Program-made: the position numbers and the translations under genes | NCBI GenBank assembly: GCA_036676395.1 | Contig: JAKFCY010000002.1 | Coordinates: forward strand, 1,888,001 to 1,952,000 | Origin: Bdellovibrio sp. | GTDB lineage: Bacteria; Bdellovibrionota; Bdellovibrionia; Bdellovibrionales; Bdellovibrionaceae | Length of the DNA: 64,000 bases | Direction: 5' to 3' | Notes under the pieces: model-generated | What the model saw: only the letters and a program-made list of their open reading frames with translations | Told to the model about the DNA's origin: nothing | Databases searched by the model: none | Shown: piece after piece, positions 1 through 64,000 of the stretch | Layout of the letters: every line of letters starts with the position of its first letter | How positions within the stretch are numbered: the first letter of the stretch is position 1

Positions 1-522
1 CATCAAATCATAGGCCAGGCCCGATTGATAATTACCCTGCATCGGTTGATAACGAAAACCATAAGCCGCAAGATCTGCAACCTGAATTCCACCCATCGTG
101 TCTTCACGAAAGTTAATAATTGAAAACGTCACACCTTTGTAATTGATGTTTGGGTTCTCAGTGTCGTCTTCAGCCTCTTCGTCTTCCATTTCACGTTTGG
201 CGCGTTTGGCATTTTTATCAATATCATCGCCTTTAAAGCTTTGTTCTTTAACAGTGCCAATACCTTCGATGTTTAAATCTGTATCTGGAATATACCCGAT
301 TGTTCCATCTTTAAATTTAACTTTGTAAAAAGGGCCGTAGGTTTTTTTTGAAACTAAAAACGATTGATCGGGGTCTACTGAACCAATGACCGCGGCATCA
401 AAATCCGGGGTGCCATAAACATCAGTGTCTGGATTTAAAACGTGAGCTTTGTTTTGCGCTGAAGCAAATGAACTGCATAAACAAAAAATGATGATTAAAA
501 AAATCGGCGAAGCTAGTCTCAT
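1..522 (-). CDS. Secreted SH3-like domain protein, 3'-truncated at window edge
   Basis: Not in the ORF track. Manual translation from ATG 522 is open to position 1: MRLASPIFLIIIFCLCSSFASAQ (signal peptide)...DVYGTPDFDAAVIGSV...GPFYKVKFKDGTIGYIPD (bacterial SH3-like pattern). Confidence 0.7.
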   Translation of the reverse strand, partial: MRLASPIFLIIIFCLCSSFASAQNKAHVLNPDTDVYGTPDFDAAVIGSVDPDQSFLVSKKTYGPFYKVKFKDGTIGYIPDTDLNIEGIGTVKEQSFKGDDIDKNAKRAKREMEDEEAEDDTENPNINYKGVTFSIINFREDTMGGIQVADLAAYGFRYQPMQGNYQSGLAYDLM

Positions 523-547
523 CACCCGTCATTATTAAATCAACGGA

Positions 548-958
548 TTAACCACGCAAGGATAAATTGTCGCCGCCATAACTTGGCGCACGGCGAGTTG
601 GTAAATTCAAAGCTGGTTTTAGTAAAAATGCGGGATCTTCTGAGCGTGTTTTCATGAATGCTTTAATTTTAACTGCCGCAAGCTCGGGGTTTTTCATATA
701 AAGCATCGGATCAAATCCACAATGCTGACACAGTAAGGATTGGCGCCAGCGAAGCTTGGTGCAGCTTTCGCCCACCAGTAACAGTGTTCCTAAAATTACA
801 AGGCCACGTACATCCGGCTGGTGCCAGATCACAAACGTCATGACGTAACTTAATAGCACCATACCAATAATACCCATCATACTCAGATGCTTACTGGTGT
901 ATACTTTACGGGTATTTTTGCAAAAGGCGCAGTAGCAAGATTTACGATTTTGGATCAT
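548..958 (-). CDS. Hypothetical two-TM membrane protein with Cys motifs (possible Zn ribbon)
   Basis: CYCAFC and CQHC flank two hydrophobic helices. Start moved to ATG 958, preceded by AAGGAAA. Confidence 0.65.
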   Translation of the reverse strand: MIQNRKSCYCAFCKNTRKVYTSKHLSMMGIIGMVLLSYVMTFVIWHQPDVRGLVILGTLLLVGESCTKLRWRQSLLCQHCGFDPMLYMKNPELAAVKIKAFMKTRSEDPAFLLKPALNLPTRRAPSYGGDNLSLRG

Positions 959-1047
959 TTGTATTTCCTTGTATTTCCAGTTTGCCAAAGAATAGGTTTA
1001 TTTTCTATTCTGAGACTCATAATAACAAAGGATTAGCCTTAAGCCCG

Positions 1048-1536
1048 ATGAAGATAGAACTCAAACCAAACTGTTTACTGACTAAACGCCCTCTGAAACT
1101 GGTCTCTGGTCCTAAGAGCATCTTTTTCTACCGCGCACCCTGGGGCTTGCTGCCCGAGGTTCTCTATGAACATGGCTACCGTGCTTCGGTGATGCAACTG
1201 CCTTTTAACGACAAAAAGCTACGCCAAAAAGCCTTCACTAACCGCCTTGCTGAACTTAACGATTGTCACATTGTGATCGATGAAAAAACCTATCAAGAAT
1301 TTTCAAGCCTTTTGAAAAACGTAAAAAATTCGACAATCACCATCATTGGCGACAACTACAAACCCGCATACACTACAACTTCGCTAACCTACAATTTACA
1401 TCGGACTTGGCTTAAGTTTTTAGGGTTTGAAGCGACCTCTCCACAAAATTTGTTTCTGAATGCCGATAAAAACACCTGGTATGCCTTTATAGATCACTGC
1501 GTGAAATTAGCAGAACTTGATTTCCTTTCGGAATAA
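1048..1536 (+). CDS. Hypothetical protein
   Basis: ORF 982..1536; first ATG (MKIELKPNCLL) at 1048; no recognisable motif. Confidence 0.55.
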   Translation: MKIELKPNCLLTKRPLKLVSGPKSIFFYRAPWGLLPEVLYEHGYRASVMQLPFNDKKLRQKAFTNRLAELNDCHIVIDEKTYQEFSSLLKNVKNSTITIIGDNYKPAYTTTSLTYNLHRTWLKFLGFEATSPQNLFLNADKNTWYAFIDHCVKLAELDFLSE

Positions 1537-1574
1537 GAGATAATTTGTTGTGCTGAAAGCACACAAGGAAACAG

Positions 1575-2117
1575 ATGAGAGAAGTTAATCCGCAAATGGA
1601 ACCCCAAAAAGCGAATGTTCGCGAAATTCTGAATTACTTAAAAGAATTCGTGCAAAATCCGGTTTTAAAAATTACTGAAATTCCTTCTTGGGATTGGATG
1701 TCTTTGATCATCGTGCAAATCACTTTTGCAGTTGTTTCTGGTGTTTTAGCCGGAGCCATCAAGCTGAATTTACTTCGCGCGCTGTCGGGTATTTTTCTAA
1801 TGCCGATCGTGTCGACGATTTCGAGCATGCTTTTAACCACATTTTTCTATTATTATTTTCAATTTTTTGAAAACCGCACTGAAAGCTATCGTCGCATTTT
1901 TGCCTTCGTCACTTTAGCTTCAATTCCCTTTTATATTTTTCAAATTGCTTCTGAGTATTTTCCGCCGGTGACTTTAGTGGGTTTTGGTTTTACCAGCTTA
2001 CTTTGCGTTGTCGGGCTATCAGAAAACTTCAGGGTTGATCGTAAACGCGCTTACCAAATCGCGGTCTTTTTATACCTTTTAGTGTTAGCTACGTGGTTAT
2101 TAAATAAATATATATGA
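1575..2117 (+). CDS. Yip1-family membrane protein
   Basis: 180 aa with about five TM segments after an N-terminal 'FVQNP' motif; AAGGAAA RBS. Confidence 0.6.
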   Translation: MREVNPQMEPQKANVREILNYLKEFVQNPVLKITEIPSWDWMSLIIVQITFAVVSGVLAGAIKLNLLRALSGIFLMPIVSTISSMLLTTFFYYYFQFFENRTESYRRIFAFVTLASIPFYIFQIASEYFPPVTLVGFGFTSLLCVVGLSENFRVDRKRAYQIAVFLYLLVLATWLLNKYI

Positions 2118-2452
2118 GCCGTATTAAAACCTATTCAGAATTTTGGTTTTTTTATTTACAAGAACATTCGCATGCGATGAACCGCAACTTACATTTTATC
2201 GGCACAACATTAGTTTTGATTTTTATTAGCCTTGCTCTGGCCACTGGCAATTATAATATTTTTTGGCTGTGCCCGCTTGCGGGATACGCTTTTGCCTGGG
2301 TAGGGCATTTTAAAATTGAACACAACCGACCGGCAACGTTTAAACACCCGTTTTGGAGTTTGATTTCAGATTTTAAAATGTATTTCTACTTCTTAAGTGG
2401 AAAGCTCAATTCCGAAATCGAAAAATCTAAAGACTATAATTTTAACAGCTAA
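2114..2452 (+). CDS. DUF962 / Mpo1-like membrane protein
   Basis: FWxFYLxEH...NRxLHFIGT...GYAFAWVGHFKIEHNRPATFKHP signature. Confidence 0.9.
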   Translation: MSRIKTYSEFWFFYLQEHSHAMNRNLHFIGTTLVLIFISLALATGNYNIFWLCPLAGYAFAWVGHFKIEHNRPATFKHPFWSLISDFKMYFYFLSGKLNSEIEKSKDYNFNS

Positions 2453-2458
2453 ATTTAA

Positions 2459-3250
2459 CTAAGGTTTCTTTTCAAAAAAAGCATCAACTGCTGTTTCATG
2501 ATCTTTAGTTCTTTGCGTGATACCTTGAAACGCAGCCAGTAAATCTAAATTCACCTGCAAATCATTACGATAAGCTGCTTTTAAAGATTTTTTAGCCATT
2601 TGCACAGCGACTGCAGGAAGGCCCGCAATCTTAGTGGCAAGCAATGTCACTTCTTTTTCTAAATCAGCTGTTTCAACAAAATAATTCATTAAGCCAAAAT
2701 CAAAAGCTTTTTTGCCAGAAATAATTTCAGCAGTCATCGTCATTTGCATGGCTTTAGAGAACCCCACAACTCGAGTTAAAAAATAAGTTCCGCCGTCTCC
2801 TGGAACTAATCCAAGTTTTGCAAAAGTTTCGCCAAAACGCGATTCTTCACAGCCAACACGCAAATCACACATCATCGCTAAATCGTTGCCCGCACCTATT
2901 GCAGGGCCATTGACCATGGCAATAATAGGTTTAGATAGATCTTCCATACATTTAGGAATTTTTTGAATGCCATGCATATAGCGCATACGTAATTCGTTTG
3001 AATCTCCCTGAAACATGCCCGACTTTTCTTTCATCGCTTGCACATCGCCACCGGCTGAAAAAGCTCTGCCTGCACCGCAAATCACGATGACTTTCACATC
3101 AGGGTTCATATCGGCCTTAAAAAGTGTTGCCACCAATGAATCAATCATTTCATAGCTAATGGCGTTCAGTTTTTCTGGGTTATTCAAGGTAATCCAAAGT
3201 TGATTTTGATTTTTCATTTCAGACATTAAGTGCGGCAGATTTTGTGTCAT
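2459..3250 (-). CDS. Enoyl-CoA hydratase/isomerase family protein
   Basis: LNNPEKLNAI, AFSAGGDV, KPIIAMVNGPAIGAG, LGLVPGDGG motifs. Confidence 0.92.
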   Translation of the reverse strand: MTQNLPHLMSEMKNQNQLWITLNNPEKLNAISYEMIDSLVATLFKADMNPDVKVIVICGAGRAFSAGGDVQAMKEKSGMFQGDSNELRMRYMHGIQKIPKCMEDLSKPIIAMVNGPAIGAGNDLAMMCDLRVGCEESRFGETFAKLGLVPGDGGTYFLTRVVGFSKAMQMTMTAEIISGKKAFDFGLMNYFVETADLEKEVTLLATKIAGLPAVAVQMAKKSLKAAYRNDLQVNLDLLAAFQGITQRTKDHETAVDAFFEKKP

Positions 3251-3268
3251 TACAAGTTTCCTCTTTTA

Positions 3269-4360
3269 CTATATTAACGAGAAAGATAGGTAAAATACAC
3301 CTTCTGATTTCGGCATATTCGTTTCATTTTTTACTTTGTCGTAAGCTTCTGTGTATCTTTGGTCGTTGTTAGATAATGATTTTGCGAATTCTAAATTATT
3401 TAGCGCCTGAATGCGATCACCTTTACTCCAAGACGCCCAGGCTAAATAATAATAGCGAAGTGCCTGCAATTTTGAATCTTCTTTTACGCTTGGAAAAGCA
3501 TTTATTAGTTTTGCCCCGCCATTTTCTGAATGAATTAAGCCATACATATACATTTCGCGCATTTCGATATCACGCGGATTTAATTTATAAGCCTGTTCTA
3601 ACTTCGGAAACAGCTGCCCGCCTTCAGCATAAACTATGGGTTTCTGACCGAAGCCAACGGCTTTTATATAAATTTTCAGAGCTTCGAAGTCATTCGGGTA
3701 TGAAGCTATTAAGGTTTGCACCATCGACACCATCAGAGGTGGATTTTTAACCTGTTTTAAAAGTTGAGCCTGAATTTTTCGCTGTAGAACACTTTGAGTT
3801 AAACTTTTAACGTCGACATCATCTGCATACTGAAAATCAGTGACGTAAGCTTGATAGACTTTTAAAAAAGCCTTACACATAACACTTTCGATGACTTCAT
3901 TAACTTGCGCGGTATTTTTTTTATTTCCGATCAGACATTTATCGGCAACACTCAGATCGCCTGACTCTGGAAAAGTAAAACATTTGATATCGTATTTACC
4001 AGGATCATTTTTACGGGCTTCAACGAGCTCCGCATGACTGTTCTTTTTTAAAAGATCATCATGCTGAAGTTTACAGTATGAACTCTTTAAAAATGTTTCT
4101 TCAGCGCTTAAAGTTTTTGCAACCGCTTCAGGCAGCGGTGGCGGAGGCGGAGGCACAGTTTGTGACACTTCACTTAACGGCGGCGGCGGCGGTATCGCCT
4201 GACTTTGGGTAGCAATTACTTCAGCTTTTGGAACAAACTCTTCTTTTGCAACGATCACACCTAAAAAATTATTTGTATAACTATACCAAACAATCACGGC
4301 AACGACGACCGCTACGGCAAAAAATAAATTCGCCGCAAGATCTTTCACAATGAATCCCAT
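3269..4360 (-). CDS. Membrane-anchored hypothetical protein, helical/TPR-like C-terminus (paralogue A)
   Basis: N-terminal TM, Pro-rich linker, 4 Cys, helical repeats; shares motifs with 4345..5427. Confidence 0.65.
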   Translation of the reverse strand: MGFIVKDLAANLFFAVAVVVAVIVWYSYTNNFLGVIVAKEEFVPKAEVIATQSQAIPPPPPLSEVSQTVPPPPPPLPEAVAKTLSAEETFLKSSYCKLQHDDLLKKNSHAELVEARKNDPGKYDIKCFTFPESGDLSVADKCLIGNKKNTAQVNEVIESVMCKAFLKVYQAYVTDFQYADDVDVKSLTQSVLQRKIQAQLLKQVKNPPLMVSMVQTLIASYPNDFEALKIYIKAVGFGQKPIVYAEGGQLFPKLEQAYKLNPRDIEMREMYMYGLIHSENGGAKLINAFPSVKEDSKLQALRYYYLAWASWSKGDRIQALNNLEFAKSLSNNDQRYTEAYDKVKNETNMPKSEGVFYLSFSLI

Positions 4361-5427
4361 TCAGGCATAAGTTCAAAATCTAAATCAAAAATATTATGTT
4401 GCCCGAAAACAACTTTTTTATCGTTCACTTTTTTTAACGTCTTTTCAAATAAATATTTGTGTTTCACACTTTTTTGCACACCCGTAGTAAGGTGTAGTTT
4501 TGTTTTTTCAAAGCTGGATTTGTGTATCCAGTAAAACCAAGCATAAAAATAGTAGGCGTAAAAATCATCTCTCAAAAATTCAAGTTCTGTTAATTTAAAA
4601 AGTCCCCGTTCAGAAACCATTACGCTGTAAGCGACAAACTGCTGAATTTCTTTATCCTGAGGCGCAAGCTTATAGGCCTTCATTATATATGGATACACTG
4701 GCCCTGCACTTGAGAAATCATGCACAGGAAGAAGATATTGCGCGATCAAATACAGCTTCAAAGCCTTTAGCTGATTAGGTGCGCGGCGAAGCACTTCGTC
4801 TGCCAAAGTTTTTTGTAATTCATCATCATAGTGTAAACGGGCTACAAATTGCGCAATCAATTTAGCCCGAAGAATATCCTCAGGCATATTATTAATATCT
4901 GTTACATCAGTATAAAAATAATCAGTTAGCATGAATTTGTAATAAGTCAGAAACGCATCACATAAAGCGTCTGCAACCACGCTATTCGTATCACTGTTTT
5001 TATAAATGACTTCAGTTGATGGTTTATCAGTGCAACTTTTAATGTCCATCCCTTTTACAGTTGGAATAGCAAAACAGTTGTTATCCATGAACGCCGGATT
5101 TTTTTCAAGCGCTTCACGAAAGACTTTTCCGCTGGGAATTCTAAGCATTTCTTGAAATTGAGCCTTACAGAATGGACTATTGGGAAGATTCTCAGAAGTT
5201 TTAACAACGGCTGCTGAAACTGCAACTGAAACCAATGCTGGAGCAGAAGCAGATGCTACAGCTACTGGGCCAGAAACTACTGCGGTATGAGTTACGATTG
5301 CCGATGTAAGAACTTGAACTTCTTGAGCAGCAAGGTCTCCACTGAAATAATTCGATAGAAGAGTCCACAGAACAACTGCAACAAGTACTAAAACTACCAG
5401 CCCAGCTTTTACTGCAGATTTATTCAC
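4345..5427 (-). CDS. Membrane-anchored hypothetical protein, helical/TPR-like C-terminus (paralogue B)
   Basis: N-terminal TM, Ala/Val linker, 4 Cys; GTG start overlaps the dut stop codon by one base. Confidence 0.65.
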   Translation of the reverse strand: MNKSAVKAGLVVLVLVAVVLWTLLSNYFSGDLAAQEVQVLTSAIVTHTAVVSGPVAVASASAPALVSVAVSAAVVKTSENLPNSPFCKAQFQEMLRIPSGKVFREALEKNPAFMDNNCFAIPTVKGMDIKSCTDKPSTEVIYKNSDTNSVVADALCDAFLTYYKFMLTDYFYTDVTDINNMPEDILRAKLIAQFVARLHYDDELQKTLADEVLRRAPNQLKALKLYLIAQYLLPVHDFSSAGPVYPYIMKAYKLAPQDKEIQQFVAYSVMVSERGLFKLTELEFLRDDFYAYYFYAWFYWIHKSSFEKTKLHLTTGVQKSVKHKYLFEKTLKKVNDKKVVFGQHNIFDLDFELMPEWDSL

Positions 5428-5867
5428 TAAGCTCTTCCTGTTGAACCAAATCCACCAGCACCACGTGCTGTATCAGAAAGCTCTTCCACTAATTGAAAGC
5501 TAGCTTGAATAATCGGACAAATCACAAACTGTGCGCAACGTTCTTGATCGTTGATCACAATCGGCTCTTGACCAAGGTTAACTAAAATCACTTTCACTTC
5601 ACCACGGTAATCAGCATCGATTGTACCAGGTGTATTTAACACTGATAAACCTTGTTTGGCTGCTAAACCACTGCGCGGGCGACATTGAATTTCATAACCT
5701 ACCGGAATTTCAAAAGTTAAACCTGTCGGAACCATCGCGCGCTCCATAGGCTTTAAAGTTAATGGTTGCTCTAACTGAGCACGCACATCAAAACCACTTG
5801 CACCATGCGATTGGTAAGCCGGAAGTTCACCTTTGAAATGTGGCCATTTTTTAATTTTAACTTGCAT
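5427..5867 (-). CDS. dut: dUTP diphosphatase
   Basis: [33 protein letters not shown] motifs; start set at ATG 5867 after AGGAG. Confidence 0.97.
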
Positions 5868-5899
5868 AACTATCTCCTGCCGCGCTTTTAGCGCGAGTC

Positions 5900-7174
5900 C
5901 TATTTTTTCGCAAAATTGATAGCATTCACCCATGGTTTCATTTTTGAAACATGAGGTCCCATAAGGATGACAGCCATCTTTTCCAAATCAAAATGTTCTT
6001 TAAGATACATCTTGATTGATTTTTCACTTACGGCTTCAACTTCTTGAATGACTTTTTCAACTGAACGATAATCTGCAAAAATCATTTCATTCACACCCAG
6101 TGAAGTCATACGGTTATCAATATCGTCAGAACCCATTAATAATTGGCCACGCACTTGGGTTTTAAATAAATCTAAATCCGATTTTTTAATTCCATCTTTT
6201 TTAATTTTTAATAATTCATCTTTAATAATGCTAATAACTTTTTTAACTTTTGTGGGATCAGTGCCGGCATAAATGGTGATATTGCCACAATCGACTTGCG
6301 TATTTAAAGACGAAAATACGCTATAAGCTAAACCCTGCTTTTCACGCACGGCTTGATAAAGTTTAGACGTCATACCACCGCCTAATAACGAATTCACAAT
6401 AAATGCTTCAAAGCGGTATTTATCGTGAAAGCTGGTCGCTGGCAGGGCCAAAAGAATATGAACCTGTTCTGAATCATCATCGTAAAATTTACGTGTGGCT
6501 TTCCAGCGGGGCGCCCGACGCACATTGGGCACATCAAAAGTTTTGCGGGTGCGAAACATTTTTTGCGCTTCGATAACCAAGGCATCATGCTCTAAAGGGC
6601 CAGCTGCAGAAACGATTAAGTTACTACCCTGGTAAAACTTCTTATAGAAGTCGTAGACCTTTTTTTGTGTCATCTTTGATAGAGTGTCACTTTTACCTAA
6701 GATCTGACGACCTAAGGGATGATTGGCGTAACAGTGTTCGAATAGGTAATCGTAAATAATTTCTTCTGGCGAATCATCACTCATTTGAATTTCTTGTAGA
6801 ACGACTTTTTTTTCTAATTCAAAGTCTTTCTTAGAAATTTTCATATTACAAACCAGATCAGATAAAACTTCTAAGCCGATCTTCCAGTCTTCTTTTAAAA
6901 CTGTGCAATGGTAAGTCGTTTGTTCACGAGTTGTGTAAGCGTTAAGTTCTCCGCCTAAAGATTCTAAAGACCTTGCGATTTGATAAGCATTACGCTTCTT
7001 GGTGCCCTTAAAAACTAAGTGCTCAACAAAATGCGAAATACCGATTTCTTCTGGATCTTCATCGCGCGTGCCGGTTAACACCCACACACCTAATGCGACA
7101 GATTTAGAGTGCGGATGATATTCACTCACCACGCGCACTCCATTAGATAAAGTCGATTTTTTAAAATGTGACAA
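5900..7174 (-). CDS. M16 (pitrilysin/inverzincin) metallopeptidase
   Basis: HFVEH (HXXEH), [18 protein letters not shown]; usual position between pnp and dut. Confidence 0.93.
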
Positions 7175-7180
7175 TGATAA

Positions 7181-9277
7181 CTACTGCATTAAAGCTTTAC
7201 GAGAAAGTTTAATACGCCCTGAACGGTCTACTTCAAGTACTTTTACGTCAATCATTTCGCCCTCTTTAAGAACGTCTGTTACTTGGCGTACGCGCTCGTT
7301 AGCAAGCTCAGAGATATGTAATAAACCTTGTGTGTTCGGAAGGATTTCTACGAAAGCTCCGAATTCAGCAATTTTCATTACTTTACCTTTATAAACTTTT
7401 CCAACTTCTGCTTCAGCACAGATTGATTCGATGATCGCGATAGCTTTTTTAGTTGCTGCTGGATCAGATGAAGCGATGTTGATTGTACCATCATCTTGAA
7501 TTTCAATTTTAACGCCAGTTTGTTCAGTGATTGAACGAATAACTTTACCGCCCGAACCGATAACTTCACGGATTTTATCAACTTTAATTTTGATCGTTTC
7601 AATACGAGGAGCAAATTCAGACATTTGACCGCGAGGAGCTTTCATCACTTTTTCCATTTCGCCTAGGATGAATAAACGTCCGTCACGAGCTTGGTTAAGT
7701 GCTGTTTCCATAACTGCAAAAGAAACTGAATCGATTTTGATATCCATTTGTAAAGCTGTGATACCAGTAGACGATCCTGCAACTTTAAAATCCATATCAC
7801 CTAAGTGATCTTCATCACCTAAGATATCAGAAAGAACGGCAACGCGGTCGCCTTCTTTAATTAAACCCATCGCAATACCTGCAATGTTTGTTTTAATTTT
7901 GATACCAGCATCAAGCATCGCTAAAGTTGCAGCACATACTGAACCCATTGAGCTTGAACCATTTGATTCTAAAACTTCAGAAACTAAACGGATTGTGTAT
8001 GGGAATTGCGCGTGATCAGGAGCCACTGCTTTAACTGAACGTTCAGCTAAGTTTCCGTGACCGATTTCGCGACGACCTTGACCGCCGAAACGACCTACTT
8101 CGCCCACAGAGTATGGAGGAAAGTTGTAGTGTAATGAAAATTTACGTTTAACAGTTCCGTTTAATGTTTCAACTGTTTGTTCATCATCAGCTGTACCTAA
8201 AGTTACAGTCGCTAAACACTGAGTCTCACCACGTTGGAATAAACCAGAACCATGGGCACGTGGTAATAAACCAACTTCACACATGATCGGACGAACTGTT
8301 TTTAAATCGCGACCGTCAATACGAGAAGCTGTATCTAAAATTTGTGAACGAGCTACTTTGTATTTAATATCTTCGATAACTGTTGAAACTTCTGATTTAC
8401 GTTGAGCCTGAAGTTTTTCATCAGTGATTGTTTTCACTAACTGAGTAACAGCAGCATCTTTAGCTGCATCAAATGCCGCATAACGATCTTGTTTAATTTT
8501 TTGCGATAATGCTTTTTGAATCATTGGTGTTAATAATGTTTCAGCTTGAGTTCTGAAATCAGCATCAATCTTAGCTGCCGTGAACGGACGTTTTGCTACA
8601 CTTCCTGTTTTTTCACGTAACTCTTCTTGCATTTGTAATAACGGCATTAAAGCTTGGTGACCGAATTTTAAAGCAGCTAGTGCGTCTGCTTCAGAGATAA
8701 ATTTCGTTTCGCCTTCAACCATTAATAAACCATTTTTAGTTCCAGATACGATGATGTCCATATCTGATTGAGTTAATTGCTCAGGAGTAGGATTTGCAAT
8801 AAATTGACCGTTTACACGACCAACTTGGCAAGTCGCTGTAGGACCAGCAAATGGAATATTAGAAATATGCAATGCAGCTGAAGCTCCTAAAGAAGCTAAT
8901 ACGTCCATTGAGAATGAACCGTCAGCTGAAAGAATAGTTGCTACAACTTGCGTGTCGTTTAAATAACCTTCAGGAAAAAGTGGGCGGATCGGACGATCAA
9001 CCATACGTGCACTTAATACTGAATCATTTGAAGGTTTACCTTCACGTTTGAAATAACCGCCCGGGATTTTTCCGATAGCGTAATATTTTTCGATGAATTC
9101 AACTGTTAAAGGGAAAAAGCTTTGTCCTGGTTTTGCTTCTTTAGAAGATACTGCAGTAACTAAAACTACGTTGTTGCCACATGTAACTAAAACTGAACCA
9201 TCAGTTTGTTTAGCAAGGCGTCCTGTTTCGATTGTGATTTGTTTTCCTGCGATTGAGGTTGTAACTGTGTTGACCAT
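7181..9277 (-). CDS. pnp: Polyribonucleotide nucleotidyltransferase
   Basis: FFPLTV, RREIGHG, SNGSSSM, GDMDFKVAG, followed by KH and S1 domains. Confidence 0.99.
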   Translation of the reverse strand: MVNTVTTSIAGKQITIETGRLAKQTDGSVLVTCGNNVVLVTAVSSKEAKPGQSFFPLTVEFIEKYYAIGKIPGGYFKREGKPSNDSVLSARMVDRPIRPLFPEGYLNDTQVVATILSADGSFSMDVLASLGASAALHISNIPFAGPTATCQVGRVNGQFIANPTPEQLTQSDMDIIVSGTKNGLLMVEGETKFISEADALAALKFGHQALMPLLQMQEELREKTGSVAKRPFTAAKIDADFRTQAETLLTPMIQKALSQKIKQDRYAAFDAAKDAAVTQLVKTITDEKLQAQRKSEVSTVIEDIKYKVARSQILDTASRIDGRDLKTVRPIMCEVGLLPRAHGSGLFQRGETQCLATVTLGTADDEQTVETLNGTVKRKFSLHYNFPPYSVGEVGRFGGQGRREIGHGNLAERSVKAVAPDHAQFPYTIRLVSEVLESNGSSSMGSVCAATLAMLDAGIKIKTNIAGIAMGLIKEGDRVAVLSDILGDEDHLGDMDFKVAGSSTGITALQMDIKIDSVSFAVMETALNQARDGRLFILGEMEKVMKAPRGQMSEFAPRIETIKIKVDKIREVIGSGGKVIRSITEQTGVKIEIQDDGTINIASSDPAATKKAIAIIESICAEAEVGKVYKGKVMKIAEFGAFVEILPNTQGLLHISELANERVRQVTDVLKEGEMIDVKVLEVDRSGRIKLSRKALMQ

Positions 9278-9466
9278 TATTGTAGGTCTCCTTTTATATT
9301 TTTTCTGAAATCTTTCAGATTTACTTTTTTGTCGTTTTTACTTACCGACATTAAGACATAAATTTAACATTTCGCCAATGAAAAAAGGGCCAGTTTCTCT
9401 CTCGAGGATTGTCTGATTTTTCATCTTAATTTTGAGTGTGATTTTCGGCCTGCGTCACAGCCTAAA

Positions 9467-10738
9467 CTACTTAGCATTACCTGAAGAACTGCTCTTTTTT
9501 ACGTCATTGCCAGAGTTTTCTGAGCTTGATACTGAAGTGTTCGCAAATTGGCTTAAACCTTTTAGTTTATTGGTGTGTTTTGGACAAGTTTTGCGGTTAT
9601 CTAAGTAGTTTCCAAGCAAACCGGTAAAGGCGTAACCTGAAACTTTATGTTCTCCTGAACCGTAAGAGGCGCATAAATAAGACTCAGGGTGAGCTTTCTT
9701 TTGCTTTTTTAAAGACTCAGAAACCATGTCATTGATTTCTGAATTATTCATCAGTGAATTAAGCATGATCTCTGACGTTCCCGCCCCATACACCGGCGTT
9801 GTTCCCATATGCACTTTGTATAAACATTGATTGCTCATCGGCTCAGTCACACCGAACTTGCCAAAGCCATTAAATGATTGTGCATACATGGCCATCTTTT
9901 CTTCAGGCCGCCTCATGCCGGCAGATCGCCTTGCGGCTGAAGTAAAACGATTTTGCATATACTTATGCGCCATTATATCTAAAATTTTTAAACGCAACTC
10001 ATCACCTGGATATGAAAAAACCTGATCTATCTTTTCTTCATCACGAATCGGTTCATGCACGAATCCTGCTGGATTTGTTTTAACCACCATACAGCACTCA
10101 TCTTTCTGGGGGTTGCTCACTAGAAAAAACATTGCACTTTGACCAACGGCAAAATTTTCAAGACAAACCGTATGATCTTTTCCTTTTGGGTCTTCGGTAA
10201 ATTTTTTCAGACGCGAGCTGCGGTTTTTTAAATCCACCAGGCCGTTGTCATACCCTGTTCTTTCGCGGTCACAGCCCATGGTATCACCAACAGCAATAGC
10301 ATCCAGTGGAATAGTCCCGAAAGCTGAAGCATAAGATTGCGCCGAAGTCATATTGTCGACCACCTTGCGGCCTGCAAGCGGTGGGTTTTCAGTCACAACG
10401 ATCGCTAAAGCCAAATAGGGATCATTGCCCGCCTTGATCGCAGAATCTATAATTTCTTGCACAGTTTTTTTATGATACTTTGTCGATTCTTTACTTTGAT
10501 AATACTGATCGTTGGGCATTGATAGCGTCATCAGTTCAGATGATTTATTTGTTTTTTTAGAATCAAAACAATTTAAATATCCATTGGCTAAAAAGGCTTT
10601 ACACTCGTCAGTGTTTTGATTAACCGTCACGTTTTCAAAACGTGTTATTTTTTTCTCAGCACATGAAATTTTATATTCATAAGCAGATGCATGAACGCCA
10701 GCAAAAATTATAAGCGTAGAAAGTTTATTTAACTTCAT
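9467..10738 (-). CDS. Secreted Cys-rich protein, putative divergent lytic transglycosylase/lysozyme-like fold
   Basis: Signal peptide; IIDSAIKAGNDPYLALAIVVTE resembles SLT motif I (E117); AMYAQSFNGFG resembles A-YNxG; 10 Cys. Confidence 0.5.
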   Translation of the reverse strand: MKLNKLSTLIIFAGVHASAYEYKISCAEKKITRFENVTVNQNTDECKAFLANGYLNCFDSKKTNKSSELMTLSMPNDQYYQSKESTKYHKKTVQEIIDSAIKAGNDPYLALAIVVTENPPLAGRKVVDNMTSAQSYASAFGTIPLDAIAVGDTMGCDRERTGYDNGLVDLKNRSSRLKKFTEDPKGKDHTVCLENFAVGQSAMFFLVSNPQKDECCMVVKTNPAGFVHEPIRDEEKIDQVFSYPGDELRLKILDIMAHKYMQNRFTSAARRSAGMRRPEEKMAMYAQSFNGFGKFGVTEPMSNQCLYKVHMGTTPVYGAGTSEIMLNSLMNNSEINDMVSESLKKQKKAHPESYLCASYGSGEHKVSGYAFTGLLGNYLDNRKTCPKHTNKLKGLSQFANTSVSSSENSGNDVKKSSSSGNAK

Positions 10739-11144
10739 AAACTTTTGTGACCTTATTGTAATTCCACGTCATCTTACCGGATTTTGCGTCAGCAGATTTG
10801 GTTTCGGTTAAAATTTCAGGCAAGTCAGAATCTTTGACTGATTTTGACTGCGCAAAAACGCCATCGATCATTCCGGCGAAATCAAAACTTCCACTCGGGT
10901 TTTTTACGAAGGCGTAATACGTGCAAAGTCCGCTGCCACAAGCTGCCGAAGAATTTAAAAGGATTACGCCGTGCTTAAAAGCTTTATCCTTTTTCAAAAC
11001 GATACGTCGAATGTCATCAGGATTTACTTTTTCTTTTTGCGCCACATATTCAGGTAAAAATGATTCTTTCAATGTGGTTTTTGCTGTTTGTGAAAACGCG
11101 AATACCGAAGCAAAAAGCACTATGAAAAATGAAACTTTATCCAT
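10725..11144 (-). CDS. Small secreted hypothetical protein with CGSGLC motif
   Basis: Signal peptide MDKVSFFIVLFASVFAFS; ACGSGLCTYYAF; overlaps the next gene by 14 bp. Confidence 0.65.
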   Translation of the reverse strand: MDKVSFFIVLFASVFAFSQTAKTTLKESFLPEYVAQKEKVNPDDIRRIVLKKDKAFKHGVILLNSSAACGSGLCTYYAFVKNPSGSFDFAGMIDGVFAQSKSVKDSDLPEILTETKSADAKSGKMTWNYNKVTKVYEVK

Positions 11145-11220
11145 AGCTTATTTAAACATTTTTTTTGAATGTTGGGTAAAAACAAGGCTTAACACAGGAC
11201 TTTTGTTAGGTCCTAAAAAT

Positions 11221-11250
11221 AAAAAACCCAGATCTTTCAATCTGGGTTTT
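11221..11250 (-). terminator. Rho-independent terminator after rpsO
   Basis: AAAACCCAGAT-N6-ATCTGGGTTTT hairpin followed by a U-run on the minus strand. Confidence 0.85.
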
Positions 11251-11277
11251 ATTAATCTTGAACTGTAAGGTTCTAAA

Positions 11278-11547
11278 TTATTTACGGATTTCTAATGCTT
11301 TGATTAGAGTTTCGTAACGAGAAGTGCTTCTAGATTTTAAATAATCTAAAAGTTGGCGACGTTGATTTACACATTGTAAAAGACCACGACGGCTGTGGTT
11401 GTCTTTTTTGTGAGTTGCGAAGTGACCTGTTAAATCGTTAATACGAGCCGTAAGTAACGCAACTTGAACTTCTGGAGATCCAGTGTCTAGTTCGCCAGTT
11501 TTGAATTTTTTTAAGATGTCTGCTTTTTGTTGTTTTGTAACTGCCAT
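11278..11547 (-). CDS. rpsO: 30S ribosomal protein S15
   Basis: [25 protein letters not shown]; 89 aa. Confidence 0.99.
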
Positions 11548-11664
11548 TAAATGCTCCTATGCATGTCGTGTGTTTTAATCCGCTCTCCGAATCCTCGTCA
11601 TGACTGACTTAGGGCCCCGATTTGTGCGATGGAATTTTTTAACAATTTCGATAGTTTATGGCAA
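11548..11664 (-). promoter_or_regulatory. rpsO sigma70-type promoter and 5' leader
   Basis: TTGCCA-17-(TGn)TAAAAA at 11664-11636, then an ~80 nt leader ending in AGGAG. S15 autoregulation is inferred only. Confidence 0.5.
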
Positions 11665-11668
11665 GAGA

Positions 11669-12610
11669 TTAATAGCGAAACCCGCGTTTGATCTTAAAGC
11701 CCTGCTCAGGCTCTAAGCCAATAATAGCTAAAACCTGTTTAGTGGCTTTAGAGCTAGCAAAGATCCATTGATCCTTGCATGGGTTAAATCCTACAATCAA
11801 TTTAGAACGCAGATCATGGCTAATTTGGCCGTTATTCAATAACATCTCGTCATGGCCATCCACTTTTACAATACGAACGCCAGAAACTGCCTCCGTCATA
11901 GGCACAATCTTATCATTCATATCCAAAGTATTCGCCTCTTTTGCCGCAAGCATAGCCTCTAACGGCTGCGCTTGGGCTATCGAAAACTCATGCGATTTCG
12001 TACGACGCAGGTTCGACATCGTTGCCCCGCAGGCCAACTGTTCGCCTAAAAGCTTAACCCATGAACGGATGAAACTTCCTTTTGAACAATGTAAGTGAAA
12101 ACTATAGCGCTGTTCTTTTTCGGCTTCGGTATTTTCAACGTAAGTGACATTCCAAAACGTCATCGCTTTTGAAGGGATTTCGACATGTTCGCCTTCGCGG
12201 GCGTATTCATACAATTTTTTGCCATCAATTTTTTTAGCAGAAAATAAGGGAATCGGAAGCTGCATTTCGCCCATTAATTTTAATGCGCGTGCGATGACTT
12301 CTTCTTTTTTAACTGTCACTGGATTCGTTTTTTCAACTTGGCCTGTGATATCTAAAGTGTCGGTCTCGATACCAAGTTGCAATTGCACTTCATAAGCTTT
12401 GTCGCCTTCAGTCACTATTGAACTAAGCTTTGTAGCTTCACCAATAAGAACAACCATTAACCCACTGGCTAGCGGATCAAGAGTACCTGAATGCCCTACT
12501 TCTTTAGTGTTCGCTAAACGACGAACACGTGACACAACATCATGAGATGTCATACCCGATGGTTTATCCACGAGCAAAAGGCCATGCAGAGTTGTTCTTG
12601 GTTTAGACAT
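11669..12610 (-). CDS. truB: tRNA pseudouridine(55) synthase
   Basis: DKPSGMTSHDVV, GHSGTLDPLASG, CSKGSFIRS. Confidence 0.97.
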   Translation of the reverse strand: MSKPRTTLHGLLLVDKPSGMTSHDVVSRVRRLANTKEVGHSGTLDPLASGLMVVLIGEATKLSSIVTEGDKAYEVQLQLGIETDTLDITGQVEKTNPVTVKKEEVIARALKLMGEMQLPIPLFSAKKIDGKKLYEYAREGEHVEIPSKAMTFWNVTYVENTEAEKEQRYSFHLHCSKGSFIRSWVKLLGEQLACGATMSNLRRTKSHEFSIAQAQPLEAMLAAKEANTLDMNDKIVPMTEAVSGVRIVKVDGHDEMLLNNGQISHDLRSKLIVGFNPCKDQWIFASSKATKQVLAIIGLEPEQGFKIKRGFRY

Positions 12611-13019
12611 CGTCTTCTTCAGATTTTTTCTGATCTTTAGCAGACATTTCAGAAATAAGTTTTTCGATTTTTAAAATTTTCTCAGTCGATTCATCAGGAA
12701 AAAACGTTAATTTCGGCAAGTACTTCATATCTAATTTATTGCCGATTTCTTCCTGAATGTCCGGAGCCCAGTGTTGCAAGATTCCGACAGCTTCTTTCAG
12801 AACTTTGGCTTGCGTAGAATTTTGTAACTCTTCAACATTAGTTTGAAGAAGGCTTACAAACACGCGCGCCTGACGAAGATCAGCCGGAATTTGCACGCGA
12901 GTCACAGTAATTAAACCTGGAAGCTCACGCTGCAAACGTTGAATAATAAATGTAGAAATAACCGATTGAACTTCACGTTCGACGCGCGCCACACGGCGCC
13001 CGTCATTCATATTTTTCAT
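12603..13019 (-). CDS. rbfA: Ribosome-binding factor A
   Basis: RVARV...ITVTRVxxxADLRQARVFVS...PKLTF; located between infB and truB. Confidence 0.93.
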   Translation of the reverse strand: MKNMNDGRRVARVEREVQSVISTFIIQRLQRELPGLITVTRVQIPADLRQARVFVSLLQTNVEELQNSTQAKVLKEAVGILQHWAPDIQEEIGNKLDMKYLPKLTFFPDESTEKILKIEKLISEMSAKDQKKSEEDDV

Positions 13020-13055
13020 GACAAGAATCCTTTAAAGACCTTTACACCGAATGCT

Positions 13056-15872
13056 TTATTGCATCGGTGTAAGTTCTCTTGCGATTTCTTCCTTGAGGTA
13101 AGCTTCGATAACGTCGCCCACTTTTAGATCGTTGAAATTTTCGATGCCAATACCGCATTCAAATCCTTCTTGAACTTCTTTAGCATCGTCTTTGAAACGT
13201 TTAAGTGAAGACACTTTACCTTCGTAAACAATCTTACCTTCACGCACCAAGCGTAACATATTTGAACGTTGAATTTTTCCAGACGTTACGAAACAACCTG
13301 CAATCATGCCGATTTTCGGAACGGTGAAAGTATTTCTAACTTCGGCAGAGCCAACAGCTTTTTCAACGATTTGCGGAGCAAGTAAACCTTGCATCGCTTT
13401 TTTGATGTCATCCATCATTTCGTACACAATCGTATAGCTTCTGATATCTACGCCGATTTGCTTAGCTTTTGCTTGGGCATTTGTATCTGGTCTAACGTTA
13501 AAACCAATCACGATACCTTTTGAAGTATGCGCTAGTAATACGTCATTCTCATTTACTCCGCCTACGCCTGAGTGAATAACTTTAGTTTTAACTTCCATAG
13601 AATTGGCTTTCGCAAGCATTCCCTGAATAGCTTCTAAAGAACCTTGAACGTCAGCTTTTAAAACGATGTTTAAGTCTTTAACATCACCTTGAGTTACACG
13701 AGAGAATAAATCTTCAAGAGTCATTTTCTTGTGGAATTCTTTTTCTTTTAAAGTTTTATCTTTTCTGATTTGAACAACTTCTTCAGCTGTTTTTTCATCT
13801 TTAACAACGTCGAAGCGATCGCCCGCTGCAGGAACTCCATCAAGACCTAAGATTTCTGCCGGCATGCCTGGTAACACTTCATCAATGCGCTCGCCTTTAT
13901 CGTTGATTAACGATTTCACGCGGCCTTTCATTGAACCTGCTACGATGTACTGACCCACTTTAACGTGACCATCTTTAACTAAGATAGTGGCTACAGGGCC
14001 TTTGCCTTTTTCAAGCTTGGCTTCAATAACTAATCCAGAACCAGAGTTCTTAGGATTAGCTTTTAACTCAGCCACTTCGGCTAATAGCTTAATATTTTCT
14101 AATAATTTATCGATACCAGTGTGCTTCAATGCCGACACTTCAACAAAGATCGTGTTACCGCCCCATTCTTCGGGAACGATTTCAAGCTCTGTTAATTGCT
14201 GTTTAATACGGTCTGGATTAGCCCCTGGTTTATCCATTTTATTAACCGCAACGATCATTGGAACACCAGCAGCTTTAGCGTGATTAATGGCTTCAGCCGT
14301 TTGTGGCATCATACCATCATCAGCAGCTACTACGATAATCGCGATATCAGTTGCATTGGCCCCACGCGCACGCATTGCTGTGAACGCTTCATGGCCCGGA
14401 GTATCTAAGAAAGTAATTAAAGATCCATCTGGAGCAGTTACTGAATACGCACCGATATGCTGAGTGATACCACCGGCTTCGCCAGCAGCTACTTTTGCAG
14501 AACGGATTGCATCTAGTAATGATGTTTTACCGTGATCGACGTGACCCATTACAGTCACAACCGGTGGACGGATAATCACATCAGCTTCGTCACCGCTGAA
14601 TGCTTTTTCAAGAACAACATCTTCAGCAGATTTGAATACGTTTTCTGCTTCCCAACCGAAATCTCCAACAGTTAGTGCAACTGTATCGAAATCTAAGTCA
14701 GTGTTCACATTGGCCATCACGCCATTTTTCATTAACACTTTAACTAACTGAGCGGCTTTTAAGCCCATCTCTGCAGCCATATCACCTAATTTAATTTTTC
14801 CGTTAACTTTTAAAACACGTTTAGAAGCTTTTGGTTTCGTAATTTGAGTTTTTAAAGCCTCGCGGTTTAACACGGCTAATTTTTTCTTAGGTTGGAAAAC
14901 CATTTCACGCTTGCGGAATTCAACAGCGTTAAAGCTTGATACAAGTGATTCTTGTTCTTTTTCTTTAGCTGAGATTCCAGTTGCTTGCGAGAACGTGCGC
15001 GATTTTTTATCGCGATCACGTCTTGTATCTTCAGTAAAATTTGGAGTTGGAGCATCAGGAATAGTTTGTTGAGCTACGAAGCCCGGACGAATATTTCTTG
15101 CGCTGCTTGGACCACCAGGACGAGGAGTAAATCCACCACCGCCACCGCCGCCACCTGGGCTGCGTTGAAATCCGCCACCTTGTGGGCGATTACCTTGATA
15201 TCCACCCGTGTTTGTTGCGCCCGGAGGAGCTTGAACACGGCTTAAATCCATACGACCGATAATATTTCTTCTAGAGGCAACTGCCGTAGAACTTGCAACA
15301 CCGCTATCACCGATAGCGACTTCTTTTTTACGCGCGACAACTGGAGCTGCAGGTGCAGCTGGAGCCGCCGGAGCCGCTGGCGCCACAGGAGGAGCCACTG
15401 GAGCTGCTGCTGCAACTTCAGGTTTTGGCTCAGCTTTAACTTCTACCGCCACAGGTGTTGGCGCTGTTGGAGCTTCGGCTTCTACAACTTCAGGAGCTTC
15501 TTCAGGTTTTGAAATCACGCGTGCTTTGATTTCAACAGCTGGTTCAGCTTCTTTTGTTTTACGTCGAATGACATTTGCTTTTGGCGCTTCCGCAGCCGGA
15601 GCTTCAGCTGAGGCGGCGGCTTTTTTAGCCGCTTTTGGTGCTGCCGCAGCTTTAGGAGCAGCGGCTTTTCTAGTCGCTGTCTTTTTTGGTTTTTCATCTG
15701 TCGCAGACTCAGCCGGAGCAGAAAGTTTAGCCTTTAATGTGGCTAATACTTCAGGCTCTAGTTCAGCCATGTGATTTTTAATCGGTAAATGCCATTCTTT
15801 GATTTTGTCCATCAAAGCTAATGGGGTCATCCCGACTTCTTTTGCGAATTCAAAAACTTTTGGATTACTCAC
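13056..15872 (-). CDS. infB: Translation initiation factor IF-2
   Basis: [32 protein letters not shown]. Confidence 0.99.
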
Positions 15873-15904
15873 GCGTAAATACCTTTTTTCTTCTTAACGA
15901 GAAC

Positions 15905-17299
15905 CTAGTTCTCGTCCGATTTTAGCTTAGATAATTCAGCTTTTAACTGATCTTCTGCTCTTTGTTTAACCGATGATCCGGCTTCTTTAGCAGCTTGTAA
16001 TTGTGGCGAAGTGGGAACAGGTAAACCTTGTTCTTTGTACTTCTCAATTAAGGCTGCAGCATCAGAAATTAACTTCTGAGCTTTGTCTTGGTCTTCATAA
16101 CCAGGGATTGTCATAATTTCTTCAGCAGATGCTTTTGCTAAAGATTGGAAAGATCCAAAACCTGATTGTAAAATATTTTGCGCCATCGTTTCGTTCATAC
16201 CTGGCAATAACATCAAGTTGAAAATCGACTCAGCCGTACGAGATTGTACAGAAGTCGTAGAAATAATATCTAATTTCCAACCAGTTAATTTTGCCGCTAA
16301 ACGAACGTTTTGGCCTTTTTTACCGATAGCTAAAGATAATTGAGAATCTGGAACAACGATTTCCATCTCTTTATTTTCTTCATCTAAGTAAACTTTAGCA
16401 ATTTCAGCAGGAGCTAATGCATTACATGCAAAGCGTGTAACGTCTTCGTCCCATAAAACGATATCGATTTTTTCGCCACGTAATTCCTGAACGATATTTT
16501 GAACGCGCGAACCTTTCATACCAACACAAGCTCCAACTGGATCTACTGAGTTGTCATTTGAACGAACGGCGATTTTTGCACGTTGTCCCGGTTCGCGAGC
16601 CGCAGACATAATTTCAACGATGTCGTCATAAATTTCCGGAACTTCCATTTCGAATAATTTAACTAAATAACGCTCATCTGCACGAGACATGATAATTTGT
16701 GGTCCACGTGTTGTTTGACGAACTTCAGATAAATAACCTTGAATACGATCACCTGGTTTGAAAATTTCGCCAGGAATTTGTTCGCGCGGTGGGATGTGGG
16801 CTTCCGTGCGGCCTAAGTCTACAACGATCGCGCCTTTTTCAACACGACGTGCGATACCAGAAGCGACTTCACCTTTACGCTCTTCAAATTCAGAGAAAAT
16901 GATTTCGCGTTCAGCATCACGTACTTTTTGTAAAATAATTTGTTTAGCAGTTTGAGCTGCAATACGGCCTAAATCGCCAGATTCTAATTTGATACCGATT
17001 GAATCGTCTAATTGAGCACCTGGATCAAGTTTTAAAGCTTCATCAAGAGGGATTTCAACTTCTTCATCGATAAATTTTTCGCGTAAAACAACTTCTTTAA
17101 ATTCGTAAAGTTCAACTTCGCCAGTCTCTTCGTTGTATTGTGCTTCGATTTCACGGTAAGTGCCGTATTTTTTTCTAGCAGCCACAAGCATCGCTTGTTT
17201 AACAGCATCAACGATAACAGCTTTATCGATACCTTTGTCTTTTCCAACTTGGTCGATAACTTTTGATAGATCGTTTATGTTTAGTACATTTTCTGCCAT
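15905..17299 (-). CDS. nusA: Transcription termination factor NusA
   Basis: GRIAAQTAKQ, DPVGACVGMKGSRV, AIGKKGQNVRLA. Confidence 0.99.
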   Translation of the reverse strand: MAENVLNINDLSKVIDQVGKDKGIDKAVIVDAVKQAMLVAARKKYGTYREIEAQYNEETGEVELYEFKEVVLREKFIDEEVEIPLDEALKLDPGAQLDDSIGIKLESGDLGRIAAQTAKQIILQKVRDAEREIIFSEFEERKGEVASGIARRVEKGAIVVDLGRTEAHIPPREQIPGEIFKPGDRIQGYLSEVRQTTRGPQIIMSRADERYLVKLFEMEVPEIYDDIVEIMSAAREPGQRAKIAVRSNDNSVDPVGACVGMKGSRVQNIVQELRGEKIDIVLWDEDVTRFACNALAPAEIAKVYLDEENKEMEIVVPDSQLSLAIGKKGQNVRLAAKLTGWKLDIISTTSVQSRTAESIFNLMLLPGMNETMAQNILQSGFGSFQSLAKASAEEIMTIPGYEDQDKAQKLISDAAALIEKYKEQGLPVPTSPQLQAAKEAGSSVKQRAEDQLKAELSKLKSDEN

Positions 17300-17334
17300 A
17301 GTAACCCTCTCTATTTACGCCTAAGAATAGTTAA

Positions 17335-17910
17335 TTAAAACTTCTTCTTAGTACCTTTTGTATTCTCTTTAAAATCAAAAACTAATTTCGCCTTTTGAAC
17401 TAAGTTCAATGGCACTTTTAAAGTTTCCTGTCTGAAATCGAAAACTAAGTTTTCGCCATCAACAGCTTTTAAAACTTCTTCAAACTTTTTCGTCAGTTGA
17501 ATCGCTTTTTCTTGGGCTCCTAAAGAACCTAAGTTTTGATCCATCTGAACAAATATCTTTTTACCCACCACTTTTTCAAAGTGGTATTTGGTTTTTAACT
17601 GACGATCCAAACCAGGGCTTGAAACTTCTAAACTGTAAGCTCCACCCGGAACGATCTCTGGACCACCTTCAACATCAAGCACTTCATTTAACGCCCGCGC
17701 CACGTTCGAACAATCTTCGATACCCACGCCTGTCGTTACAGTGCCGTCTTCATGTGTTGTTGATGTTTGCTTATCAATAAAGATTCTAAGAACTCGAGCA
17801 TTACCTGAACCGGATACTTCGACATCATAAAGTTCACACCCTTGTTTTTGGGCGATGTCGCTCACTATAGTTTCTACTTTTTTTACCCAGGGCTCTGTCT
17901 TTTGTTCCAA
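17335..17910 (-). CDS. rimP: Ribosome maturation factor RimP
   Basis: LRIFIDK, EDCSNV, YSLEVSSPGLDR; TTG start. Confidence 0.95.
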   Translation of the reverse strand: MEQKTEPWVKKVETIVSDIAQKQGCELYDVEVSGSGNARVLRIFIDKQTSTTHEDGTVTTGVGIEDCSNVARALNEVLDVEGGPEIVPGGAYSLEVSSPGLDRQLKTKYHFEKVVGKKIFVQMDQNLGSLGAQEKAIQLTKKFEEVLKAVDGENLVFDFRQETLKVPLNLVQKAKLVFDFKENTKGTKKKF

Positions 17911-17949
17911 CTAACGCTTTTCCTTTAACTTTTACTACCCCTTAAAAAC

Positions 17950-17973
17950 AAAAAAGACCTCAAAGGGTCTTTT
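17950..17973 (-). terminator. Second terminator-like hairpin in the rimP 5' region
   Basis: AAAAGACC-loop-GGTCTTTT followed by a U-run on the minus strand. Confidence 0.55.
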
Positions 17974-18003
17974 CGTAACCATCCATTAAAGATGGCTGAG
18001 GCC

Positions 18004-18032
18004 AAAAAAAATTGGGCTTTAAGGGCCCAATT
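18004..18032 (-). promoter_or_regulatory. rimP leader attenuator hairpin
   Basis: Minus strand AATTGGGC-CCTTAAA-GCCCAATT-U-run matches the conserved GGGC...GCCC rimP leader. It lies just downstream of TTGCCA-17-(TGn)TAGCTT at 18069-18041. Confidence 0.75.
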
Positions 18033-18070
18033 CAGACTCAAAGCTATCAAATGGTTATCAGATTGGCAAT

Positions 18071-18514
18071 CTATATATACTGAAAAGTCAGAGCATCAGA
18101 GCGATCAAGATAGTAAGCTTTACGAGTTCCGATTTGTTTAAAGCCTGATTTCTGATATAAGCTAATTGCAGACAGGTTTTGGCTGTGAACCTCTAATAAC
18201 AAGGGTTTGGACGCTTTGCGACTATTGTCCTGTAATTCGCGCAAAAGCAGGCTCATAACGTTTTTACGGCGGGCCCAGCGAGCTGTGCCTAGCGCCATGA
18301 TCTCACAACAGTCTTCATTATTACGATAAGCAATAAACCCGCAGATTCGATTATCATCATCCCGACAAATCAAAAATGCTGACATCACTAGCTCAATTTG
18401 GATGTTTTCCATGGGCCAATTGAATTCGGCCTTGTTTGAAACCGAGTCATAGACCTCAAAAAATAGCTCGGTTAGCTCTTTATATTCCGAAGCGGATGCG
18501 ACTTTTAAAGTCAT
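18071..18514 (-). CDS. RimI-like GNAT N-acetyltransferase
   Basis: LLLEVHSQNLSAISLYQKSGFKQIGTRKAYY. Confidence 0.85.
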   Translation of the reverse strand: MTLKVASASEYKELTELFFEVYDSVSNKAEFNWPMENIQIELVMSAFLICRDDDNRICGFIAYRNNEDCCEIMALGTARWARRKNVMSLLLRELQDNSRKASKPLLLEVHSQNLSAISLYQKSGFKQIGTRKAYYLDRSDALTFQYI

Positions 18515-19007
18515 TTGATTTCCACCCTAGCGAGTATTTACGTTTTAAAACCACAAGCCAGGCAATGATGGCTTGGCGGTTTTGCAATTGGCGTTCTTTG
18601 ATCGTTACGATCTCGGCTATGCGAAACATTCTTTGAATTTCGTTTTTTACAGCTTCAGCTTTTTTTGAGTTGTCTGGATATTTATAATTCTGCAAATAGC
18701 GTTCTACAATTTCAGGATCCGCCTGAATATCCAACTGATTAGCTTCACGCAAGGCTAAGCTGCTGAAAAGGTAAAACTCAGCACTGTCTTCAAATGACTT
18801 TAATACGTTGGGAGAAAAAAAGCGCTCCATCGATTTCGACACGTCTTCAAAAATTTTAAAATCGTAATTGGTGCGGCCGTCACCGTTCATATCAAAAAGA
18901 AGTTCATCGACAGTGATAATACCAGCACTTGGTTTTTGCGCGGCTTGCACCAATTGAGCAGAGATCAGAATAAAAGAAACTAAAAATAAACGAATCAACA
19001 TACCCAT
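18480..19007 (-). CDS. Secreted hypothetical protein, SurA N-terminal-core-like
   Basis: Signal peptide; LFSSLALREANQLDI...WLVVLKRKY resembles the SurA/PrsA chaperone core without PPIase domains. Confidence 0.45.
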   Translation of the reverse strand: MGMLIRLFLVSFILISAQLVQAAQKPSAGIITVDELLFDMNGDGRTNYDFKIFEDVSKSMERFFSPNVLKSFEDSAEFYLFSSLALREANQLDIQADPEIVERYLQNYKYPDNSKKAEAVKNEIQRMFRIAEIVTIKERQLQNRQAIIAWLVVLKRKYSLGWKSNDFKSRIRFGI

Positions 19008-19016
19008 ATCATAAAT

Positions 19017-19049
19017 AAAAAAGGCCAGCTCTGTAAAGCTGACCTTTTT
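19017..19049 (-). terminator. Rho-independent terminator after the beta-barrel gene
   Basis: AAAAAGGTCAGCT-TTACAG-AGCTGGCCTTTTTT on the minus strand. Confidence 0.8.
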
Positions 19050-19075
19050 AAGTTCAGGTAGATATCAGGAATTTT

Positions 19076-20236
19076 CTAGAAATTAACGCGGGCGAATAAA
19101 CCCGTTGTAAAGTATTGCAATTGCTCAACCGGAGTTGAACCTGCTGCAGTCTGTCCACTGATTTTATTCGACATGTTGTACATGTACTTCATGTCAAAAC
19201 CTGCAGACATTTTGTCGTTAAATTCTAAATCAATACCCGCGATTAAACCTAAGTCGATCGCGTGTGATGTTCCGAATTCAGTTCCGGCCACACCGTAAGC
19301 TGTGTTGTTGTTAGCAACATATTCTCTGTATGAGTAAGCGATTAAACCACCAACAACCGGACGAACAAAACCGCCGATAAGCTGATACTTAGTTGAAATT
19401 ATACCTTGGTATTGGTTCATATCAAAGTTCGCTGAACGAACATTAAATCCATCAACGTATTTAGCGTTTAATGTGTAATTAGAATATAAAAATGCACCTT
19501 CAACTAAGAAGTAATCAAAGCGTGTACCGAAACCAGCACCTAAAGCGTAGTTACCTTTTACCGCATCGATATCAGGATATTGGCCAATCGCTGCGTTTGC
19601 CGTAAAGTACTTTTGTTCTAAAGATGGCATAATGGCTTTATCATCTTCAGTTAATGCTGCGCGAACTTCTTCACGTACTGCATCGCGAGTTAAAGTTTCG
19701 TTTTGGTTAATAATGATGGGTTGAACTTGTGATGAAGGAGCTTCTACAGGAGCAACTTGTTGCACTTGAACAGGTTGTACTGGTTGAGCCTGTTGTTGAT
19801 TTTGAAGAGCATCAAACTTATCACCGAATAAAATCGATGCACGTTTTTTCTCGTCTTCTAAACGGCTTTGCTCAAGCTTTTCAACGATTTTTGATTCAGT
19901 TCTTAATTCTTCTTCTTGGCGACCACGGCGGATGTTATCTGCACGTGAATTGCTAAGAGGCGAACCCTCAACTGTCGTCTCTGGCTGTTTTTGCACCGTA
20001 GGATAAGATTGCTGCTGCGGTACCACAACTGTTTGTGTAACTACAGCGCCAGTAGCCGCGTTTGCGTCTGCTGTTGGTGCGTTTTTGTTAGATGTACTTT
20101 GTTGTTGATACATCTGTTCGATTTCTGAATCGACTTCAGCATTTAATTCATTTGCTGCAGACGACTGAGCTTTTGCCATTTCTGCAAACATTAGGTTCGC
20201 TAAAATCGCAGCGGCGATGGTTAATGATAGTTTCAT
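19076..20236 (-). CDS. Outer-membrane beta-barrel protein with Gln-rich/coiled-coil N-terminal extension
   Basis: Signal peptide, coiled coil EEELRTESKIVEKLEQSRLEDEKKR, C-terminal amphipathic beta strands ending in F; GGGGAG RBS. Confidence 0.8.
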   Translation of the reverse strand: MKLSLTIAAAILANLMFAEMAKAQSSAANELNAEVDSEIEQMYQQQSTSNKNAPTADANAATGAVVTQTVVVPQQQSYPTVQKQPETTVEGSPLSNSRADNIRRGRQEEELRTESKIVEKLEQSRLEDEKKRASILFGDKFDALQNQQQAQPVQPVQVQQVAPVEAPSSQVQPIIINQNETLTRDAVREEVRAALTEDDKAIMPSLEQKYFTANAAIGQYPDIDAVKGNYALGAGFGTRFDYFLVEGAFLYSNYTLNAKYVDGFNVRSANFDMNQYQGIISTKYQLIGGFVRPVVGGLIAYSYREYVANNNTAYGVAGTEFGTSHAIDLGLIAGIDLEFNDKMSAGFDMKYMYNMSNKISGQTAAGSTPVEQLQYFTTGLFARVNF

Positions 20237-20292
20237 ATATACTCCCCTGATCTTTTTTTTAACTCTGTCTTTTTACTACAGAGAATCAAATT

Positions 20293-20309
20293 AGCAACCT
20301 AAGTGCCAA
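20293..20309 (-). promoter_or_regulatory. Sigma54 (-24/-12) promoter for the beta-barrel gene
   Basis: Minus strand TTGGCAC-TTAGG-TTGCT, canonical spacing, about 57 bp upstream of the ATG. Confidence 0.75.
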
Positions 20310-20510
20310 TAAATGTAGCTTTTTCCAAACTGCTGACAATTATTGTAACTGCTTGGAAGGACTGGTTTTTCCCTCTGGAGGCTCAATACCTAGGTGTTTA
20401 GCTCAATTGAAAGAAGGTGACGATGATTCGGTCATCCTTGAAAAAAATACTTGAACAGCATGCCTTGGTGCCATTAAGTTAGAACATCCTAATGTCTATA
20501 TATTGTCGGT

Positions 20511-20597
20511 GGCTCGGTGATGAAATTGGTAGACTTGCTAGACTCAAAATCTTGTGGGAGCAATCCCGTGTCGGTTCGATTCCGACCCGAGCCACCA
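20511..20597 (+). tRNA. tRNA-Leu (CAA)
   Basis: GGCTCGG/CCGAGCC acceptor stem, anticodon loop CT-CAA-AA, long variable arm GGGA-GCAA-TCCC, GGTTCGATT T-loop, encoded ACCA. One U-U mismatch in the anticodon stem. Confidence 0.93.
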
Positions 20598-20614
20598 AAT
20601 TTTATCTCTAAAAC

Positions 20615-20646
20615 AAAAAAAAGACGGCCCTTTGCAGAGCCGTCTT
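20615..20646. terminator. Terminator hairpin (U-tract on minus strand; may also serve the tRNA)
   Basis: AAGACGGC-N10-GCCGTCTT, preceded on the plus strand by an A-run. Confidence 0.75.
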
Positions 20647-20686
20647 AGTGTGAAGAACGCAATTGGCGTTGCGCTATTTGAATGTA
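20615..20686 (-). ncRNA. Candidate ~70-nt sRNA behind a sigma28-type -10 element
   Basis: GCCGATAA (20700-20693), internal hairpin AACGC/GCGTT and a terminal terminator; no gene-sized ORF; weak -35. Confidence 0.3.
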
Positions 20687-20793
20687 CTTATATTATCGGC
20701 TACTAAAAAAAAAGCGAAAGTCCACTAGACTCAGTTTCTGTTCACTTAAGCCGCTGCAGTAACCAAATACTATGTTATTTACAAAAAACACAG

Positions 20794-23700
20794 TTAATTA
20801 CCGACTTGAACCCAGGCCGCACCATCGCAGTATTTAAAACGGCTTGTTGCTGTAAAATACTGGTATTGCCCTGGAGCCCCAATTGGCGCAACACAACCCA
20901 CTCCCCCAGCACCTGGCGATGCCCCCATCGCAAAATAAGTTGTTCCTTTGCAATATTTCAGTGTCGATTGAACTGCATCGTAAATCACTTCACCATTTTT
21001 TGTACAAGCACCCAGCGAGACTGGCACTATATATTCAAATATAACCAGACTGCTGTTATCGGCTATGTAGCCTGTGTTGCCCGAAAAAGTCATATCTTTC
21101 GGAAAGCTGATCCCTGACGCCGTTGAATCCAACATCACTGGCGAGGCCGGAGTCGTGATATCAACCGTCGCTAATAATTTTGGCGAACCATTCACCAAAT
21201 GAAGATAGTTACCCACAATTCGCATCGCCCGCACATCCGTAAAACGGGCATCGACTAAACTTCCCGTAATTGATGGCACCGTCGGTGTTGTAATACTCAC
21301 TACCGTTAATTTTGTATTGGTACTTCCAACTACAAAAAGATTGTTACCCGAGATGACAACAGAGTCACAACTTTCAAAACCTGCATCTGACAGCGTAGCG
21401 ACAATGGTCATTGAAGCCGGATTAGCGATATTCACGACTTGAAGATCCTGCGAACTAGTGCACACATAAGCATAGTTACCAGAAATCGCAAAATCCATCG
21501 GGTTTACGATAGTAGCACTATCGTAAGTGACTTCGGTTGGCATTGAAGCAATTGACGTCGCCGAAAGTTTGTCAGCACCAAAACCATCCCGTATCCAGAA
21601 ATGATAATTTCCGGCAGTCTTACCTTTAAGCCCCGAACCAGACTGATAAATATCTGTGACAAACGACATCGCTGCTGGATTTGAAAAGTTAACTACCGCC
21701 CCCTGATAACCAGAGTTTGCTGTTCCAACAAAAGCATAGTTGCCTGACAAGGCCACACTTCTTCCCTCTTTAAGAGCGCCGTTATAAATCGTCGAAAGCA
21801 AAGCTGGGCTATCTGGATTAGAAACATTGACTGCCGTTAACCGTGAAGTATTCGCACTGATCACATAAGCAGTTGTGCCCGACACCGCTACAGAGTTTAC
21901 ACCCGATAGCCAACTGGCTTCATTGTACGGGTTATTGATTTGCCCTGGAATTTGTTTTGGGCTGATATCCAAAATCTGAAACACTCCGCCCGTTGTGACT
22001 TGATAAACATAATTACCAGAAACTTGCATCGTGGCAACTGATGCATGCGGCGAACCAGAAACTCGTCCGCCGAGTTCGACAGCTTGATTAGCTTTTAAAA
22101 CGCCCATGCCCATATAGTTGTAATCAGAATAATACGAAAAATAAAAATAATTACCGTTACCGGACATCTGACTGATGGAAGCAATCGGCGAATTGACCAC
22201 AAGTGCTGGCGCTGATGGCGTTGAAACATTAATTGTCGTGACTCCGGTTGATGTCGAGACGTAAATGTAGTTTCCATTTTTATAAATAGATTTCGGCGAC
22301 GGCAAATCAGTCGCACTCTGATAATAGCCAACTAAGGTTGGCGCATTGGGTGTAGCAATACTGATAATCACCATTGAGTTTGACGAATTACACGACACAT
22401 AAAGATAATTTCCGCTACGAACCATGCGGCTACAGGTCCCCAGCGCCGCATGACTAACTTGCGTGACATAGGTTGGTAATGCTTTATTGGTAATATCAAC
22501 TACGGTCAGCCCATTAGTTTTAGTCACATAAGCGTAATTTCCCGATACATATACAGCTTTGGCACTCACAAGGTTAGTGGCATCCAAAAGACGGCCACTG
22601 ACTGTCGGACTTGCCGAATTTGAAACATTCATGACGGTTAAATAATTTGAACCGACAACATAGGCGTAGCCTGATAAAGCAAAGACATCACTCGGCGCCG
22701 GAATATTTGTCGCATCTTGCCTGTAGCCTAAAAAAGCCGGAGCTGTCGGATTTGAAATATTAATTATAGAAAAAATATTTGAAGTTGCAGCTGTCGCATA
22801 AGCTAAGGTTCCAGAGACGGCTAATGAAACTGTTCCATTTAAACGCGCAATAACCGGAGCTGTCGCAAGTAAAGTTGCACTTGTCGGGGTTGATATCGAA
22901 TAACTTCGGATTGTTGTATTTGCGCCGCCTGAATTGGTCACCAGTGTCGTACCAACGATAGCAGGTAGACTGCCGGTATATGAATTGCCGACTGTCGGCG
23001 ATACAGGATTTGTGACGCTGACAATTTTACCATTCGTGTACAAATAAGAACCCTTGGCCGCTATGATTCCGCTGTATGCTGCATTGGTAAAATTGGCTGT
23101 CACTGCAGGGCTGGCTTTATTTGAAATATCTATGATGGTTAATTTATTAGAACCTGCATTGACATAAAGATAATTGCCGACCACAGCTAAACTATCAAAG
23201 GTACCTAAGTTAGTTGCATCTGATACGCTTCCCACCACCGTCGGAGATGCTGGATTGGAAATATCTAATATAGAAAGTGTATCGGTTGAATTAATTCCTG
23301 CATATAAATAATTTCCTAATATATACATCGCATTTGGCTTTGCTCCGAGTGTAGCTGTGGCAATGACGGCTGGTGCTGCTTTATTGGCGACGTCAATAAT
23401 TTTTATTCCAGTACTTATTGCCGCATACAAAGTGTTTCCAGAAACTTCTAAATCATCCACCGAACTTAATCCACTTAGCGTTGATACAAGCTCTGGTAAA
23501 TTAGGATTTGTAGCTACATCCACAATGGCCACTTCGCCCCAGTTTATCATCGACATATAGGCATAACTTCCGTCAAAAGCCACATCGTTGGCGCTGTAAT
23601 TAAAAGTGTGATTACTTTTATACTGACCTTTTTGCACAGGTGTTGTGGGAGCACTAATATCAATCACACCCAACTGCTCGGTAGACCCACCCAATAACAC

Positions 23701-24933
23701 GGCGTAGGTTCCAGACGCGGCCATCTTTGATACCCAAAGATCAGCACCGGGCAACTCTGCAACAGGTGGTAAAGTTAAAACCGGCTGCAGTCCCATATCC
23801 ATAACATGAACCGTGTCATTGCCAGGGTTTAAACACACCGCACGCTGAGAATCAGCACCGGCATGAGTACACGAAGCTCCGCTCGGCCCGGGAATTCCTA
23901 ATTGATAAATTGGATTCGCAGGCGCAGCTGAAGTGATATCAAAAACAGATATGTAATTGGTGCTATTGCGGCCATTACTTTGTACGCTGATGGCGTAATT
24001 TCCATACCGCGCCATATCTTTTGGATCCTCTAAACTGCTATCAGTCCAACTAGCTAACAGCGATGGGCTAGCCTTATTCGTCACATCGACAATAGTCATA
24101 TTTCCACTGGCCCCAGCTTCTGAAAGTACAGCTACGCGATTTGCGAAACTTCTGACTGCTTTAGCATAGGTATTAGAAAAATTTGAATCGGCATAAGTTC
24201 CAACAACCGACGGTGCGGTTGGCGTAGTTACATCCACCACTTGAAGTGATCCAACTGTGACGACATAAGCATAATTGCCTTCAACATCAAGAGCCCGCGC
24301 ATTAGCAATTGGCAAGGCCGCAGCAAGAGTCGGTGCCGCCGGGTTTGAAACATTGACGATCACTAATTTATTTTTGTTACCATCAAGTGCATAGGCATAG
24401 CTACCTTTCACCACTAACGCTTCAATATTGTAAAAGCTTGAACCTAAGTTTGTTGAATCGGTGTAAGTTCCGGCAACAACCGGAGCCGCAGGGTTTGCAA
24501 TATTGACGATAATAATTTTTTCAGCTTTGCGAATATATAAATAATTGCCAACGATGACACTTCGATCTGCATCAGTGAATGCTGAATGTGTTAGTGTTCC
24601 TGTTGTCGTGATACTATTAATGTTTGAGGAGTTAAGCACTACCAGTTTATCACCAGTAATCACATACACATTTGTTCCTGAAACGGCTGGCGCCACAGGG
24701 TTAGAAATTAAAGTTGTACGCGTGTCTTCTAATTGCGATCTAAAATTATAACCACCATATTTAACGCTCTTCCAATTCGTACCATCACAATATTGCAAAT
24801 CCGATGCACTGGCATCCCAGCGCATCGCTCCTGCATCACCAGTTGGTGATGCACAAACGGCAGATGCAAATTCTGCACTCAGCAAACATACGCCGGCTAG
24901 AAAAATTTTAATTAGGATCGGCATCAGCTTCAT
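20794..24933 (-). CDS. Secreted LVIVD-repeat multi-beta-propeller protein (1379 aa)
   Basis: Signal peptide; more than 20 repeats of type GNYAYV...L.IVDISNP.AP.LVG; Cys-pair C...G..Y/W...YC.G..W modules at both termini. Confidence 0.85.
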   Translation of the reverse strand: MKLMPILIKIFLAGVCLLSAEFASAVCASPTGDAGAMRWDASASDLQYCDGTNWKSVKYGGYNFRSQLEDTRTTLISNPVAPAVSGTNVYVITGDKLVVLNSSNINSITTTGTLTHSAFTDADRSVIVGNYLYIRKAEKIIIVNIANPAAPVVAGTYTDSTNLGSSFYNIEALVVKGSYAYALDGNKNKLVIVNVSNPAAPTLAAALPIANARALDVEGNYAYVVTVGSLQVVDVTTPTAPSVVGTYADSNFSNTYAKAVRSFANRVAVLSEAGASGNMTIVDVTNKASPSLLASWTDSSLEDPKDMARYGNYAISVQSNGRNSTNYISVFDITSAAPANPIYQLGIPGPSGASCTHAGADSQRAVCLNPGNDTVHVMDMGLQPVLTLPPVAELPGADLWVSKMAASGTYAVLLGGSTEQLGVIDISAPTTPVQKGQYKSNHTFNYSANDVAFDGSYAYMSMINWGEVAIVDVATNPNLPELVSTLSGLSSVDDLEVSGNTLYAAISTGIKIIDVANKAAPAVIATATLGAKPNAMYILGNYLYAGINSTDTLSILDISNPASPTVVGSVSDATNLGTFDSLAVVGNYLYVNAGSNKLTIIDISNKASPAVTANFTNAAYSGIIAAKGSYLYTNGKIVSVTNPVSPTVGNSYTGSLPAIVGTTLVTNSGGANTTIRSYSISTPTSATLLATAPVIARLNGTVSLAVSGTLAYATAATSNIFSIINISNPTAPAFLGYRQDATNIPAPSDVFALSGYAYVVGSNYLTVMNVSNSASPTVSGRLLDATNLVSAKAVYVSGNYAYVTKTNGLTVVDITNKALPTYVTQVSHAALGTCSRMVRSGNYLYVSCNSSNSMVIISIATPNAPTLVGYYQSATDLPSPKSIYKNGNYIYVSTSTGVTTINVSTPSAPALVVNSPIASISQMSGNGNYFYFSYYSDYNYMGMGVLKANQAVELGGRVSGSPHASVATMQVSGNYVYQVTTGGVFQILDISPKQIPGQINNPYNEASWLSGVNSVAVSGTTAYVISANTSRLTAVNVSNPDSPALLSTIYNGALKEGRSVALSGNYAFVGTANSGYQGAVVNFSNPAAMSFVTDIYQSGSGLKGKTAGNYHFWIRDGFGADKLSATSIASMPTEVTYDSATIVNPMDFAISGNYAYVCTSSQDLQVVNIANPASMTIVATLSDAGFESCDSVVISGNNLFVVGSTNTKLTVVSITTPTVPSITGSLVDARFTDVRAMRIVGNYLHLVNGSPKLLATVDITTPASPVMLDSTASGISFPKDMTFSGNTGYIADNSSLVIFEYIVPVSLGACTKNGEVIYDAVQSTLKYCKGTTYFAMGASPGAGGVGCVAPIGAPGQYQYFTATSRFKYCDGAAWVQVGN

Positions 24934-24935
24934 AC

Positions 24936-27900
24936 TTATCTGATTCCTAATTTTTTCTCGATCATTCGCAGACGATTTTCAAGTTCATTATTTTTTTCTT
25001 TAAGCTTGCCGTTTTCTTCATGCAATTCTTTAATTGAATTAATTAACGGTGCGATCAGATATTGATACTTTACGGCTTTGTAACCACTTTGACGGTCTGT
25101 CACAACAGCGTGTGGAAATACCTGTTCTAATTCTTGCGCGATAACCCCGGCATCATATTGGCCATTGGCTTTCCATTGGTAAGAATAGCCATTCAATTTT
25201 AAAACGGATTCTAAACCTGAAATTAGCTGAATATTTTTTTTAAGTCTGCCATCTGAAGTTGAAATAAAACTTGTGGCTTTAACACTGCCCGAGACTTCTA
25301 ATTTTTCTGACGGCGTTGTCGTGCCAATTCCGACATTGCCTGAACTATCAATTCTTAGCCTTTCTAAACTGTTAGTTGAAAAAGCAAGAACCTGTCCGCC
25401 CGGAGAAAACATACCCGAATTATGAACGCCGTTAAAAGTATATACCGGCGCAGCCGCAGTTCCAGAAGCGACATTAATTTTTACGCCGTTTGTCGCTGCA
25501 GAAATCATTGAACCATAACCAAAAGAAAACATTGTTGATCCATTAGCGACTAATGCAAACGAATCGGCATAGTCTTTATAAAAACCAGTATTGGTATCGG
25601 AAGCAAAAGCAATTGAAGGTGCACCTACAGTGCCATCTGAAACTTTAAGTGCACCCGTCATCGCGACAGAGCCGTCTTTCATAAAATCTCCGGCGACAGC
25701 CAACGCGGCTGGTGCCCATGCTGACCCGTTATAAGCTAACACTTGTCCAGATGTCGGCGCTGTCGCCAGCACACTTCGACCCTGAATACCATCTACTGTC
25801 AGCGAAGCTGAACCGGAAACCGACGACACATCACCGGCAAACGCAGGAAGCCTAGCCGCGGCCAATGTTCCGGTAGCACTTGCACTGCCTAAATTTAAAC
25901 TTGATACCGTTGCAAATCCACCCAGGCCTAAATTCGTTCGCGCAGTGGCACTTGAACTTAAATCTGATAAATTATTTGTTTTAACTAAGTAATTTCCTAA
26001 CACGGTACTGCTTGCCGGAACATAACCCAAAACCTGTGCAATGCTTGCAGCACTTGATGTGATTTTGTTTGTGAAGACTGTGTAATCTGCGTTGGATAAT
26101 AAACCCGCAGTTACAGAGCCTGCACTTGCCAATGGAATATTTAATGTATGAACTCCATTAGCTGTTACAAACAGCGGTGCTGTTCCTGTTATACCATGAG
26201 CAAAAGTTTGCGTACCTGAAGTTGAGCCGTTGAATGTTGTAATTCCACTGCCTGCAACACCGAATGCAGACCAGCTTGTGCCGTTACAAAATTCCACATT
26301 TTCTGAATTATATCTTAATGTTCCAGCAAAGCTTACAGCACAAGTTGCAGATTCCATACTGATTTGCAAACCACCCGATACTGATAATTTTGTCACAGGT
26401 GTTTTGCTTCCAATCCCGATATTACCTGTAGCAATTGTCGCACCTGAGCCGTTGAGGCTGGTTCCAAAAATAAGATTACCTATATTTAAAGTTCCTGACG
26501 ATGTCGCTGCGACGGTATTGATATTATTACCGATAACAATGTTATTTGCGCCTGTTGTTAAATTACCTGCTGAATAGGCACCAATCACAATATTATTATT
26601 TGCGCCGGTTGCAATATTTGTAGCAGCTTCATAACCGATGATTGTGGTGTTGCTGACATCCGAATTATTGCTCGGGCCATTACCAGCACCTGCTCCAACG
26701 TAAACATTTTGATGGCCTGTTTTATTTGTTCGCCCGGCGTTTAATCCAATACCTACGTTGTTAGTGCCTGACGTATTATTGTTTAGCGCACTTACTCCTA
26801 CCGCAGTATTATAATATCCAGTTGTATTATAGCTAAGCGCCGATCCACCCACTGCGGTATTTTCATTTCCCGTAGTGTTGTTCCATAATGTTTCAGCGCC
26901 GATGGCTGTATTAAATTGCCCCGAGGTATTTGCCTGTAGAGCATACCAACCAAAGGCTGCATTTTCGTAACTTGTAACTGATGATTCAAGTGTACCAAAA
27001 CCAAAAGCTGTATTTTGCCCGCCGTCTTGATTTGCTGCCATCGAATTTACACCGAAGGCTGTGCTTTCAGAATTATTTGAATCTTCAACTAAAGGCCATG
27101 AAGTTCCAGAGCCGACAAATAATCCACCATTTCCGGTATGCACATGAACGATGTCATTTAACGTAACTTGTGAACCACTAGTGACACGGCCTTTACTATC
27201 TACTGTGACTTTCGTATATTGTGCTCCGCTTGCTACACCAGAAAAAGTCATTAAACGCGCCTCAGAAATAATTCCGGTAGCACTTGCGCTTCCTAAATCT
27301 AAACTTGATACCGTGGCAAATCCACCTAAACCTAAATTCGCGCGTGCTGTTGCTGAACTTGTTAAATCAGATAAATTATTTGATTTTAAAACGTAATTAG
27401 AAAGTGTCGTCATGCTGACTTTATTCATCAGAGTAGTGTAATCAGAATTTGAAATTAAGCCTGCAGTTACAGCACCTGAAGAAGCTAAAGGAATATTTAA
27501 TGTGTGCATACCGTTTACCGTCACAAAAGCAGGAGTCGTTCCGGCTGTGCCATTCGCAAAGGTTTGGGTACCCGAAGTTGAACCGTTGAATGCTGTAATT
27601 CCACTGCCTGCAACTCCGAATGCTGACCATGTTGATCCATTACAGTACTCTACGTTGCCAGAATTATACCGCAAAGTTCCCGCGTAGCTTAGCGCACAAG
27701 GTGCAGATTCCATACTGATTTGAATTCCGCCTGAAACAGAAAGTTTTGTGATGGGTGTGTTTGTGCCGATGCCGACAGTTCCTGCAGAAGTGATTCTTAG
27801 GGACTCATTTCCACCGCTCAGGGTCTGAAACCGTATGTCACCACCGTTACCATCGGTATTATTGGTAATTTCTAATGTGTTGGCCGAATTCATGCGCATC

Positions 27901-29828
27901 ACATCGCGATTTTCAGTGTTAGCTGCATTTTTAAAACGAATACTGGCGTCATTATTCATAACAATGTGTCCACCGCTCATGAATAACCAACCAGTTAAAG
28001 TCTGATTACCTTCTACATATAAAGGTGTTGTCGGATTAACAGTGCCGATGCCCACATTACCACTTGCGTAGTTGATCGTCGTTCCCGACGTTGTCCATTG
28101 CGAACTGACCGCACCACTCGCTTGCGGTGTATACCCTAACGCTGTAGCGACATCACTAGCTGATAATTGTGCACCACTTGTGACACGGCCTTTGCCATCA
28201 ACAGTTACTTTTGTATATTGTGATCCACTTGTTACATTTGCAGAACTTGGTAAACGTGCTTCTGCTAATATACCTGTTGCACTTGCAGAGCCTAAATCTA
28301 AACTTGATACTGTGGCAAAACCACCTAAACCTAAATTCGTGCGCGCTGATGCACTTGAAGATAAATCACTTAGATTGTTTGTTTTAACTAAGTAATTTCC
28401 TAAAGCCGTACTGCTAGCCGGAGTGTATCCAAGAACTGAAATAACTGAAGCGCTAGTGGCACTCAGCTTATTAGCGAATGTTTGATAATCAGTATTTGAA
28501 ATTAAACCTGCAGTGACTGATCCTGCGGAGGCGAGCGGAATATTTAACGTGTGCACTCCGTTAACAGTCACGAACGCTGGCGTCGTGCCCGTTGTGCCAT
28601 TTGCGAAAGTTTGTGTCGCTGAAGCTGAACCATTTAAAATAGTGACCCCAGCGCTGGCCGCATTGGCCGGCGTATAACCTAAAGCTGAAACAACATCGCT
28701 TGAAGAAATTGTGGTTATCGTTTGGCTGGTCCATGACAAGTTGCCGCTGCCATCAGTTGTTAAAAATTGGCCACTTAGACCATCATCGCTTGGAAAAATT
28801 AAATTATAACCAGCTGATAGACTTATCGGCGCCTGCAGTCTGATCGAAAAAGCCGTACTAGGCTTAAAAATATCGACATAATTTGTTCTTGTACTGTTTG
28901 CGTAGACATCATTTGCCCAGATGTTTCCTGAAGAATCGCGAAGCAGTAAAGTATTTGCCGTATTTGATACCGCTGCCGCTGCAGAAATTTGCGCCGTGAT
29001 TTGCGTAGCTACCGCAGATGAACTGACCGGAGCATAACCTAAAGCATTTGCGATTTCTGTGCTGCTGACTGACATCTTAGTTTTAAATTCGGCGTAATCA
29101 GCAGCCGTTAAATAACCATCACTCGACATTGAAGCCACGCTGATTGAAATCACCGGCGCACTTGCAGATCCTGAAACCATGATGGGTGCAGTGCCTGAAA
29201 CAGAAAGTAGACCATCTGTGCTACTACTGCCTACAGCCACACAACCGAAAGAGGCTCCGTTAAACTGTAAGGCTTGCGAGACAGAGCAGGTTGGTATCGA
29301 AGTCACTTGGACAAAATCAAGATCGGTTTTTCCGTTCAATTGAGTCGAATTTTTAGCGTACATTGCATACGGCACATGATTAATATTCATTGCCGGTAAT
29401 GTTTGCCAACCAAGACCATCATGAAATTGCATCACAATTTTGCGCAGATCATTTGCGGCCGGAATATAAGCCGGAGGCCCACCTGCAGCACACGAAAGCG
29501 CTGTGCCATCGTTATTAAATACATCAGAAAAATTCACGCTACCGCTTACGGGAAAAGTTTTTATTCCCGAGCCCAAAGAAAAATTAACTAAACCGCCGCT
29601 GCCAGCCATATTAATGGTATTAAAATTTTCTGCATAGAGAATGCAGGCTCCCAAAGGATTTAAAATAGTAAAACGAAAATTTACGTTGGTTGATTCTAGA
29701 GGCGTGCCATCTGGCTTAATAATTTTTGCCTGATACGTGGTGTACATGCCTGCGGCTTGCGTTGAAAACGATAACAGCATAGCTATAGCAAAACTGAGGA
29801 CAGTGGTTATTTTTTTGAACATTCCCAT
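24936..29828 (-). CDS. Mosaic adhesive trimer (MAT)-type fibre adhesin with C-terminal S74 intramolecular chaperone
   Basis: Likely start ATG 29828 gives signal peptide MGMFKKITTVLSFAIAMLLSFSTQA. Typical Bdellovibrio N-domain TYQAKIIKPDGTPLE...C.LY.E; GNVGIGT fibre motifs; NTAVG beta-roll repeats; S74 domain TSDGRLKKNI...GVIAQE...VKYQYLIAPLINSIKEL plus coiled coil. Confidence 0.9.
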   Translation of the reverse strand: MGMFKKITTVLSFAIAMLLSFSTQAAGMYTTYQAKIIKPDGTPLESTNVNFRFTILNPLGACILYAENFNTINMAGSGGLVNFSLGSGIKTFPVSGSVNFSDVFNNDGTALSCAAGGPPAYIPAANDLRKIVMQFHDGLGWQTLPAMNINHVPYAMYAKNSTQLNGKTDLDFVQVTSIPTCSVSQALQFNGASFGCVAVGSSSTDGLLSVSGTAPIMVSGSASAPVISISVASMSSDGYLTAADYAEFKTKMSVSSTEIANALGYAPVSSSAVATQITAQISAAAAVSNTANTLLLRDSSGNIWANDVYANSTRTNYVDIFKPSTAFSIRLQAPISLSAGYNLIFPSDDGLSGQFLTTDGSGNLSWTSQTITTISSSDVVSALGYTPANAASAGVTILNGSASATQTFANGTTGTTPAFVTVNGVHTLNIPLASAGSVTAGLISNTDYQTFANKLSATSASVISVLGYTPASSTALGNYLVKTNNLSDLSSSASARTNLGLGGFATVSSLDLGSASATGILAEARLPSSANVTSGSQYTKVTVDGKGRVTSGAQLSASDVATALGYTPQASGAVSSQWTTSGTTINYASGNVGIGTVNPTTPLYVEGNQTLTGWLFMSGGHIVMNNDASIRFKNAANTENRDVMRMNSANTLEITNNTDGNGGDIRFQTLSGGNESLRITSAGTVGIGTNTPITKLSVSGGIQISMESAPCALSYAGTLRYNSGNVEYCNGSTWSAFGVAGSGITAFNGSTSGTQTFANGTAGTTPAFVTVNGMHTLNIPLASSGAVTAGLISNSDYTTLMNKVSMTTLSNYVLKSNNLSDLTSSATARANLGLGGFATVSSLDLGSASATGIISEARLMTFSGVASGAQYTKVTVDSKGRVTSGSQVTLNDIVHVHTGNGGLFVGSGTSWPLVEDSNNSESTAFGVNSMAANQDGGQNTAFGFGTLESSVTSYENAAFGWYALQANTSGQFNTAIGAETLWNNTTGNENTAVGGSALSYNTTGYYNTAVGVSALNNNTSGTNNVGIGLNAGRTNKTGHQNVYVGAGAGNGPSNNSDVSNTTIIGYEAATNIATGANNNIVIGAYSAGNLTTGANNIVIGNNINTVAATSSGTLNIGNLIFGTSLNGSGATIATGNIGIGSKTPVTKLSVSGGLQISMESATCAVSFAGTLRYNSENVEFCNGTSWSAFGVAGSGITTFNGSTSGTQTFAHGITGTAPLFVTANGVHTLNIPLASAGSVTAGLLSNADYTVFTNKITSSAASIAQVLGYVPASSTVLGNYLVKTNNLSDLSSSATARTNLGLGGFATVSSLNLGSASATGTLAAARLPAFAGDVSSVSGSASLTVDGIQGRSVLATAPTSGQVLAYNGSAWAPAALAVAGDFMKDGSVAMTGALKVSDGTVGAPSIAFASDTNTGFYKDYADSFALVANGSTMFSFGYGSMISAATNGVKINVASGTAAAPVYTFNGVHNSGMFSPGGQVLAFSTNSLERLRIDSSGNVGIGTTTPSEKLEVSGSVKATSFISTSDGRLKKNIQLISGLESVLKLNGYSYQWKANGQYDAGVIAQELEQVFPHAVVTDRQSGYKAVKYQYLIAPLINSIKELHEENGKLKEKNNELENRLRMIEKKLGIR
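25845..26427 (-). repeat. Fibre internal long repeat, copy C
   Basis: e.g. gcacttgcactgcctaaatttaaacttgataccgttgcaaatcc at ~25876, near-identical to copies at ~27280 and ~28279. Confidence 0.85.
27165..27783 (-). repeat. Fibre internal long repeat, copy B
   Basis: TKLSVSGG.QISMESA.C...TQTFA.G...HTLNIPLAS...NNLSDL...LGLGGFATVSSL.LGSASATG...QYTKVTVD.KGRVTSG. Confidence 0.85.
28165..28650 (-). repeat. Fibre internal long repeat, copy A
   Basis: Same TQTFANG...HTLNIPLAS...LGLGGFATVSSLDLG...YTKVTVDGKGRVTSG block, conserved at DNA level. Confidence 0.85.
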
Positions 29829-29835
29829 GTTTAGA

Positions 29836-29863
29836 TTATCGTCCGAAACAAAAAACCGCTTAA
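29836..29863 (-). promoter_or_regulatory. Sigma28 (FliA)-type promoter of the fibre operon
   Basis: TTAAG-N15-GACGATAA-N7-ATG(29828). Confidence 0.6.
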
Positions 29864-30076
29864 AAAACCAAATCGCCTGTAGACGCTCTAAAAGTATATT
29901 GGTAACTAAGCGCACCCAAGTAAGCAGTTTTCTATTTAACCCTTTGGTCCTGTTCAGCAGAGAAAACGATGCTTCTGTGTGAGACACTCAGATAGTGGTT
30001 TCCAAGCCATTGCCAAGTTACCATTTTTTTTCGAAAGAATTACTCTTTCAACAAAAATGAGTTAAGTTTGAAGACA

Positions 30077-30877
30077 ATGACTAATCAAGCCACTGAAGAT
30101 TACTTAAGAATTTTACAGAATGAATTTCAACAACGTAAACAAAAGAATAAAAAATACTCGTTGCGTGCCTTTGCTAAATTTCTTGGCGTAAGCCATGCTC
30201 TTTTATCATTAGTATTTCTTAAGAAAAAAGGGCTCTCACTTAAGATGGCTGAAAAAATCAGTGCGAAGCTGGCCTTAAGCCATTTAGAGCGTAATATTTT
30301 TGTCAGTAGCGTTGAAAAATGTTTTTCTCGCAGCGCCAATAAAAAAACCAAAGCTGGTCAGGTTTTAAAAGAACTACAAAAACAAAAACAATTCAAATCA
30401 CTGACTCAAGATACGGTTAGCCAGATTGATCATTGGGCTTATGTGGCCGTGTTCGAAGCTATTTACAGCAAAAAAGCCCTGACTACGAAAGAGCTTTGTT
30501 TCTTCTTCGATCAGAAGCCTTCACTGATCATAAAAGTTGTAGCCTATCTGCAAGAAATCTCAGCCATTGCTGATGAAAATGGCACATTTTCGGCTATTTC
30601 TTCATCCTTACAAACCAGCAATGATATTCCGGCTAAAGCCATGGTTAGTTATCACATTTCAATGGCCCAAAAAGCCATCAGTGCAATCCAACAACAGCCT
30701 GTGCATATGCGCGAATTTCAAAATGCTATCCTAACAGTCAACCAAGAGTCTTTAGGCGAAGCTAAAAAAATGATTCGTAATTTCATCCATGACTTTAACA
30801 CCCGTTTTTATGTGGACAACGATACCAGCCAGCTTTATTCCTTGTTTGTCAGTTTTTTTAAAATGGGAAAAGAATAA
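30077..30877 (+). CDS. TIGR02147/DUF4423-family HTH protein
   Basis: RKQKNKKYSLRAFAKFLGVS...LS, IDHWAYVAVFE, YH...REFQNAIL...LYSLFVSFF; ATG at 30077. Confidence 0.88.
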   Translation: MTNQATEDYLRILQNEFQQRKQKNKKYSLRAFAKFLGVSHALLSLVFLKKKGLSLKMAEKISAKLALSHLERNIFVSSVEKCFSRSANKKTKAGQVLKELQKQKQFKSLTQDTVSQIDHWAYVAVFEAIYSKKALTTKELCFFFDQKPSLIIKVVAYLQEISAIADENGTFSAISSSLQTSNDIPAKAMVSYHISMAQKAISAIQQQPVHMREFQNAILTVNQESLGEAKKMIRNFIHDFNTRFYVDNDTSQLYSLFVSFFKMGKE

Positions 30878-30878
30878 C

Positions 30879-31910
30879 GTGAAAGCCTGCAAAACTATTT
30901 TCATTTCAGCCCTTTTATCAGCCCTAACTGTGTTTGCCGGCCCTAGCGTTATTGGCAACGGTGGCAATGGTGTTTTTTTAGAAAACAAATTTTATGTTCT
31001 TGATCTGGTTGAAGCAGATTCTCATACCAGACCCTTCCTTAAAGAAACCATAGCCACGTACTATTACGATCGCTTAAAGTACGCACTTCATGCGCTTGAA
31101 GATCCGTCTCTTGTAGCCCTTGTTTCCAGAAAAATTACCGAGGCTGGAGCCCTTGATTTAATTTACACCGAAGCCCTACTACGTACTTTTGAAGCTATTC
31201 GCTGGAACTTGGTTGATTATCGTTTAACACCGATGCCTGTAGTAACTCCAGTAGCAGCAGATCAGCACCAAATTGCAATTCGCACGAGCGATAATATTCT
31301 GATCGATCGCTACTATTGGAATTTATTAACTCCCGAACATCGTACAGCCTTATTATTTCACGAAGTTAATTTTATTCTGATTCGCCCTAGCTCAACCGCG
31401 GACGATGATGACTTTCAAAAATCAGCCTTTCAATCACGCTTACTTACAGGTTATATTTTTTCAGATTCAATGGCGAAAGAATTCGGCCCATCTTTTTCGC
31501 GCCGTTTGTATCCGCTTTTTCCTTCGAAATTAATGAAAATCAACGGCGAAGATGTTTTTTCGGTTTATAAAACTAAAGCATTTTCAGCGTTTGCCTATGA
31601 AGATGTGATTACGGCAAATCCTTATCTTGAAATTATTTTTAAAGAATCTAAAGTTAAAATGAATGTTTTCAGAGCCAGCCAGGACGATGTCATTACAGCT
31701 ATTTGCAAGCAAAATGAATTACCAAAGTTAGTGCAACTACGCACTCACATTATGCATTTAGAGCTTTATAAAGGTGATAATAATTCGCAGGATTACCTGT
31801 CGTTTCACCCTGCTTCAGACGAAGGTTTTCCAGCAGTAAAACCCTTGAAAAGCACCTGCGTGCAACAAGCTTCAAAATTGCATCACGATCTTATACGTCA
31901 CATCGATTAA
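30879..31910 (+). CDS. Secreted hypothetical protein with GNGG motif and degenerate zincin-like HE motif
   Basis: GTG start 1 nt after the upstream stop; signal peptide then GPSVIGNGGNG; ALLFHEVNF. Confidence 0.65.
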   Translation: MKACKTIFISALLSALTVFAGPSVIGNGGNGVFLENKFYVLDLVEADSHTRPFLKETIATYYYDRLKYALHALEDPSLVALVSRKITEAGALDLIYTEALLRTFEAIRWNLVDYRLTPMPVVTPVAADQHQIAIRTSDNILIDRYYWNLLTPEHRTALLFHEVNFILIRPSSTADDDDFQKSAFQSRLLTGYIFSDSMAKEFGPSFSRRLYPLFPSKLMKINGEDVFSVYKTKAFSAFAYEDVITANPYLEIIFKESKVKMNVFRASQDDVITAICKQNELPKLVQLRTHIMHLELYKGDNNSQDYLSFHPASDEGFPAVKPLKSTCVQQASKLHHDLIRHID

Positions 31911-31911
31911 G

Positions 31912-32346
31912 TTATTTAATGTCTAAAACTCTGACTGTGGAACTGACCTGATTTTTATTAATGTACCCAATGGCATTCGGGTTTTTCAATAGCCAATTGA
32001 TCATGGCACGGTCATTTTCACTGCCTACGAATGCCGGTGGGCCTTCACGACCACGAAAAACCTGGATCATCCAGAAGTTTTTAATTTGATCAGCACCCCG
32101 CCCGAAAAATGATTGATAGAAAGCTTCCTTAACTTCGCCTTCAGCTTGATCACGTGGTTCTACACTAACTTTATCACCGACTTGACGAATTTTTTTGTAA
32201 TAGATCAGCTTTAATTCTGAAGCAGAAATTGTCATTATATTACTTTTTTGACTAACAACAACGACAACATCGGGTTCGGCTTGGGCATAGCTGACTACAA
32301 ACTTAAGAATAATCCAAACGAAAATAATTTTCTTAAACAGATTCAT
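31912..32346 (-). CDS. Small periplasmic PstS-like substrate-binding protein
   Basis: Start ATG 32346 overlaps the upstream TAA (TAATG); VVVVSQKS...ELKLIY...FW...F.G...PP...NPNAIGYI. Confidence 0.75.
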   Translation of the reverse strand: MNLFKKIIFVWIILKFVVSYAQAEPDVVVVVSQKSNIMTISASELKLIYYKKIRQVGDKVSVEPRDQAEGEVKEAFYQSFFGRGADQIKNFWMIQVFRGREGPPAFVGSENDRAMINWLLKNPNAIGYINKNQVSSTVRVLDIK

Positions 32347-33506
32347 TAAAACACCGCCGTCAAGCCTGCACCTAAGGCCCACTCGGGTTCTGTCGGTGCT
32401 GTCGCAAATGGAGTTGTTCCCTTTTGTACATGAGACCGTTTCAATTCTATCTTGAACTTTGTATGATCATTAAGAGTGTGCGTTGAACCCAATGTTTGAA
32501 TATCATAGCGGCTTGAATGAGACTTCGTCTGATATTTTGAAAAAGTGTAAAACGGAGTTAGTTTTTCAAATTTTTGGCCGACAGTAATGTAATAGGCTTC
32601 GCTGGGGTCGGCTTGAATTCCTAAAGTGTTGTCCCAATCAAAACGCGTACGTGCATATTCAGACATCAATAAATATTTTGCAGAGTTTAATTCTAATCCC
32701 GCCGAATATAATTCGTAGTCGCCATACAATGCCAGTTGCCCGGTCTGCACGCCAGTTAGTGGAATTGGCAAACCTGGCAGAAAAACTGTACCACTACTTG
32801 CGGTGATCATTAGATCAATATTGGATTGTAATGCCGAATACGCCAATCTGAAAGTTAAGAGCTCATCACGATAAATCAAATTAGCACCGCGCAAACGAGA
32901 CAGCCCACCGCTAAGTTCAATATTTGAAATTCCCAGAGTATTTGCTTGGCTTTCTCTATTAAGTGCGGCATTTCCACCGTAAATTTCTAATATGATTTCA
33001 CGTAAAGAATCTGTTGCACGATAAAGAGAAGATTCAATCAGCACGCCAGTGAAGTTACGAAATGGCTCAGCACCATAGACAGCTACTGGTGGAACAAGCC
33101 ACGGATAAGTGTATCCAACATCTAAGCGATCCGAAACCATCCATATTGGATACTTTTGTTTTCCTAAAAAAATATTTGTTTTATCTGTTAGGCTATAACC
33201 TAACAGCATCCAATCAAAAGTCGCTTCAAAGTTATCTGTGCCTTTTCCTAAAACTTGCGAAACAAATCGCATATCTGGAGCTAGTTGAACGTTCGCTTGC
33301 AAACCCACCGTCGAAAATCGGGTAAAGTTAGTTTCTTGATCCAATTGTAATAAATTATGATCAGAAAAATCTTGTAGCGCTATCAGGTTTACGAATCCAC
33401 GCCACTTGATCTCTGTAGGCAGTGGAATGGGCAATACAGCTTCTTGGGCAAAAACTGAGTGCGAAAAAATTAGCAAGAATTTAACAATGACAACGAATTT
33501 AAACAT
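32346..33506 (-). CDS. Porin-like outer-membrane beta-barrel
   Basis: Signal peptide; GLQ...FDWMLLGY...GKQKYP.W.VSD.L.VGY.YPW..PP.VY; C-terminal F. Confidence 0.75.
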   Translation of the reverse strand: MFKFVVIVKFLLIFSHSVFAQEAVLPIPLPTEIKWRGFVNLIALQDFSDHNLLQLDQETNFTRFSTVGLQANVQLAPDMRFVSQVLGKGTDNFEATFDWMLLGYSLTDKTNIFLGKQKYPIWMVSDRLDVGYTYPWLVPPVAVYGAEPFRNFTGVLIESSLYRATDSLREIILEIYGGNAALNRESQANTLGISNIELSGGLSRLRGANLIYRDELLTFRLAYSALQSNIDLMITASSGTVFLPGLPIPLTGVQTGQLALYGDYELYSAGLELNSAKYLLMSEYARTRFDWDNTLGIQADPSEAYYITVGQKFEKLTPFYTFSKYQTKSHSSRYDIQTLGSTHTLNDHTKFKIELKRSHVQKGTTPFATAPTEPEWALGAGLTAVF

Positions 33507-33615
33507 GTTTGGCTTGTTTCCTATAGTCTTATAACTAAGTTATATGTGACTAAAGCACTGTACAATTATCCGATGCAGATAACTCAGCTCGTCGTCTACT
33601 TTTGAGGCGTTTTTT

Positions 33616-33644
33616 TTAATACTTTGCATACTTTTTGCCGATAA
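33616..33644 (+). promoter_or_regulatory. Sigma28-type promoter of the hybrid kinase
   Basis: TTAAT-N16-GCCGATAA-N6-ATG(33651). Confidence 0.55.
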
Positions 33645-33650
33645 GATGAC

Positions 33651-35927
33651 ATGAAATCTTTAAAGCAAGCCATCTTACAGAACTTTTTGACTGTCGTTGG
33701 CCTAACCATGTGTTTAACAATCACCTGGTCAGTGTATAACACCTGGGTTGCAGCCATTGATTCTGGTAAAACTACGGTCAAAGATTATGCTTCGCTATTG
33801 GATGGCTTGTTACAAGAACAAAGTTCAGCTCTTCGCTACAAAGCGGTTTCTGCTTTTGTCACAGCGGGAGCAAATCTTGAAGACAACGAAGCCGTTATAT
33901 TTTTTCCGGTTGATCCTAGTAAAATAGCCTCTACGAAAATAACCATTACAGAAAAAATTCAGCAAAATAGTAAATCGATCAGTAACAACGGCTTCTGCAT
34001 TGTCGATGGCCAGCTTTTTTTCACCTATAAGGGTTTTTGGTTTGATAATAACCAAAATGAACAAGAGGCCGTATTTGCCAAAGCCATCAACACGCAGTTT
34101 TTATTAGAACTGCAAAAACGGGCTGGATTAGAATTATTTATTTCCATTGGCAATCAAGTTACGGCCAGTACGTTTTTAGATTTCAATAACATTCCGGTTA
34201 ACCCCATCATGAAAGAGTCATTTCTTAATTCTTTACAGTCTGAAGTGGTTTACGAGGAGACAATTCAGGTTCCTTCATACCGGGGATTTAAAAAAAATGG
34301 TCATGAGTTTAATGCCAAAGAAAAAGAAATTAAGTCATTTATTACTTCTGTTTCATTTCTTGATGAACAGCGTAAAACCATTGCCCATTTAGGCATGGTC
34401 ATTCCAACTGACGTTTTGTTATACGGACCCAAAAAAAGTCTTGCCGGCTTTTTAGTTCTGAGTCTTTTGGTTTTATTTCTTTCTGGGTTGGTCGCAATAC
34501 GTCTGTCAAACAAGCTATCGCGGCCAATTACCGAATTTTCTAAAGAAGCCCGCGCCCTTTCAAGCTCAATTGTCATTGATAGCTCAGAACATACCCTTAC
34601 CGCAGATACAAATAATTTAATGCCCGAAGAAGACACCTCTGAATTAGACACCTTACGCCGTTCACTAAATGTACTTCGTCAAGAGATCGAACGCAGCGAA
34701 GGCTACAAACATGATTTAAAAACGACAAAACAAAGTCTTAAAGAGAACGAACAACATCTTATTGCCGCTAAAGAATCGGCCTTGGCAGCTGCTCGCGGTA
34801 AAGCTGATTTTTTAGCAAACATGAGTCATGAAATCCGAACGCCAATGAATGGCATTATTGGATTATCCACTATACTTTTAGACACTGAACTGCAAGATGA
34901 GCAACGCGGCTACACCAAAGACATTCTTAAATCCGCACAAAATTTACTAACGATTCTAAATGACATTTTAGATTTTTCTAAAATTGAAGCCGGTAAATTA
35001 GAAATTGAAACTATTGATTTCAAAATCTCTGAATTACTTGAAGACATTAATCGCGTGTTTGGAGTTACGGCTAAGAACGCCGATTTAAAATTAAATTTTC
35101 ATGTTCCGAATATGACTAATAAATTATGTGGTGACCCTACCCGGATTCGCCAAATTCTTTTTAATTTGGTTTCAAATGCTATTAAATTTACGCGCGAAGG
35201 TGAAATAATAGTGAGTGCGGTAGTTACCAATATCGATCATGACAAAGTATCAGTTCGTTTTGAAGTGAAAGATACAGGTATCGGTATTCCAGATTCAGAA
35301 AAAAATCGCCTTTTTAGTGCTTTTGAACAAGTTGATAGCTCAACCACCAGAAAATACGGCGGTACCGGCTTAGGGCTTTCAATCTCAAAACGTCTGGTGA
35401 GTTTGATGCACGGAAAAATAGATTTTACCAGTACTCAGGGAAAAGGTTCGACTTTTTGGTTTGAAATTCCACTCAAAATTGGCGAAGCGATTACACAACA
35501 TTCAAGTAGCCAACCGGCACAAGATGCAAATACCTTTACGCCTTTAAAGGCTCATATTTTAGTTGCTGAAGACAACAATATTAATCAAATCGTCATCAAA
35601 AAAATGCTTTCAAAAATTGGCTGTAGCCATGTTGTCGTCGCTAACGGCGTTGGAGCCATTCACGCTTTGCAGAAAGAAGCTTTCGACCTTATTCTGATGG
35701 ACTGCCAAATGCCGGAACTTGATGGCTTTGAAGCTACCCGACGTATTCGCCAAATGTCTGAACCATTTAGAAATTTACCAATTATTGCCCTTACCGCAGG
35801 AGCCCTTCAAGAAGACCGTGACCGCAGTATAGCTGCTGGCATGAATGATCACTTATCAAAACCTTTAGACGTTGAAACTTTATATAAGACCCTCAGACGT
35901 CATTTTAAAAAAAATCTACGGACCTAG
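33651..35927 (+). CDS. Hybrid sensor histidine kinase (periplasmic sensor, HisKA, HATPase, REC)
   Basis: Two TMs; [40 protein letters not shown] domain [12 protein letters not shown]. Confidence 0.95.
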
Positions 35928-36626
35928 TAGACTCTGAGGATTAAATCCAAGGCGTAATAAATTACGCCATTCATCTCTTAAAATTCCACGCACATGACTT
36001 AGGTTAGCTCCATTTCCACTACCACCTACGCAAGTTGCCAATGGAGAATAATTTCTAACATCGCAATACTTTGCCCGAATTGTTTGTGGTGTTGGTGAAA
36101 TTAGACGAAACCATTCTTCTTGGGTAATGGGTGTTGCACTCATTCCGGGATCTACAACTAAAACTTGGCCGTTAAAGATATAGGCTGCCGCCATGTGGTA
36201 GCGCCAATAGACACGCCGACCATTTTTAGCATAAGGAGAATCGAATTCTAGATTTCCGTAAGCATAGATTTTTCCGGGCTGGGGTAATCTTTTTTGCTTG
36301 GCCAGATAAGAAACGTGGGCGGCTTTGGCGTAGCACCCGTTGGCTGGATATAACCATGGACCACGGCGCAAAAAATTTCCTGGGTTTGGGTTATCGTGCA
36401 TTCGAATCTGCGCGGCCTCTGTCGCAAATGCGGTAAGTTGTTCTATCGGCAGCGGCCATGTCGGCATCACATTTGGCGAAGTCGCGCTGATTTGCACAAT
36501 GCCGTCATTGGCTAAGGATTGCTGCCAATGCTGATGTGGCAGACGTTCTTGCGAAAGCCCTAGCTCCGAACTTAATGCAACAATAGGAAAGAACAGTGAT
36601 AATAAAAGCGATGCAAAATACCCCAC
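35916..36626 (-). CDS. Protein-glutamine glutaminase family protein (secreted)
   Basis: GCYAKA (Cys), WRYHMA (His), VVDP (Asp) triad pattern; GTG 36626 after GGAGG. Confidence 0.75.
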
Positions 36627-36668
36627 AACAGCCTCCACTGTTAAAGAACAGCAAAGGCTATACCGTGG

Positions 36669-37490
36669 TTATGTTTCTAGATCGAAGCTTCCGGTTTTGC
36701 GCAATTGGCCCACGACCTGGTCGACTTCTAATTCTTTTTCGAACTCCACCACAAGTGAGCCATCGATCAAAATCTTAGGATTAATCGCTAATTTTAGAAC
36801 TTCACGATAAACTTTTTTCGCCGTTGGATTTTTGCGGGCATTTTTTAAATAAGTAATTACATTTGATAAAACGATAAACGGGTAAAAAATCAAAAACCAG
36901 CAAAACGCACTGAATTTAAATTCTGAGAAGTGAATGTTTTTTATTCTAAAACCAGTCAGTTTTCCCATAAGGCGTAACTTTTGAATGCCGATTAAAAACA
37001 CGTGCCCTAAATAGATTTCGTTATCTTTTACGTTTTGATTTAACCAGATAGAATCAACTTCATTCGGCGCCATGTAACGATTAAATCTTTCAGACTCAGT
37101 TAACAAATAACTTAGTTTAGCTACGATATTTGAATAATTCGGAGTCGTTACGATTAAAGTTCCACCCATTTTCAAAATGTGTGAAAAGTTTTTTAAACTT
37201 TTTAACTGATCTGAAAAGTGTTCAATACCCTCTTGACATAAAATCATATCAACTGAGTTCTTTTCTAATGGAAGACCCGTCATAGCATCGGCTTTAACAC
37301 ATCGTAAGGCCGGGTATTTAAAAAATTCAGGAAACAAATCAAAAGGCAAAACTTTGATGTTCCAGCCTTTTTCATTTAAGAATTGAGAGATCACACCTGA
37401 ACCGGCAGGAAAATCCACAACGGTTTTACCCTTGAACAGGGTCTCATTTGAATTCACATAAGCTTTAAAAATTTCTTTAAAATCTCTCAT
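36669..37490 (-). CDS. Class I SAM-dependent methyltransferase
   Basis: VVDFPAGSG, DMILCQEGIEH, LKMGGTLIVTTPN. Confidence 0.88.
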   Translation of the reverse strand: MRDFKEIFKAYVNSNETLFKGKTVVDFPAGSGVISQFLNEKGWNIKVLPFDLFPEFFKYPALRCVKADAMTGLPLEKNSVDMILCQEGIEHFSDQLKSLKNFSHILKMGGTLIVTTPNYSNIVAKLSYLLTESERFNRYMAPNEVDSIWLNQNVKDNEIYLGHVFLIGIQKLRLMGKLTGFRIKNIHFSEFKFSAFCWFLIFYPFIVLSNVITYLKNARKNPTAKKVYREVLKLAINPKILIDGSLVVEFEKELEVDQVVGQLRKTGSFDLET

Positions 37491-37505
37491 ATTTTTAACT
37501 TCAAT

Positions 37506-38588
37506 CTACGGCGATATAAAATCGCAATATTTTTTGCTTTGGTCTTTAAACTTTTGTTTAAACATAACCAGCATTTTTTGCGTTAGGTTTTTAATTTCAG
37601 TTTTATCTTTAGCCCACTGGTTTAACTTTTGAACTAAATTGCTTTCATCATAAAACAATGACCAGTCGTTAAATTCAGATTCATCTGAATAAACTTTATC
37701 AAGCAACAAAGGCTTTTCGATCATAATTGATAAAGAATAGGTGCCTGAAATTTTATATTTCTTATATAGATCGAAATACTGATTTTTTGGTCCGATCAAA
37801 GTCATTAGCAAATCTGCTGAATCAATTTGGCTATAGACTTCATTTTGCGGAACAAAGTGATCATAAAAAGAAAAGTTTTTTTCTAGCCCAGCAGCCTTAA
37901 CTTTTTCGATAAGGTCTTTGCCATCTTTTTTACCGGCATTGCCTAAAATCACAAATTTTATGTTACTCGCTAATTTTTCTGACCCGCTTGTTAACGTTTG
38001 GATTAAGTCTAAATAATCACGACGGTGAAATTCGACAAAACCCGGAATTGCAATCTTTAATTCTTCTGGGTTTTCGTTTTTCTTTAGTTTGTAATCAGTC
38101 ATGTTAATGTAAAACGAAGAAAATTTAAATTTATCCGAAACTTTGCCGGTTAGGTTTTTAATAACGTAATCGGCTAAGACAAAGTATTTTTTAATTTTCA
38201 GATTAATTAATGATTGAGTCAGGCTTCCGAAAATAAATTTATCCGCATTGTGATGAACTCCGATAAACTCGGTTCTTAAAAATAAACCTAACAGCGAAAG
38301 CCACTTAACCGACTGCCCTTGCCCGTCGTTCATCACGGCGTAGTCAGCGTCGATCGCTCTAATTTTTTTGAACGCGGTCCAGATGGCTTTAAATTTTGAA
38401 TCTTTTGGTAAAACTGTCGCAGACTTGATTAAATCAGACTCGGTAAGATCTTTGGGTAAACCACGGACGACTTCTTCGGTTGAAATGACATGCATTTCAA
38501 AACGATCTTTGGCTAAATACAACTGCGCGATCATCACATCAATTTGCAGAGGAGAAAAATCTATCCAAACCGTTTTTTTTGCACTCAT
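37506..38588 (-). CDS. Putative GT-B fold glycosyltransferase
   Basis: Two-domain alpha/beta pattern; IAIPGFVEFHRRDY, FVILG, FVPQNEVY...ADLL; weak support. Confidence 0.55.
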   Translation of the reverse strand: MSAKKTVWIDFSPLQIDVMIAQLYLAKDRFEMHVISTEEVVRGLPKDLTESDLIKSATVLPKDSKFKAIWTAFKKIRAIDADYAVMNDGQGQSVKWLSLLGLFLRTEFIGVHHNADKFIFGSLTQSLINLKIKKYFVLADYVIKNLTGKVSDKFKFSSFYINMTDYKLKKNENPEELKIAIPGFVEFHRRDYLDLIQTLTSGSEKLASNIKFVILGNAGKKDGKDLIEKVKAAGLEKNFSFYDHFVPQNEVYSQIDSADLLMTLIGPKNQYFDLYKKYKISGTYSLSIMIEKPLLLDKVYSDESEFNDWSLFYDESNLVQKLNQWAKDKTEIKNLTQKMLVMFKQKFKDQSKKYCDFISP

Positions 38589-38646
38589 TCAGCTCATAAG
38601 TTCACTTAAAACCCACACCCTGTCAACGGGCTGAATTTAGCTTACT

Positions 38647-39600
38647 TTAGCGGCAAGTTCCCGTCTTAGGATCGGCTTCGATTTGCATGAACCATTTTTC
38701 TGACATCTGCGGGCAAAGCCTACTATAGAAACTGATCCCAAAATGCACTGATGGATTTTTTCGATCTGGAGATTTATTGTTCGGGTACATACTTACAAAC
38801 GTTGTTTTATTCGCATGCTCTAAGACTACATTTGTTGTGTTACCGATTTTCTTTTGTGGAAAATTAGCTAAGTCGATCACACAGCGTTTATTGCCTTCGG
38901 TGGCCACATATTTAAATGCAACTACTTTATTATTCACGATCTTAGCTTCAAGCGTAGCTGCAAATGTTAAGCGAATGCCACTGATGATATCGCCAAAATA
39001 ACTACATTTAATATCTGCGTTTAAATCTTCTTTCATCTGGCCAGTGGCACTTGTTTTAATATTGCCTTTACCACTGATCGGGCCTGCTGTTAAAGTCGGT
39101 AACGGATCAGTAATACAATCCAAACACTCTGTCGGTTTTGGATTTTTAATAGCTTTTAATTTATCGGTTGCGGCATTCATGGTATCTAACGCAGAACGCG
39201 CCGGTGGTGTGTACTCTTCTGGATCTGGCGAACGATAGGCTGTAATTGGCGCGCGAGCTTCCATTCTTTCGGCGCGATCAGGAAATTTCGTCATCGTACC
39301 CATCGCAGTGAAAAAATTAAATAATGGATTTTGCGCGCTTTGCGAAGCCCACATCGTTTGCCCCATGTGCGGACCCGATTGTGGCACAAACTGCATCGCA
39401 TATTGGTTATTACCCATGTTCACCGTTTGCAATAAACGTAGACGGTCTTGCGGGCTAATCGTGGCCATTTGCAATTGCTGTTGTGGTGTTAAGTTTTGCG
39501 GGTACATTTGCCGCATGTAGATATCAAGTTGTGACGGCTGTGCTGGCACCTGCGCATTCGCATACGTTAATAAAAGTAAGAATCCTAGAATAATTTTCAC
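38647..39600 (-). CDS. Secreted hypothetical protein (Gln/Met-rich N-terminus, CxxC)
   Basis: GTG 39600 gives signal peptide VKIILGFLLLLTYANA; TECLDC motif. Confidence 0.65.
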   Translation of the reverse strand: MKIILGFLLLLTYANAQVPAQPSQLDIYMRQMYPQNLTPQQQLQMATISPQDRLRLLQTVNMGNNQYAMQFVPQSGPHMGQTMWASQSAQNPLFNFFTAMGTMTKFPDRAERMEARAPITAYRSPDPEEYTPPARSALDTMNAATDKLKAIKNPKPTECLDCITDPLPTLTAGPISGKGNIKTSATGQMKEDLNADIKCSYFGDIISGIRLTFAATLEAKIVNNKVVAFKYVATEGNKRCVIDLANFPQKKIGNTTNVVLEHANKTTFVSMYPNNKSPDRKNPSVHFGISFYSRLCPQMSEKWFMQIEADPKTGTCR

Positions 39601-39607
39601 ACCTTCT

Positions 39608-39635
39608 GTATCGACAAAAAGTGGCACCAGATTAA
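39608..39635 (-). promoter_or_regulatory. Sigma28-type promoter
   Basis: TTAAT-N15-GTCGATAC-N7-GTG(39600). Confidence 0.5.
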
Positions 39636-39678
39636 TGCGACTTGAGTCTAGGTGTACAACCATGATAGGACTAGCGCC

Positions 39679-40680
39679 ATGAACATCGCCATAAAGCTAT
39701 TAATGACGTTTTTACCAATTATAACAGCATCACTTTCAGGCTTTGCTTATAATGTTAATCCAGACAAAATTTCAATGTCCGGCATTTCAGCCGGAGCTTT
39801 TTTCGCGCATCAAATGCATGTGACTTATTCGCAAACTCTTACCGGCGGCATTGCGATGATTGCCGGTGGCGTTTACAATTGCTCACGCGGAAGTGCAATA
39901 ACAGCACAAAACAGCTGCATGAAAATTTCTGGTTCTCAAACTTCTATAGACCAAACAATTGTCGACATTACGAATTTAGGCAAAAATAAAAAAATCGATT
40001 CTCTTGAGCATATCGCAAAAGCAAAAGTATTTTTAATGTCTGGCAAATTCGACGATGTCGTTTTACCTCCAGTAGTTGATAAAGTCGAAGAGCTTTACCT
40101 CAAGCTTAATGTACCGGCGCAAAATATTGTGTACAATAAAACGATTGCCATGGGGCACGCTTTTCCAACAGTTGATTACGGCAATCCTTGTTCATCGCCG
40201 AGATCTTCGCCCTTCATCAGCAACTGCAATTATGATGGAGCATTTGAAATTTTAAATTTCTTTCATGGTCCACTAGAAAATAAAATTGCGGCCGTAGAAA
40301 AAAACTTAATCCAAATCTCACAAGCTAAATTTTTTCAAAAAATTACGGCCTTTAAAACATCAATGGCAGAATTTGCTGCAGTCTACGTACCGACACGATG
40401 CCAGCAAGGTTATGAATGTGCTTTGCATATTTCTTTTCATGGCTGTCTGCAGTCACATCAAGATATAGGTGATGCTTACACACATAAGTTAGGCTTTAAC
40501 GAATGGGCTGAGGCCAATAACATTATTATTTTCTACCCACAAATCACGAAAAACTTTTTCTTAGGCAACCCGAATGCCTGCTGGGATTGGTGGGGTTACA
40601 CCGGATCAGATTTTAACACCAAAAACTCGGTTCAGATGAGTGTTATTTACAAGATGATCCAGGATTTAATTAAAAAATAA
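39679..40680 (+). CDS. Extracellular PHB depolymerase-family esterase
   Basis: SGISAG lipase box, GHAFP, FHGCLQ, WAEANNIIIFYPQ, NPNACWDWWGY; AGGA RBS. Confidence 0.88.
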   Translation: MNIAIKLLMTFLPIITASLSGFAYNVNPDKISMSGISAGAFFAHQMHVTYSQTLTGGIAMIAGGVYNCSRGSAITAQNSCMKISGSQTSIDQTIVDITNLGKNKKIDSLEHIAKAKVFLMSGKFDDVVLPPVVDKVEELYLKLNVPAQNIVYNKTIAMGHAFPTVDYGNPCSSPRSSPFISNCNYDGAFEILNFFHGPLENKIAAVEKNLIQISQAKFFQKITAFKTSMAEFAAVYVPTRCQQGYECALHISFHGCLQSHQDIGDAYTHKLGFNEWAEANNIIIFYPQITKNFFLGNPNACWDWWGYTGSDFNTKNSVQMSVIYKMIQDLIKK

Positions 40681-40687
40681 TTATTTT

Positions 40688-41299
40688 TTAAAGTGATTCG
40701 TGAACAAAAGTTAGATTTTTATCATCCAAAAGACCTACTGGCGTGATGATTGGCTCTTCAAGATCAAGCTCTTTACCGATGGCAGTTAGGCGATCTTCGA
40801 TAAGTTTAGAAACATAAGGGCCATCAAGTTTTAATTCTTTCATTTTTTGCAATCGTCCGACCGGAGTTCCTGTGACATCGCGAAATACTTTGTAAACCAA
40901 TTCACTGCAATAAATTCGGTCGTCAGAAAATTCGAAGAAAATATCATAAGGTTGGTTATACTTATACAAAGCTACATAAAGTCTTGGTAACATTTTTTGC
41001 GAAAACTTTTGATTGCGCATCACTTTATAAGACTTACTTTTACTGCGACCGATAAAAGACTTTAATGAATTAACCTGTAACGGGCCAACAGATTCAGCCA
41101 CGTGCCAATCGCCAGATTTTTTGATGATGATGCCCACGTGAGTCCAGATAGACTGAGTGCCTTCAGCAATTGCAGGTGCTTGCTCAGACTGGCTTTGAAT
41201 TAAGATAATGTCACCTTCAGCGATAACTTTTTCTAAAGGGATTATGGCCGCAAATGCAAAGTTTGAAATAAAGAAAATAGACAAAACTAATGTTTTCAT
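40688..41299 (-). CDS. YiiX/YebB permuted papain-like (NlpC/P60) protein
   Basis: EGDII...WTHVGII...PYDIFF...YCSELVY (His before Cys). Confidence 0.9.
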   Translation of the reverse strand: MKTLVLSIFFISNFAFAAIIPLEKVIAEGDIILIQSQSEQAPAIAEGTQSIWTHVGIIIKKSGDWHVAESVGPLQVNSLKSFIGRSKSKSYKVMRNQKFSQKMLPRLYVALYKYNQPYDIFFEFSDDRIYCSELVYKVFRDVTGTPVGRLQKMKELKLDGPYVSKLIEDRLTAIGKELDLEEPIITPVGLLDDKNLTFVHESL

Positions 41300-41351
41300 A
41301 CGCGAACAGTATAGGCGTCATTTTTTGAACGAGGCAAACATTTAAGTCGCT

Positions 41352-42239
41352 CTACTGCGTCGTTCTTTGATAGAAAAACCACGCCACTGCTGCAAAAATC
41401 GACGTGTTGGTATCACTTTTGTATAACGGTGAAGCTGTATTTTCAGATTCGCCAAAATAACTATGACTAGCCCCGAAAATAAAATTAAAACGATTGTACT
41501 CATACAAGAAGCTCTGCCCGATCGACATTGAAGCTAATCCCGCTTCGGCGTTGTAAGCGGCCCTGTCCGCGGTGGCGTAGACATTTTCCACCTGATAGTA
41601 GTAATTTGCCACACGTTCGCTGAAAAACTCCACAGCTAAAGATGTCGAAGCCGTTAAATTTGGCACTAAGAAATTTAATTTTTGAAATCTTAATTCGGGC
41701 TCAAAAACAAAACCCAAAAAATCAGTTCTTCGAAAATCGGTCTCAAAAGTTAAGCGCACGGGAATCTGTAACGTAAGGGATGCGACTTTAGGAAGCCTCC
41801 ATAACTTATAATTCAGGCTCGGACCGGTCTCTAGAATGTAATTTAAATTGGGCATTCCTAAGCGAGCTTTATTGTTTTCACTATCGCTGTTGAATCTGGC
41901 GCCAAAGCTTAAATTAATTTCGACTTCTTGCGACTTAAACAATTCGGCGCGCGTACCCTCTTCTTGATCTGATTTTAGAATATCACCACGATAAATTATT
42001 AAAGGAAGCAGCACGGTTTTTCGCGAATATTCATCAGCGGCTGGATAATCAGCAACTGAGCCAAACCCATAACCAACCCCAATTTCTAATTCAGAAATTG
42101 TCGGCTTTTTTTCTTTTTGTAATTGGATATTTTTTTCGATCTCGATGATGTTAATAAGGTTTTGATCAATGCGTTGAGCCCGCAATAGCGGGCTCAAAAA
42201 GATAATACAGATTAAAGGAATTAAATAACGACTATTCAT
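41352..42239 (-). CDS. MipA/OmpV-family outer membrane protein
   Basis: DYPAAD...LP..IYRG, R.GMP.L...E.GP, YYY.V...A...R.AY.A..G, SPL; probable ATG at 42239. Confidence 0.8.
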   Translation of the reverse strand: MNSRYLIPLICIIFLSPLLRAQRIDQNLINIIEIEKNIQLQKEKKPTISELEIGVGYGFGSVADYPAADEYSRKTVLLPLIIYRGDILKSDQEEGTRAELFKSQEVEINLSFGARFNSDSENNKARLGMPNLNYILETGPSLNYKLWRLPKVASLTLQIPVRLTFETDFRRTDFLGFVFEPELRFQKLNFLVPNLTASTSLAVEFFSERVANYYYQVENVYATADRAAYNAEAGLASMSIGQSFLYEYNRFNFIFGASHSYFGESENTASPLYKSDTNTSIFAAVAWFFYQRTTQ

Positions 42240-43638
42240 CGTCCATTTCATCATCACCCATAACACCTAAACTGTATTTTTCAACACGGTAGCGCATAGA
42301 TCTGAATGAAATTTTTAATAATTTAGCCGCTTTTTTCTTCACGCCGTTTGACGCATGAATCGCTTTTATTAATAATTCTTTTTCAATTTGGCCAACAACT
42401 TTATCAAGATCTAAGCCATCATCACCAATTTCAATTTCATTCGATGACGCCATCTTACGACCTGAAGTCGTGTTCACCATTGGCGGTAAAGATTCAGGTA
42501 AAATAGTTGAACCTGCCTCTAAAGCAACTGTGCGCTCGATCATGTTTTCTAATTCACGCACGTTACCCGGATAGTTGTACTTTTTAAGAACATCCATCGC
42601 TTCAACCGAGATCGTTTGAATTTGTTTGTTCAGCTTATCATTATATTTCTTTAAAAAGTGATTTGCTAAAAGTGGGATATCGTCTGAACGATCACGTAAC
42701 GGCGGGGATTTAATGCCGATAACATTTAAACGATAATATAAATCTTGGCGAAAGGTGCCTTTAGCAACCATGTCTTCAAGATTTCTATTTGTCGCAGCGA
42801 TAATACGCACTTCAACTTTATTATCATCAGTAGCACCTACACGACGAATAATTCTTTCCTGAATCGCACGAAGTAATTTAACCTGGATTGAAGCTGGTAA
42901 TTCACCCACCTCATCTAAGAATAAAGTTCCGCCGTCAGCTACTTCAAATAAACCCGCTTTATCAGCGATGGCTCCTGTGAAAGACCCTTTTTTATGACCA
43001 AACATTTCTGATTCCATTAAGTTTTCAGGAATCGCTCCGCAGTTCACTGTAACAAATGGCTTATCTTTTAGCGGACCGTTATAATGGATAGCCTTAGCGA
43101 TAACCTCTTTACCCGTACCAGATTCACCCGTAATTAATACATTTGTTGGCGCTTGTGACACGCGCTGAATTAAATTAAATACGGCGTGCATCGCATCCGA
43201 ATTACCGATCATATTTTGAAACGAGTACTCTTTTACTAATTCTTTTTTAAGAACGCGCACTTCAGTTTCTAAGTTTTTAGATCTTAATGCATTCGCGATA
43301 TTTAAGCGAACTTCATCGATTTTAAAAGGCTTAGTTAAATAATCATACGCGCCAAGTTTCATCGCTTCGACAGCAGTTTCAGTTGTGCCGAAGGCTGTGA
43401 TAATCATAAACACCAAATCAGGATAGTTTTCACGAACATGACGAAGTAATTCGATTCCCGTCACATTAGGCATTTGCATGTCAGAAATGACCATATCAAA
43501 TGATTTTTTGGTTAAAATTTCTTTAGCTTTGGCACCATCTTCTGCAGTGGTAACTTCATAGCCCTCTTTTTTTAGCATGATCTCGAGAAACTCTCGGATT
43601 GATTCTTCGTCGTCTACTACTAAAATGCGTGATTTCAT
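42232..43638 (-). CDS. pilR: Sigma54-dependent response regulator PilR
   Basis: REC + AAA+ (GESGTGKE, GSFTGA) + HTH ISFRSMRYR; downstream of pilS. Confidence 0.9.
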   Translation of the reverse strand: MKSRILVVDDEESIREFLEIMLKKEGYEVTTAEDGAKAKEILTKKSFDMVISDMQMPNVTGIELLRHVRENYPDLVFMIITAFGTTETAVEAMKLGAYDYLTKPFKIDEVRLNIANALRSKNLETEVRVLKKELVKEYSFQNMIGNSDAMHAVFNLIQRVSQAPTNVLITGESGTGKEVIAKAIHYNGPLKDKPFVTVNCGAIPENLMESEMFGHKKGSFTGAIADKAGLFEVADGGTLFLDEVGELPASIQVKLLRAIQERIIRRVGATDDNKVEVRIIAATNRNLEDMVAKGTFRQDLYYRLNVIGIKSPPLRDRSDDIPLLANHFLKKYNDKLNKQIQTISVEAMDVLKKYNYPGNVRELENMIERTVALEAGSTILPESLPPMVNTTSGRKMASSNEIEIGDDGLDLDKVVGQIEKELLIKAIHASNGVKKKAAKLLKISFRSMRYRVEKYSLGVMGDDEMDDE

Positions 43639-43657
43639 CTGTGTCTCCTAGTTGTCT

Positions 43658-45190
43658 TTATGCTCTTTTAAACTTTAAAATAAATTCTGTACCAATACCC
43701 ATTTCACTATGAATCTGAATTTGCGTCTGATGACTTTCAAGCACCTTGTGAGTGATTGCTAATCCAAGCCCCGTGCCTTTGGGTTTTGTTGTATAAAACG
43801 GTTCGAAAATTCGCTTTTTAACTTCTTCTGGCATTCCGCTGCCGTTATCTTTAATTGATAAAACCACTTCATCCCCAAAAGTTTCTAATCTAATTTCAAG
43901 AATTGGTTTTTCATTATTCATCATTGCTTGTACAGCGTTCATTGAAATATTTAAAAAAGCCTGTTTAAGCTTATCTGAAAAACCAAAAATTACACCAGAA
44001 TTTACTTTCGCGATCAATTCCAGTTGTTTTGGTGTGTGAGGGCTAGCTTTGATATTGTTAATCACATCATTCATCACATAAGCCAGATCAACTTTTTGAT
44101 CTGGACGTGTTTCAGGTTTTGAATAATCTAAAAATTCAGTGATTAAATTATTTAAACGATCAATTTCTCTTAAAATGATTTTCATTAGCTTTTGATCATC
44201 AGGATTTTGTGTCTCATGTGATAACAATTCAATACTGCCGCTAATACCTGCTAACGGATTTCTGATCTCGTGGGCGATACCTGCTGCCAGTTGACCAATA
44301 GCCGCTAATTTTTCACGCTGGCGCATTTGGTCTTGCAGGTGTTTAACTTCGGTCACATCTTTTAACATCATCAAATTAACAGTTTCATTAAGATAAACAT
44401 CTTGATAGCTGGCTTGATTAACTTCGTAGATCTTTTTTTCTTGCAGCTGGGCATTAAAAAAAGAAAATTCACTCTGCACACGATCTTGGGTTTGGGTAAA
44501 AATAGTGCGCAAATCCTGAATAGATAAATGTAAGCGCTCAGTCAGATTTTTATTCGCAAATAACAAATCATTGCTATTATTAAAGGCCGTTAAACCTGTT
44601 GGCATTTGCTGAATTAAAATCTCAGAGAATTCTTCGCGCGACCGAAGCTTGCGGCTTACCGAGCTTAATTCTGTGTGCAAATCTTTAAGCTGCACGCGAA
44701 ATTGCTGTGAAATAATTGAAACTGTAATAAATGAAAAATTAAATAAAACTAAGGTAAATAAATTTTGAATGCCTTCCCAGCGGACCGACAGCAAATTAAC
44801 TAACGATAGGCTTAGCGAGCTGAATACCGTAAGTAATACAGATGCATTCTTGGGTAACTCAGAACCTGCAATAAATAATAAAATAAGTAAGACAATCAGA
44901 TTAAAGCTAGATAACACCGAATGTTGTGCCATTAAGTAGAATAAAATTGAAAAATCAAAAATATACGACAGCACATGATTTTTGCTGTTAGCGTAATACA
45001 ATAGCAAATGGTGCCCAAAGAACAATAAGACCGCCGCATAAAAATGAATTAAAAAACCCACCTGTAAAAACGGCGCTTGCGACAAAATCGCCAATTGAAA
45101 TAGAATACAGTATAAAAATAATACCACAGCTCGCCAATCGCGAGCCGTTAATGAATTTAAGTACTGTTCGATTTGAATTCTATTGAGCAA
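43658..45190 (-). CDS. pilS: Sensor histidine kinase PilS
   Basis: Multi-TM N-terminus, AAGIAHEIRNPL, GTGLGL; probable TTG start at 45190 after GGAGA. Confidence 0.85.
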   Translation of the reverse strand: MLNRIQIEQYLNSLTARDWRAVVLFLYCILFQLAILSQAPFLQVGFLIHFYAAVLLFFGHHLLLYYANSKNHVLSYIFDFSILFYLMAQHSVLSSFNLIVLLILLFIAGSELPKNASVLLTVFSSLSLSLVNLLSVRWEGIQNLFTLVLFNFSFITVSIISQQFRVQLKDLHTELSSVSRKLRSREEFSEILIQQMPTGLTAFNNSNDLLFANKNLTERLHLSIQDLRTIFTQTQDRVQSEFSFFNAQLQEKKIYEVNQASYQDVYLNETVNLMMLKDVTEVKHLQDQMRQREKLAAIGQLAAGIAHEIRNPLAGISGSIELLSHETQNPDDQKLMKIILREIDRLNNLITEFLDYSKPETRPDQKVDLAYVMNDVINNIKASPHTPKQLELIAKVNSGVIFGFSDKLKQAFLNISMNAVQAMMNNEKPILEIRLETFGDEVVLSIKDNGSGMPEEVKKRIFEPFYTTKPKGTGLGLAITHKVLESHQTQIQIHSEMGIGTEFILKFKRA

Positions 45191-46415
45191 CAGTATCTCC
45201 CATTTGGAAAATCGGTAAATACATGGCAACTAGAATAAAACCAATGGCTCCACCGAGAACGATCATTAAAATTGGCTCAATCAACGAGGTCATACCGCGA
45301 ATGGCATTTTCAACTTCATCTTCGTAGAAATCAGCAATTTTACCTAACATGGCATCTAAGGCTCCCGTCTGCTCACCGATAGCCACCATTTGCGAAACCA
45401 TTTGTGGAATTTCTTTTTGTCTAGATAGCGGCAAATGAAATGGGCGACCTACTGAAATCGACTCTTTACAGCTCTTAAGTGCATTTTCGATAACACAATT
45501 ACCAGCTGTATTGGCAGCGATATCAATTGATTCAAGCATACTGATACCTGATGACAGTAGCGTCGACATGGTACGTGATAAACGGGCCACGCTGGATTTT
45601 TGCACGACATCACCAAAAATCGGCGCGTTGATTAAAAATTTATCCAGAACTTGCCGGCCTTCTTTGCTGGCAAAAAATGAAATGATAAAATAAGTAGCCA
45701 CGAATAAAACTGCAATAATAGCTAACCAGTTATTTCTTAACGCGTCTGAAAAGTTAATTAAAAGTTGTGTTAAGCCCGGAAGGTCTTTACCACTTGATTT
45801 ATAAAGCTCTTGAAACTTTGGAATAATAAAAACGATAATACCTGTAATAACCGCAATCGCTGCAAACACGATCACCATCGGCATCATCATAGCACTCTTA
45901 ATCTGATTTTTGATCTTTTCATTTTTTTCAGAATAAATTGATAAACGATTTAAAATCACATCGATAATACCGGCTTCTTCACCAGCACGAATCATATTAC
46001 AATAAAGATCATCAAATACACGCGGATAAGCCTTCATTGAATCAGATAATCTTTTACCTGTTTCAATCGACGCTTTAATTTGAATAATCGCTTCTTTGAT
46101 CAATTTATCAGAAGTTGATTCAGAAAGAATTTTTAAAGCATCGACAATCGGAATACCCGAATTAATTAGAGTCGCAAATTGGCGGGTAAAGATTTGTAAA
46201 TCTTTAGTTTTAACTTTGGGCGCAAAAAAGGCCCCAAGTGCCCCAATATCATGAGCCCCTTTTTTAGTCGTCGTACTAGCCACTACTTTCAAAGTCATCG
46301 GCATTAATTGTTTAGCGCGCAATCTGACTTTTGCTTCAGGTTCGTCTTTAGCGTCGATATAACCGGTCTGAATTTTTCCGCTCAGTGAACGGGCCTGGAA
46401 TTGATACTTTGCCAT
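45180..46415 (-). CDS. pilC: Type IV pilus platform protein PilC
   Basis: FTRQFATLINSG, AGEEAG, IGEQTGALD, IEP...MYLPIF. Confidence 0.95.
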   Translation of the reverse strand: MAKYQFQARSLSGKIQTGYIDAKDEPEAKVRLRAKQLMPMTLKVVASTTTKKGAHDIGALGAFFAPKVKTKDLQIFTRQFATLINSGIPIVDALKILSESTSDKLIKEAIIQIKASIETGKRLSDSMKAYPRVFDDLYCNMIRAGEEAGIIDVILNRLSIYSEKNEKIKNQIKSAMMMPMVIVFAAIAVITGIIVFIIPKFQELYKSSGKDLPGLTQLLINFSDALRNNWLAIIAVLFVATYFIISFFASKEGRQVLDKFLINAPIFGDVVQKSSVARLSRTMSTLLSSGISMLESIDIAANTAGNCVIENALKSCKESISVGRPFHLPLSRQKEIPQMVSQMVAIGEQTGALDAMLGKIADFYEDEVENAIRGMTSLIEPILMIVLGGAIGFILVAMYLPIFQMGDTVAQ

Positions 46416-46418
46416 ATT

Positions 46419-47438
46419 TTACAACCCCATTCGCTTTAATTGTTTATCTAAATCGTCTGGCGCCTCAGTGGTTGCAAACGCTGATTTAACATCAATGCGC
46501 CTGCGCACTAAAGCCTGAATAATAGATTGATTTAAGCTCTGAAAATATTTTTTAAAGGCTTCGTCATCATGCTGTTTTTTAAATTCAGAAAATGACATTT
46601 TAAAAAGATCTTCTTTAAATTCTTGCTGAGCTACAAAAAATTCATGAACTGCACCCTCTTTGATGCCGATCACTTTTTGATAACAAATACTATTTAACAC
46701 CTGATAAAAACGACGCGCTAAATTGCTCTGAAAACCAATTTGCGAAATAATTTGTTCCAGGCAGTTTTCTACTGACAGGCCAGAAATCGTTAAATAAACC
46801 GAACGACCCTCTTCACAAAGCTTAATCCACTTTTCCCAGTTTTTAATGCTGTTAAAATCAACGACAAATTGATCGATACCATCATAAATCGGATGGTGAG
46901 CTTCCCACGCTAAAGTTTCTTCAGACAGGTGAATTAATGAATCAATATTTAACATCGACAAAGTCGAAAAATTTCCGTGAACGGCAATTAACTTTGGCGA
47001 ATCTTTTTTAATTTCAGAAACAATATCTTTTAACAGTGATGATTTACCCTGGCCACGTTGGCCAGTCACAATAAATAAACCACTGCTTTTTTTCAAAGTG
47101 TCCCAAAAAACCGGCGACTGGATATACTGGCTTAATTCAAAATTAGGAATCACGCTAAAATAGGCTTTTAGGCAATCTTTGTGCTCGGTGAATGAAAACA
47201 ACCACTGTTGATCAGAGGCTTTATAAACCCCACGCACAAACCCTTTAGTTTCTAGCGCCAGCTTATCGTTATTTTGCAAACATAAATCTTTAAGGTCTTC
47301 CCATTCAGAATAACCTAAACTTTCTTTATCAATTTCTAACCATTCACTTCTGACTTTAGCGATAGTTTTATGGCCAAGACGAAATTGCACCTCTAAAGCT
47401 GAAGAATCTTTTACTTTCGTTAAAATCTTTTCAATCAT
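46419..47438 (-). CDS. pilT: Degenerate PilT-like protein
   Basis: Located between pilB and pilC with PilT length; Walker A GQRGQGKS kept; C-terminal QSLNQSI..LV....I retained; Asp box, Walker B and His box not recognisable. Confidence 0.65.
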   Translation of the reverse strand: MIEKILTKVKDSSALEVQFRLGHKTIAKVRSEWLEIDKESLGYSEWEDLKDLCLQNNDKLALETKGFVRGVYKASDQQWLFSFTEHKDCLKAYFSVIPNFELSQYIQSPVFWDTLKKSSGLFIVTGQRGQGKSSLLKDIVSEIKKDSPKLIAVHGNFSTLSMLNIDSLIHLSEETLAWEAHHPIYDGIDQFVVDFNSIKNWEKWIKLCEEGRSVYLTISGLSVENCLEQIISQIGFQSNLARRFYQVLNSICYQKVIGIKEGAVHEFFVAQQEFKEDLFKMSFSEFKKQHDDEAFKKYFQSLNQSIIQALVRRRIDVKSAFATTEAPDDLDKQLKRMGL

Positions 47439-47451
47439 AGTTGCATATCCC

Positions 47452-49170
47452 CTAGTCGTCTCTCACAGATGTATTTAAAACTTCGTCAATTGTAGTCTGG
47501 CCGCGCGCTAATTTTAACAAGCCACTTCGACGTAATGTGCGAAAGCCTAATTCTCTTGTTAACCGACGCAGTTCTGCAGCCGATGCATTTCGTAAAATCG
47601 CTTCTTTAATTTTTTCAGTTGATAATGGCATTAATTCATAAATCGCAAGTCGACCGCGAATACCTGTATTATTACAAGTTGAGCAACCTTTGCCGCGCAT
47701 CAAATTAAATCGTGGAATATCTGCTTTGCTAACACCAAGATTTAACAATGTAGATTCTGGTACCTGCACAGGCTCTTTGCATTGTTCACAAATTTTTCCT
47801 ACAAGGCGCTGAGCGACAATAAGATTTACCGTCGAAGAAATTAAATAAGCCGCCACACCCATTTCAGTCAAACGCACAACCGTCGAAGGGGCGTCATTGG
47901 TGTGAAGCGTACTTAAGACCAAATGACCTGTCGAGGCCGCTTTAAAAGCAATTTCTGCAGTCTCTAAGTCACGAATCTCTCCCACCATGATGATGTCGGG
48001 ATCTTGACGAAGAAAGGCTCGCAAAGCACTTCCAAAATTCAGATCGATATCTGGATTCATTTGCACTTGATTAATACCTTGAAGATTGAACTCGATAGGA
48101 TCTTCAGCTGTACTGATATTTACATCTGCCTGATTTAATTCAGCGAGTGCAGAGTAAATCGTGGTGGTTTTTCCGGAACCCGTAGGCCCTGTGATCAACA
48201 CCATGCCCTGGGGAAGGCTAACGCAACTTTTAAATAATTTTAAATCATCTTCTTCAAAGCCGAGCTTGGTCATATCGAGTTGAAGATTTGATTTATCAAG
48301 TAAACGCATGACCACTTTTTCGCCCCACATGGTCGGAACCGTGTTCACACGAAAATCCATTTCTTTATTTTCTTTGGCGATATTGATTTTCAAACGGCCA
48401 TCCTGCGGACGGCGTTTTTCAGCAATATCCATTTTCGACATAATTTTAATACGCGCAACGATAGCGGGCCCTGAAGTAACGCTTGGGGCAGCTACTTCAA
48501 GAAGCGATCCATCGATACGAAAGCGCACGCGAAAACTTTTCTCATAAGGTTCTAAGTGGATGTCTGAGGCACGTCTGCGCATGGCTTCAATCAAAATACC
48601 ATTCACAAATTTAACAATCGGAGCAGAGCCGATTTTACTATCGGCCTCTTCATTAACTTCGGTAGAGGTGTTTCCACCCATAGCGATATCGCCAACGTCA
48701 TCGCCACCTAAGTTTTCATCGTCGTTAAATTGCTGTTCATTCTGCTTAAACGTGCCGTAAAATTTTTCAATCGCTTGGACAATTGATAAATCGGTCGCAA
48801 GAACCGGTTGTACTTTGCATTTGGTTAAGAAACGAATTTGATCTCGGATTTCAATATTTGCAGGATCAGCAAAGGCCACGACTAGCGTAGTTCCCGCTTT
48901 GGATACAGGAATCACATTGTTTTTGTCGCAAAATTCTCGAGGCACTAAGGATAAAGCTGAAGATTCAATTTCAATTTGACTCAGGTCAACGCCGGGAATT
49001 CCGTACTGCTTTTCTAGGGCTCGCAGTATCTGAGAATCTTTTAAAATTCCGGAGTTTACGATAACCGAACCAAGTCGTGCTTTTGTCTTTGCCGATTCAG
49101 CCAACGCAACCTGCAACTGATCCGGACGGATCAGGCCTTGACGTGTTAGAATTTCCCCAAGCTTCGACAT
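47452..49170 (-). CDS. pilB: Type IV pilus assembly ATPase PilB
   Basis: GPTGSGKTTT, EDPIE, LRQDPDIIMVGEIRD, TGHLVLSTLHTND, tetra-Cys; N-terminal KLGEIL (MshEN-like). Confidence 0.97.
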   Translation of the reverse strand: MSKLGEILTRQGLIRPDQLQVALAESAKTKARLGSVIVNSGILKDSQILRALEKQYGIPGVDLSQIEIESSALSLVPREFCDKNNVIPVSKAGTTLVVAFADPANIEIRDQIRFLTKCKVQPVLATDLSIVQAIEKFYGTFKQNEQQFNDDENLGGDDVGDIAMGGNTSTEVNEEADSKIGSAPIVKFVNGILIEAMRRRASDIHLEPYEKSFRVRFRIDGSLLEVAAPSVTSGPAIVARIKIMSKMDIAEKRRPQDGRLKINIAKENKEMDFRVNTVPTMWGEKVVMRLLDKSNLQLDMTKLGFEEDDLKLFKSCVSLPQGMVLITGPTGSGKTTTIYSALAELNQADVNISTAEDPIEFNLQGINQVQMNPDIDLNFGSALRAFLRQDPDIIMVGEIRDLETAEIAFKAASTGHLVLSTLHTNDAPSTVVRLTEMGVAAYLISSTVNLIVAQRLVGKICEQCKEPVQVPESTLLNLGVSKADIPRFNLMRGKGCSTCNNTGIRGRLAIYELMPLSTEKIKEAILRNASAAELRRLTRELGFRTLRRSGLLKLARGQTTIDEVLNTSVRDD

Positions 49171-49220
49171 AGTATAAGTCTACTGAAGGTGACGTTTTTT
49201 GTAACTAGACCTAGGAACGG

Positions 49221-49958
49221 TTATTTGCGGTTTTTTTGAAATAATCTGTATTTATGCAAATGAAAATCCGCAGAATCCAAGACGCGCAAAGAAGCCTTTT
49301 CTGCCTCTGAAGAAAGCGCGTCGTTTGAATAATTTTGCAGATCAAAAAAGATCGCGCGTTCGGCGACAAAATTAAAGTATGTCAGCGTCTCTACCAGGTC
49401 AGGATGTTCATTAAGATCAAAATCAATCGCCAGTAAACTTGCAAGGTCTGCAATATTGGCCATTTCATCAAGACTTAGTTGAGTTAACTGCACATTAAAC
49501 AAAAACTTCTGTACCCCTGCGATTTGGTTTTGATAAGAAACATTACCTGGCGACACTAAATAAATTTTCTTAAATCCTAATTTTGCCAAAGCAATGGCAT
49601 AGGTAATCAAAAAAGAATAGTTTCCGATAAGCACGGCGTATTTTGCCACATCGACGGCAATATGCTGCGACTGTAAAAAGCTAACAAAAGCTGCTGAACT
49701 TAAATGTATCGGTTTAAATTTATTATTTTCATTCGCAAAAGCATCAACGGCACCGGTTGATTGAATTGGCCAATCTAAGAGCGGCATTCGTGCTAAAATT
49801 TCTTGATTCTGCTGTTCAGAAAGTTCGATCAAATCAAAATCTGAATGCATCAACTCATCTTCATTCATTGGCTCAAAATGAATTTCAATATCAGTCGCAT
49901 TGATTAGTTTTTCACTGAGTTCGGCAGCACCTAGTTCGATTGATCGATATATTTTCAT
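49221..49958 (-). CDS. Degenerate shikimate dehydrogenase (AroE)-like protein
   Basis: TGAVDA ~ IGAVNT; AVLIGNY ~ LGAGG; FFDLQNY ~ YDLxY; AEKASLRVLDSADF ~ A...G...DG..ML; catalytic motifs eroded. Confidence 0.45.
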   Translation of the reverse strand: MKIYRSIELGAAELSEKLINATDIEIHFEPMNEDELMHSDFDLIELSEQQNQEILARMPLLDWPIQSTGAVDAFANENNKFKPIHLSSAAFVSFLQSQHIAVDVAKYAVLIGNYSFLITYAIALAKLGFKKIYLVSPGNVSYQNQIAGVQKFLFNVQLTQLSLDEMANIADLASLLAIDFDLNEHPDLVETLTYFNFVAERAIFFDLQNYSNDALSSEAEKASLRVLDSADFHLHKYRLFQKNRK

Positions 49959-50884
49959 GAACCAAAAAACTTTCTAGCTTCATCAATATCATTAAAAATT
50001 TGATGCTTAAGTGAATCGACGCTAGAAAATTTCATTTCATCACGGTGAAAATGCTGCAGCTCAACTTTGATTTGTTCGCCATAAATTTCTTCGTTGAAAT
50101 TAAAGATATGAGTTTCAACTTTTAAATAAGAATTATCATTTTCAAACGTTGGGTTATAGCCAATATTTGTAATCGATTTAAAAACTTTTTCATTCCAATA
50201 GACCAAAGAAAAATAGACGCCCTTGCGCGGAACAAAATCAATATCAGGACTTACATTTGCGGTCGGCACCCCTAGCTGGCGGCCACGTTTAAAACCCACA
50301 CGAACTGGTCCGCGAATATAATACTTGCGACCCAAAAACTGCTCAGCCTGCTCAAGGTTTCCGTGCTCTAAAAGCTTACGAATAACAGATGAAGAAACTA
50401 CTTGTCCCGAAAGTTCGAGAGCGCTGACAACCGTCAAGCCAATTTGATTTTTTTGGCAGTATTCACGTAAGAAATCGATACCACCTGAACGGTCTTTTCC
50501 GAAGTTAAAATCATAGCCAACCACAAGGTGTTTTGGCTTAAAATAACGAGTGATGTAAAGATCCAAAAACTCATCCGCCTGCATGAGTGAAAAATCCTTT
50601 GTAAATTTTTCCTCAATTAGAAAGTCGATCCCCATGGCTTCCATCTTTTCAGCTTGGTCTTTGTAATCAAAAAGTCTAAGCACTGGCGTACCGGGATTTA
50701 ACAAAACGCGGGGGTGTGGCTTAAAAGTCAGAACCACAGAGGGTAAATTATACTCTTTACCTTGAAAAATAAGCTCTTTTAGAAGCTTTTGATGCCCTAA
50801 GTGCACGCCATCGAAGTTTCCGACGGTTAAAACCGATCCATTCAGGTGAGGTAAAGATTGATCGACGGTACGAATCCATTTCAT
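49955..50884 (-). CDS. ribF: Bifunctional riboflavin kinase/FAD synthetase
   Basis: GNFDGVHLGHQ, GRQLGVPTAN, NIGYNPTF, ETHIF. Confidence 0.98.
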   Translation of the reverse strand: MKWIRTVDQSLPHLNGSVLTVGNFDGVHLGHQKLLKELIFQGKEYNLPSVVLTFKPHPRVLLNPGTPVLRLFDYKDQAEKMEAMGIDFLIEEKFTKDFSLMQADEFLDLYITRYFKPKHLVVGYDFNFGKDRSGGIDFLREYCQKNQIGLTVVSALELSGQVVSSSVIRKLLEHGNLEQAEQFLGRKYYIRGPVRVGFKRGRQLGVPTANVSPDIDFVPRKGVYFSLVYWNEKVFKSITNIGYNPTFENDNSYLKVETHIFNFNEEIYGEQIKVELQHFHRDEMKFSSVDSLKHQIFNDIDEARKFFGS

Positions 50885-50959
50885 AGTATTTAATATAATC
50901 TATATTGATCTGATTATCCAGCTACTCGTCATTGAAACTGGAGCTGAAATAGGTTAATT

Positions 50960-52783
50960 TTGCAACGCGTGAAAAATGATATCATCAATTGGATAAAATG
51001 GACGATTAGCAAGAAAGGCTTCTGGAGCAGAGCCTTGCTTTGTTGGCTATTTTCGATAGTCCTGCTTAAATTTGATGAGATGGATCTTTACGACAGCCGT
51101 TTTAAGATTCGCGGACCACAACCTGTAACTCGCGAGGCCGTTTTAGTCACCATTAAGCCCAGCGATTTTGTTAAAATTTCTGACGCCAAAACCAACTCTT
51201 TAATCAACATGAACGAATCACAAGATGTCAGCGATAGCTTTTTCTGGGATCAAAAAATTTGGTTTCAAATGCTATCACAAATTTTAGCGCAAAAACCGAG
51301 AGGCATCGGCGTTACATTATTTTTTGGTGAAAATATCGGCGTTACGCGTTTGAACTCTCAAGAAATTATGGTTTTCAAAGATCCAAAAATCACCTGGGCC
51401 ACAAACACCAGTCTTTTAGAAAACATGTCTTTACCGTTTGCCACCCTGCCCGACCGGTCAAACATTGCCCATGTCGAAGTTTTACGTGACGAAGATGGTA
51501 TCGTACGAAGACTGCAAGACAGTCGCGGTTTTTTACAAGACATCAGTCACGCGGTGATCGATCATGGACGCCTAAATAAAGATTCGCTGGCGGTGATTAA
51601 TTACCGTGGCTTAGGGCGTTTTAAAAAAGTGGATCTGCAAAAAGTTTTGCGGGGCGATCTGCCCAAAGATTTTTTTCGTAATAAATTAGTTTTTATCGGC
51701 ACCGACCGCACGATCAATTCACAAATTTTAACACCCCTTGGAACCATGTCTAAACATGAATACTGGGCCCAGGTTAGCGACAATATTTTAGAAAAACGCT
51801 TTATTAAAAAAGGCCCTACGTGGATCAATTCACTGTTGCTGCTATTTTTAACTATTGCTGCTGTACTGGTGATCACGCATTTTCCGCAAGCCGTGTCGCT
51901 GTTTTTATTTTTCTGGATTGGCACAATCTGGGCTGCTTTTTCAATTTGGGTCTTTGATACATTTTATGTCTGGATTCCCTTAGTAAGCCCACTGGTGTTA
52001 TTGATTTTAATTTGGGTTTTATATATCGGTTACCACGCTCTGCGCATTGAAAAGGCCCATGCAGAATTACAACAAGAACAACGTTATTTATCAGACCTTG
52101 AACAGTTAAAAAATAACTTCATCAGTTTGATCAGCCATGACTTAAAAACTCCGATTGCTAAAATTCAAGCCGTGATCGACCGATTGGATGCCGAAAAAAA
52201 CATTCCTGACCAAATGCACGAAGATTTCGACAATTTAAAAATTTATTCTGAAGAACTAAATCGCTATATCCAGTCCATTTTAAAAGTTCTGCGTGTTGAA
52301 TCGCGTGATTTTCAAATTTTAAAAGAAGTCGCAGACTTAAACGAAATTATTGAAACTGTCGTTGAACGTTTAAAGCCTGTGGCTAAAACTAAAAATGTTC
52401 GCATTGATCTGACTTTGGAGCCGATGTTTTTAATTGAATTCGACGTGACGTTAATGACCGAAGTATTTTTAAATTTAGTTGAAAATGCGATTAAATACAC
52501 TCCGGCAAATGGCCAAGTTTCGATTCGCACTAAAGAAACTGACACTGAAATTTTGATTGAAATTCAGGATACCGGCGAAGGCATCGCCACCGAAGATCAA
52601 ATGCACATCTGGAAAAAGTTTGTGCGTGGGCGCAACCAAGATCAAAAAACTAAAGGTACAGGCCTTGGGCTTTACCTGGTTAAATATTTTATTGAGCTGC
52701 ATGGCGGAAATATCGCTTTAAAATCTGAAGTGGGCGTTGGCACGACGTTTTATGTTCGACTGCCGATTGATCCGGTACTATAA
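50960..52783 (+). CDS. CHASE2-domain sensor histidine kinase
   Basis: YDSRFKIRG, DEDGIVRR, FRNKLVFIG, three TMs, SHDLKTP, NAIKY, GTGLGL. Confidence 0.9.
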   Translation: MQRVKNDIINWIKWTISKKGFWSRALLCWLFSIVLLKFDEMDLYDSRFKIRGPQPVTREAVLVTIKPSDFVKISDAKTNSLINMNESQDVSDSFFWDQKIWFQMLSQILAQKPRGIGVTLFFGENIGVTRLNSQEIMVFKDPKITWATNTSLLENMSLPFATLPDRSNIAHVEVLRDEDGIVRRLQDSRGFLQDISHAVIDHGRLNKDSLAVINYRGLGRFKKVDLQKVLRGDLPKDFFRNKLVFIGTDRTINSQILTPLGTMSKHEYWAQVSDNILEKRFIKKGPTWINSLLLLFLTIAAVLVITHFPQAVSLFLFFWIGTIWAAFSIWVFDTFYVWIPLVSPLVLLILIWVLYIGYHALRIEKAHAELQQEQRYLSDLEQLKNNFISLISHDLKTPIAKIQAVIDRLDAEKNIPDQMHEDFDNLKIYSEELNRYIQSILKVLRVESRDFQILKEVADLNEIIETVVERLKPVAKTKNVRIDLTLEPMFLIEFDVTLMTEVFLNLVENAIKYTPANGQVSIRTKETDTEILIEIQDTGEGIATEDQMHIWKKFVRGRNQDQKTKGTGLGLYLVKYFIELHGGNIALKSEVGVGTTFYVRLPIDPVL

Positions 52784-52810
52784 TTAGCTTATAGGCAAAT
52801 AAGGGATGTT

Positions 52811-54238
52811 ATGAAATTAAACACACTGATCGTAGATGATGAACAAGAGTTAAGAAAATCGGTTGCGAGTATTTTATTAAACTCAATGCCTGATGTGACA
52901 TTCAATATCACCGAAGCCTCAAATGGCCGTGAAGCTGTTGAGCTTGCAAAAAAAGAATTCTGGGATCTAATTTTAATGGACGTTCGCATGCCCGAGATCG
53001 ATGGTCTTGAAGCCTTACGCCAAATCAAAGAGATCGACCCACGCACCTTTGTTGTGATCATGACGGCACATTCAAATTTGAATGACGCTATTATCGCGAT
53101 TAAAGATGGCGCTTATGATTACGTTGAAAAACCAGTAAGCCCTGACAAATTATCAGCTATCGTGCGCAAAAGTATCGAAGCTAATGAAATGATCACTGAA
53201 CTTACCGCTTCTAATCCGATATTTGATGACGATATCGAAAGTGAAATCGTTGGCCAAAATTCAAAAATGAAAGAAGTTTTTAATCTGATCTATAAACTTT
53301 GCAAAGTCGATACAACGGTTTTAATCCGCGGTGAAAACGGAACTGGTAAAGAACTTGTAGCTAAAGCGATTCATTTCAATTCTCCGCGTAAATCTGGCGC
53401 ATTCGTTGCGATTAACTGCGGTGCGATTCCTGAACATTTAATGGAGTCAGAATTATTCGGCCATGAAAAAGGCGCATTTACCGGAGCTATCGAGCGTAAA
53501 ATCGGCAAATTTCAATTAGCTAATAACGGCACACTTTTCTTAGATGAAATTGCAGAGCTTAAACCTGAAATGCAGGTTAAATTATTACGTGCGCTGCAAG
53601 AAAAGAAATTCACGCCGGTGGGCTCAAACCGCGAAGTTAAAACTAACGCGCGTATTATCGCAGCCACCAACCGCAATTTAGAAAAAATGATGGAAGACCA
53701 AGAGTTTCGTGAAGATCTTTTTTATCGTTTAAATGTAATGCCGATTTTCTTACCGCCATTGCGTGACCGTTATGATGATATCCCTGAATTAGCAGTTAAC
53801 TTTTTAGAGAAGTTTTCTAAATCACACGCCAAACAAATTCATTCTATTGCACCAGATTGTTTAGATTTAATGAAAAACTATCGTTGGCCAGGAAACATCC
53901 GCGAATTAGAAAATGTGATTGAGCGCGCCTTTATCGTTGAATCAAGCCAGATTATGACGTTGGCAAGTTTACCTGAAAACATTCGTAATCAAGCGGCTGC
54001 CAAACAAGCGCAAAATCAAGCCGCAACTGCAGTCGGCGGTGTAAAAGCGGTTCCTCAGGCGCATGGCGCTTTGGATTTCGAATTATTTAAAGAACAAGCT
54101 GAAAAAGATTTTATCGTCAGCGCTTTAAAAGCGAACAAAGGTAAGATCAATCAAACAGTAGCACAGGCTAATATTCCGAAAAATACGTTGTTACGTAAAA
54201 TTCGTAAATACAATATTAACGTCAAAGATTTTTCTTAA
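52811..54238 (+). CDS. Sigma54-dependent (NtrC-family) response regulator
   Basis: REC DVRMP, GENGTGKE, GAFTGA, WPGNIRELEN, C-terminal HTH. Confidence 0.95.
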   Translation: MKLNTLIVDDEQELRKSVASILLNSMPDVTFNITEASNGREAVELAKKEFWDLILMDVRMPEIDGLEALRQIKEIDPRTFVVIMTAHSNLNDAIIAIKDGAYDYVEKPVSPDKLSAIVRKSIEANEMITELTASNPIFDDDIESEIVGQNSKMKEVFNLIYKLCKVDTTVLIRGENGTGKELVAKAIHFNSPRKSGAFVAINCGAIPEHLMESELFGHEKGAFTGAIERKIGKFQLANNGTLFLDEIAELKPEMQVKLLRALQEKKFTPVGSNREVKTNARIIAATNRNLEKMMEDQEFREDLFYRLNVMPIFLPPLRDRYDDIPELAVNFLEKFSKSHAKQIHSIAPDCLDLMKNYRWPGNIRELENVIERAFIVESSQIMTLASLPENIRNQAAAKQAQNQAATAVGGVKAVPQAHGALDFELFKEQAEKDFIVSALKANKGKINQTVAQANIPKNTLLRKIRKYNINVKDFS

Positions 54239-55275
54239 TTTAATATTTTCTTAGCTGTATGAAAGACATTTTCAGGTAAAATCTCTTTCATACACTTATG
54301 ATGACCCAGAGGGCATTTATTGTGACCATGCAGTCCGCAGGGTCTACAAGTTAAATTTCTGTTCTCAACCACGATGCTGTGATCATTCCACGGCCTAAAA
54401 CCTAAATCTAAAGTCGTAGGACCAAATATCGCCATCACAGGCGTGCCGACACTGGCCCCAAGATGCGAAGGTGATGAATCATTACCGATAATCAAATCAC
54501 AAGATTTTAAAAAATCGATTGAATCCACCAGTTTCATTTTGCCAGCCAGCACTTCAGCTTTTGGATTCTTAGCTTTAATCTCTTCACATAAAGGTGCTTC
54601 CTCAGGGCCGCCCATAAGATGAACCTGATAACCTTCGGCGATTAATTTTTCGCACAATTCAGCATAATAATTAACGGGCCATTTTTTAGTTTCCCAAACC
54701 GATCCTGGAAACAGGGCGATTTTTTTAACTTGGTTTGGTGAATGCGAACCAGCCTTCATCGAAAAGAATTCTGGAATGTTTTGAAAATCCCCATCAGCTT
54801 TGGCTTTATTTAAATAACTCCAATCCTGCTCTTGAATTTTTGCAGCAGTGACAGGGTCAACCGGAGCTAATAAAGCCATTTGGCGAATAGCATCTGGAAA
54901 TGTTTTTAAATATTTAACGGTTTCGGTAAAAAATAAAAAGTTTAAGCCCTGACTAAAACCGTATTTCTTTTTAGCTTTTAACTGCATCGTAAAAAGTGCT
55001 GATCGTAATGAACGATGCAGGCAAAATACCGTCGCCACATTAGCATGGGCATTAATATTTTTTACAGCCTGATGGTATGACGATTTATCGCCTTTGTTTA
55101 CGGTGATGAGTTCGTCGATCACTTGTAATTTAAGTAAATAGTCTGCGACCCCTTTTTTAGCGACAAAGATAATTTTGTCATTAGGGTATAAAGCTTTAAG
55201 CCTTTTTAAAAAAGGAATAGATAAAAACACATCGCCGATAAATGCCGTCTGCACGACAACGTGATAAGCTGACAT
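54235..55275 (-). CDS. GT9 LPS heptosyltransferase-family protein
   Basis: QTAFIGDV, FPGSVWETKKWP, GNDSSPSHL, IFGPT, CRPC. Confidence 0.9.
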   Translation of the reverse strand: MSAYHVVVQTAFIGDVFLSIPFLKRLKALYPNDKIIFVAKKGVADYLLKLQVIDELITVNKGDKSSYHQAVKNINAHANVATVFCLHRSLRSALFTMQLKAKKKYGFSQGLNFLFFTETVKYLKTFPDAIRQMALLAPVDPVTAAKIQEQDWSYLNKAKADGDFQNIPEFFSMKAGSHSPNQVKKIALFPGSVWETKKWPVNYYAELCEKLIAEGYQVHLMGGPEEAPLCEEIKAKNPKAEVLAGKMKLVDSIDFLKSCDLIIGNDSSPSHLGASVGTPVMAIFGPTTLDLGFRPWNDHSIVVENRNLTCRPCGLHGHNKCPLGHHKCMKEILPENVFHTAKKILN

Positions 55276-56330
55276 TAGTTTCCTGGTTCGATCTCGATCA
55301 CTTCTGAGACTAGAGTTCCGATTTTGATTTTAGCTTCGACTCGCAAGATGTATTTATGTTCGTCGTCTGAAACCCAAATAAAGATATCGCCGGTTTGCGA
55401 TAAAGCCCCACGAGTCACAATACTGGCTTTAATCTTAATTGCGTTAAAGTCACCAGCTTCAGTGCTTAGCTTTTCTTTACCAACGGCTGTGCCTGTAAAC
55501 ACGATATTTTTTTTATCTTCGGCTACACGAAAAGAAACCTGTTTGCCTTCTTTCCAGTTAAATACCCGCATGTAAAATAAACCGCTAAAGGCATTTTGTG
55601 AAAACGGTAAGATATCCCAGGTGAATTTACGCTCTTCTTCTCCTGATTTCTCGGTGTATTTTTTCTCCCAAAAGCTTGCAGTCAGAGTTTCATTATTAAA
55701 ATAAGATTGGGATTGAGCTAATTTACCGGTCTCTTTGATGTTAATCTTTAGAACATGCGGCATTAACGTTTCGTAATCTAAAAATGTATCAACGCGGTCT
55801 TCAACTGAATAAAAATTTGAAAACACGCGGCTGGATTGTAAACTAACTGAAAAATTATAGCTTTTACGGTTATTAACCTGAGCAAAAGGTTTTACCTGCA
55901 TAGTTAAGGTGCCAGCTTTAGCAGAAAAGTAGCTGACTTCGTGAATGACTTTTTCGCCGACTTTAAATGGATCAACATTAGGTCTGCGCGAGTTTCCGGT
56001 AAAACCTTCGCTATCTTCGATTTCTGGCTGACGCTTTGTCGAAACTTCAACTTTTTTAGCATCGGCTTTTTTTGTTTTTGGCTTTTTTAATTCTTTTTTT
56101 GTTGCGACTTCTTTAGGTGTGGCCGGCTGAGGCGCCCCCGGCTGAGGCTTTTCTTCAGCTTTTGCAGCTTCGGCTTTGGGGGCTTCGACAACATCGTCTT
56201 CTTCAGTTTGAATTTTTACTTCGCGTTCAAATTCTTCGTTTTTAAAAAACTTATCTTCTTTTTCGTACTTTAAAAATTTACTCGAACAGCTCGATAAGGC
56301 TATGAAGAAAACTAAGCTAATCATTCTCAT
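55275..56330 (-). CDS. DUF3108-like lipoprotein
   Basis: ATG 56330 gives lipobox LSSC; PFKVGE...Y.VSY...AG, FYSVED, IWVSDD...L.VEAKIKIG. Confidence 0.75.
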   Translation of the reverse strand: MRMISLVFFIALSSCSSKFLKYEKEDKFFKNEEFEREVKIQTEEDDVVEAPKAEAAKAEEKPQPGAPQPATPKEVATKKELKKPKTKKADAKKVEVSTKRQPEIEDSEGFTGNSRRPNVDPFKVGEKVIHEVSYFSAKAGTLTMQVKPFAQVNNRKSYNFSVSLQSSRVFSNFYSVEDRVDTFLDYETLMPHVLKINIKETGKLAQSQSYFNNETLTASFWEKKYTEKSGEEERKFTWDILPFSQNAFSGLFYMRVFNWKEGKQVSFRVAEDKKNIVFTGTAVGKEKLSTEAGDFNAIKIKASIVTRGALSQTGDIFIWVSDDEHKYILRVEAKIKIGTLVSEVIEIEPGN

Positions 56331-57199
56331 TCGAAATCCTTCCACCGGCGATGTACCCACATCCATTGATCTGGATACTGTCGGATGATATTTTCTAAAG
56401 TCGCATTAAAACGATTAGTTATAATGCGTTGGGCTTCTTGTTTATCCTCGGTTGAAACATCATCAATTTTGATCGCTGTTCCAATTCCGATATGTAGCTT
56501 TTTATTATCATCCCAATATGTATAAAGTGGCAACACCGGAGCCTTAGTCTTCATGGCAAATACAGCTAGACCATAGGCGGTACCGGTTTTTTTACCGAAG
56601 AATTCGGTCTCGATACCGTAAGGTTTACCCATAAACTGATCGAGCACAAAAACCACGGCGCGTTTTAATCTTAAGGCTTTTAAAATATCAAAAGCATTCT
56701 GCTTGCTATGAGCATCAATAATCTCGGTTTTTGATTTAGTTCGCAAATAGAACCAAAACTCATCAACAAACGCATTGGTAAAGCGTTTAGAAATTAAACT
56801 TAAAGGAACAACTTTCTCACTCATTACAGCAGCGGCCAAATCTGCCCCACCTAAATGCAAGGTTAAAAAGAAAAAGCCTTGGTCTTTGGGTACATTTTCT
56901 AAACCGTGAAAAATGATATTATCTTTGATTAACTTATCATTTACATAAGGTACGCGCCCTAAATCAACCAACCCACGGCCTAAAATGTAAATTGATTTTC
57001 GCATCCATTGTTTTTTAGTTTTTTCAGGGGTTCCCGGAAATGCAATATCGATATTGTCATACACTACTTTTTTTCTTAGCTGCAAAACATCGACCCATAA
57101 CCACGCCCAAAAACGTGCAAAAAAATCATTAAACGCCCAGGGCATCAAATGAATAATGAAGGCGTAGATATTACTAAATAACCTTGCTAAGCGCCGCAC
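56327..57199 (-). CDS. Lipid A late acyltransferase (LpxL/HtrB family)
   Basis: HLGGAD (HX4D), VLDQ, FFGK, PDQWMWVHRRWK. Confidence 0.92.
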   Translation of the reverse strand: MRRLARLFSNIYAFIIHLMPWAFNDFFARFWAWLWVDVLQLRKKVVYDNIDIAFPGTPEKTKKQWMRKSIYILGRGLVDLGRVPYVNDKLIKDNIIFHGLENVPKDQGFFFLTLHLGGADLAAAVMSEKVVPLSLISKRFTNAFVDEFWFYLRTKSKTEIIDAHSKQNAFDILKALRLKRAVVFVLDQFMGKPYGIETEFFGKKTGTAYGLAVFAMKTKAPVLPLYTYWDDNKKLHIGIGTAIKIDDVSTEDKQEAQRIITNRFNATLENIIRQYPDQWMWVHRRWKDFE

Positions 57200-58151
57200 G
57201 CAAGTCTTCCTTATCCTGAGAACTAAATTGCAGTTTTAATGAGATCGCCAGAGTCTGAGATTTAAGCTCTGTATCAGTGATTTTAACTAAATCTTTTTCA
57301 GTCGCACACAAGACGCTGTTAGGAAATTTTGCGCGCCATTGTGTTAGAATATCACTTTGATCAGCCAACGAATACGCATGGTGATCGGGGTACACCAAGT
57401 GCTTAACGATATTATATCCACTGGCTTCTAAGTTGTTTTTAAGCTGTGCCGGATTACCGATAGCCGAGTATAAAAATAAATTCTTATTTTCTGAATTCAC
57501 CACTGACAAAGCTTTAGATTCGAAAAAAGGATGATTATGCGACTTTAAATAATCGCGAAAGTATCTAAATGTTTCTAAATTCGCATTATTAACCTTTGTT
57601 AATATCACAAAATTTGAACGTAACACTTGATCAATATCTTCACGCAAATGGCCAAAAGGCAGTAGCTGATAGTGCGACATCGGTTGCGAAACATCGATTA
57701 ACACAATGTCTAAATGGCGCTTTAAAGTACGGTGAGAAAAACCATCATCAACAATCACGACATCTATTTTTTGCTTCTGAAGTTGATAGTAATCTAAAGC
57801 AAATTCAACCGTATCTGTTTTATGTGGACCACTCCACACAAACACATGTGGCGCCAATTTTTTAATTAGACAAGCTTCATCACCATACATAAAAGTGTGT
57901 TTTAAATTTTCTAGTGTGACTTCAGCAGGCTGGGGAAGTTTGGCTTTATAGCTTTTAGCGACGACTAAGATATTTTCACCCTCTAATAGCGAAATTACTT
58001 CTAACACAACCGGAGTTTTACCGGTGCCACCTGTCGTCAGGTTTCCGATAGAAATAACCGGAACTCCGAATTTTTCAGGTTTGAACCAGCCCTTGTCATA
58101 CATCGCGTTTTTTGCGGTTATAACTAAACGATAGGGATTTAAATATTTCAT
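57174..58151 (-). CDS. lpxK: Tetraacyldisaccharide 4'-kinase
   Basis: IGNLTTGGTGKTP, GDEA, DDGFSH, LLPFGHLRE, PDHH, TEKD. Confidence 0.95.
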   Translation of the reverse strand: MKYLNPYRLVITAKNAMYDKGWFKPEKFGVPVISIGNLTTGGTGKTPVVLEVISLLEGENILVVAKSYKAKLPQPAEVTLENLKHTFMYGDEACLIKKLAPHVFVWSGPHKTDTVEFALDYYQLQKQKIDVVIVDDGFSHRTLKRHLDIVLIDVSQPMSHYQLLPFGHLREDIDQVLRSNFVILTKVNNANLETFRYFRDYLKSHNHPFFESKALSVVNSENKNLFLYSAIGNPAQLKNNLEASGYNIVKHLVYPDHHAYSLADQSDILTQWRAKFPNSVLCATEKDLVKITDTELKSQTLAISLKLQFSSQDKEDLRAALSKVI

Positions 58152-59332
58152 AAATGTTTTGCTAAAGCCGCACCAACACGCGCGGTAGCTCCCACATCAC
58201 CTAATAGATACTGCACTTGGGCTAATTTTTTGATTGTTGCCTGAGTATAGGCTTCATCATTGATAAATTTTTCTAATAACGGAATGATATTTTCACTTGT
58301 AGCATCACCTTGTAAAAGCTCTGGCACGACTTCTTCGTTCATAACCAGATTCACTAAGCCAAAGTATTTAATCCCGCGAACCAAGATACGAGCAATTACG
58401 CCCGAGAGCCACTTCATGCGATAAATGATCACCATCGGTTTTTGCAGTAATCCCACCATCAAAGTGGCTGTACCTGAAGTCGCTAAGACATAATGAGCTA
58501 AGGCGATCATTTTATTTGGATCATCTTGAATTAAAATATATGGCATTTTAACATCAGCTGAATTTTCGTCGATAAAATCGCGAATGTAGTCTTTTGTTAA
58601 TGTCGGAGCCACAAAGATCATAATTCGTAAAAAATTATATTTTTTAGCTAAAGCTCGCGCTACTTCTAACTGAACGCCGAAGTTAAGCTGAATTTCGCTT
58701 TTGCGAGATCCTGGCATTAACGCCAGAACTTTTTCATTTGGGCTAATACCGTATTTTTGCCGAGACAATTCTTGTTGTTTTAAATCTAATAAATTTTGGT
58801 CAATGTCTTCCAATAACGGATGACCCACGAATTCGTGAGGAACGTTATGTTCTTCGTAAAATGTTTTTTCAAATGGAAATAGCAAAAATACTTTATCGCA
58901 AACTTTTTTAATATTGTGAATACGGCCTTTTCTCCAGGCCCACACTTGCGGAGAAATATAATAAAATACTTTAATACCGTGAGCGCCCAATTTTTGCTTT
59001 AAGGTTTTAGCCAGCTTTAAATTAAAATCCGGGTAATCCAGCAATAATAAAAATTTAGGTTTAATGCGAATAGCTTCATCGACTAGTTTTTCAAACACAG
59101 CTTTTAATTCACTGTAATGAGCAATCACTTCGGCAACACCGACAACAGCCATATCTTCAGATTTGCCAAAACGGCGCATCCCGAAGTCTTCCATAGCTTG
59201 TGAACCGACACCGCAAATATCCAGATCGATATTATGCTCTTTCCAATACTTCATTAATTTCAACGCATAATACGCACTTGAAGCTTCGGCGGCCACAATC
59301 ATAATCTGCGGCTTGCTATTTGTATTACTCAA
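58148..59332 (-). CDS. lpxB: Lipid-A-disaccharide synthase
   Basis: DYPDFNL, YYISPQVWAWR, FVGHPL, PGSR.SE, SGTATL. Confidence 0.97.
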   Translation of the reverse strand: MSNTNSKPQIMIVAAEASSAYYALKLMKYWKEHNIDLDICGVGSQAMEDFGMRRFGKSEDMAVVGVAEVIAHYSELKAVFEKLVDEAIRIKPKFLLLLDYPDFNLKLAKTLKQKLGAHGIKVFYYISPQVWAWRKGRIHNIKKVCDKVFLLFPFEKTFYEEHNVPHEFVGHPLLEDIDQNLLDLKQQELSRQKYGISPNEKVLALMPGSRKSEIQLNFGVQLEVARALAKKYNFLRIMIFVAPTLTKDYIRDFIDENSADVKMPYILIQDDPNKMIALAHYVLATSGTATLMVGLLQKPMVIIYRMKWLSGVIARILVRGIKYFGLVNLVMNEEVVPELLQGDATSENIIPLLEKFINDEAYTQATIKKLAQVQYLLGDVGATARVGAALAKHL

Positions 59333-60249
59333 GATTTGATCTCCGCTAAGATCTTTTCGATATTAGCTAGTGCAAGGCTGGCCTCTTCGCCAGTGATGGC
59401 GACAGGAACTTCTTTTTTAACAGCGCGAATAAAATGATTAATTTCAAGATTTAGTGAATCCACTTTTTCGATATTAAACTTTTCAGTTTTATAAAATGGA
59501 TCATTCGCTTCGCCAGTTAAAATTTCACCTTCAAGAGTTGCCGTATTTACAAAGATCGTGCGATCGGTTTGCACGGCACGGTAATTACGAACGATTGTCG
59601 GATTTAAACGTGAATTGTTAATAGTCACTTGCACGCCTGATTTTAATTGTAGGCGCACAGACACATCATCGATCGTGTCTTTAATAAATTTATGGCCATA
59701 GACCATAAATTTTTCGATATCAGAATTAAATAGATATTGAATCAAATCTAAATCATGAATCATTAGATCGTGTAATACGCTAACATCAGCACCACGGGCG
59801 CGAAATGGAGCTAAGCGGTTGATTTCAAAATATTTGGTTTTCGCCGCTGATTCTTTAACGATTTTGTATGACGGATTAAAACGTTCAATATGGCCGACTG
59901 AAAACACCACATTGTTAGATTTTGCTAAAGCCGCTAGCTCGTAACCCTGTTGGCTAGTCGCTGCGATTGGCTTTTCAACTAAGACAGCGATTTTATTTTT
60001 AAGAAAAAATGCAGCCAATTCATAGTGCGCTTGCGTCGCCGCTGCGATAGTCACGAAATCCACTTGCGAAGGAATTTCTTCTAAAGTTTTAAAAGCTTGA
60101 ACACCCAGATCAGTAGCGATCTTATCAGCTTGTGGTGCGTACTGATCAAAAACACCAACTAAGGTGGCATGTTCTGACGCTTTAACTTTTTGCGCGTGAA
60201 AATTACCTAAATAACCAACACCAATGACTGCACCACGAAGTTTAGACAT
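59329..60249 (-). CDS. gnnA: Gfo/Idh/MocA oxidoreductase, probable UDP-GlcNAc 3-dehydrogenase GnnA
   Basis: GVGYLGNFH, VEKP, VGHIERFNP, DLMIHDLD; located between lpxA and lpxB. Confidence 0.75.
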   Translation of the reverse strand: MSKLRGAVIGVGYLGNFHAQKVKASEHATLVGVFDQYAPQADKIATDLGVQAFKTLEEIPSQVDFVTIAAATQAHYELAAFFLKNKIAVLVEKPIAATSQQGYELAALAKSNNVVFSVGHIERFNPSYKIVKESAAKTKYFEINRLAPFRARGADVSVLHDLMIHDLDLIQYLFNSDIEKFMVYGHKFIKDTIDDVSVRLQLKSGVQVTINNSRLNPTIVRNYRAVQTDRTIFVNTATLEGEILTGEANDPFYKTEKFNIEKVDSLNLEINHFIRAVKKEVPVAITGEEASLALANIEKILAEIKS

Positions 60250-60255
60250 ACATTA

Positions 60256-61074
60256 TTACTCTTCCATAGACGGGGTAGATGCATTCTGACGGTGAATAGC
60301 AATACCGCGTTTAGATGATCTAACGAAATGAACTAAGGCCGCGATATTTTCTGATTGAGTGCATTCGCTTTGAATACGCGCTAAGGCCTCATCCACTGTA
60401 CCGTGACCCATAATAATTATACGAATCGCTTTATGAATATTTGAGACTTCTTCTTTAGAAAAACCTTTACGTAAAAGGCCCACTTTGTTTGTTGCACGCA
60501 CGACCGCGTAGTTACCTTGGGCGCGCGAAAACGGAAGAATGTCTTTATTCACAATACTAGAGCCCGCCACAAATGAATAACGGCCGATTTTAGAAAATTG
60601 GTTAAAGGCACAAACCCCACCAATCACTACGTTGTCTTCAACTTCACAGTGACCACCGAAGTGCGAATTATTCGCAACGATGACGTTATTACCGATTTTG
60701 CAATCATGGCCAACGTGAGAGTACGCCATGAAATAACAATTGTTCCCAATTTGAGTTGTCGCATCGCCTTTTGAGGTCGCTAAATTGAACGTGGTAAATT
60801 CGCGAATAACGTTATTATCACCGATAATCAATTTCGTTGGTTCTGATTTATAGCTGATATCTTGTGGCGGCCCGCCGATCACTGCGCCCGGAAGAATATG
60901 ATTATTCTTGCCGATTTCAACGATTCCATAGCGTGAACCGATCGAAGCATGCCCTTCGATAAAAGTGCCTTTGCCGATTGTTACATAACCTTGAATATTA
61001 CAGTAAGGTCCGATCTCAACATCTTCGTCTAACTTCACGTCGGCCGAAATGACCGACGATGGATGAATTTTCAT
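60256..61074 (-). CDS. lpxA: UDP-N-acetylglucosamine acyltransferase
   Basis: Hexapeptide repeats, PQD..Y, IREF.T, MAYSHVGHDC. Confidence 0.96.
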   Translation of the reverse strand: MKIHPSSVISADVKLDEDVEIGPYCNIQGYVTIGKGTFIEGHASIGSRYGIVEIGKNNHILPGAVIGGPPQDISYKSEPTKLIIGDNNVIREFTTFNLATSKGDATTQIGNNCYFMAYSHVGHDCKIGNNVIVANNSHFGGHCEVEDNVVIGGVCAFNQFSKIGRYSFVAGSSIVNKDILPFSRAQGNYAVVRATNKVGLLRKGFSKEEVSNIHKAIRIIIMGHGTVDEALARIQSECTQSENIAALVHFVRSSKRGIAIHRQNASTPSMEE

Positions 61075-61096
61075 AAGCTAATCTCTACTGGTGAAT

Positions 61097-61618
61097 CTAT
61101 TTTTCTTTATCGAAAGCGTTTAATACATCAGTTGTAACATTTACTTCAGTTGAAGCATAAACAACGATAGGAGTCGCTTGGCTAGATTGGATAACCATAG
61201 AAAGACCTTTGTCTTTAGCAACACGCTCGATAACTTTTTTAATTTTTTCAACAATCGGAGCCACTAAATCATTTTCTTTTTTAGCTAACTCAGTTTGTGC
61301 TTTTTGTGCACCTTGGTTGAATTTCATCATCTCTTCTTGTAATTCCTGAGCTTTTTTACCAAAAGCTTCTTCAGATAATACAGAACGTTTTTTCTCGATA
61401 TCTTCACGCATTTTTTCGATATCGCCTTTTTTCTTTTCTAATTCTTTGTTCTTTTTTTCTTGGTCTTTTTTAAGTTCTTCAAAAGCTTTTTTACCAGATT
61501 TAGAATTTTTGATGACTTCTTGTACATCTACGTAGCCCATTTTAAATTCAGCGTGAGCTGACATAGCTACCATCATTACTAAAGCGGTGATCAAAGTTGT
61601 TAACATATTTCTTTTCAT
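61097..61618 (-). CDS. skp: Periplasmic chaperone Skp/OmpH
   Basis: Signal peptide, KMGYVDVQ, long coiled coil, directly after bamA. Confidence 0.92.
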   Translation of the reverse strand: MKRNMLTTLITALVMMVAMSAHAEFKMGYVDVQEVIKNSKSGKKAFEELKKDQEKKNKELEKKKGDIEKMREDIEKKRSVLSEEAFGKKAQELQEEMMKFNQGAQKAQTELAKKENDLVAPIVEKIKKVIERVAKDKGLSMVIQSSQATPIVVYASTEVNVTTDVLNAFDKEK

Positions 61619-61663
61619 AATTTCTCCCTTTAAAGTTGTTAAACTTGTTTTAAAATAAAAATA

Positions 61664-64000
61664 CTAGAACGGAGGACCAATCGAGAACTCAAAGTTAACT
61701 GAGTCGCCGTTGAATTCATCCGTTTGCAATGGCCAACCCCACTCGAAGCGTAAAATTCCAAGAGGCGACTTCCATCTAAAACCCATACCAATATCACTTA
61801 AAAATTTTGATGAGTTAATATCATCTTCAGCCTGACCAATATCATAGAAACCCACACCACTTAGCCCAGCTTCTTTAATTAACGGAAACTGTAATTCAGT
61901 TTGGAATAAAATTTGTTTCGTACCACCGACAATCAAATTAGCGGCTTTACGACGGTCTTCTTCAGAAATTCCTGGGCGGTGGAATGGCGATCCACTGGTT
62001 CCGATGGCATCATAGCGAGCCTGTGAAAACACACGTTTACCAACGCCAGAAGAGCCGAAACCACGTAATGTGTACGGACCACCTAATTGATAAGTTTCAC
62101 TGAATGGAACTGACCCGCCCTCTTCGATCGGTTGAATGTTTGAGTAAGAAATATTATTTCTCCAAACAACATCCCAGAATAAATTATGAAAAAACTTAAA
62201 ACGGCCTGAAAATTCTTGGTATTTTAAATCCCCGCCAAAACCTGTGCGTTCATAACTGATATCTGTGTAGATACCTTTAGACGGCTCTTGACGGTCATTA
62301 CGATTATCAAATTCTAATGTGCCTTGCATAGCCGATGTGATTCCGCGGGCTGTGTCTAACGGGAAGATCAATGGATCTGTGTTTTCATTTTCAAAAAGCT
62401 CTGTTTTATCTAAACGGTATCTTAAGTAGGCACGCGTGTAATCACCATACACGGGATGACCGAAACGTAAATTTCCACCGGTTTTACGAATATCGTAATT
62501 AATTCTGGCTTTATTTTCAATGTAAAATACATCAAAGCCTGAAGACCATTTTGTATCTAAAAAATATGGATCTGTAAGACCTAATTTGTAATCCTGACGG
62601 TTTTTAGAGGCATCAATCCGCGCTTCTAACGATTGGCCCAAACCACGAAAATTGTTCTGCTGAACTGATCCACCTAAGCTGAAACCTTGCGTATTACCGT
62701 AAGCTGCCGTTAATTGAATTTGCCCGGTGTTACGCTCTTTTACCACAACTTCGATGTTTAACTGATCTGGTTTTTCAGGAGGTGTGCTTGTTTTAAAGTT
62801 TACTTCTTCAAAGAAGCCTAAACGCTGAATGTTTTCTTGTGATAGGCGTTTGCGGGTTTCATTGTAAAGCTCGCCCTCTTCGATTTTTAATTCGCGGCGA
62901 ACAACCTTATCGCGAGTTTTTGAATTTCCGGTAACAATGATATCACCGAAGTAAACCTTGTTACCTTTTTCGAATTCAAACACTAAATCGACTTTTTTAT
63001 CTGAATCACGAAAATTATAACGTGGAATTACGTTGGCAAAAGCATAACCAAGATCGCCGTATTTCGCCTGAAGGTCGGTGATATCTTTACGCATCACTTC
63101 GACAGAAAAAATGCCGTTATCTTTGATTTTTACCGCATCGTAAAGTTCAGATTTTGGAAACAATAAGTCTCCGGCGAAATCAACTTCACCGACGTAGTAC
63201 TGCTCACCCTCAGAAATGTGGTAAGTGATGTAGATTGATTTTTTATCCGGAGTTACTGTCACTAGCGGGCGGTCGATCTTAACCTGTAAAAAACCTTGGT
63301 TCCAGTAGATGTACTTTAAAACCTGCAAGTCTTGGTCAAAGGCTTCTTGTTTGAAAGAGCCTGAGTTAGACATGCCTGAGAAAAAACCTGCTTCTTTAGT
63401 GAATAAGCGTTCTTTTAACTGGTTATCTTTTAAAATCTTATTGCCGATAAAAGTCATTTTTTTAACTTTTACTTTATCATTTTCAGTAATCACAAATTTA
63501 ACACGCACGGTTTCACCGGCTGTTACGTCTTCGATCACGGGTTCGATTTTAACCAGGTAATAACCTTTTTCTTCGTAATATTTTAATAACTTTTCAACCG
63601 CTGATTGAATTTTTGCATTATTAACAACTTCAAAAGCTTTTAAGCCTGACTGCGTTTCTAAGTCTTCAGATTTAATTTCTGATTGGCCCTCAAAAACGAT
63701 TTCAGCCACGATTGGTTTTTCGATAATTTTGTAAACTAGTTTCAAACCTTTAGCTGTGTTTTCTTTTAAAACTTCAACCTGAATAAAATAAGTCATCGCA
63801 AATAAATTTTGAATGTCTTGTTTTACGTTTTGTGGATCAAAAGATGAACCTACTTTAGAAACTAGTTTTGCTAAAACTGCATCTTTTTCGATTTTTTTAA
63901 GACCTTGGATTTCGATTTCAGCAACTGCTGGTTTGCTTGTCTGCGACGAGGCAACCTGAGCCATAAAAATGCCCGTGGTGAAAATCATGATAGAGAATAA
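61664..64000 (-). CDS. bamA: Outer membrane protein assembly factor BamA (5' end probably beyond window)
   Basis: POTRA repeats, GNSKTRDKVVRRE, LRGF, W.SPLG.LRF, FEFSIG; frame stays open from ATG 63988 to the window edge. Confidence 0.97.
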   Translation of the reverse strand, partial: LFSIMIFTTGIFMAQVASSQTSKPAVAEIEIQGLKKIEKDAVLAKLVSKVGSSFDPQNVKQDIQNLFAMTYFIQVEVLKENTAKGLKLVYKIIEKPIVAEIVFEGQSEIKSEDLETQSGLKAFEVVNNAKIQSAVEKLLKYYEEKGYYLVKIEPVIEDVTAGETVRVKFVITENDKVKVKKMTFIGNKILKDNQLKERLFTKEAGFFSGMSNSGSFKQEAFDQDLQVLKYIYWNQGFLQVKIDRPLVTVTPDKKSIYITYHISEGEQYYVGEVDFAGDLLFPKSELYDAVKIKDNGIFSVEVMRKDITDLQAKYGDLGYAFANVIPRYNFRDSDKKVDLVFEFEKGNKVYFGDIIVTGNSKTRDKVVRRELKIEEGELYNETRKRLSQENIQRLGFFEEVNFKTSTPPEKPDQLNIEVVVKERNTGQIQLTAAYGNTQGFSLGGSVQQNNFRGLGQSLEARIDASKNRQDYKLGLTDPYFLDTKWSSGFDVFYIENKARINYDIRKTGGNLRFGHPVYGDYTRAYLRYRLDKTELFENENTDPLIFPLDTARGITSAMQGTLEFDNRNDRQEPSKGIYTDISYERTGFGGDLKYQEFSGRFKFFHNLFWDVVWRNNISYSNIQPIEEGGSVPFSETYQLGGPYTLRGFGSSGVGKRVFSQARYDAIGTSGSPFHRPGISEEDRRKAANLIVGGTKQILFQTELQFPLIKEAGLSGVGFYDIGQAEDDINSSKFLSDIGMGFRWKSPLGILRFEWGWPLQTDEFNGDSVNFEFSIGPPF

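Follow-up and report, generated by a model that had tools for sequence, protein, structure and literature searches.

A cysteine-rich, lysozyme-like protein and a small partner predicted to cover its active-site cleft lie between rpsO and pnp in a Bdellovibrio genome

Within a housekeeping operon of Bdellovibrio sp., in the 64,000-nucleotide stretch of DNA that was analyzed as a whole (the window), two overlapping open reading frames, ORF139 and ORF423, lie between rpsO and pnp (Table 1). An earlier note on this DNA had described such an arrangement past the terminator hairpin of rpsO, and reading of the ORFs and of the sequence confirmed it. The rpsO gene is 60–87% identical to its counterparts in five relatives, and a sub-threshold match to the S15 leader lies immediately upstream of it; at the other end, a spacer of 189 nt separates ORF423 from pnp. 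Both ORFs are real genes, because they have homologues (43 for ORF423 and 33 for ORF139), carry invariant cysteines and, in ORF423, an invariant E117, and yield confident AlphaFold2 models (pLDDT 80.8 for ORF423 and 83.0 for ORF139). The ATG of ORF423 is located inside the final codons of ORF139, an arrangement that recurs at three other loci of the family, and the overlap would fit translational coupling of the two genes. Read by eye, the N-termini of both proteins look like Sec signal peptides. A promoter scan of the minus strand from the rpsO hairpin to ORF139 found no sigma-70-like site, and the number of promoter-like sites in the region equaled that expected from shuffled sequence. Logan contigs of 151–262 nt from soil metatranscriptomes (two runs from two studies), 95–99% alike to the locus, cover parts of ORF423, the ORF139/ORF423 junction and rpsO; they come from relatives and may reflect DNA carry-over, and they do not show that the pair is transcribed.

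Table 1. Positions in the window of the ORF139–ORF423 pair, its flanking genes and the motifs discussed in the text.
Feature	Position	Strand	Basis
rpsO (ribosomal protein S15, 89 aa), upstream flank of the insertion	11278..11547	-	ORF call; rpsO of relatives
Terminator-like hairpin 3′ of rpsO, 12 pairs in the stem, then a T-run	11223..11250	-	Sequence read
ORF139, putatively exported small partner, one helix and eight beta strands	10725..11144	-	ORF, 33 homologues, AlphaFold2
CGSGLC loop (C-x4-C), ORF139 codons 69-74	10923..10940	-	Conservation, complex prediction
ORF139/ORF423 overlap, 14 nt	10725..10738	-	ORF139 stop region versus ORF423 start
ORF423, putatively exported Cys-rich protein, apparently of the lysozyme superfamily, 423 aa	9467..10738	-	ORF, homologues, profiles, AlphaFold2
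Putative catalytic-helix motif DPYLALAIVVTENPP, ORF423 codons 106-120	10379..10423	-	Conservation, SLT alignment
Beta-rich insertion with C156, C192 and C215-C216, codons ~156-245	10004..10273	-	AlphaFold2 strands, hhalign gap
AQSFNGFG, codons 286-293, equivalent of SLT AYNxG	9860..9883	-	Invariance, profile alignment
PVYGAG, codons 315-320, family motif beside the predicted cleft	9779..9796	-	Conservation
Ser/Lys-rich tail, codons 396-423, low confidence	9470..9553	-	AlphaFold2, alignment
pnp (polynucleotide phosphorylase, 698 aa), downstream flank	7181..9277	-	ORF; 77% identity to ORF of a relative

The pair is an insertion. In four relatives that lack it, rpsO and pnp are adjacent: a long ORF begins some 70–130 nt after rpsO in each of them, and in one the ORF directly after rpsO is the one that is 77% identical to pnp of the window. 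In G+C content the two genes (0.40 and 0.38) match the window as a whole (0.40), and the pair therefore bears no foreign mark; a search for flanking repeats as signs of a mobile element gave nothing meaningful, and alignment of the intergenic regions with those of relatives was uninformative. Any member of the family is found in only 9 of 41 related genomes, a close orthologue in only two others. Searches of the genome itself for a second copy of the family and for a GH73 protein found none, while the Pfam model PF01464 finds nine canonical SLT proteins.

ORF423 contains exactly ten cysteines (residues 26, 46, 57, 156, 192, 215, 216, 305, 356 and 385), all of them invariant in a 34-row alignment and likely to form five disulphides. 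E117, encoded by the GAA codon at 10390..10388 on the minus strand within DPYLALAIVVTENPP, is invariant in all 34 close homologues and in the 95 distant relatives that cover its column, and in the model it ends a helix spanning residues 107–117; it is followed by Asn in place of the Ser of the ES motif. In AQSFNGFG, residues Q287, N290, G291 and G293 do not vary among the 34 sequences, and distant relatives retain Q287 (126/126) and N290 (123/127). The PVYGAG motif is likewise kept far from the close family (P in 132 and Y in 130 of 133 distant relatives, G318 in all 133). The beta-rich stretch of about 90 residues is missing from phage relatives, as hhalign gaps it when the ORF423 profile is aligned with the short family, and this stretch and the ten invariant cysteines are the new features of the protein. 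Beyond them, the C-terminal tail varies in the alignment, with pLDDT below 50 at residues 401–423.

Curated libraries do not recognize ORF423. With E allowed to reach 10, neither Pfam nor NCBIfam returned a match, and the same held for PHROGs and for PDB searches with phmmer and with a profile; a PDB profile search with eight short relatives returned noise (E ≥0.84). Foldseek against the PDB, which the earlier note had named among the checks for a lysozyme-like fold, matched neither the ORF423 nor the ORF139 model. Among the distant relatives scanned with Pfam, 50 of them long and 20 short, none showed a lysozyme-type domain above its cut-off; one distant relative, of 2004 aa, bears a trypsin domain. 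Three of 20 short or partial relatives match GH73 (PF01832) weakly (E 0.004–0.06, 14–18 bits, cut-off 30.2), and ORF423 does not match this model. Because ORF423 also falls below the curated cut-off of the SLT model PF01464, it is not an SLT member in the database sense. For ORF423 a protein atlas provided no more than leads, with all scores below 0.9 and one viral cluster in which 21% of the members carry SLT.

When the ORF423 profile was aligned with eight relatives lacking the insertion, the match bridged the insertion with a probability of 99.1 (E 8.9e-19). These insertion-free relatives, aligned in turn with the nine SLT domains of this genome, gave a probability of 46 (P 2e-4, score 33.8), with Glu placed on Glu and QAxNGYG on AAYNxG, and the ORF423 profile compared directly with SLT placed E117 on the catalytic Glu (P 0.008, score 26.1). 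None of 30 column-shuffled controls attained the SLT scores, the maxima being 14.7 and 17.2. The pattern A-Q-x-[YF]-N-G-x-G is invariant in the 34-row alignment and aligned to AAYNxG through the short relatives, and E117 lies, as a catalytic Glu should, at a helix end, with Asn after it. GLMQ is absent, and Y-[AG]-x-[FY]-G-x-[IV]-P-[LI]-D aligns to it only in part; through this partial profile alignment, AFGTIPL is a candidate for its equivalent. The predicted ORF423 model shows the two-lobed alpha+beta lysozyme fold, and E117 is placed in its cleft by way of the alignments and of the list of interface residues described below. By the profile chain and its conservation, ORF423 would seem to belong to the lysozyme superfamily. 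The motifs that had been pointed out earlier are present where they were said to be (E117 in DPYLALAIVVTENPP, AFGTIPL at 139, YMQNRF at 260, AMYAQSFNGFG at 283, with ten cysteines), and the proposals that E117 is the catalytic Glu, conserved in homologues, and that QSFNGFG is the equivalent of AYNxG both held in silico. The earlier interpretation as a whole is supported in part, and the putative enzyme may be a lytic transglycosylase or a hydrolase.

The insertion-free form of the protein occurs in 61 viral-contig loci (IMG/VR), either standing alone or within proteins of 700–2500 aa, some of which also bear Phage_lysozyme2, Glucosaminidase or YkuD domains together with tail or tape-measure PHROGs. 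Altogether, the family comprises at least 193 representative proteins from predatory bacteria and many phages, and all of the source names encountered read "hypothetical protein". Phage virion-associated wall hydrolase domains, and with them these insertion-free relatives, are among the nearest comparisons, and the homology to ORF423 is clear (the probability of 99.1 given above, with the same three motifs). Unlike ORF423, the phage forms have neither the insertion nor the signal peptide and are missing most of the cysteines, and they carry E-[ST]-G where ORF423 has Asn after the Glu.

The small upstream protein has a CGSGLC loop at residues 69–74, as had been noted from the sequence, and C69, G70 and C74 do not vary across 24 aligned rows, the loop presumably being closed by a disulphide. 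ORF139 matches no Pfam family, lectin families included, and falls into unnamed clusters of the protein atlas; a match to FvfA (19.9 bits against a cut-off of 130) was confined to the signal peptide and was rejected as noise. Linkage of the two genes is not peculiar to this locus. Upstream DNA is visible at 14 distinct loci, and at 11 of them an ORF139 homologue lies directly upstream of the large gene, including a paralogous pair elsewhere and, in a distant branch, a 126-aa version with CGVHEC; the other three have no detectable partner. The idea that the small protein covers the cleft of the large one was borne out in prediction: complexes of ORF139 with ORF423 scored ipSAE 0.82, 0.56 and 0.80 (median 0.80), the best control scoring 0.00; among solved complexes, 116 of 157 reached that mark, and among mismatched pairs, 2 of 215 did. 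In these runs the partner had a pLDDT of 82 or more, and at least 80% of the contacts were common to them. On the ORF423 side, the predicted interface includes E117, P144, D146, N290, G291, G293 and Y317, with residues 316–317 of the PVYGAG motif within it; on the ORF139 side it is formed by residues 65–75, which include the CGSGLC loop, residue 73 touching N290 and G291. The tightest predicted contacts of ORF139 are with ORF423 residues 155–166. Invariant residues of ORF423 are enriched at this interface (12 versus 7 expected, p 0.03), whereas conserved positions of ORF139 taken overall are not (9 versus 17 expected). A predicted interface of this kind shows neither affinity nor inhibition.

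Several known systems invite comparison. The GH23/SLT lytic transglycosylases and goose-type lysozymes (PF01464; MltC, MltE, Slt70, GEWL) differ from ORF423, which has E-N rather than E-S, lacks GLMQ, and adds the ~90-residue beta domain, the ten invariant cysteines, an N-terminal beta region and PVYG. For ORF139, an analogy is offered by Ivy, a loop of which enters the lysozyme cleft. Ivy is described as a protein that inhibits lysozyme, has a CKPHDC motif that is conserved, and also keeps bacterial lytic transglycosylases in check (PMC3660660). Like Ivy, ORF139 is small, apparently exported and furnished with a conserved C-x4-C loop, which in its case is predicted to lie on catalytic residues; of the loop itself the two share only the spacing, and the Ivy family signature is not found in ORF139, the loop of which reads CG[SV]G[LST]C in a mostly beta protein encoded in coupling with its target gene, whereas Ivy is a general defense gene. 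Binding over the active site, as expected of proteinaceous lysozyme inhibitors, is for ORF139 a matter of prediction, through E117, N290, G291 and Y317. The protein has no sequence similarity to the periplasmic lysozyme inhibitors PliI, PliC/MliC and PliG, and its match to them was level with matches to unrelated propeller blades and below the caution line of the tool.

With respect to predation, the genus Pseudobdellovibrio includes an epibiotic predator. A Bdellovibrio immunity protein (Bd3460) and a diverged, GH23-like lysozyme (DslA) are described in PMC7511926. The logic of a predator wall enzyme combined with a means of sparing the predator's own wall would be common to those proteins and to the pair described here, although ORF139, unlike Bd3460 with its DD-endopeptidases, is no ankyrin protein, and the PDB searches did not detect ORF423 as a relative of DslA. 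Type VI effector-immunity pairs, of which Tse3-Tsi3 is an example, differ as well: both members of the present pair have what read as Sec-type signal peptides.

The best reading of ORF423 and ORF139, which we consider somewhat better than an even bet, is that they form an enzyme-inhibitor pair. ORF423 would be a Sec-exported, disulphide-stabilized enzyme of the lysozyme superfamily that cleaves glycan strands, and its shape would come nearest to those of the GH23 lytic transglycosylases and of goose-type lysozymes. The DPYLxLxIVxTE helix ends in Glu117, which would serve as the general acid in a cleft lined by the QxxNGxG and PVYG motifs, and the Cys-rich beta insertion would enlarge the beta lobe; the invariant D146 could supply the second acid that is missing from lytic transglycosylases. 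ORF139, made together with the enzyme by translational coupling and likewise exported, would bind it one to one, pairing one of its strands with the insertion's edge strand (residues 157–164) and placing its disulphide-closed CGxGxC loop in the active-site cleft. In the producer's own periplasm, the enzyme would thereby be silenced, ORF139 being a protein dedicated to its inhibition or to self-protection. We infer catalysis, a peptidoglycan substrate, inhibition and the release of the enzyme from its partner, and use of ORF423 against prey would be a step further still.

A domestic role can be drawn from the same enzyme and inhibitor evidence: ORF423 might be an autolysin that remodels the producer's wall, for instance during growth, division or the insertion of envelope machines, with ORF139 as an Ivy-like periplasmic brake and no part in predation. 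Nothing foreign in the base composition of the pair and its place within a housekeeping operon would suit this role, which we nevertheless regard as unlikely, given the patchy spread of the family, the nine canonical SLT proteins already in the genome, the absence of the pair from relatives and the ten invariant cysteines, which point to a protein made for harsh or extracellular conditions. ORF139 could also serve to target or activate the enzyme. As a lectin-like, two-blade beta module (cf. RSL/BambL), it would bind a sugar of the substrate or complete the groove, the heterodimer being the active form; this is distinctly improbable, in that its lectin matches are level with those to unrelated propeller blades, Pfam offers no lectin match, and the predicted interface covers E117, N290, G291 and Y317, the expected substrate contacts, so that the cleft would be blocked, not extended. 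Finally, ORF423 might be a catalytically dead, glycan-binding or structural protein of lysozyme fold, its Glu kept for binding, in a non-enzymatic complex with ORF139. Altered ES and GLMQ motifs, the lack of any matching family model, and a large insertion and five likely disulphides that could be structural are what such a protein might show. We think it very unlikely, because the Glu, QxxNG and PxYG are strictly invariant over 188 sequences, among them phage virion proteins in which they stand beside other wall hydrolase domains, a pattern typical of a catalytic site.

The enzyme-inhibitor reading can be extended to an evolutionary proposal, which we offer tentatively and rate well below an even chance: that a phage-shared lysozyme clade missed by curated libraries was taken over by predatory Bdellovibrionota and exported by Sec as a weapon against walls, gaining a Cys-rich beta insertion that serves mainly to dock a co-evolved protector, which plugs the catalytic cleft with a loop closed by a disulphide and is Ivy-like by independent origin. 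For annotation, the lesson is that the conserved infB-rbfA-truB-rpsO-pnp order can host accessory secreted modules, and an unannotated family gains an assignment that can be tested, namely to a lysozyme-like domain that cleaves walls and whose catalytic Glu is named. The predicted loop-in-cleft inhibitor may provide a new scaffold against lytic transglycosylases. If the evolutionary proposal is true, the pair would represent an effector-immunity system that does not need type VI secretion, and a second protein-based mechanism of self-protection in bacterial predators. For predators that have to spare a wall chemically similar to those they attack, a second, unrelated pair of this kind would widen the known repertoire.

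Two overlapping minus-strand genes, encoding the Cys-rich 423-aa protein ORF423 and the 139-aa protein ORF139, lie between rpsO and pnp in the order infB, rbfA, truB, rpsO, hairpin, ORF139, ORF423, spacer, pnp. ORF coordinates and gene order confirm this pair as the earlier note had described it; each motif that it quoted was found in place, and its reading of a CGSGLC loop in ORF139 (residues 69-74) and of 10 Cys in ORF423 (exactly 10) was also correct. The genes overlap by 14 nt, the ORF423 ATG falling inside the final ORF139 codons, which is compatible with translational coupling. The N-termini of the two proteins (MKLNKLSTLIIFAGVHASA / MDKVSFFIVLFASVFAFS) read as Sec signal peptides.

Coordinates of features at the rpsO-pnp locus (window positions)
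Feature	Position	Strand
rpsO	11547..11278	minus
Strong hairpin + T-run	11250..11223	minus
ORF139	11144..10725	minus
ORF423	10738..9467	minus
Spacer ORF423-pnp, 189 nt	9278-9466	minus
pnp	9277..7181	minus
S15 leader match (Rfam, sub-threshold)	11491-11597	minus
rimP leader match (Rfam, sub-threshold)	11179-11282	minus
Metatranscriptome contigs	9389-9537, 10099-10455, 10607-10757, 11395-11600	

The pair is an insertion between rpsO and pnp. An ORF423 match is present in 9 of 41 related genomes, the window's own included: close orthologues occur in only two others (G018 and G016), where they occupy the same rpsO-pnp slot with a 139-aa gene upstream, and distant relatives of 430-545 aa occur in six. 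Four genomes that lack the pair have a long ORF directly after rpsO; in one of them (G003) this ORF shares 77% identity with the pnp of the window. Because the G+C content of the pair is the same as that of the window and no flanking repeats that would mark a mobile element were found around it, the insertion is by its composition neither recent nor foreign.

The leader between ORF423 and pnp carries a hairpin, GGCTGTGACGCAGGCC, directly 3′ of the ORF423 stop and compares with an rpsO-pnp gap of only ~70-130 nt in relatives without the insertion; any autoregulatory structure of pnp may have been displaced or duplicated. Just 5′ of rpsO, and overlapping its start, a sub-threshold match to the Rfam ribosomal S15 leader (22.7 bits, where the gathering score is 39.5; E 0.027) may represent a diverged autoregulatory leader. 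The rpsO terminator hairpin is overlapped by another sub-threshold match, to the rimP leader of gammaproteobacteria (32.3 bits, gathering score 47; E 0.013), which probably merely reflects a hairpin followed by a U-run. Short contigs, 95-99% alike, from two soil metatranscriptome libraries of separate studies fall on ORF423, the gene junction and rpsO, with DNA carry-over possible.

ORF423 had no match in any curated sequence library searched, and none of its homologues in a 5.8-billion-protein collection (43 including itself, 37-92% identical) is named or has a Pfam domain. An alignment of 34 of these, from which nine near-duplicates or fragments were excluded (P0005, 6, 10, 11, 14, 16, 18, 23 and 27), gave a confident AlphaFold2 model (pLDDT 80.8, pTM 0.82). 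In it, a small beta region at the N-terminus is followed by helices (90-117), a beta-rich part (156-244) and a C-lobe made of helices (246-379). Foldseek returned no match with this model. The list from an exhaustive VIA structure search of 48,161 chains consisted, judging by titles, almost entirely of lysozyme-superfamily enzymes, including GH23 chitinase (3w6b, 5.4), MltC (4c5f, 5.4), Slt (5o2n, 5.3), g-type lysozyme (4g9s, 5.3), Tse3 (4luq, 5.1), MltF (5aa1, 5.1), Slt70 (1qsa, 5.0) and MltE (4hjy, 4.6).

Insertion-free relatives link ORF423 at the profile level to the SLT lytic transglycosylase domain (PF01464). When 1.84 billion representatives were searched with a profile, 193 relatives were found at E <= 1e-3, among them short proteins (218-265 aa) in which the middle part of ORF423 is missing and which retain the motifs DPYTALAxxxQE[ST]G, QAWNGYGK and NPVYGKR. 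Eight of these aligned with the ORF423 family in hhalign (probability 99.1, E 8.9e-19), residues ~160-245 being gapped, and also with nine SLT domains taken from the window's own genome (probability 46, P 2e-4, score 33.8, 141 columns), such that their Glu pairs with the catalytic Glu and QAxNGYG with AAYNxG. Aligned directly with the SLT domains, the ORF423 family likewise placed E117 on the catalytic Glu (P 0.008, score 26.1). Reversed and 30 column-shuffled SLT controls reached score maxima of 14.7 and 17.2. Matches under threshold were to Glucosaminidase in 3 of 20 short relatives scanned (E 0.004-0.06) and to PHROG "transglycosylase" in 4 of 14 (E 0.002-0.01).

The 34-row alignment contains 55 invariant columns, among them all ten Cys, E117, D146, Q287, N290, G291, G293, P315, Y317 and G318. 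In 145 more distant relatives aligned to the family model, a fitting in which gaps may mask divergent cases, column 117 is Glu in 95 of 95 covering sequences and uncovered in 50; thus the objection, anticipated in the earlier note, that E117 is unconserved in homologues fails. Also kept were Q287 (126/126), N290 (123/127), G291 (126/127), P315 (132/133), Y317 (130/133), G318 (133/133) and, less uniformly, D146 (73/89).

The short form was found at 61 loci on viral contigs. At 26 examined, it is a protein of 227-289 aa in 14 and lies inside open frames of 377-2506 aa in 12, seven of which exceed 1100 aa. In ten proteins scanned, the further domains included Phage_lysozyme2 (together with tail and tape-measure PHROGs), Glucosaminidase, YkuD behind an SLT-like N-terminus, and a crAss cargo domain, company that is usual for a virion-borne wall-degrading domain. 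Four multi-domain phage proteins with the insertion-free domain (L053 3200-5329, L062 2990-5623, L075 3896-8476 and L080 176-7444), whose other domains are Phage_lysozyme2 and tail protein, an SLT-like N-terminus and YkuD L,D-transpeptidase, Glucosaminidase, and crAss cargo, look like multi-enzyme virion wall-breaching proteins.

Linkage of the two genes is strong. Of ORF139 itself, 33 homologues of ~139 aa each were found, and its HMM detected a homologue directly 5′ of the large gene at 11 of the 14 separate loci with visible upstream DNA, counting the window and a paralogous pair in G018, excluding two loci that start at a contig end, and counting duplicates once (L003/L030, L010/L032, L006/L011 and L007/L012); none was detected by HMM at L035, L006/L011 or L007/L012. 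The 11 also take in a locus downstream of lon, where a 536-aa relative adjoins a 126-aa partner with CGVHEC. The second, diverged G018 pair (142 aa and 413 aa, 40% identical; L010 on G018:C1, 1056-2694, the same locus as L032) keeps the overlapping arrangement at a locus unrelated to rpsO-pnp. At L004, L007/L012 and L009 (G020, G006 and G005), the genes immediately 3′ of lon encode distant relatives that are 470-545 aa long and have longer insertions; a small CxxxxC partner accompanies two of them and is missing at L007/L012. Next to them comes a small conserved gene of opposite orientation.

Complex prediction, which the earlier note had put forward as a check, was run on the mature proteins with a separate alignment for each and favored an interaction, with ipSAE values of 0.82, 0.56 and 0.80 (median 0.80) against 0.00 in each of three controls; 116 of 157 complexes with a solved structure and 2 of 215 mismatched pairs reach this mark, counts that are only rough with user-supplied alignments. 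The runs shared at least 80% of contacts, with ORF139 pLDDT at least 82. The predicted interface comprises ORF423 residues 116-117, 144-146, 152, 155-166, 263-271, 288-298 and 316-317 and ORF139 residues 46-54, 65-75 (the CGSGLC loop), 94-102 and others. The tightest contacts pair edge strands at the start of the insertion (ORF423 157-164 with ORF139 47-52), and ORF139 residue 73 rests on N290/G291. Invariant ORF423 residues are mildly enriched in this interface (12 versus 7 expected, p 0.03) and 5 of 6 invariant ORF139 columns fall within it; conserved ORF139 positions overall are not enriched (9 versus 17 expected). The model supports a putative binding of ORF139 over the catalytic cleft.

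We propose that ORF423 would be an exported enzyme that cleaves glycan strands, E117 being its general acid, and that it would act either as a lytic transglycosylase, in which a single acid would yield 1,6-anhydro products, or by hydrolysis, with D146 possibly the second acid; one-acid and two-acid mechanisms are both discussed for the lysozyme superfamily in PMC7511926. ORF139 would be produced in step with ORF423, dock on a strand supplied by the insertion and keep the cleft shut with its rigid disulfide loop; outer-membrane secretion without the partner, dilution or proteolysis may then release the enzyme. Such a loop would recall Ivy, which has a CKPHDC motif and restrains bacterial lytic transglycosylases too (PMC3660660). 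The earlier note had proposed a prey-wall hydrolase with a cognate periplasmic inhibitor. That proposal is partly borne out, with in silico support for the fold of the enzyme, for its catalytic Glu and for a partner that covers the cleft; we give the enzyme-inhibitor reading somewhat better than even chances.

The fold class and the concept of a proteinaceous inhibitor are already known. No name for family members was found in the sequence collections searched, and narrow literature searches, on CKPHDC-motif lysozyme inhibition and Bdellovibrio lysozyme self-protection, gave nothing on the family, which leaves its absence from print unproven. New are the ORF423 family as such, its insertion and cysteine framework, the predicted fold and loop of ORF139, and the coupled-pair arrangement in predators. 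For a predator, use of ORF423 against prey is plausible and would agree with the patchy, accessory distribution.

Follow-up and report, generated by a model that had tools for sequence, protein, structure and literature searches.

A cassette that pairs an S74-type MAT fibre gene with the gene for an LVIVD multi-propeller protein in Bdellovibrio, and a possible exchangeable fibre head

We have found that a gene for a MAT fibre of the S74 subgroup is followed, two nucleotides further on, by a gene for an LVIVD-repeat multi-propeller protein in the window analysed here, a 64,000-nucleotide stretch of Bdellovibrio sp. DNA (assembly GCA_036676395.1, contig JAKFCY010000002.1). As far as sequence comparison can tell, the gene pair recurs in two phyla, is exchanged as a unit, and here encodes two proteins with homologous cysteine modules, those of the propeller protein belonging to a family with three modules per chain. 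Such a pairing of fibre and propeller protein in two predatory phyla may indicate fibres equipped with exchangeable binding heads.

Results

The fibre gene and the elements belonging to it are:

29836..29862 (-), putative sigma28-like promoter, TAAG-N15-GACGATAA, a consensus match that ends 7 nt before the fibre ATG
24936..29828 (-), MAT fibre gene, S74 subgroup, 1630 aa from the likely start ATG at 29828 (ORF call)
29301..29780 (-), MAT N-terminal domain, residues 17-176 (NCBIfam NF053851, Bdello_MAT_N)
27627..27698 (-), fibre-type Cys module 1, residues 711-734 (65 bits with the module HMM)
26271..26342 (-), fibre-type Cys module 2, residues 1163-1186 (module HMM), with the G018 cassette breakpoint 12 nt beyond
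25257..25868 (-), mature fibre tip (residues 1321-1524); predicted S74 cleavage would expose its terminal tail, ...EKLEVSGSVKATSFIST
24939..25256 (-), S74 intramolecular chaperone/protease region, starting at the catalytic Ser1525 (Pfam PF13884, residues 1525-1575)

The open reading frame continues upstream to a GTG at 29987 (24936..29987), and its TAA stop ends at 24936. Its product is assigned to the S74 subgroup of the MAT fibre family, with trimer formation and autocleavage predicted, by matches to Bdello_MAT_N, the conserved beta-rich domain that in this family comes right after the signal peptide (NF053851; E 1.9e-47, 161.1 bits against a cut-off of 60), and Peptidase_S74 (PF13884; E 4.2e-15, 56.2 bits against a cut-off of 22), the SDxxxK catalytic motif being SDGRLK at residues 1525-1530. 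Several copies of the capping-loop motif of beta-helix segments, V-G-G/N-pi-x-x-P-x-x-x-L, are present, for example VGIGTNTPITKL and VGIGTTTPSEKL, in regions alignable with Bd2133, Bd3182 and related PDB chains. The initial annotation had placed a sigma28-type promoter ahead of the fibre gene, and a match is indeed there, at 29862..29836 on the minus strand, to what we take to be the sigma28 consensus. The pattern has 34 matches in the genome and precedes none of the 23 other MAT paralogs.

The features of the second gene are:

20794..24933 (-), LVIVD-repeat multi-propeller protein gene, 1379 aa with a predicted signal peptide, from ATG 24933 to its end at 20794
24772..24855 (-), accessory-type module N, residues 27-54 (50.7 bits), directly after the signal-peptide cut
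21064..24711 (-), LVIVD repeat region, residues ~75-1290, ~27 repeats of ~45 aa (Pfam and motif spacing)
20935..21006 (-), accessory-type module C1, residues 1310-1333, degenerate (19.4 bits)
20812..20895 (-), accessory-type module C2, residues 1347-1374 (43.2 bits), 5 residues from the C-terminus
20621..20646 (-), strong terminator-like hairpin 3' of the LVIVD gene, 11 pairs and then a T run
20837..26258 (-), variable cassette of 5.4 kb, the distal ~440 aa of the fibre (tip and S74) and the LVIVD gene minus its last 14 codons

Both genes lie on the minus strand in the layout first described, with two nucleotides between the fibre stop at 24936 and the LVIVD ATG at 24933 (...AGA TAA GT ATG...) and an AGGA 11 nt upstream of that ATG. 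The signal peptide of the LVIVD protein is predicted to be cut between ASA and VC, and PF08309 (LVIVD) matches the protein in 10 stretches (E 2.9e-89, 292.6 bits against a cut-off of 20.2). Its ~27 putative blades are compatible with the "about four propeller heads" suggested earlier. TIGR04312 (choice-of-anchor B) reaches 70.3 bits, below the NCBIfam cut-off of 100, and the protein thus appears to be a relative of the choice-of-anchor B proteins but not a member at the curated threshold. Pfam and NCBIfam scans gave neither MAT_N nor another anchor family, in agreement with the earlier statement that it has no MAT N-domain.

The initial annotation had also reported a cysteine module with two copies in the fibre and three in the LVIVD protein, the latter confined to its ends. 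All five quoted instances were located; the middle one of the LVIVD protein (C1), with just three residues between C and G, lies outside the regular expression used then and is found by the HMM. None of 20,000 shuffles of the fibre or the LVIVD protein gave a single strict match. A fibre-module HMM built with no LVIVD sequence in it matches the N-module (31.3 bits, E 5.7e-8), which bears out the homology, and the modules of the LVIVD protein are a distinct subtype, homologous to the MAT stalk module and occurring in threes. This accessory type follows the pattern C-x2-P-x-G-x2-G-x3-[YWF]-N-x6-[QK]YC[DN]G-x2-W (alignment A1), with three copies per chain: the module profile matches 3,929 representative proteins, and of the best 150 of these, 149 carry exactly three modules and one carries six, in any order. 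The triad domain family, with 3,929 representative clusters, is unannotated, there being no model for it in the copies of Pfam and NCBIfam searched. The LVIVD protein has its three copies, the middle one degenerate, with the first right after the signal-peptide cut and the last five residues before the stop. All of the ~20 clusters of full-length LVIVD homologues retain the N-terminal and last C-terminal modules, and the degenerate middle copy scores at least 15 bits in 11 of them. LVIVD proteins that lack modules have other anchors (PGF-CTERM, T9SS tail, prepilin). For the packing of the triad, the output of an AF2 model comprised secondary structure and confidence values only.

In all 12 inspected Bdellovibrionota genomes (G000, G018, G303, G185, G399, G195, G217, G266, G288, G333, G375 and G209), which amount to about 7-8 distinct contexts as judged by shared flanking genes, the LVIVD gene with modules at its ends immediately follows a gene for an S74 fibre. 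The two genes are always on the same strand and either overlap or are at most about 20 nt apart; in G399 it is the head of a tandem of three LVIVD genes that adjoins the fibre gene. Every upstream partner passes PF13884. The initial annotation had suggested testing whether MAT and propeller genes recur as pairs, and this recurrence, with an equivalent in Micavibrio-like Alphaproteobacteria, removes a lack of conserved co-occurrence as an objection. It had also proposed a branched fibre, in which the propeller protein would dock on the stalk, or assemble together with it, by way of the two fibre-type modules. That the modules are homologous speaks for this, as do the 2-3 stalk modules in each of the four partner fibres that belong to this genus (G000, G018, G209, G399), but in eight of the 12 partner fibres (G303, G185, G195, G217, G266, G288, G333, G375) no fibre-type module reaches 15 bits, and a trimeric stalk layer would already contain three modules. 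Moreover, of the approximately 24 MAT paralogs in this genome 15 carry the module, which is therefore not specific to this fibre, the only one with an LVIVD partner. We regard docking on the stalk as very unlikely; the fibre-type module is, to judge from its distribution, a common stalk element of MAT fibres, and the feature common to the partner fibres is the S74 end.

Other module proteins are also encoded behind S74 fibres. They include proteins of 133 aa (G387) and 120 aa (G306), the 133-aa family consisting of a signal peptide and three modules and nothing else, a 427-aa protein containing a WD40-like propeller (G104), and an S74 mini-fibre of 516 aa with a module at its start (G310). S74 mini-fibres that have a module at the start lack a MAT_N domain.

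The distal end of the fibre and the LVIVD gene have been replaced together, as one unit, between close relatives. At the nucleotide level the cassette at 20837..26258 shows no similarity to its syntenic counterpart in G018, while the flanks are 89-95% identical (blastn, and blastp against L003); between G000 and G018 the flank proteins are 92-99.8% identical and the LVIVD proteins 31%, and G209 has a third allele, of 772 aa, at the same locus. Just ahead of the cleavage site, the partner fibres have one or the other of two conserved tails, ...VVGDIQ[YF]TGTITD[VI]/SD or ...EKLEVSG[SN]VKAT.FIST/SD (the slash marking the predicted cut), the former common to both phyla, and the remaining S74 fibres of this genome have different tail endings. 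In a quick tree the LVIVD proteins cluster by the tail type of their own fibre, with a single change (SH-aLRT 93; 6 of 500 shuffles as low), an association that is post hoc and biased, since the tail types were set after the partner fibres had been viewed and most loci were fetched through module matches. Linkage alone can produce such a grouping.

The same arrangement is found in Micavibrio-like Alphaproteobacteria, where the cargo is LamG, LVIVD or something else. In five of five whole genomes from this group (1.6-2.5 Mb, 1-2 S74 genes each), all module matches with readable context and all seven strong S74 matches fall at one locus per genome; one further module match lies at a contig start. 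At two loci (L015 and L019) the order is S74 fibre, LamG protein with three modules, S74 fibre with an N-terminal module, and LVIVD protein. The Micavibrio LVIVD protein is nested among those of Bdellovibrionota, which, with the sharing of the cassette, points to an exchange of prey-contact hardware between these unrelated predators. A tblastn search of 50,697 phage records with the triad gave no match.

The wider sample bears on whether the LVIVD protein has anything physically to do with the fibre. It could be a secreted, co-expressed but independent adhesin or lectin that acts alone or is kept on the cell envelope by a triad bound to another surface component, the triad being a self-contained small domain that clasps the termini, and its link to S74 fibres would then come from shared regulation, a shared function in prey contact and joint horizontal transfer. 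Among 27 module-ORF loci in a pattern-selected sample of all phyla, S74 lies directly upstream in 12, is absent there in 13 and falls beyond a contig end in two, so that triad proteins stand alone in 13 of the 25 determinable loci. An S74 domain was not found anywhere in four of five genomes with stand-alone triad proteins (assemblies of uncertain completeness). The triad therefore has some role for which an S74 fibre is not required. In addition, G339 has three module genes with no S74 gene within the ~20 kb fetched around them, and the cargo of 54 triad proteins scanned is mostly lectin-like (Laminin_G_3 in 37, Lcl_C in 10, S74 in none). An independent adhesin nevertheless leaves unexplained the position of the LVIVD gene behind an S74 fibre in 12 of 12 genomes and several contexts, the joint replacement of the fibre distal end and the LVIVD gene, the mini-fibres that begin with a module, and a secreted protein of three modules only that is encoded behind a fibre. 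We take this explanation seriously while thinking it somewhat improbable.

The cargo also bears on the idea that the downstream protein remains outside the mature apparatus, as a factor for fibre maturation or assembly, comparable to phage Tfa, or as an enzyme acting on the prey surface. Genes for assembly chaperones often lie downstream of phage tail-fibre genes, a precedent for the former, and weak Pfam matches to the lactonase, SBP56 and MthilOx families could be read in favour of an enzyme, but these matches do not reach the cut-off and are a reflection of the propeller fold. The fibre has its own S74 chaperone, known fibre chaperones do not resemble a 1379-aa protein with about 27 blades, and across loci it is the cargo that varies (LVIVD, LamG, WD40-like or none) while the modules are constant. 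A role of either kind is, in our view, highly improbable.

Discussion

Our preferred reading is that the propeller protein is held by its triad on the fibre end exposed by S74 cleavage, a physical docking to which we give slightly less than an even chance. The locus is a two-gene cassette of a MAT fibre predicted to mature by S74 autocleavage and a second, probably translationally coupled gene, whose product is predicted to be Sec-exported and carries about 27 LVIVD blades, with small disulphide-stapled beta modules at its extreme ends, one N-terminal and two C-terminal. The three modules of a single chain may pack as one pseudo-threefold unit, equivalent to the ring formed by three fibre chains with one module each, and this unit could seat the protein on the three-fold end bared by cleavage, making it an exchangeable distal prey-binding head, much as gp38 sits on T-even long tail fibres.

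Spacing along the chains fits such an arrangement. At uncleaved stalk junctions, 28 of 30 cases have the first Cys of the module 12 residues past the capping loop. The catalytic Ser of S74 comes 12-13 residues after the same loop in 24 of 29 tails (12 in this fibre), and in the mature accessory protein a single residue precedes the first Cys. Six protein clusters fuse LVIVD repeats and an S74 domain in one chain. Docking is supported by adjacency, by the other module proteins behind S74 fibres, by the alphaproteobacterial loci and by exchange as a unit, and further by the conserved tails, this 12-residue geometry, the triad rule and the fusions. It is weakened by the triad loci and genomes without S74, by the G339 genes, by the post hoc definition of the tails, and by the fused proteins, in which LVIVD precedes S74, opposite to the order of the two genes at this locus.

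It is conceivable, if rather unlikely, that the principle is a general one, such that two predator phyla possess composite, phage-like, plug-and-socket fibres whose S74-bared three-fold end accepts any triad-tagged protein, be it an LVIVD multi-propeller, a LamG lectin, a WD40-like propeller, a bare cap or a second fibre. Swapping a tip-plus-head cassette that is also mobile between phyla would then alter the prey range.

To our knowledge, no prey-recognition proteins other than MAT fibres have been described in Bdellovibrio, and deletions of single MAT fibres have little phenotype. If S74-type fibres carry separately encoded exchangeable heads, the determinant of specificity would be the neighbouring gene, one so far missed by studies of prey range, fibre structures and deletion designs. 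We know of no second protein that occupies an S74-cleaved end, and no report of one was found in the parts of the literature searched. An unannotated triad family with a strict three-per-chain rule, akin to a stalk element of trimeric fibres, offers a clear structural hypothesis.

The fibre shares with the S74 subgroup of MAT fibres of Bdellovibrio bacteriovorus HD100 a common N-terminal domain, capping-loop motifs (VGIGTxTPxxKL) and a C-terminal S74 domain with SDxxxK, as far as the portions of the HD100 study consulted go (Caulton et al. 2024, PMC10769870). In those fibres it is the fibres' own tips that bind prey, according to the same portions; a coupled downstream binding protein and a Cys module, as found here, are not described in the main text and searchable supplement, where "propeller", "accessory", "operon" and "LVIVD" are absent (one supplement file is a scan). 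S74 fibres and spikes such as endosialidase K1F and T5 pb1 (for T5 compare PMC4690869) likewise have a C-terminal chaperone that cleaves itself off by means of a Ser-Lys dyad, and the end of the mature trimer is what remains. The cell-surface beta-propeller proteins of the LVIVD/choice-of-anchor B kind (PF08309, TIGR04312; compare Adindla et al. 2004, PMC2447325) belong to the same repeat family and include relatives with alternative surface anchors; the protein studied here has Cys modules at its ends instead of a PGF-CTERM, T9SS tail or prepilin signal. Many secreted Lcl_C (DUF1566) and LamG proteins, in Alphaproteobacteria and others, have the same three accessory-type modules with a different cargo domain, and about half of these are not next to an S74 fibre.

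Lastly, phage long tail fibres can have a separately encoded distal adhesin or assembly protein, as in T-even gp37/gp38, Mu S-U and lambda Stf-Tfa. There is no sequence relation to gp37/gp38 or Stf/Tfa, Pfam and NCBIfam giving LVIVD only, and the fibre here differs in having an S74 chaperone and in that binding of the downstream protein is putative; the likeness is one of layout. In both cases the gene lies directly downstream of the fibre gene, and the distal end and the downstream gene swap together as a host-range cassette. The corresponding co-variation is seen here both in the cassette that differs from G018 and in the grouping of LVIVD clades with tail type.

The fibre gene and the adjoining LVIVD gene

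The S74-chaperoned MAT fibre and the propeller protein with LVIVD repeats are encoded one behind the other in the window, with the following features:

24936..29987, minus strand, fibre open reading frame; likely start ATG 29828, giving 1630 aa
20794..24933, minus strand, LVIVD gene, 1379 aa; its ATG lies 2 nt past the fibre stop codon
29862..29836, minus strand, sigma28-like match TAAG-N15-GACGATAA, 7 nt short of the fibre ATG; a consensus match only
20646..20621, minus strand, terminator-like hairpin 3' of the LVIVD gene

The fibre begins with a MAT N-terminal domain (NF053851, E 1.9e-47) and ends in a Peptidase_S74 domain (E 4.2e-15), with the catalytic SDGRLK at residues 1525-1530; besides a signal peptide, the LVIVD protein contains the repeats that name it (PF08309, E 2.9e-89), about 27 of them at ~45 aa each as judged by motif spacing. 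The adjacency of the two genes and the five copies of a small Cys (disulphide) module quoted in the initial annotation are all present in the sequence, and in 20,000 shuffles of each protein no strict match to the module arose. Pieces from one soil metatranscriptome (X1, contigs only) cover parts of both genes at 90-99% likeness (window 20500-30100), and a relative is therefore present in that soil sample; no X1 piece spans the fibre/LVIVD junction, bins 24352-24993 being without cover. We note that one X1 contig omits 27386..28662 and has 27 other letters in its place, which probably reflects internal repeats of the fibre.

Two subtypes of the module

The strict module pattern occurs in 17 open reading frames of the same genome, namely the LVIVD protein, 15 large MAT paralogs (among ~24 found by phmmer) and an 850-aa weak relative of the fibre. 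The copies fall into a stalk-internal fibre subtype, C-x4-AGTLRYNSG-x-VE[YF]CNG-x2-W, and an accessory subtype, that of the LVIVD copies, C-x2-P-x-G-x2-G-x3-aromatic-N-x6-[QK]YC[DN]G-x2-W. Clear accessory copies were found in this genome only in the LVIVD protein (50.7, 19.4 and 43.2 bits), and two fibre-like proteins carry intermediate copies at 19-26 bits. N-terminal copies begin 1-2 residues past the AxA signal-peptide site, and last copies reach the extreme C-terminus. On profile evidence the two subtypes are homologous. A fibre-module HMM built with the LVIVD sequences excluded scores 31.3 bits (E 5.7e-8) against the N-module of the LVIVD protein, and an accessory HMM ranks the LVIVD protein first, followed by 16 fibre proteins and then noise. 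The presence of the module in the 15 MAT paralogs rules out that it is exclusive to this pair of genes.

No model in the searched copies of Pfam (E <= 10) and NCBIfam (E <= 1) matches the module segments of either subtype, the module profile has no match among PDB sequences (best E 0.36), and three tandem modules have no tblastn match in 50,697 phage records. In a protein atlas the best score for the module was 0.87; a lead at 0.86, below the trust level, is a cluster that in part bears the label PF26696 ('phage tail like trimerisation region'). The fibre tip (residues ~1340-1360; window 25868-25257, minus strand) contains a segment that resembles the module without its Cys residues, …TSGQVLAYNGSAWAPA…, which suggests that the disulphide module is one form of a more widespread fibre hairpin.

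The gene pair recurs in Bdellovibrionota and beyond

A search of 60 relatives with the LVIVD protein returned one homologue (in G018), and a profile of the accessory-module alignment matched 52 of 401 genomes of the phylum; 22 regions were fetched around its strongest matches, plus that of G018. In 12 of the 12 inspected genomes with such a gene, the LVIVD gene with terminal modules is the immediate 3' neighbour of an S74 fibre gene and shares its strand; all 12 upstream proteins pass Pfam S74, and common flanking genes point to ~7-8 distinct genomic contexts. In G399 the LVIVD gene heads a tandem of three. A module HMM search of the phylum for MAT and propeller pairs, which the initial annotation had proposed, thus found the pair to recur. 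Other module proteins also follow S74 fibres: small ones of 133 aa (G387) and 120 aa (G306), a 427-aa protein that includes a WD40-like propeller (G104) and, in G310, an S74 mini-fibre of 516 aa with a module at its start. Three small module genes in G339 have no S74 gene within the ~20 kb fetched around them.

The partner fibre in G288 (L061:797-12451) is an unusually large, mixed MAT-like protein of 3885 aa that also matches RHS repeats and an MG2 domain. Elsewhere in the genome of the window, at G000:C2:1080028-1094066 (L072, L073), are two more S74 MAT fibres, with the tail …VKATSYLYT|SD (type II, described below). Each of their stops is overlapped by the gene for a secreted protein of 488 or 487 aa that has a pair of fibrinogen-like GGGWT domains (PF00147, NF040941) and lacks a canonical Cys module; these genes are a second type of lectin-like gene coupled to a fibre. 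The larger region G000:C2:1080028-1108219 holds five successive MAT fibre genes on one strand, some just 4-39 nt apart.

At Micavibrio-like alphaproteobacterial loci, found through LVIVD module peptides, an S74 fibre gene lies immediately 5' of the module protein in 10-11 of 20. Two of these loci (L015, L019) share the order S74 fibre, three-module LamG protein, S74 fibre with N-terminal module, LVIVD protein, and across five whole Micavibrio-like genomes all context-readable module matches and 7 of 7 strong S74 matches are confined to a single locus in each. A locus search with the Micavibrio LVIVD protein returned only 2 weak, unrelated loci. The LVIVD protein of Micavibrio aeruginosavorus (P0012, 1440 aa) nests among Bdellovibrionota sequences, beside G288, in a quick IQ-TREE phylogeny, which suggests that the cassette has passed between phyla of predators. 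Separately, a scaffold of Roseovarius sp., a non-predatory marine alphaproteobacterium (L087, 61-1388, minus strand), encodes an S74 protein followed directly by a 96-aa one-module protein.

Cassette exchange and fibre tails

The locus in G018 is syntenic with the window, with flanking proteins 92-99.8% identical and fibre residues 1 to ~1190 88-90% identical. The DNA shows no similarity between 20837 and 26258, and along their whole length the LVIVD proteins share 31% identity; the breakpoints lie 12 nt past fibre module 2 and within the last LVIVD module. At this locus G209 has a third allele, which encodes a 772-aa LVIVD protein (31-34% identical). Of five more distant congeners only one yielded the flank protein encoded at 30068..30877, with at best 27% identity, and the locus is therefore untraceable there.

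The pre-cleavage tails of partner fibres are of one of two conserved types. Type I, ...VVGDIQ[YF]TGTITD[VI]|SD, is found in G018, eight other Bdellovibrionota fibres and nearly all alphaproteobacterial partners, and type II, ...EKLEVSG[SN]VKAT.FIST|SD, in the window, G209, G266, G387 and G104. In a quick IQ-TREE phylogeny the LVIVD proteins of type II-tail fibres are grouped to one side of a branch with SH-aLRT 93 (6 of 500 label shuffles as low). This association is post hoc, since the partners had been seen before the tail types were defined.

Accessory modules come in threes

Among 1.84 billion proteins, the module profile matched 3,929 representatives at E <= 0.001, 2,079 at E <= 1e-10 and 449 at E <= 1e-30. 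The number of modules is exactly three in 149 of the best 150 of the 3,929 and six in the remaining one; four- and five-module chains are absent from these 150, in a ranking by summed score that favours multi-module proteins and would place such chains higher still. The triads differ in arrangement (N-terminal plus tandem pair, three in tandem, two N-terminal plus one C-terminal, and others). Every one of the ~20 clusters of full-length LVIVD homologues (28-58% identity), Bdellovibrio spp. and Micavibrio aeruginosavorus among them, retains the N-terminal and last C-terminal modules, and a degenerate middle module reaches at least 15 bits in 11 of the ~20. The remaining LVIVD proteins listed have no module, and some have other anchors. 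When 54 three-module proteins were scanned for cargo, Laminin_G_3 was found in 37, Lcl_C in 10 and propellers or lectin domains in others; none contains an S74 domain. The members of a ~130-aa family (13 clusters) comprise nothing but a signal peptide followed by three modules, with six invariant Cys, and the gene of the G387 member lies 9 nt 3' of the gene for a type II S74 MAT fibre.

AlphaFold2 predicts an all-beta fold for this 133-aa triad-only protein (pLDDT 81.3, pTM 0.61). Foldseek of the model against the PDB found nothing at E <= 0.001, and the best VIA-align match among 48,161 chains, with a Z of 3.7, was to designed propeller fragments. A model of the L015 LamG accessory protein, from a 4-row alignment only, was unusable (mean pLDDT 32). 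For a complex prediction, the minimal homologous pair of G387 was chosen over that of the window because its triad is a single chain; three copies of the fibre tip with triad-only residues 30-133, run without controls, scored 0.84, 0.00 and 0.01 (median 0.01) against a mark of 0.32, a spread that weighs on binding in neither direction.

Discussion

The coupling of the fibre and LVIVD genes is real, conserved and mobile. The initial annotation had proposed that the two proteins dock through the module common to the fibre stalk and the LVIVD protein, which fits poorly with what we find: a fibre-type module is missing from 8 of the 12 partner fibres, and 15 paralogs in the genome of the window have one without any partner.

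A mechanism unlike that one, in which the triad would dock on the processed fibre end, is a plausible hypothesis. The three modules per accessory chain match the one per chain, and so three per trimer, of the stalk. At stalk junctions the first Cys of the module lies 12 residues past a capping loop in 28 of 30 cases, and the S74 catalytic Ser lies 12-13 residues past that loop in 24 of 29 tails (12 in the window fibre); given this matching spacing, the cleaved fibre would end where a module would otherwise start. The mature accessory protein starts with a module. LVIVD repeats and S74 are also fused in one chain in six protein clusters, and genes for S74 mini-fibres, with a module where the MAT N-domain would be, follow those of other S74 fibres. 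From the triad count, the capping-loop spacing, the fusions and the module-headed mini-fibres we infer that the triad would hold the propeller protein, as an exchangeable head, at the end of the fibre left by processing. The fusions (P0039, P0040, P0060, P0074, P0092, P0110) have the propeller followed by a C-terminal S74 domain and contain no Cys modules; P0039, the sole one with a source name, is labelled a tail-fibre-domain protein and comes from a Patescibacteria MAG.

A strong rival, which we hold to be quite possible if somewhat improbable, is that the propeller protein is an independent adhesin with a self-contained triad. In a scan with loci chosen solely by a DNA pattern for QYCDGTNW, 27 of 33 loci have a module open reading frame (the other six lack one that reaches 90 aa and 25 bits). 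An S74 gene lies directly 5' in 12 of the 27, 13 have none, and in 2 the contig end intervenes; the 13 favour the independent adhesin. So does the finding that no S74 domain was detected in four of five genomes, of unknown completeness, that encode stand-alone triad proteins, from which it follows that the triad works in some organisms without S74 fibres.

Literature searches on LVIVD and Bdellovibrio, on Bdellovibrio, S74 and propeller, and on Micavibrio, tail fiber and LVIVD repeat found nothing relevant, and the main-text passages and searchable supplement text of the paper on MAT fibres (PMC10769870) do not contain 'propeller', 'accessory', 'operon' or 'LVIVD'. In the passages searched, a 2026 review (PMC13689555) describes MAT fibres without a partner protein.
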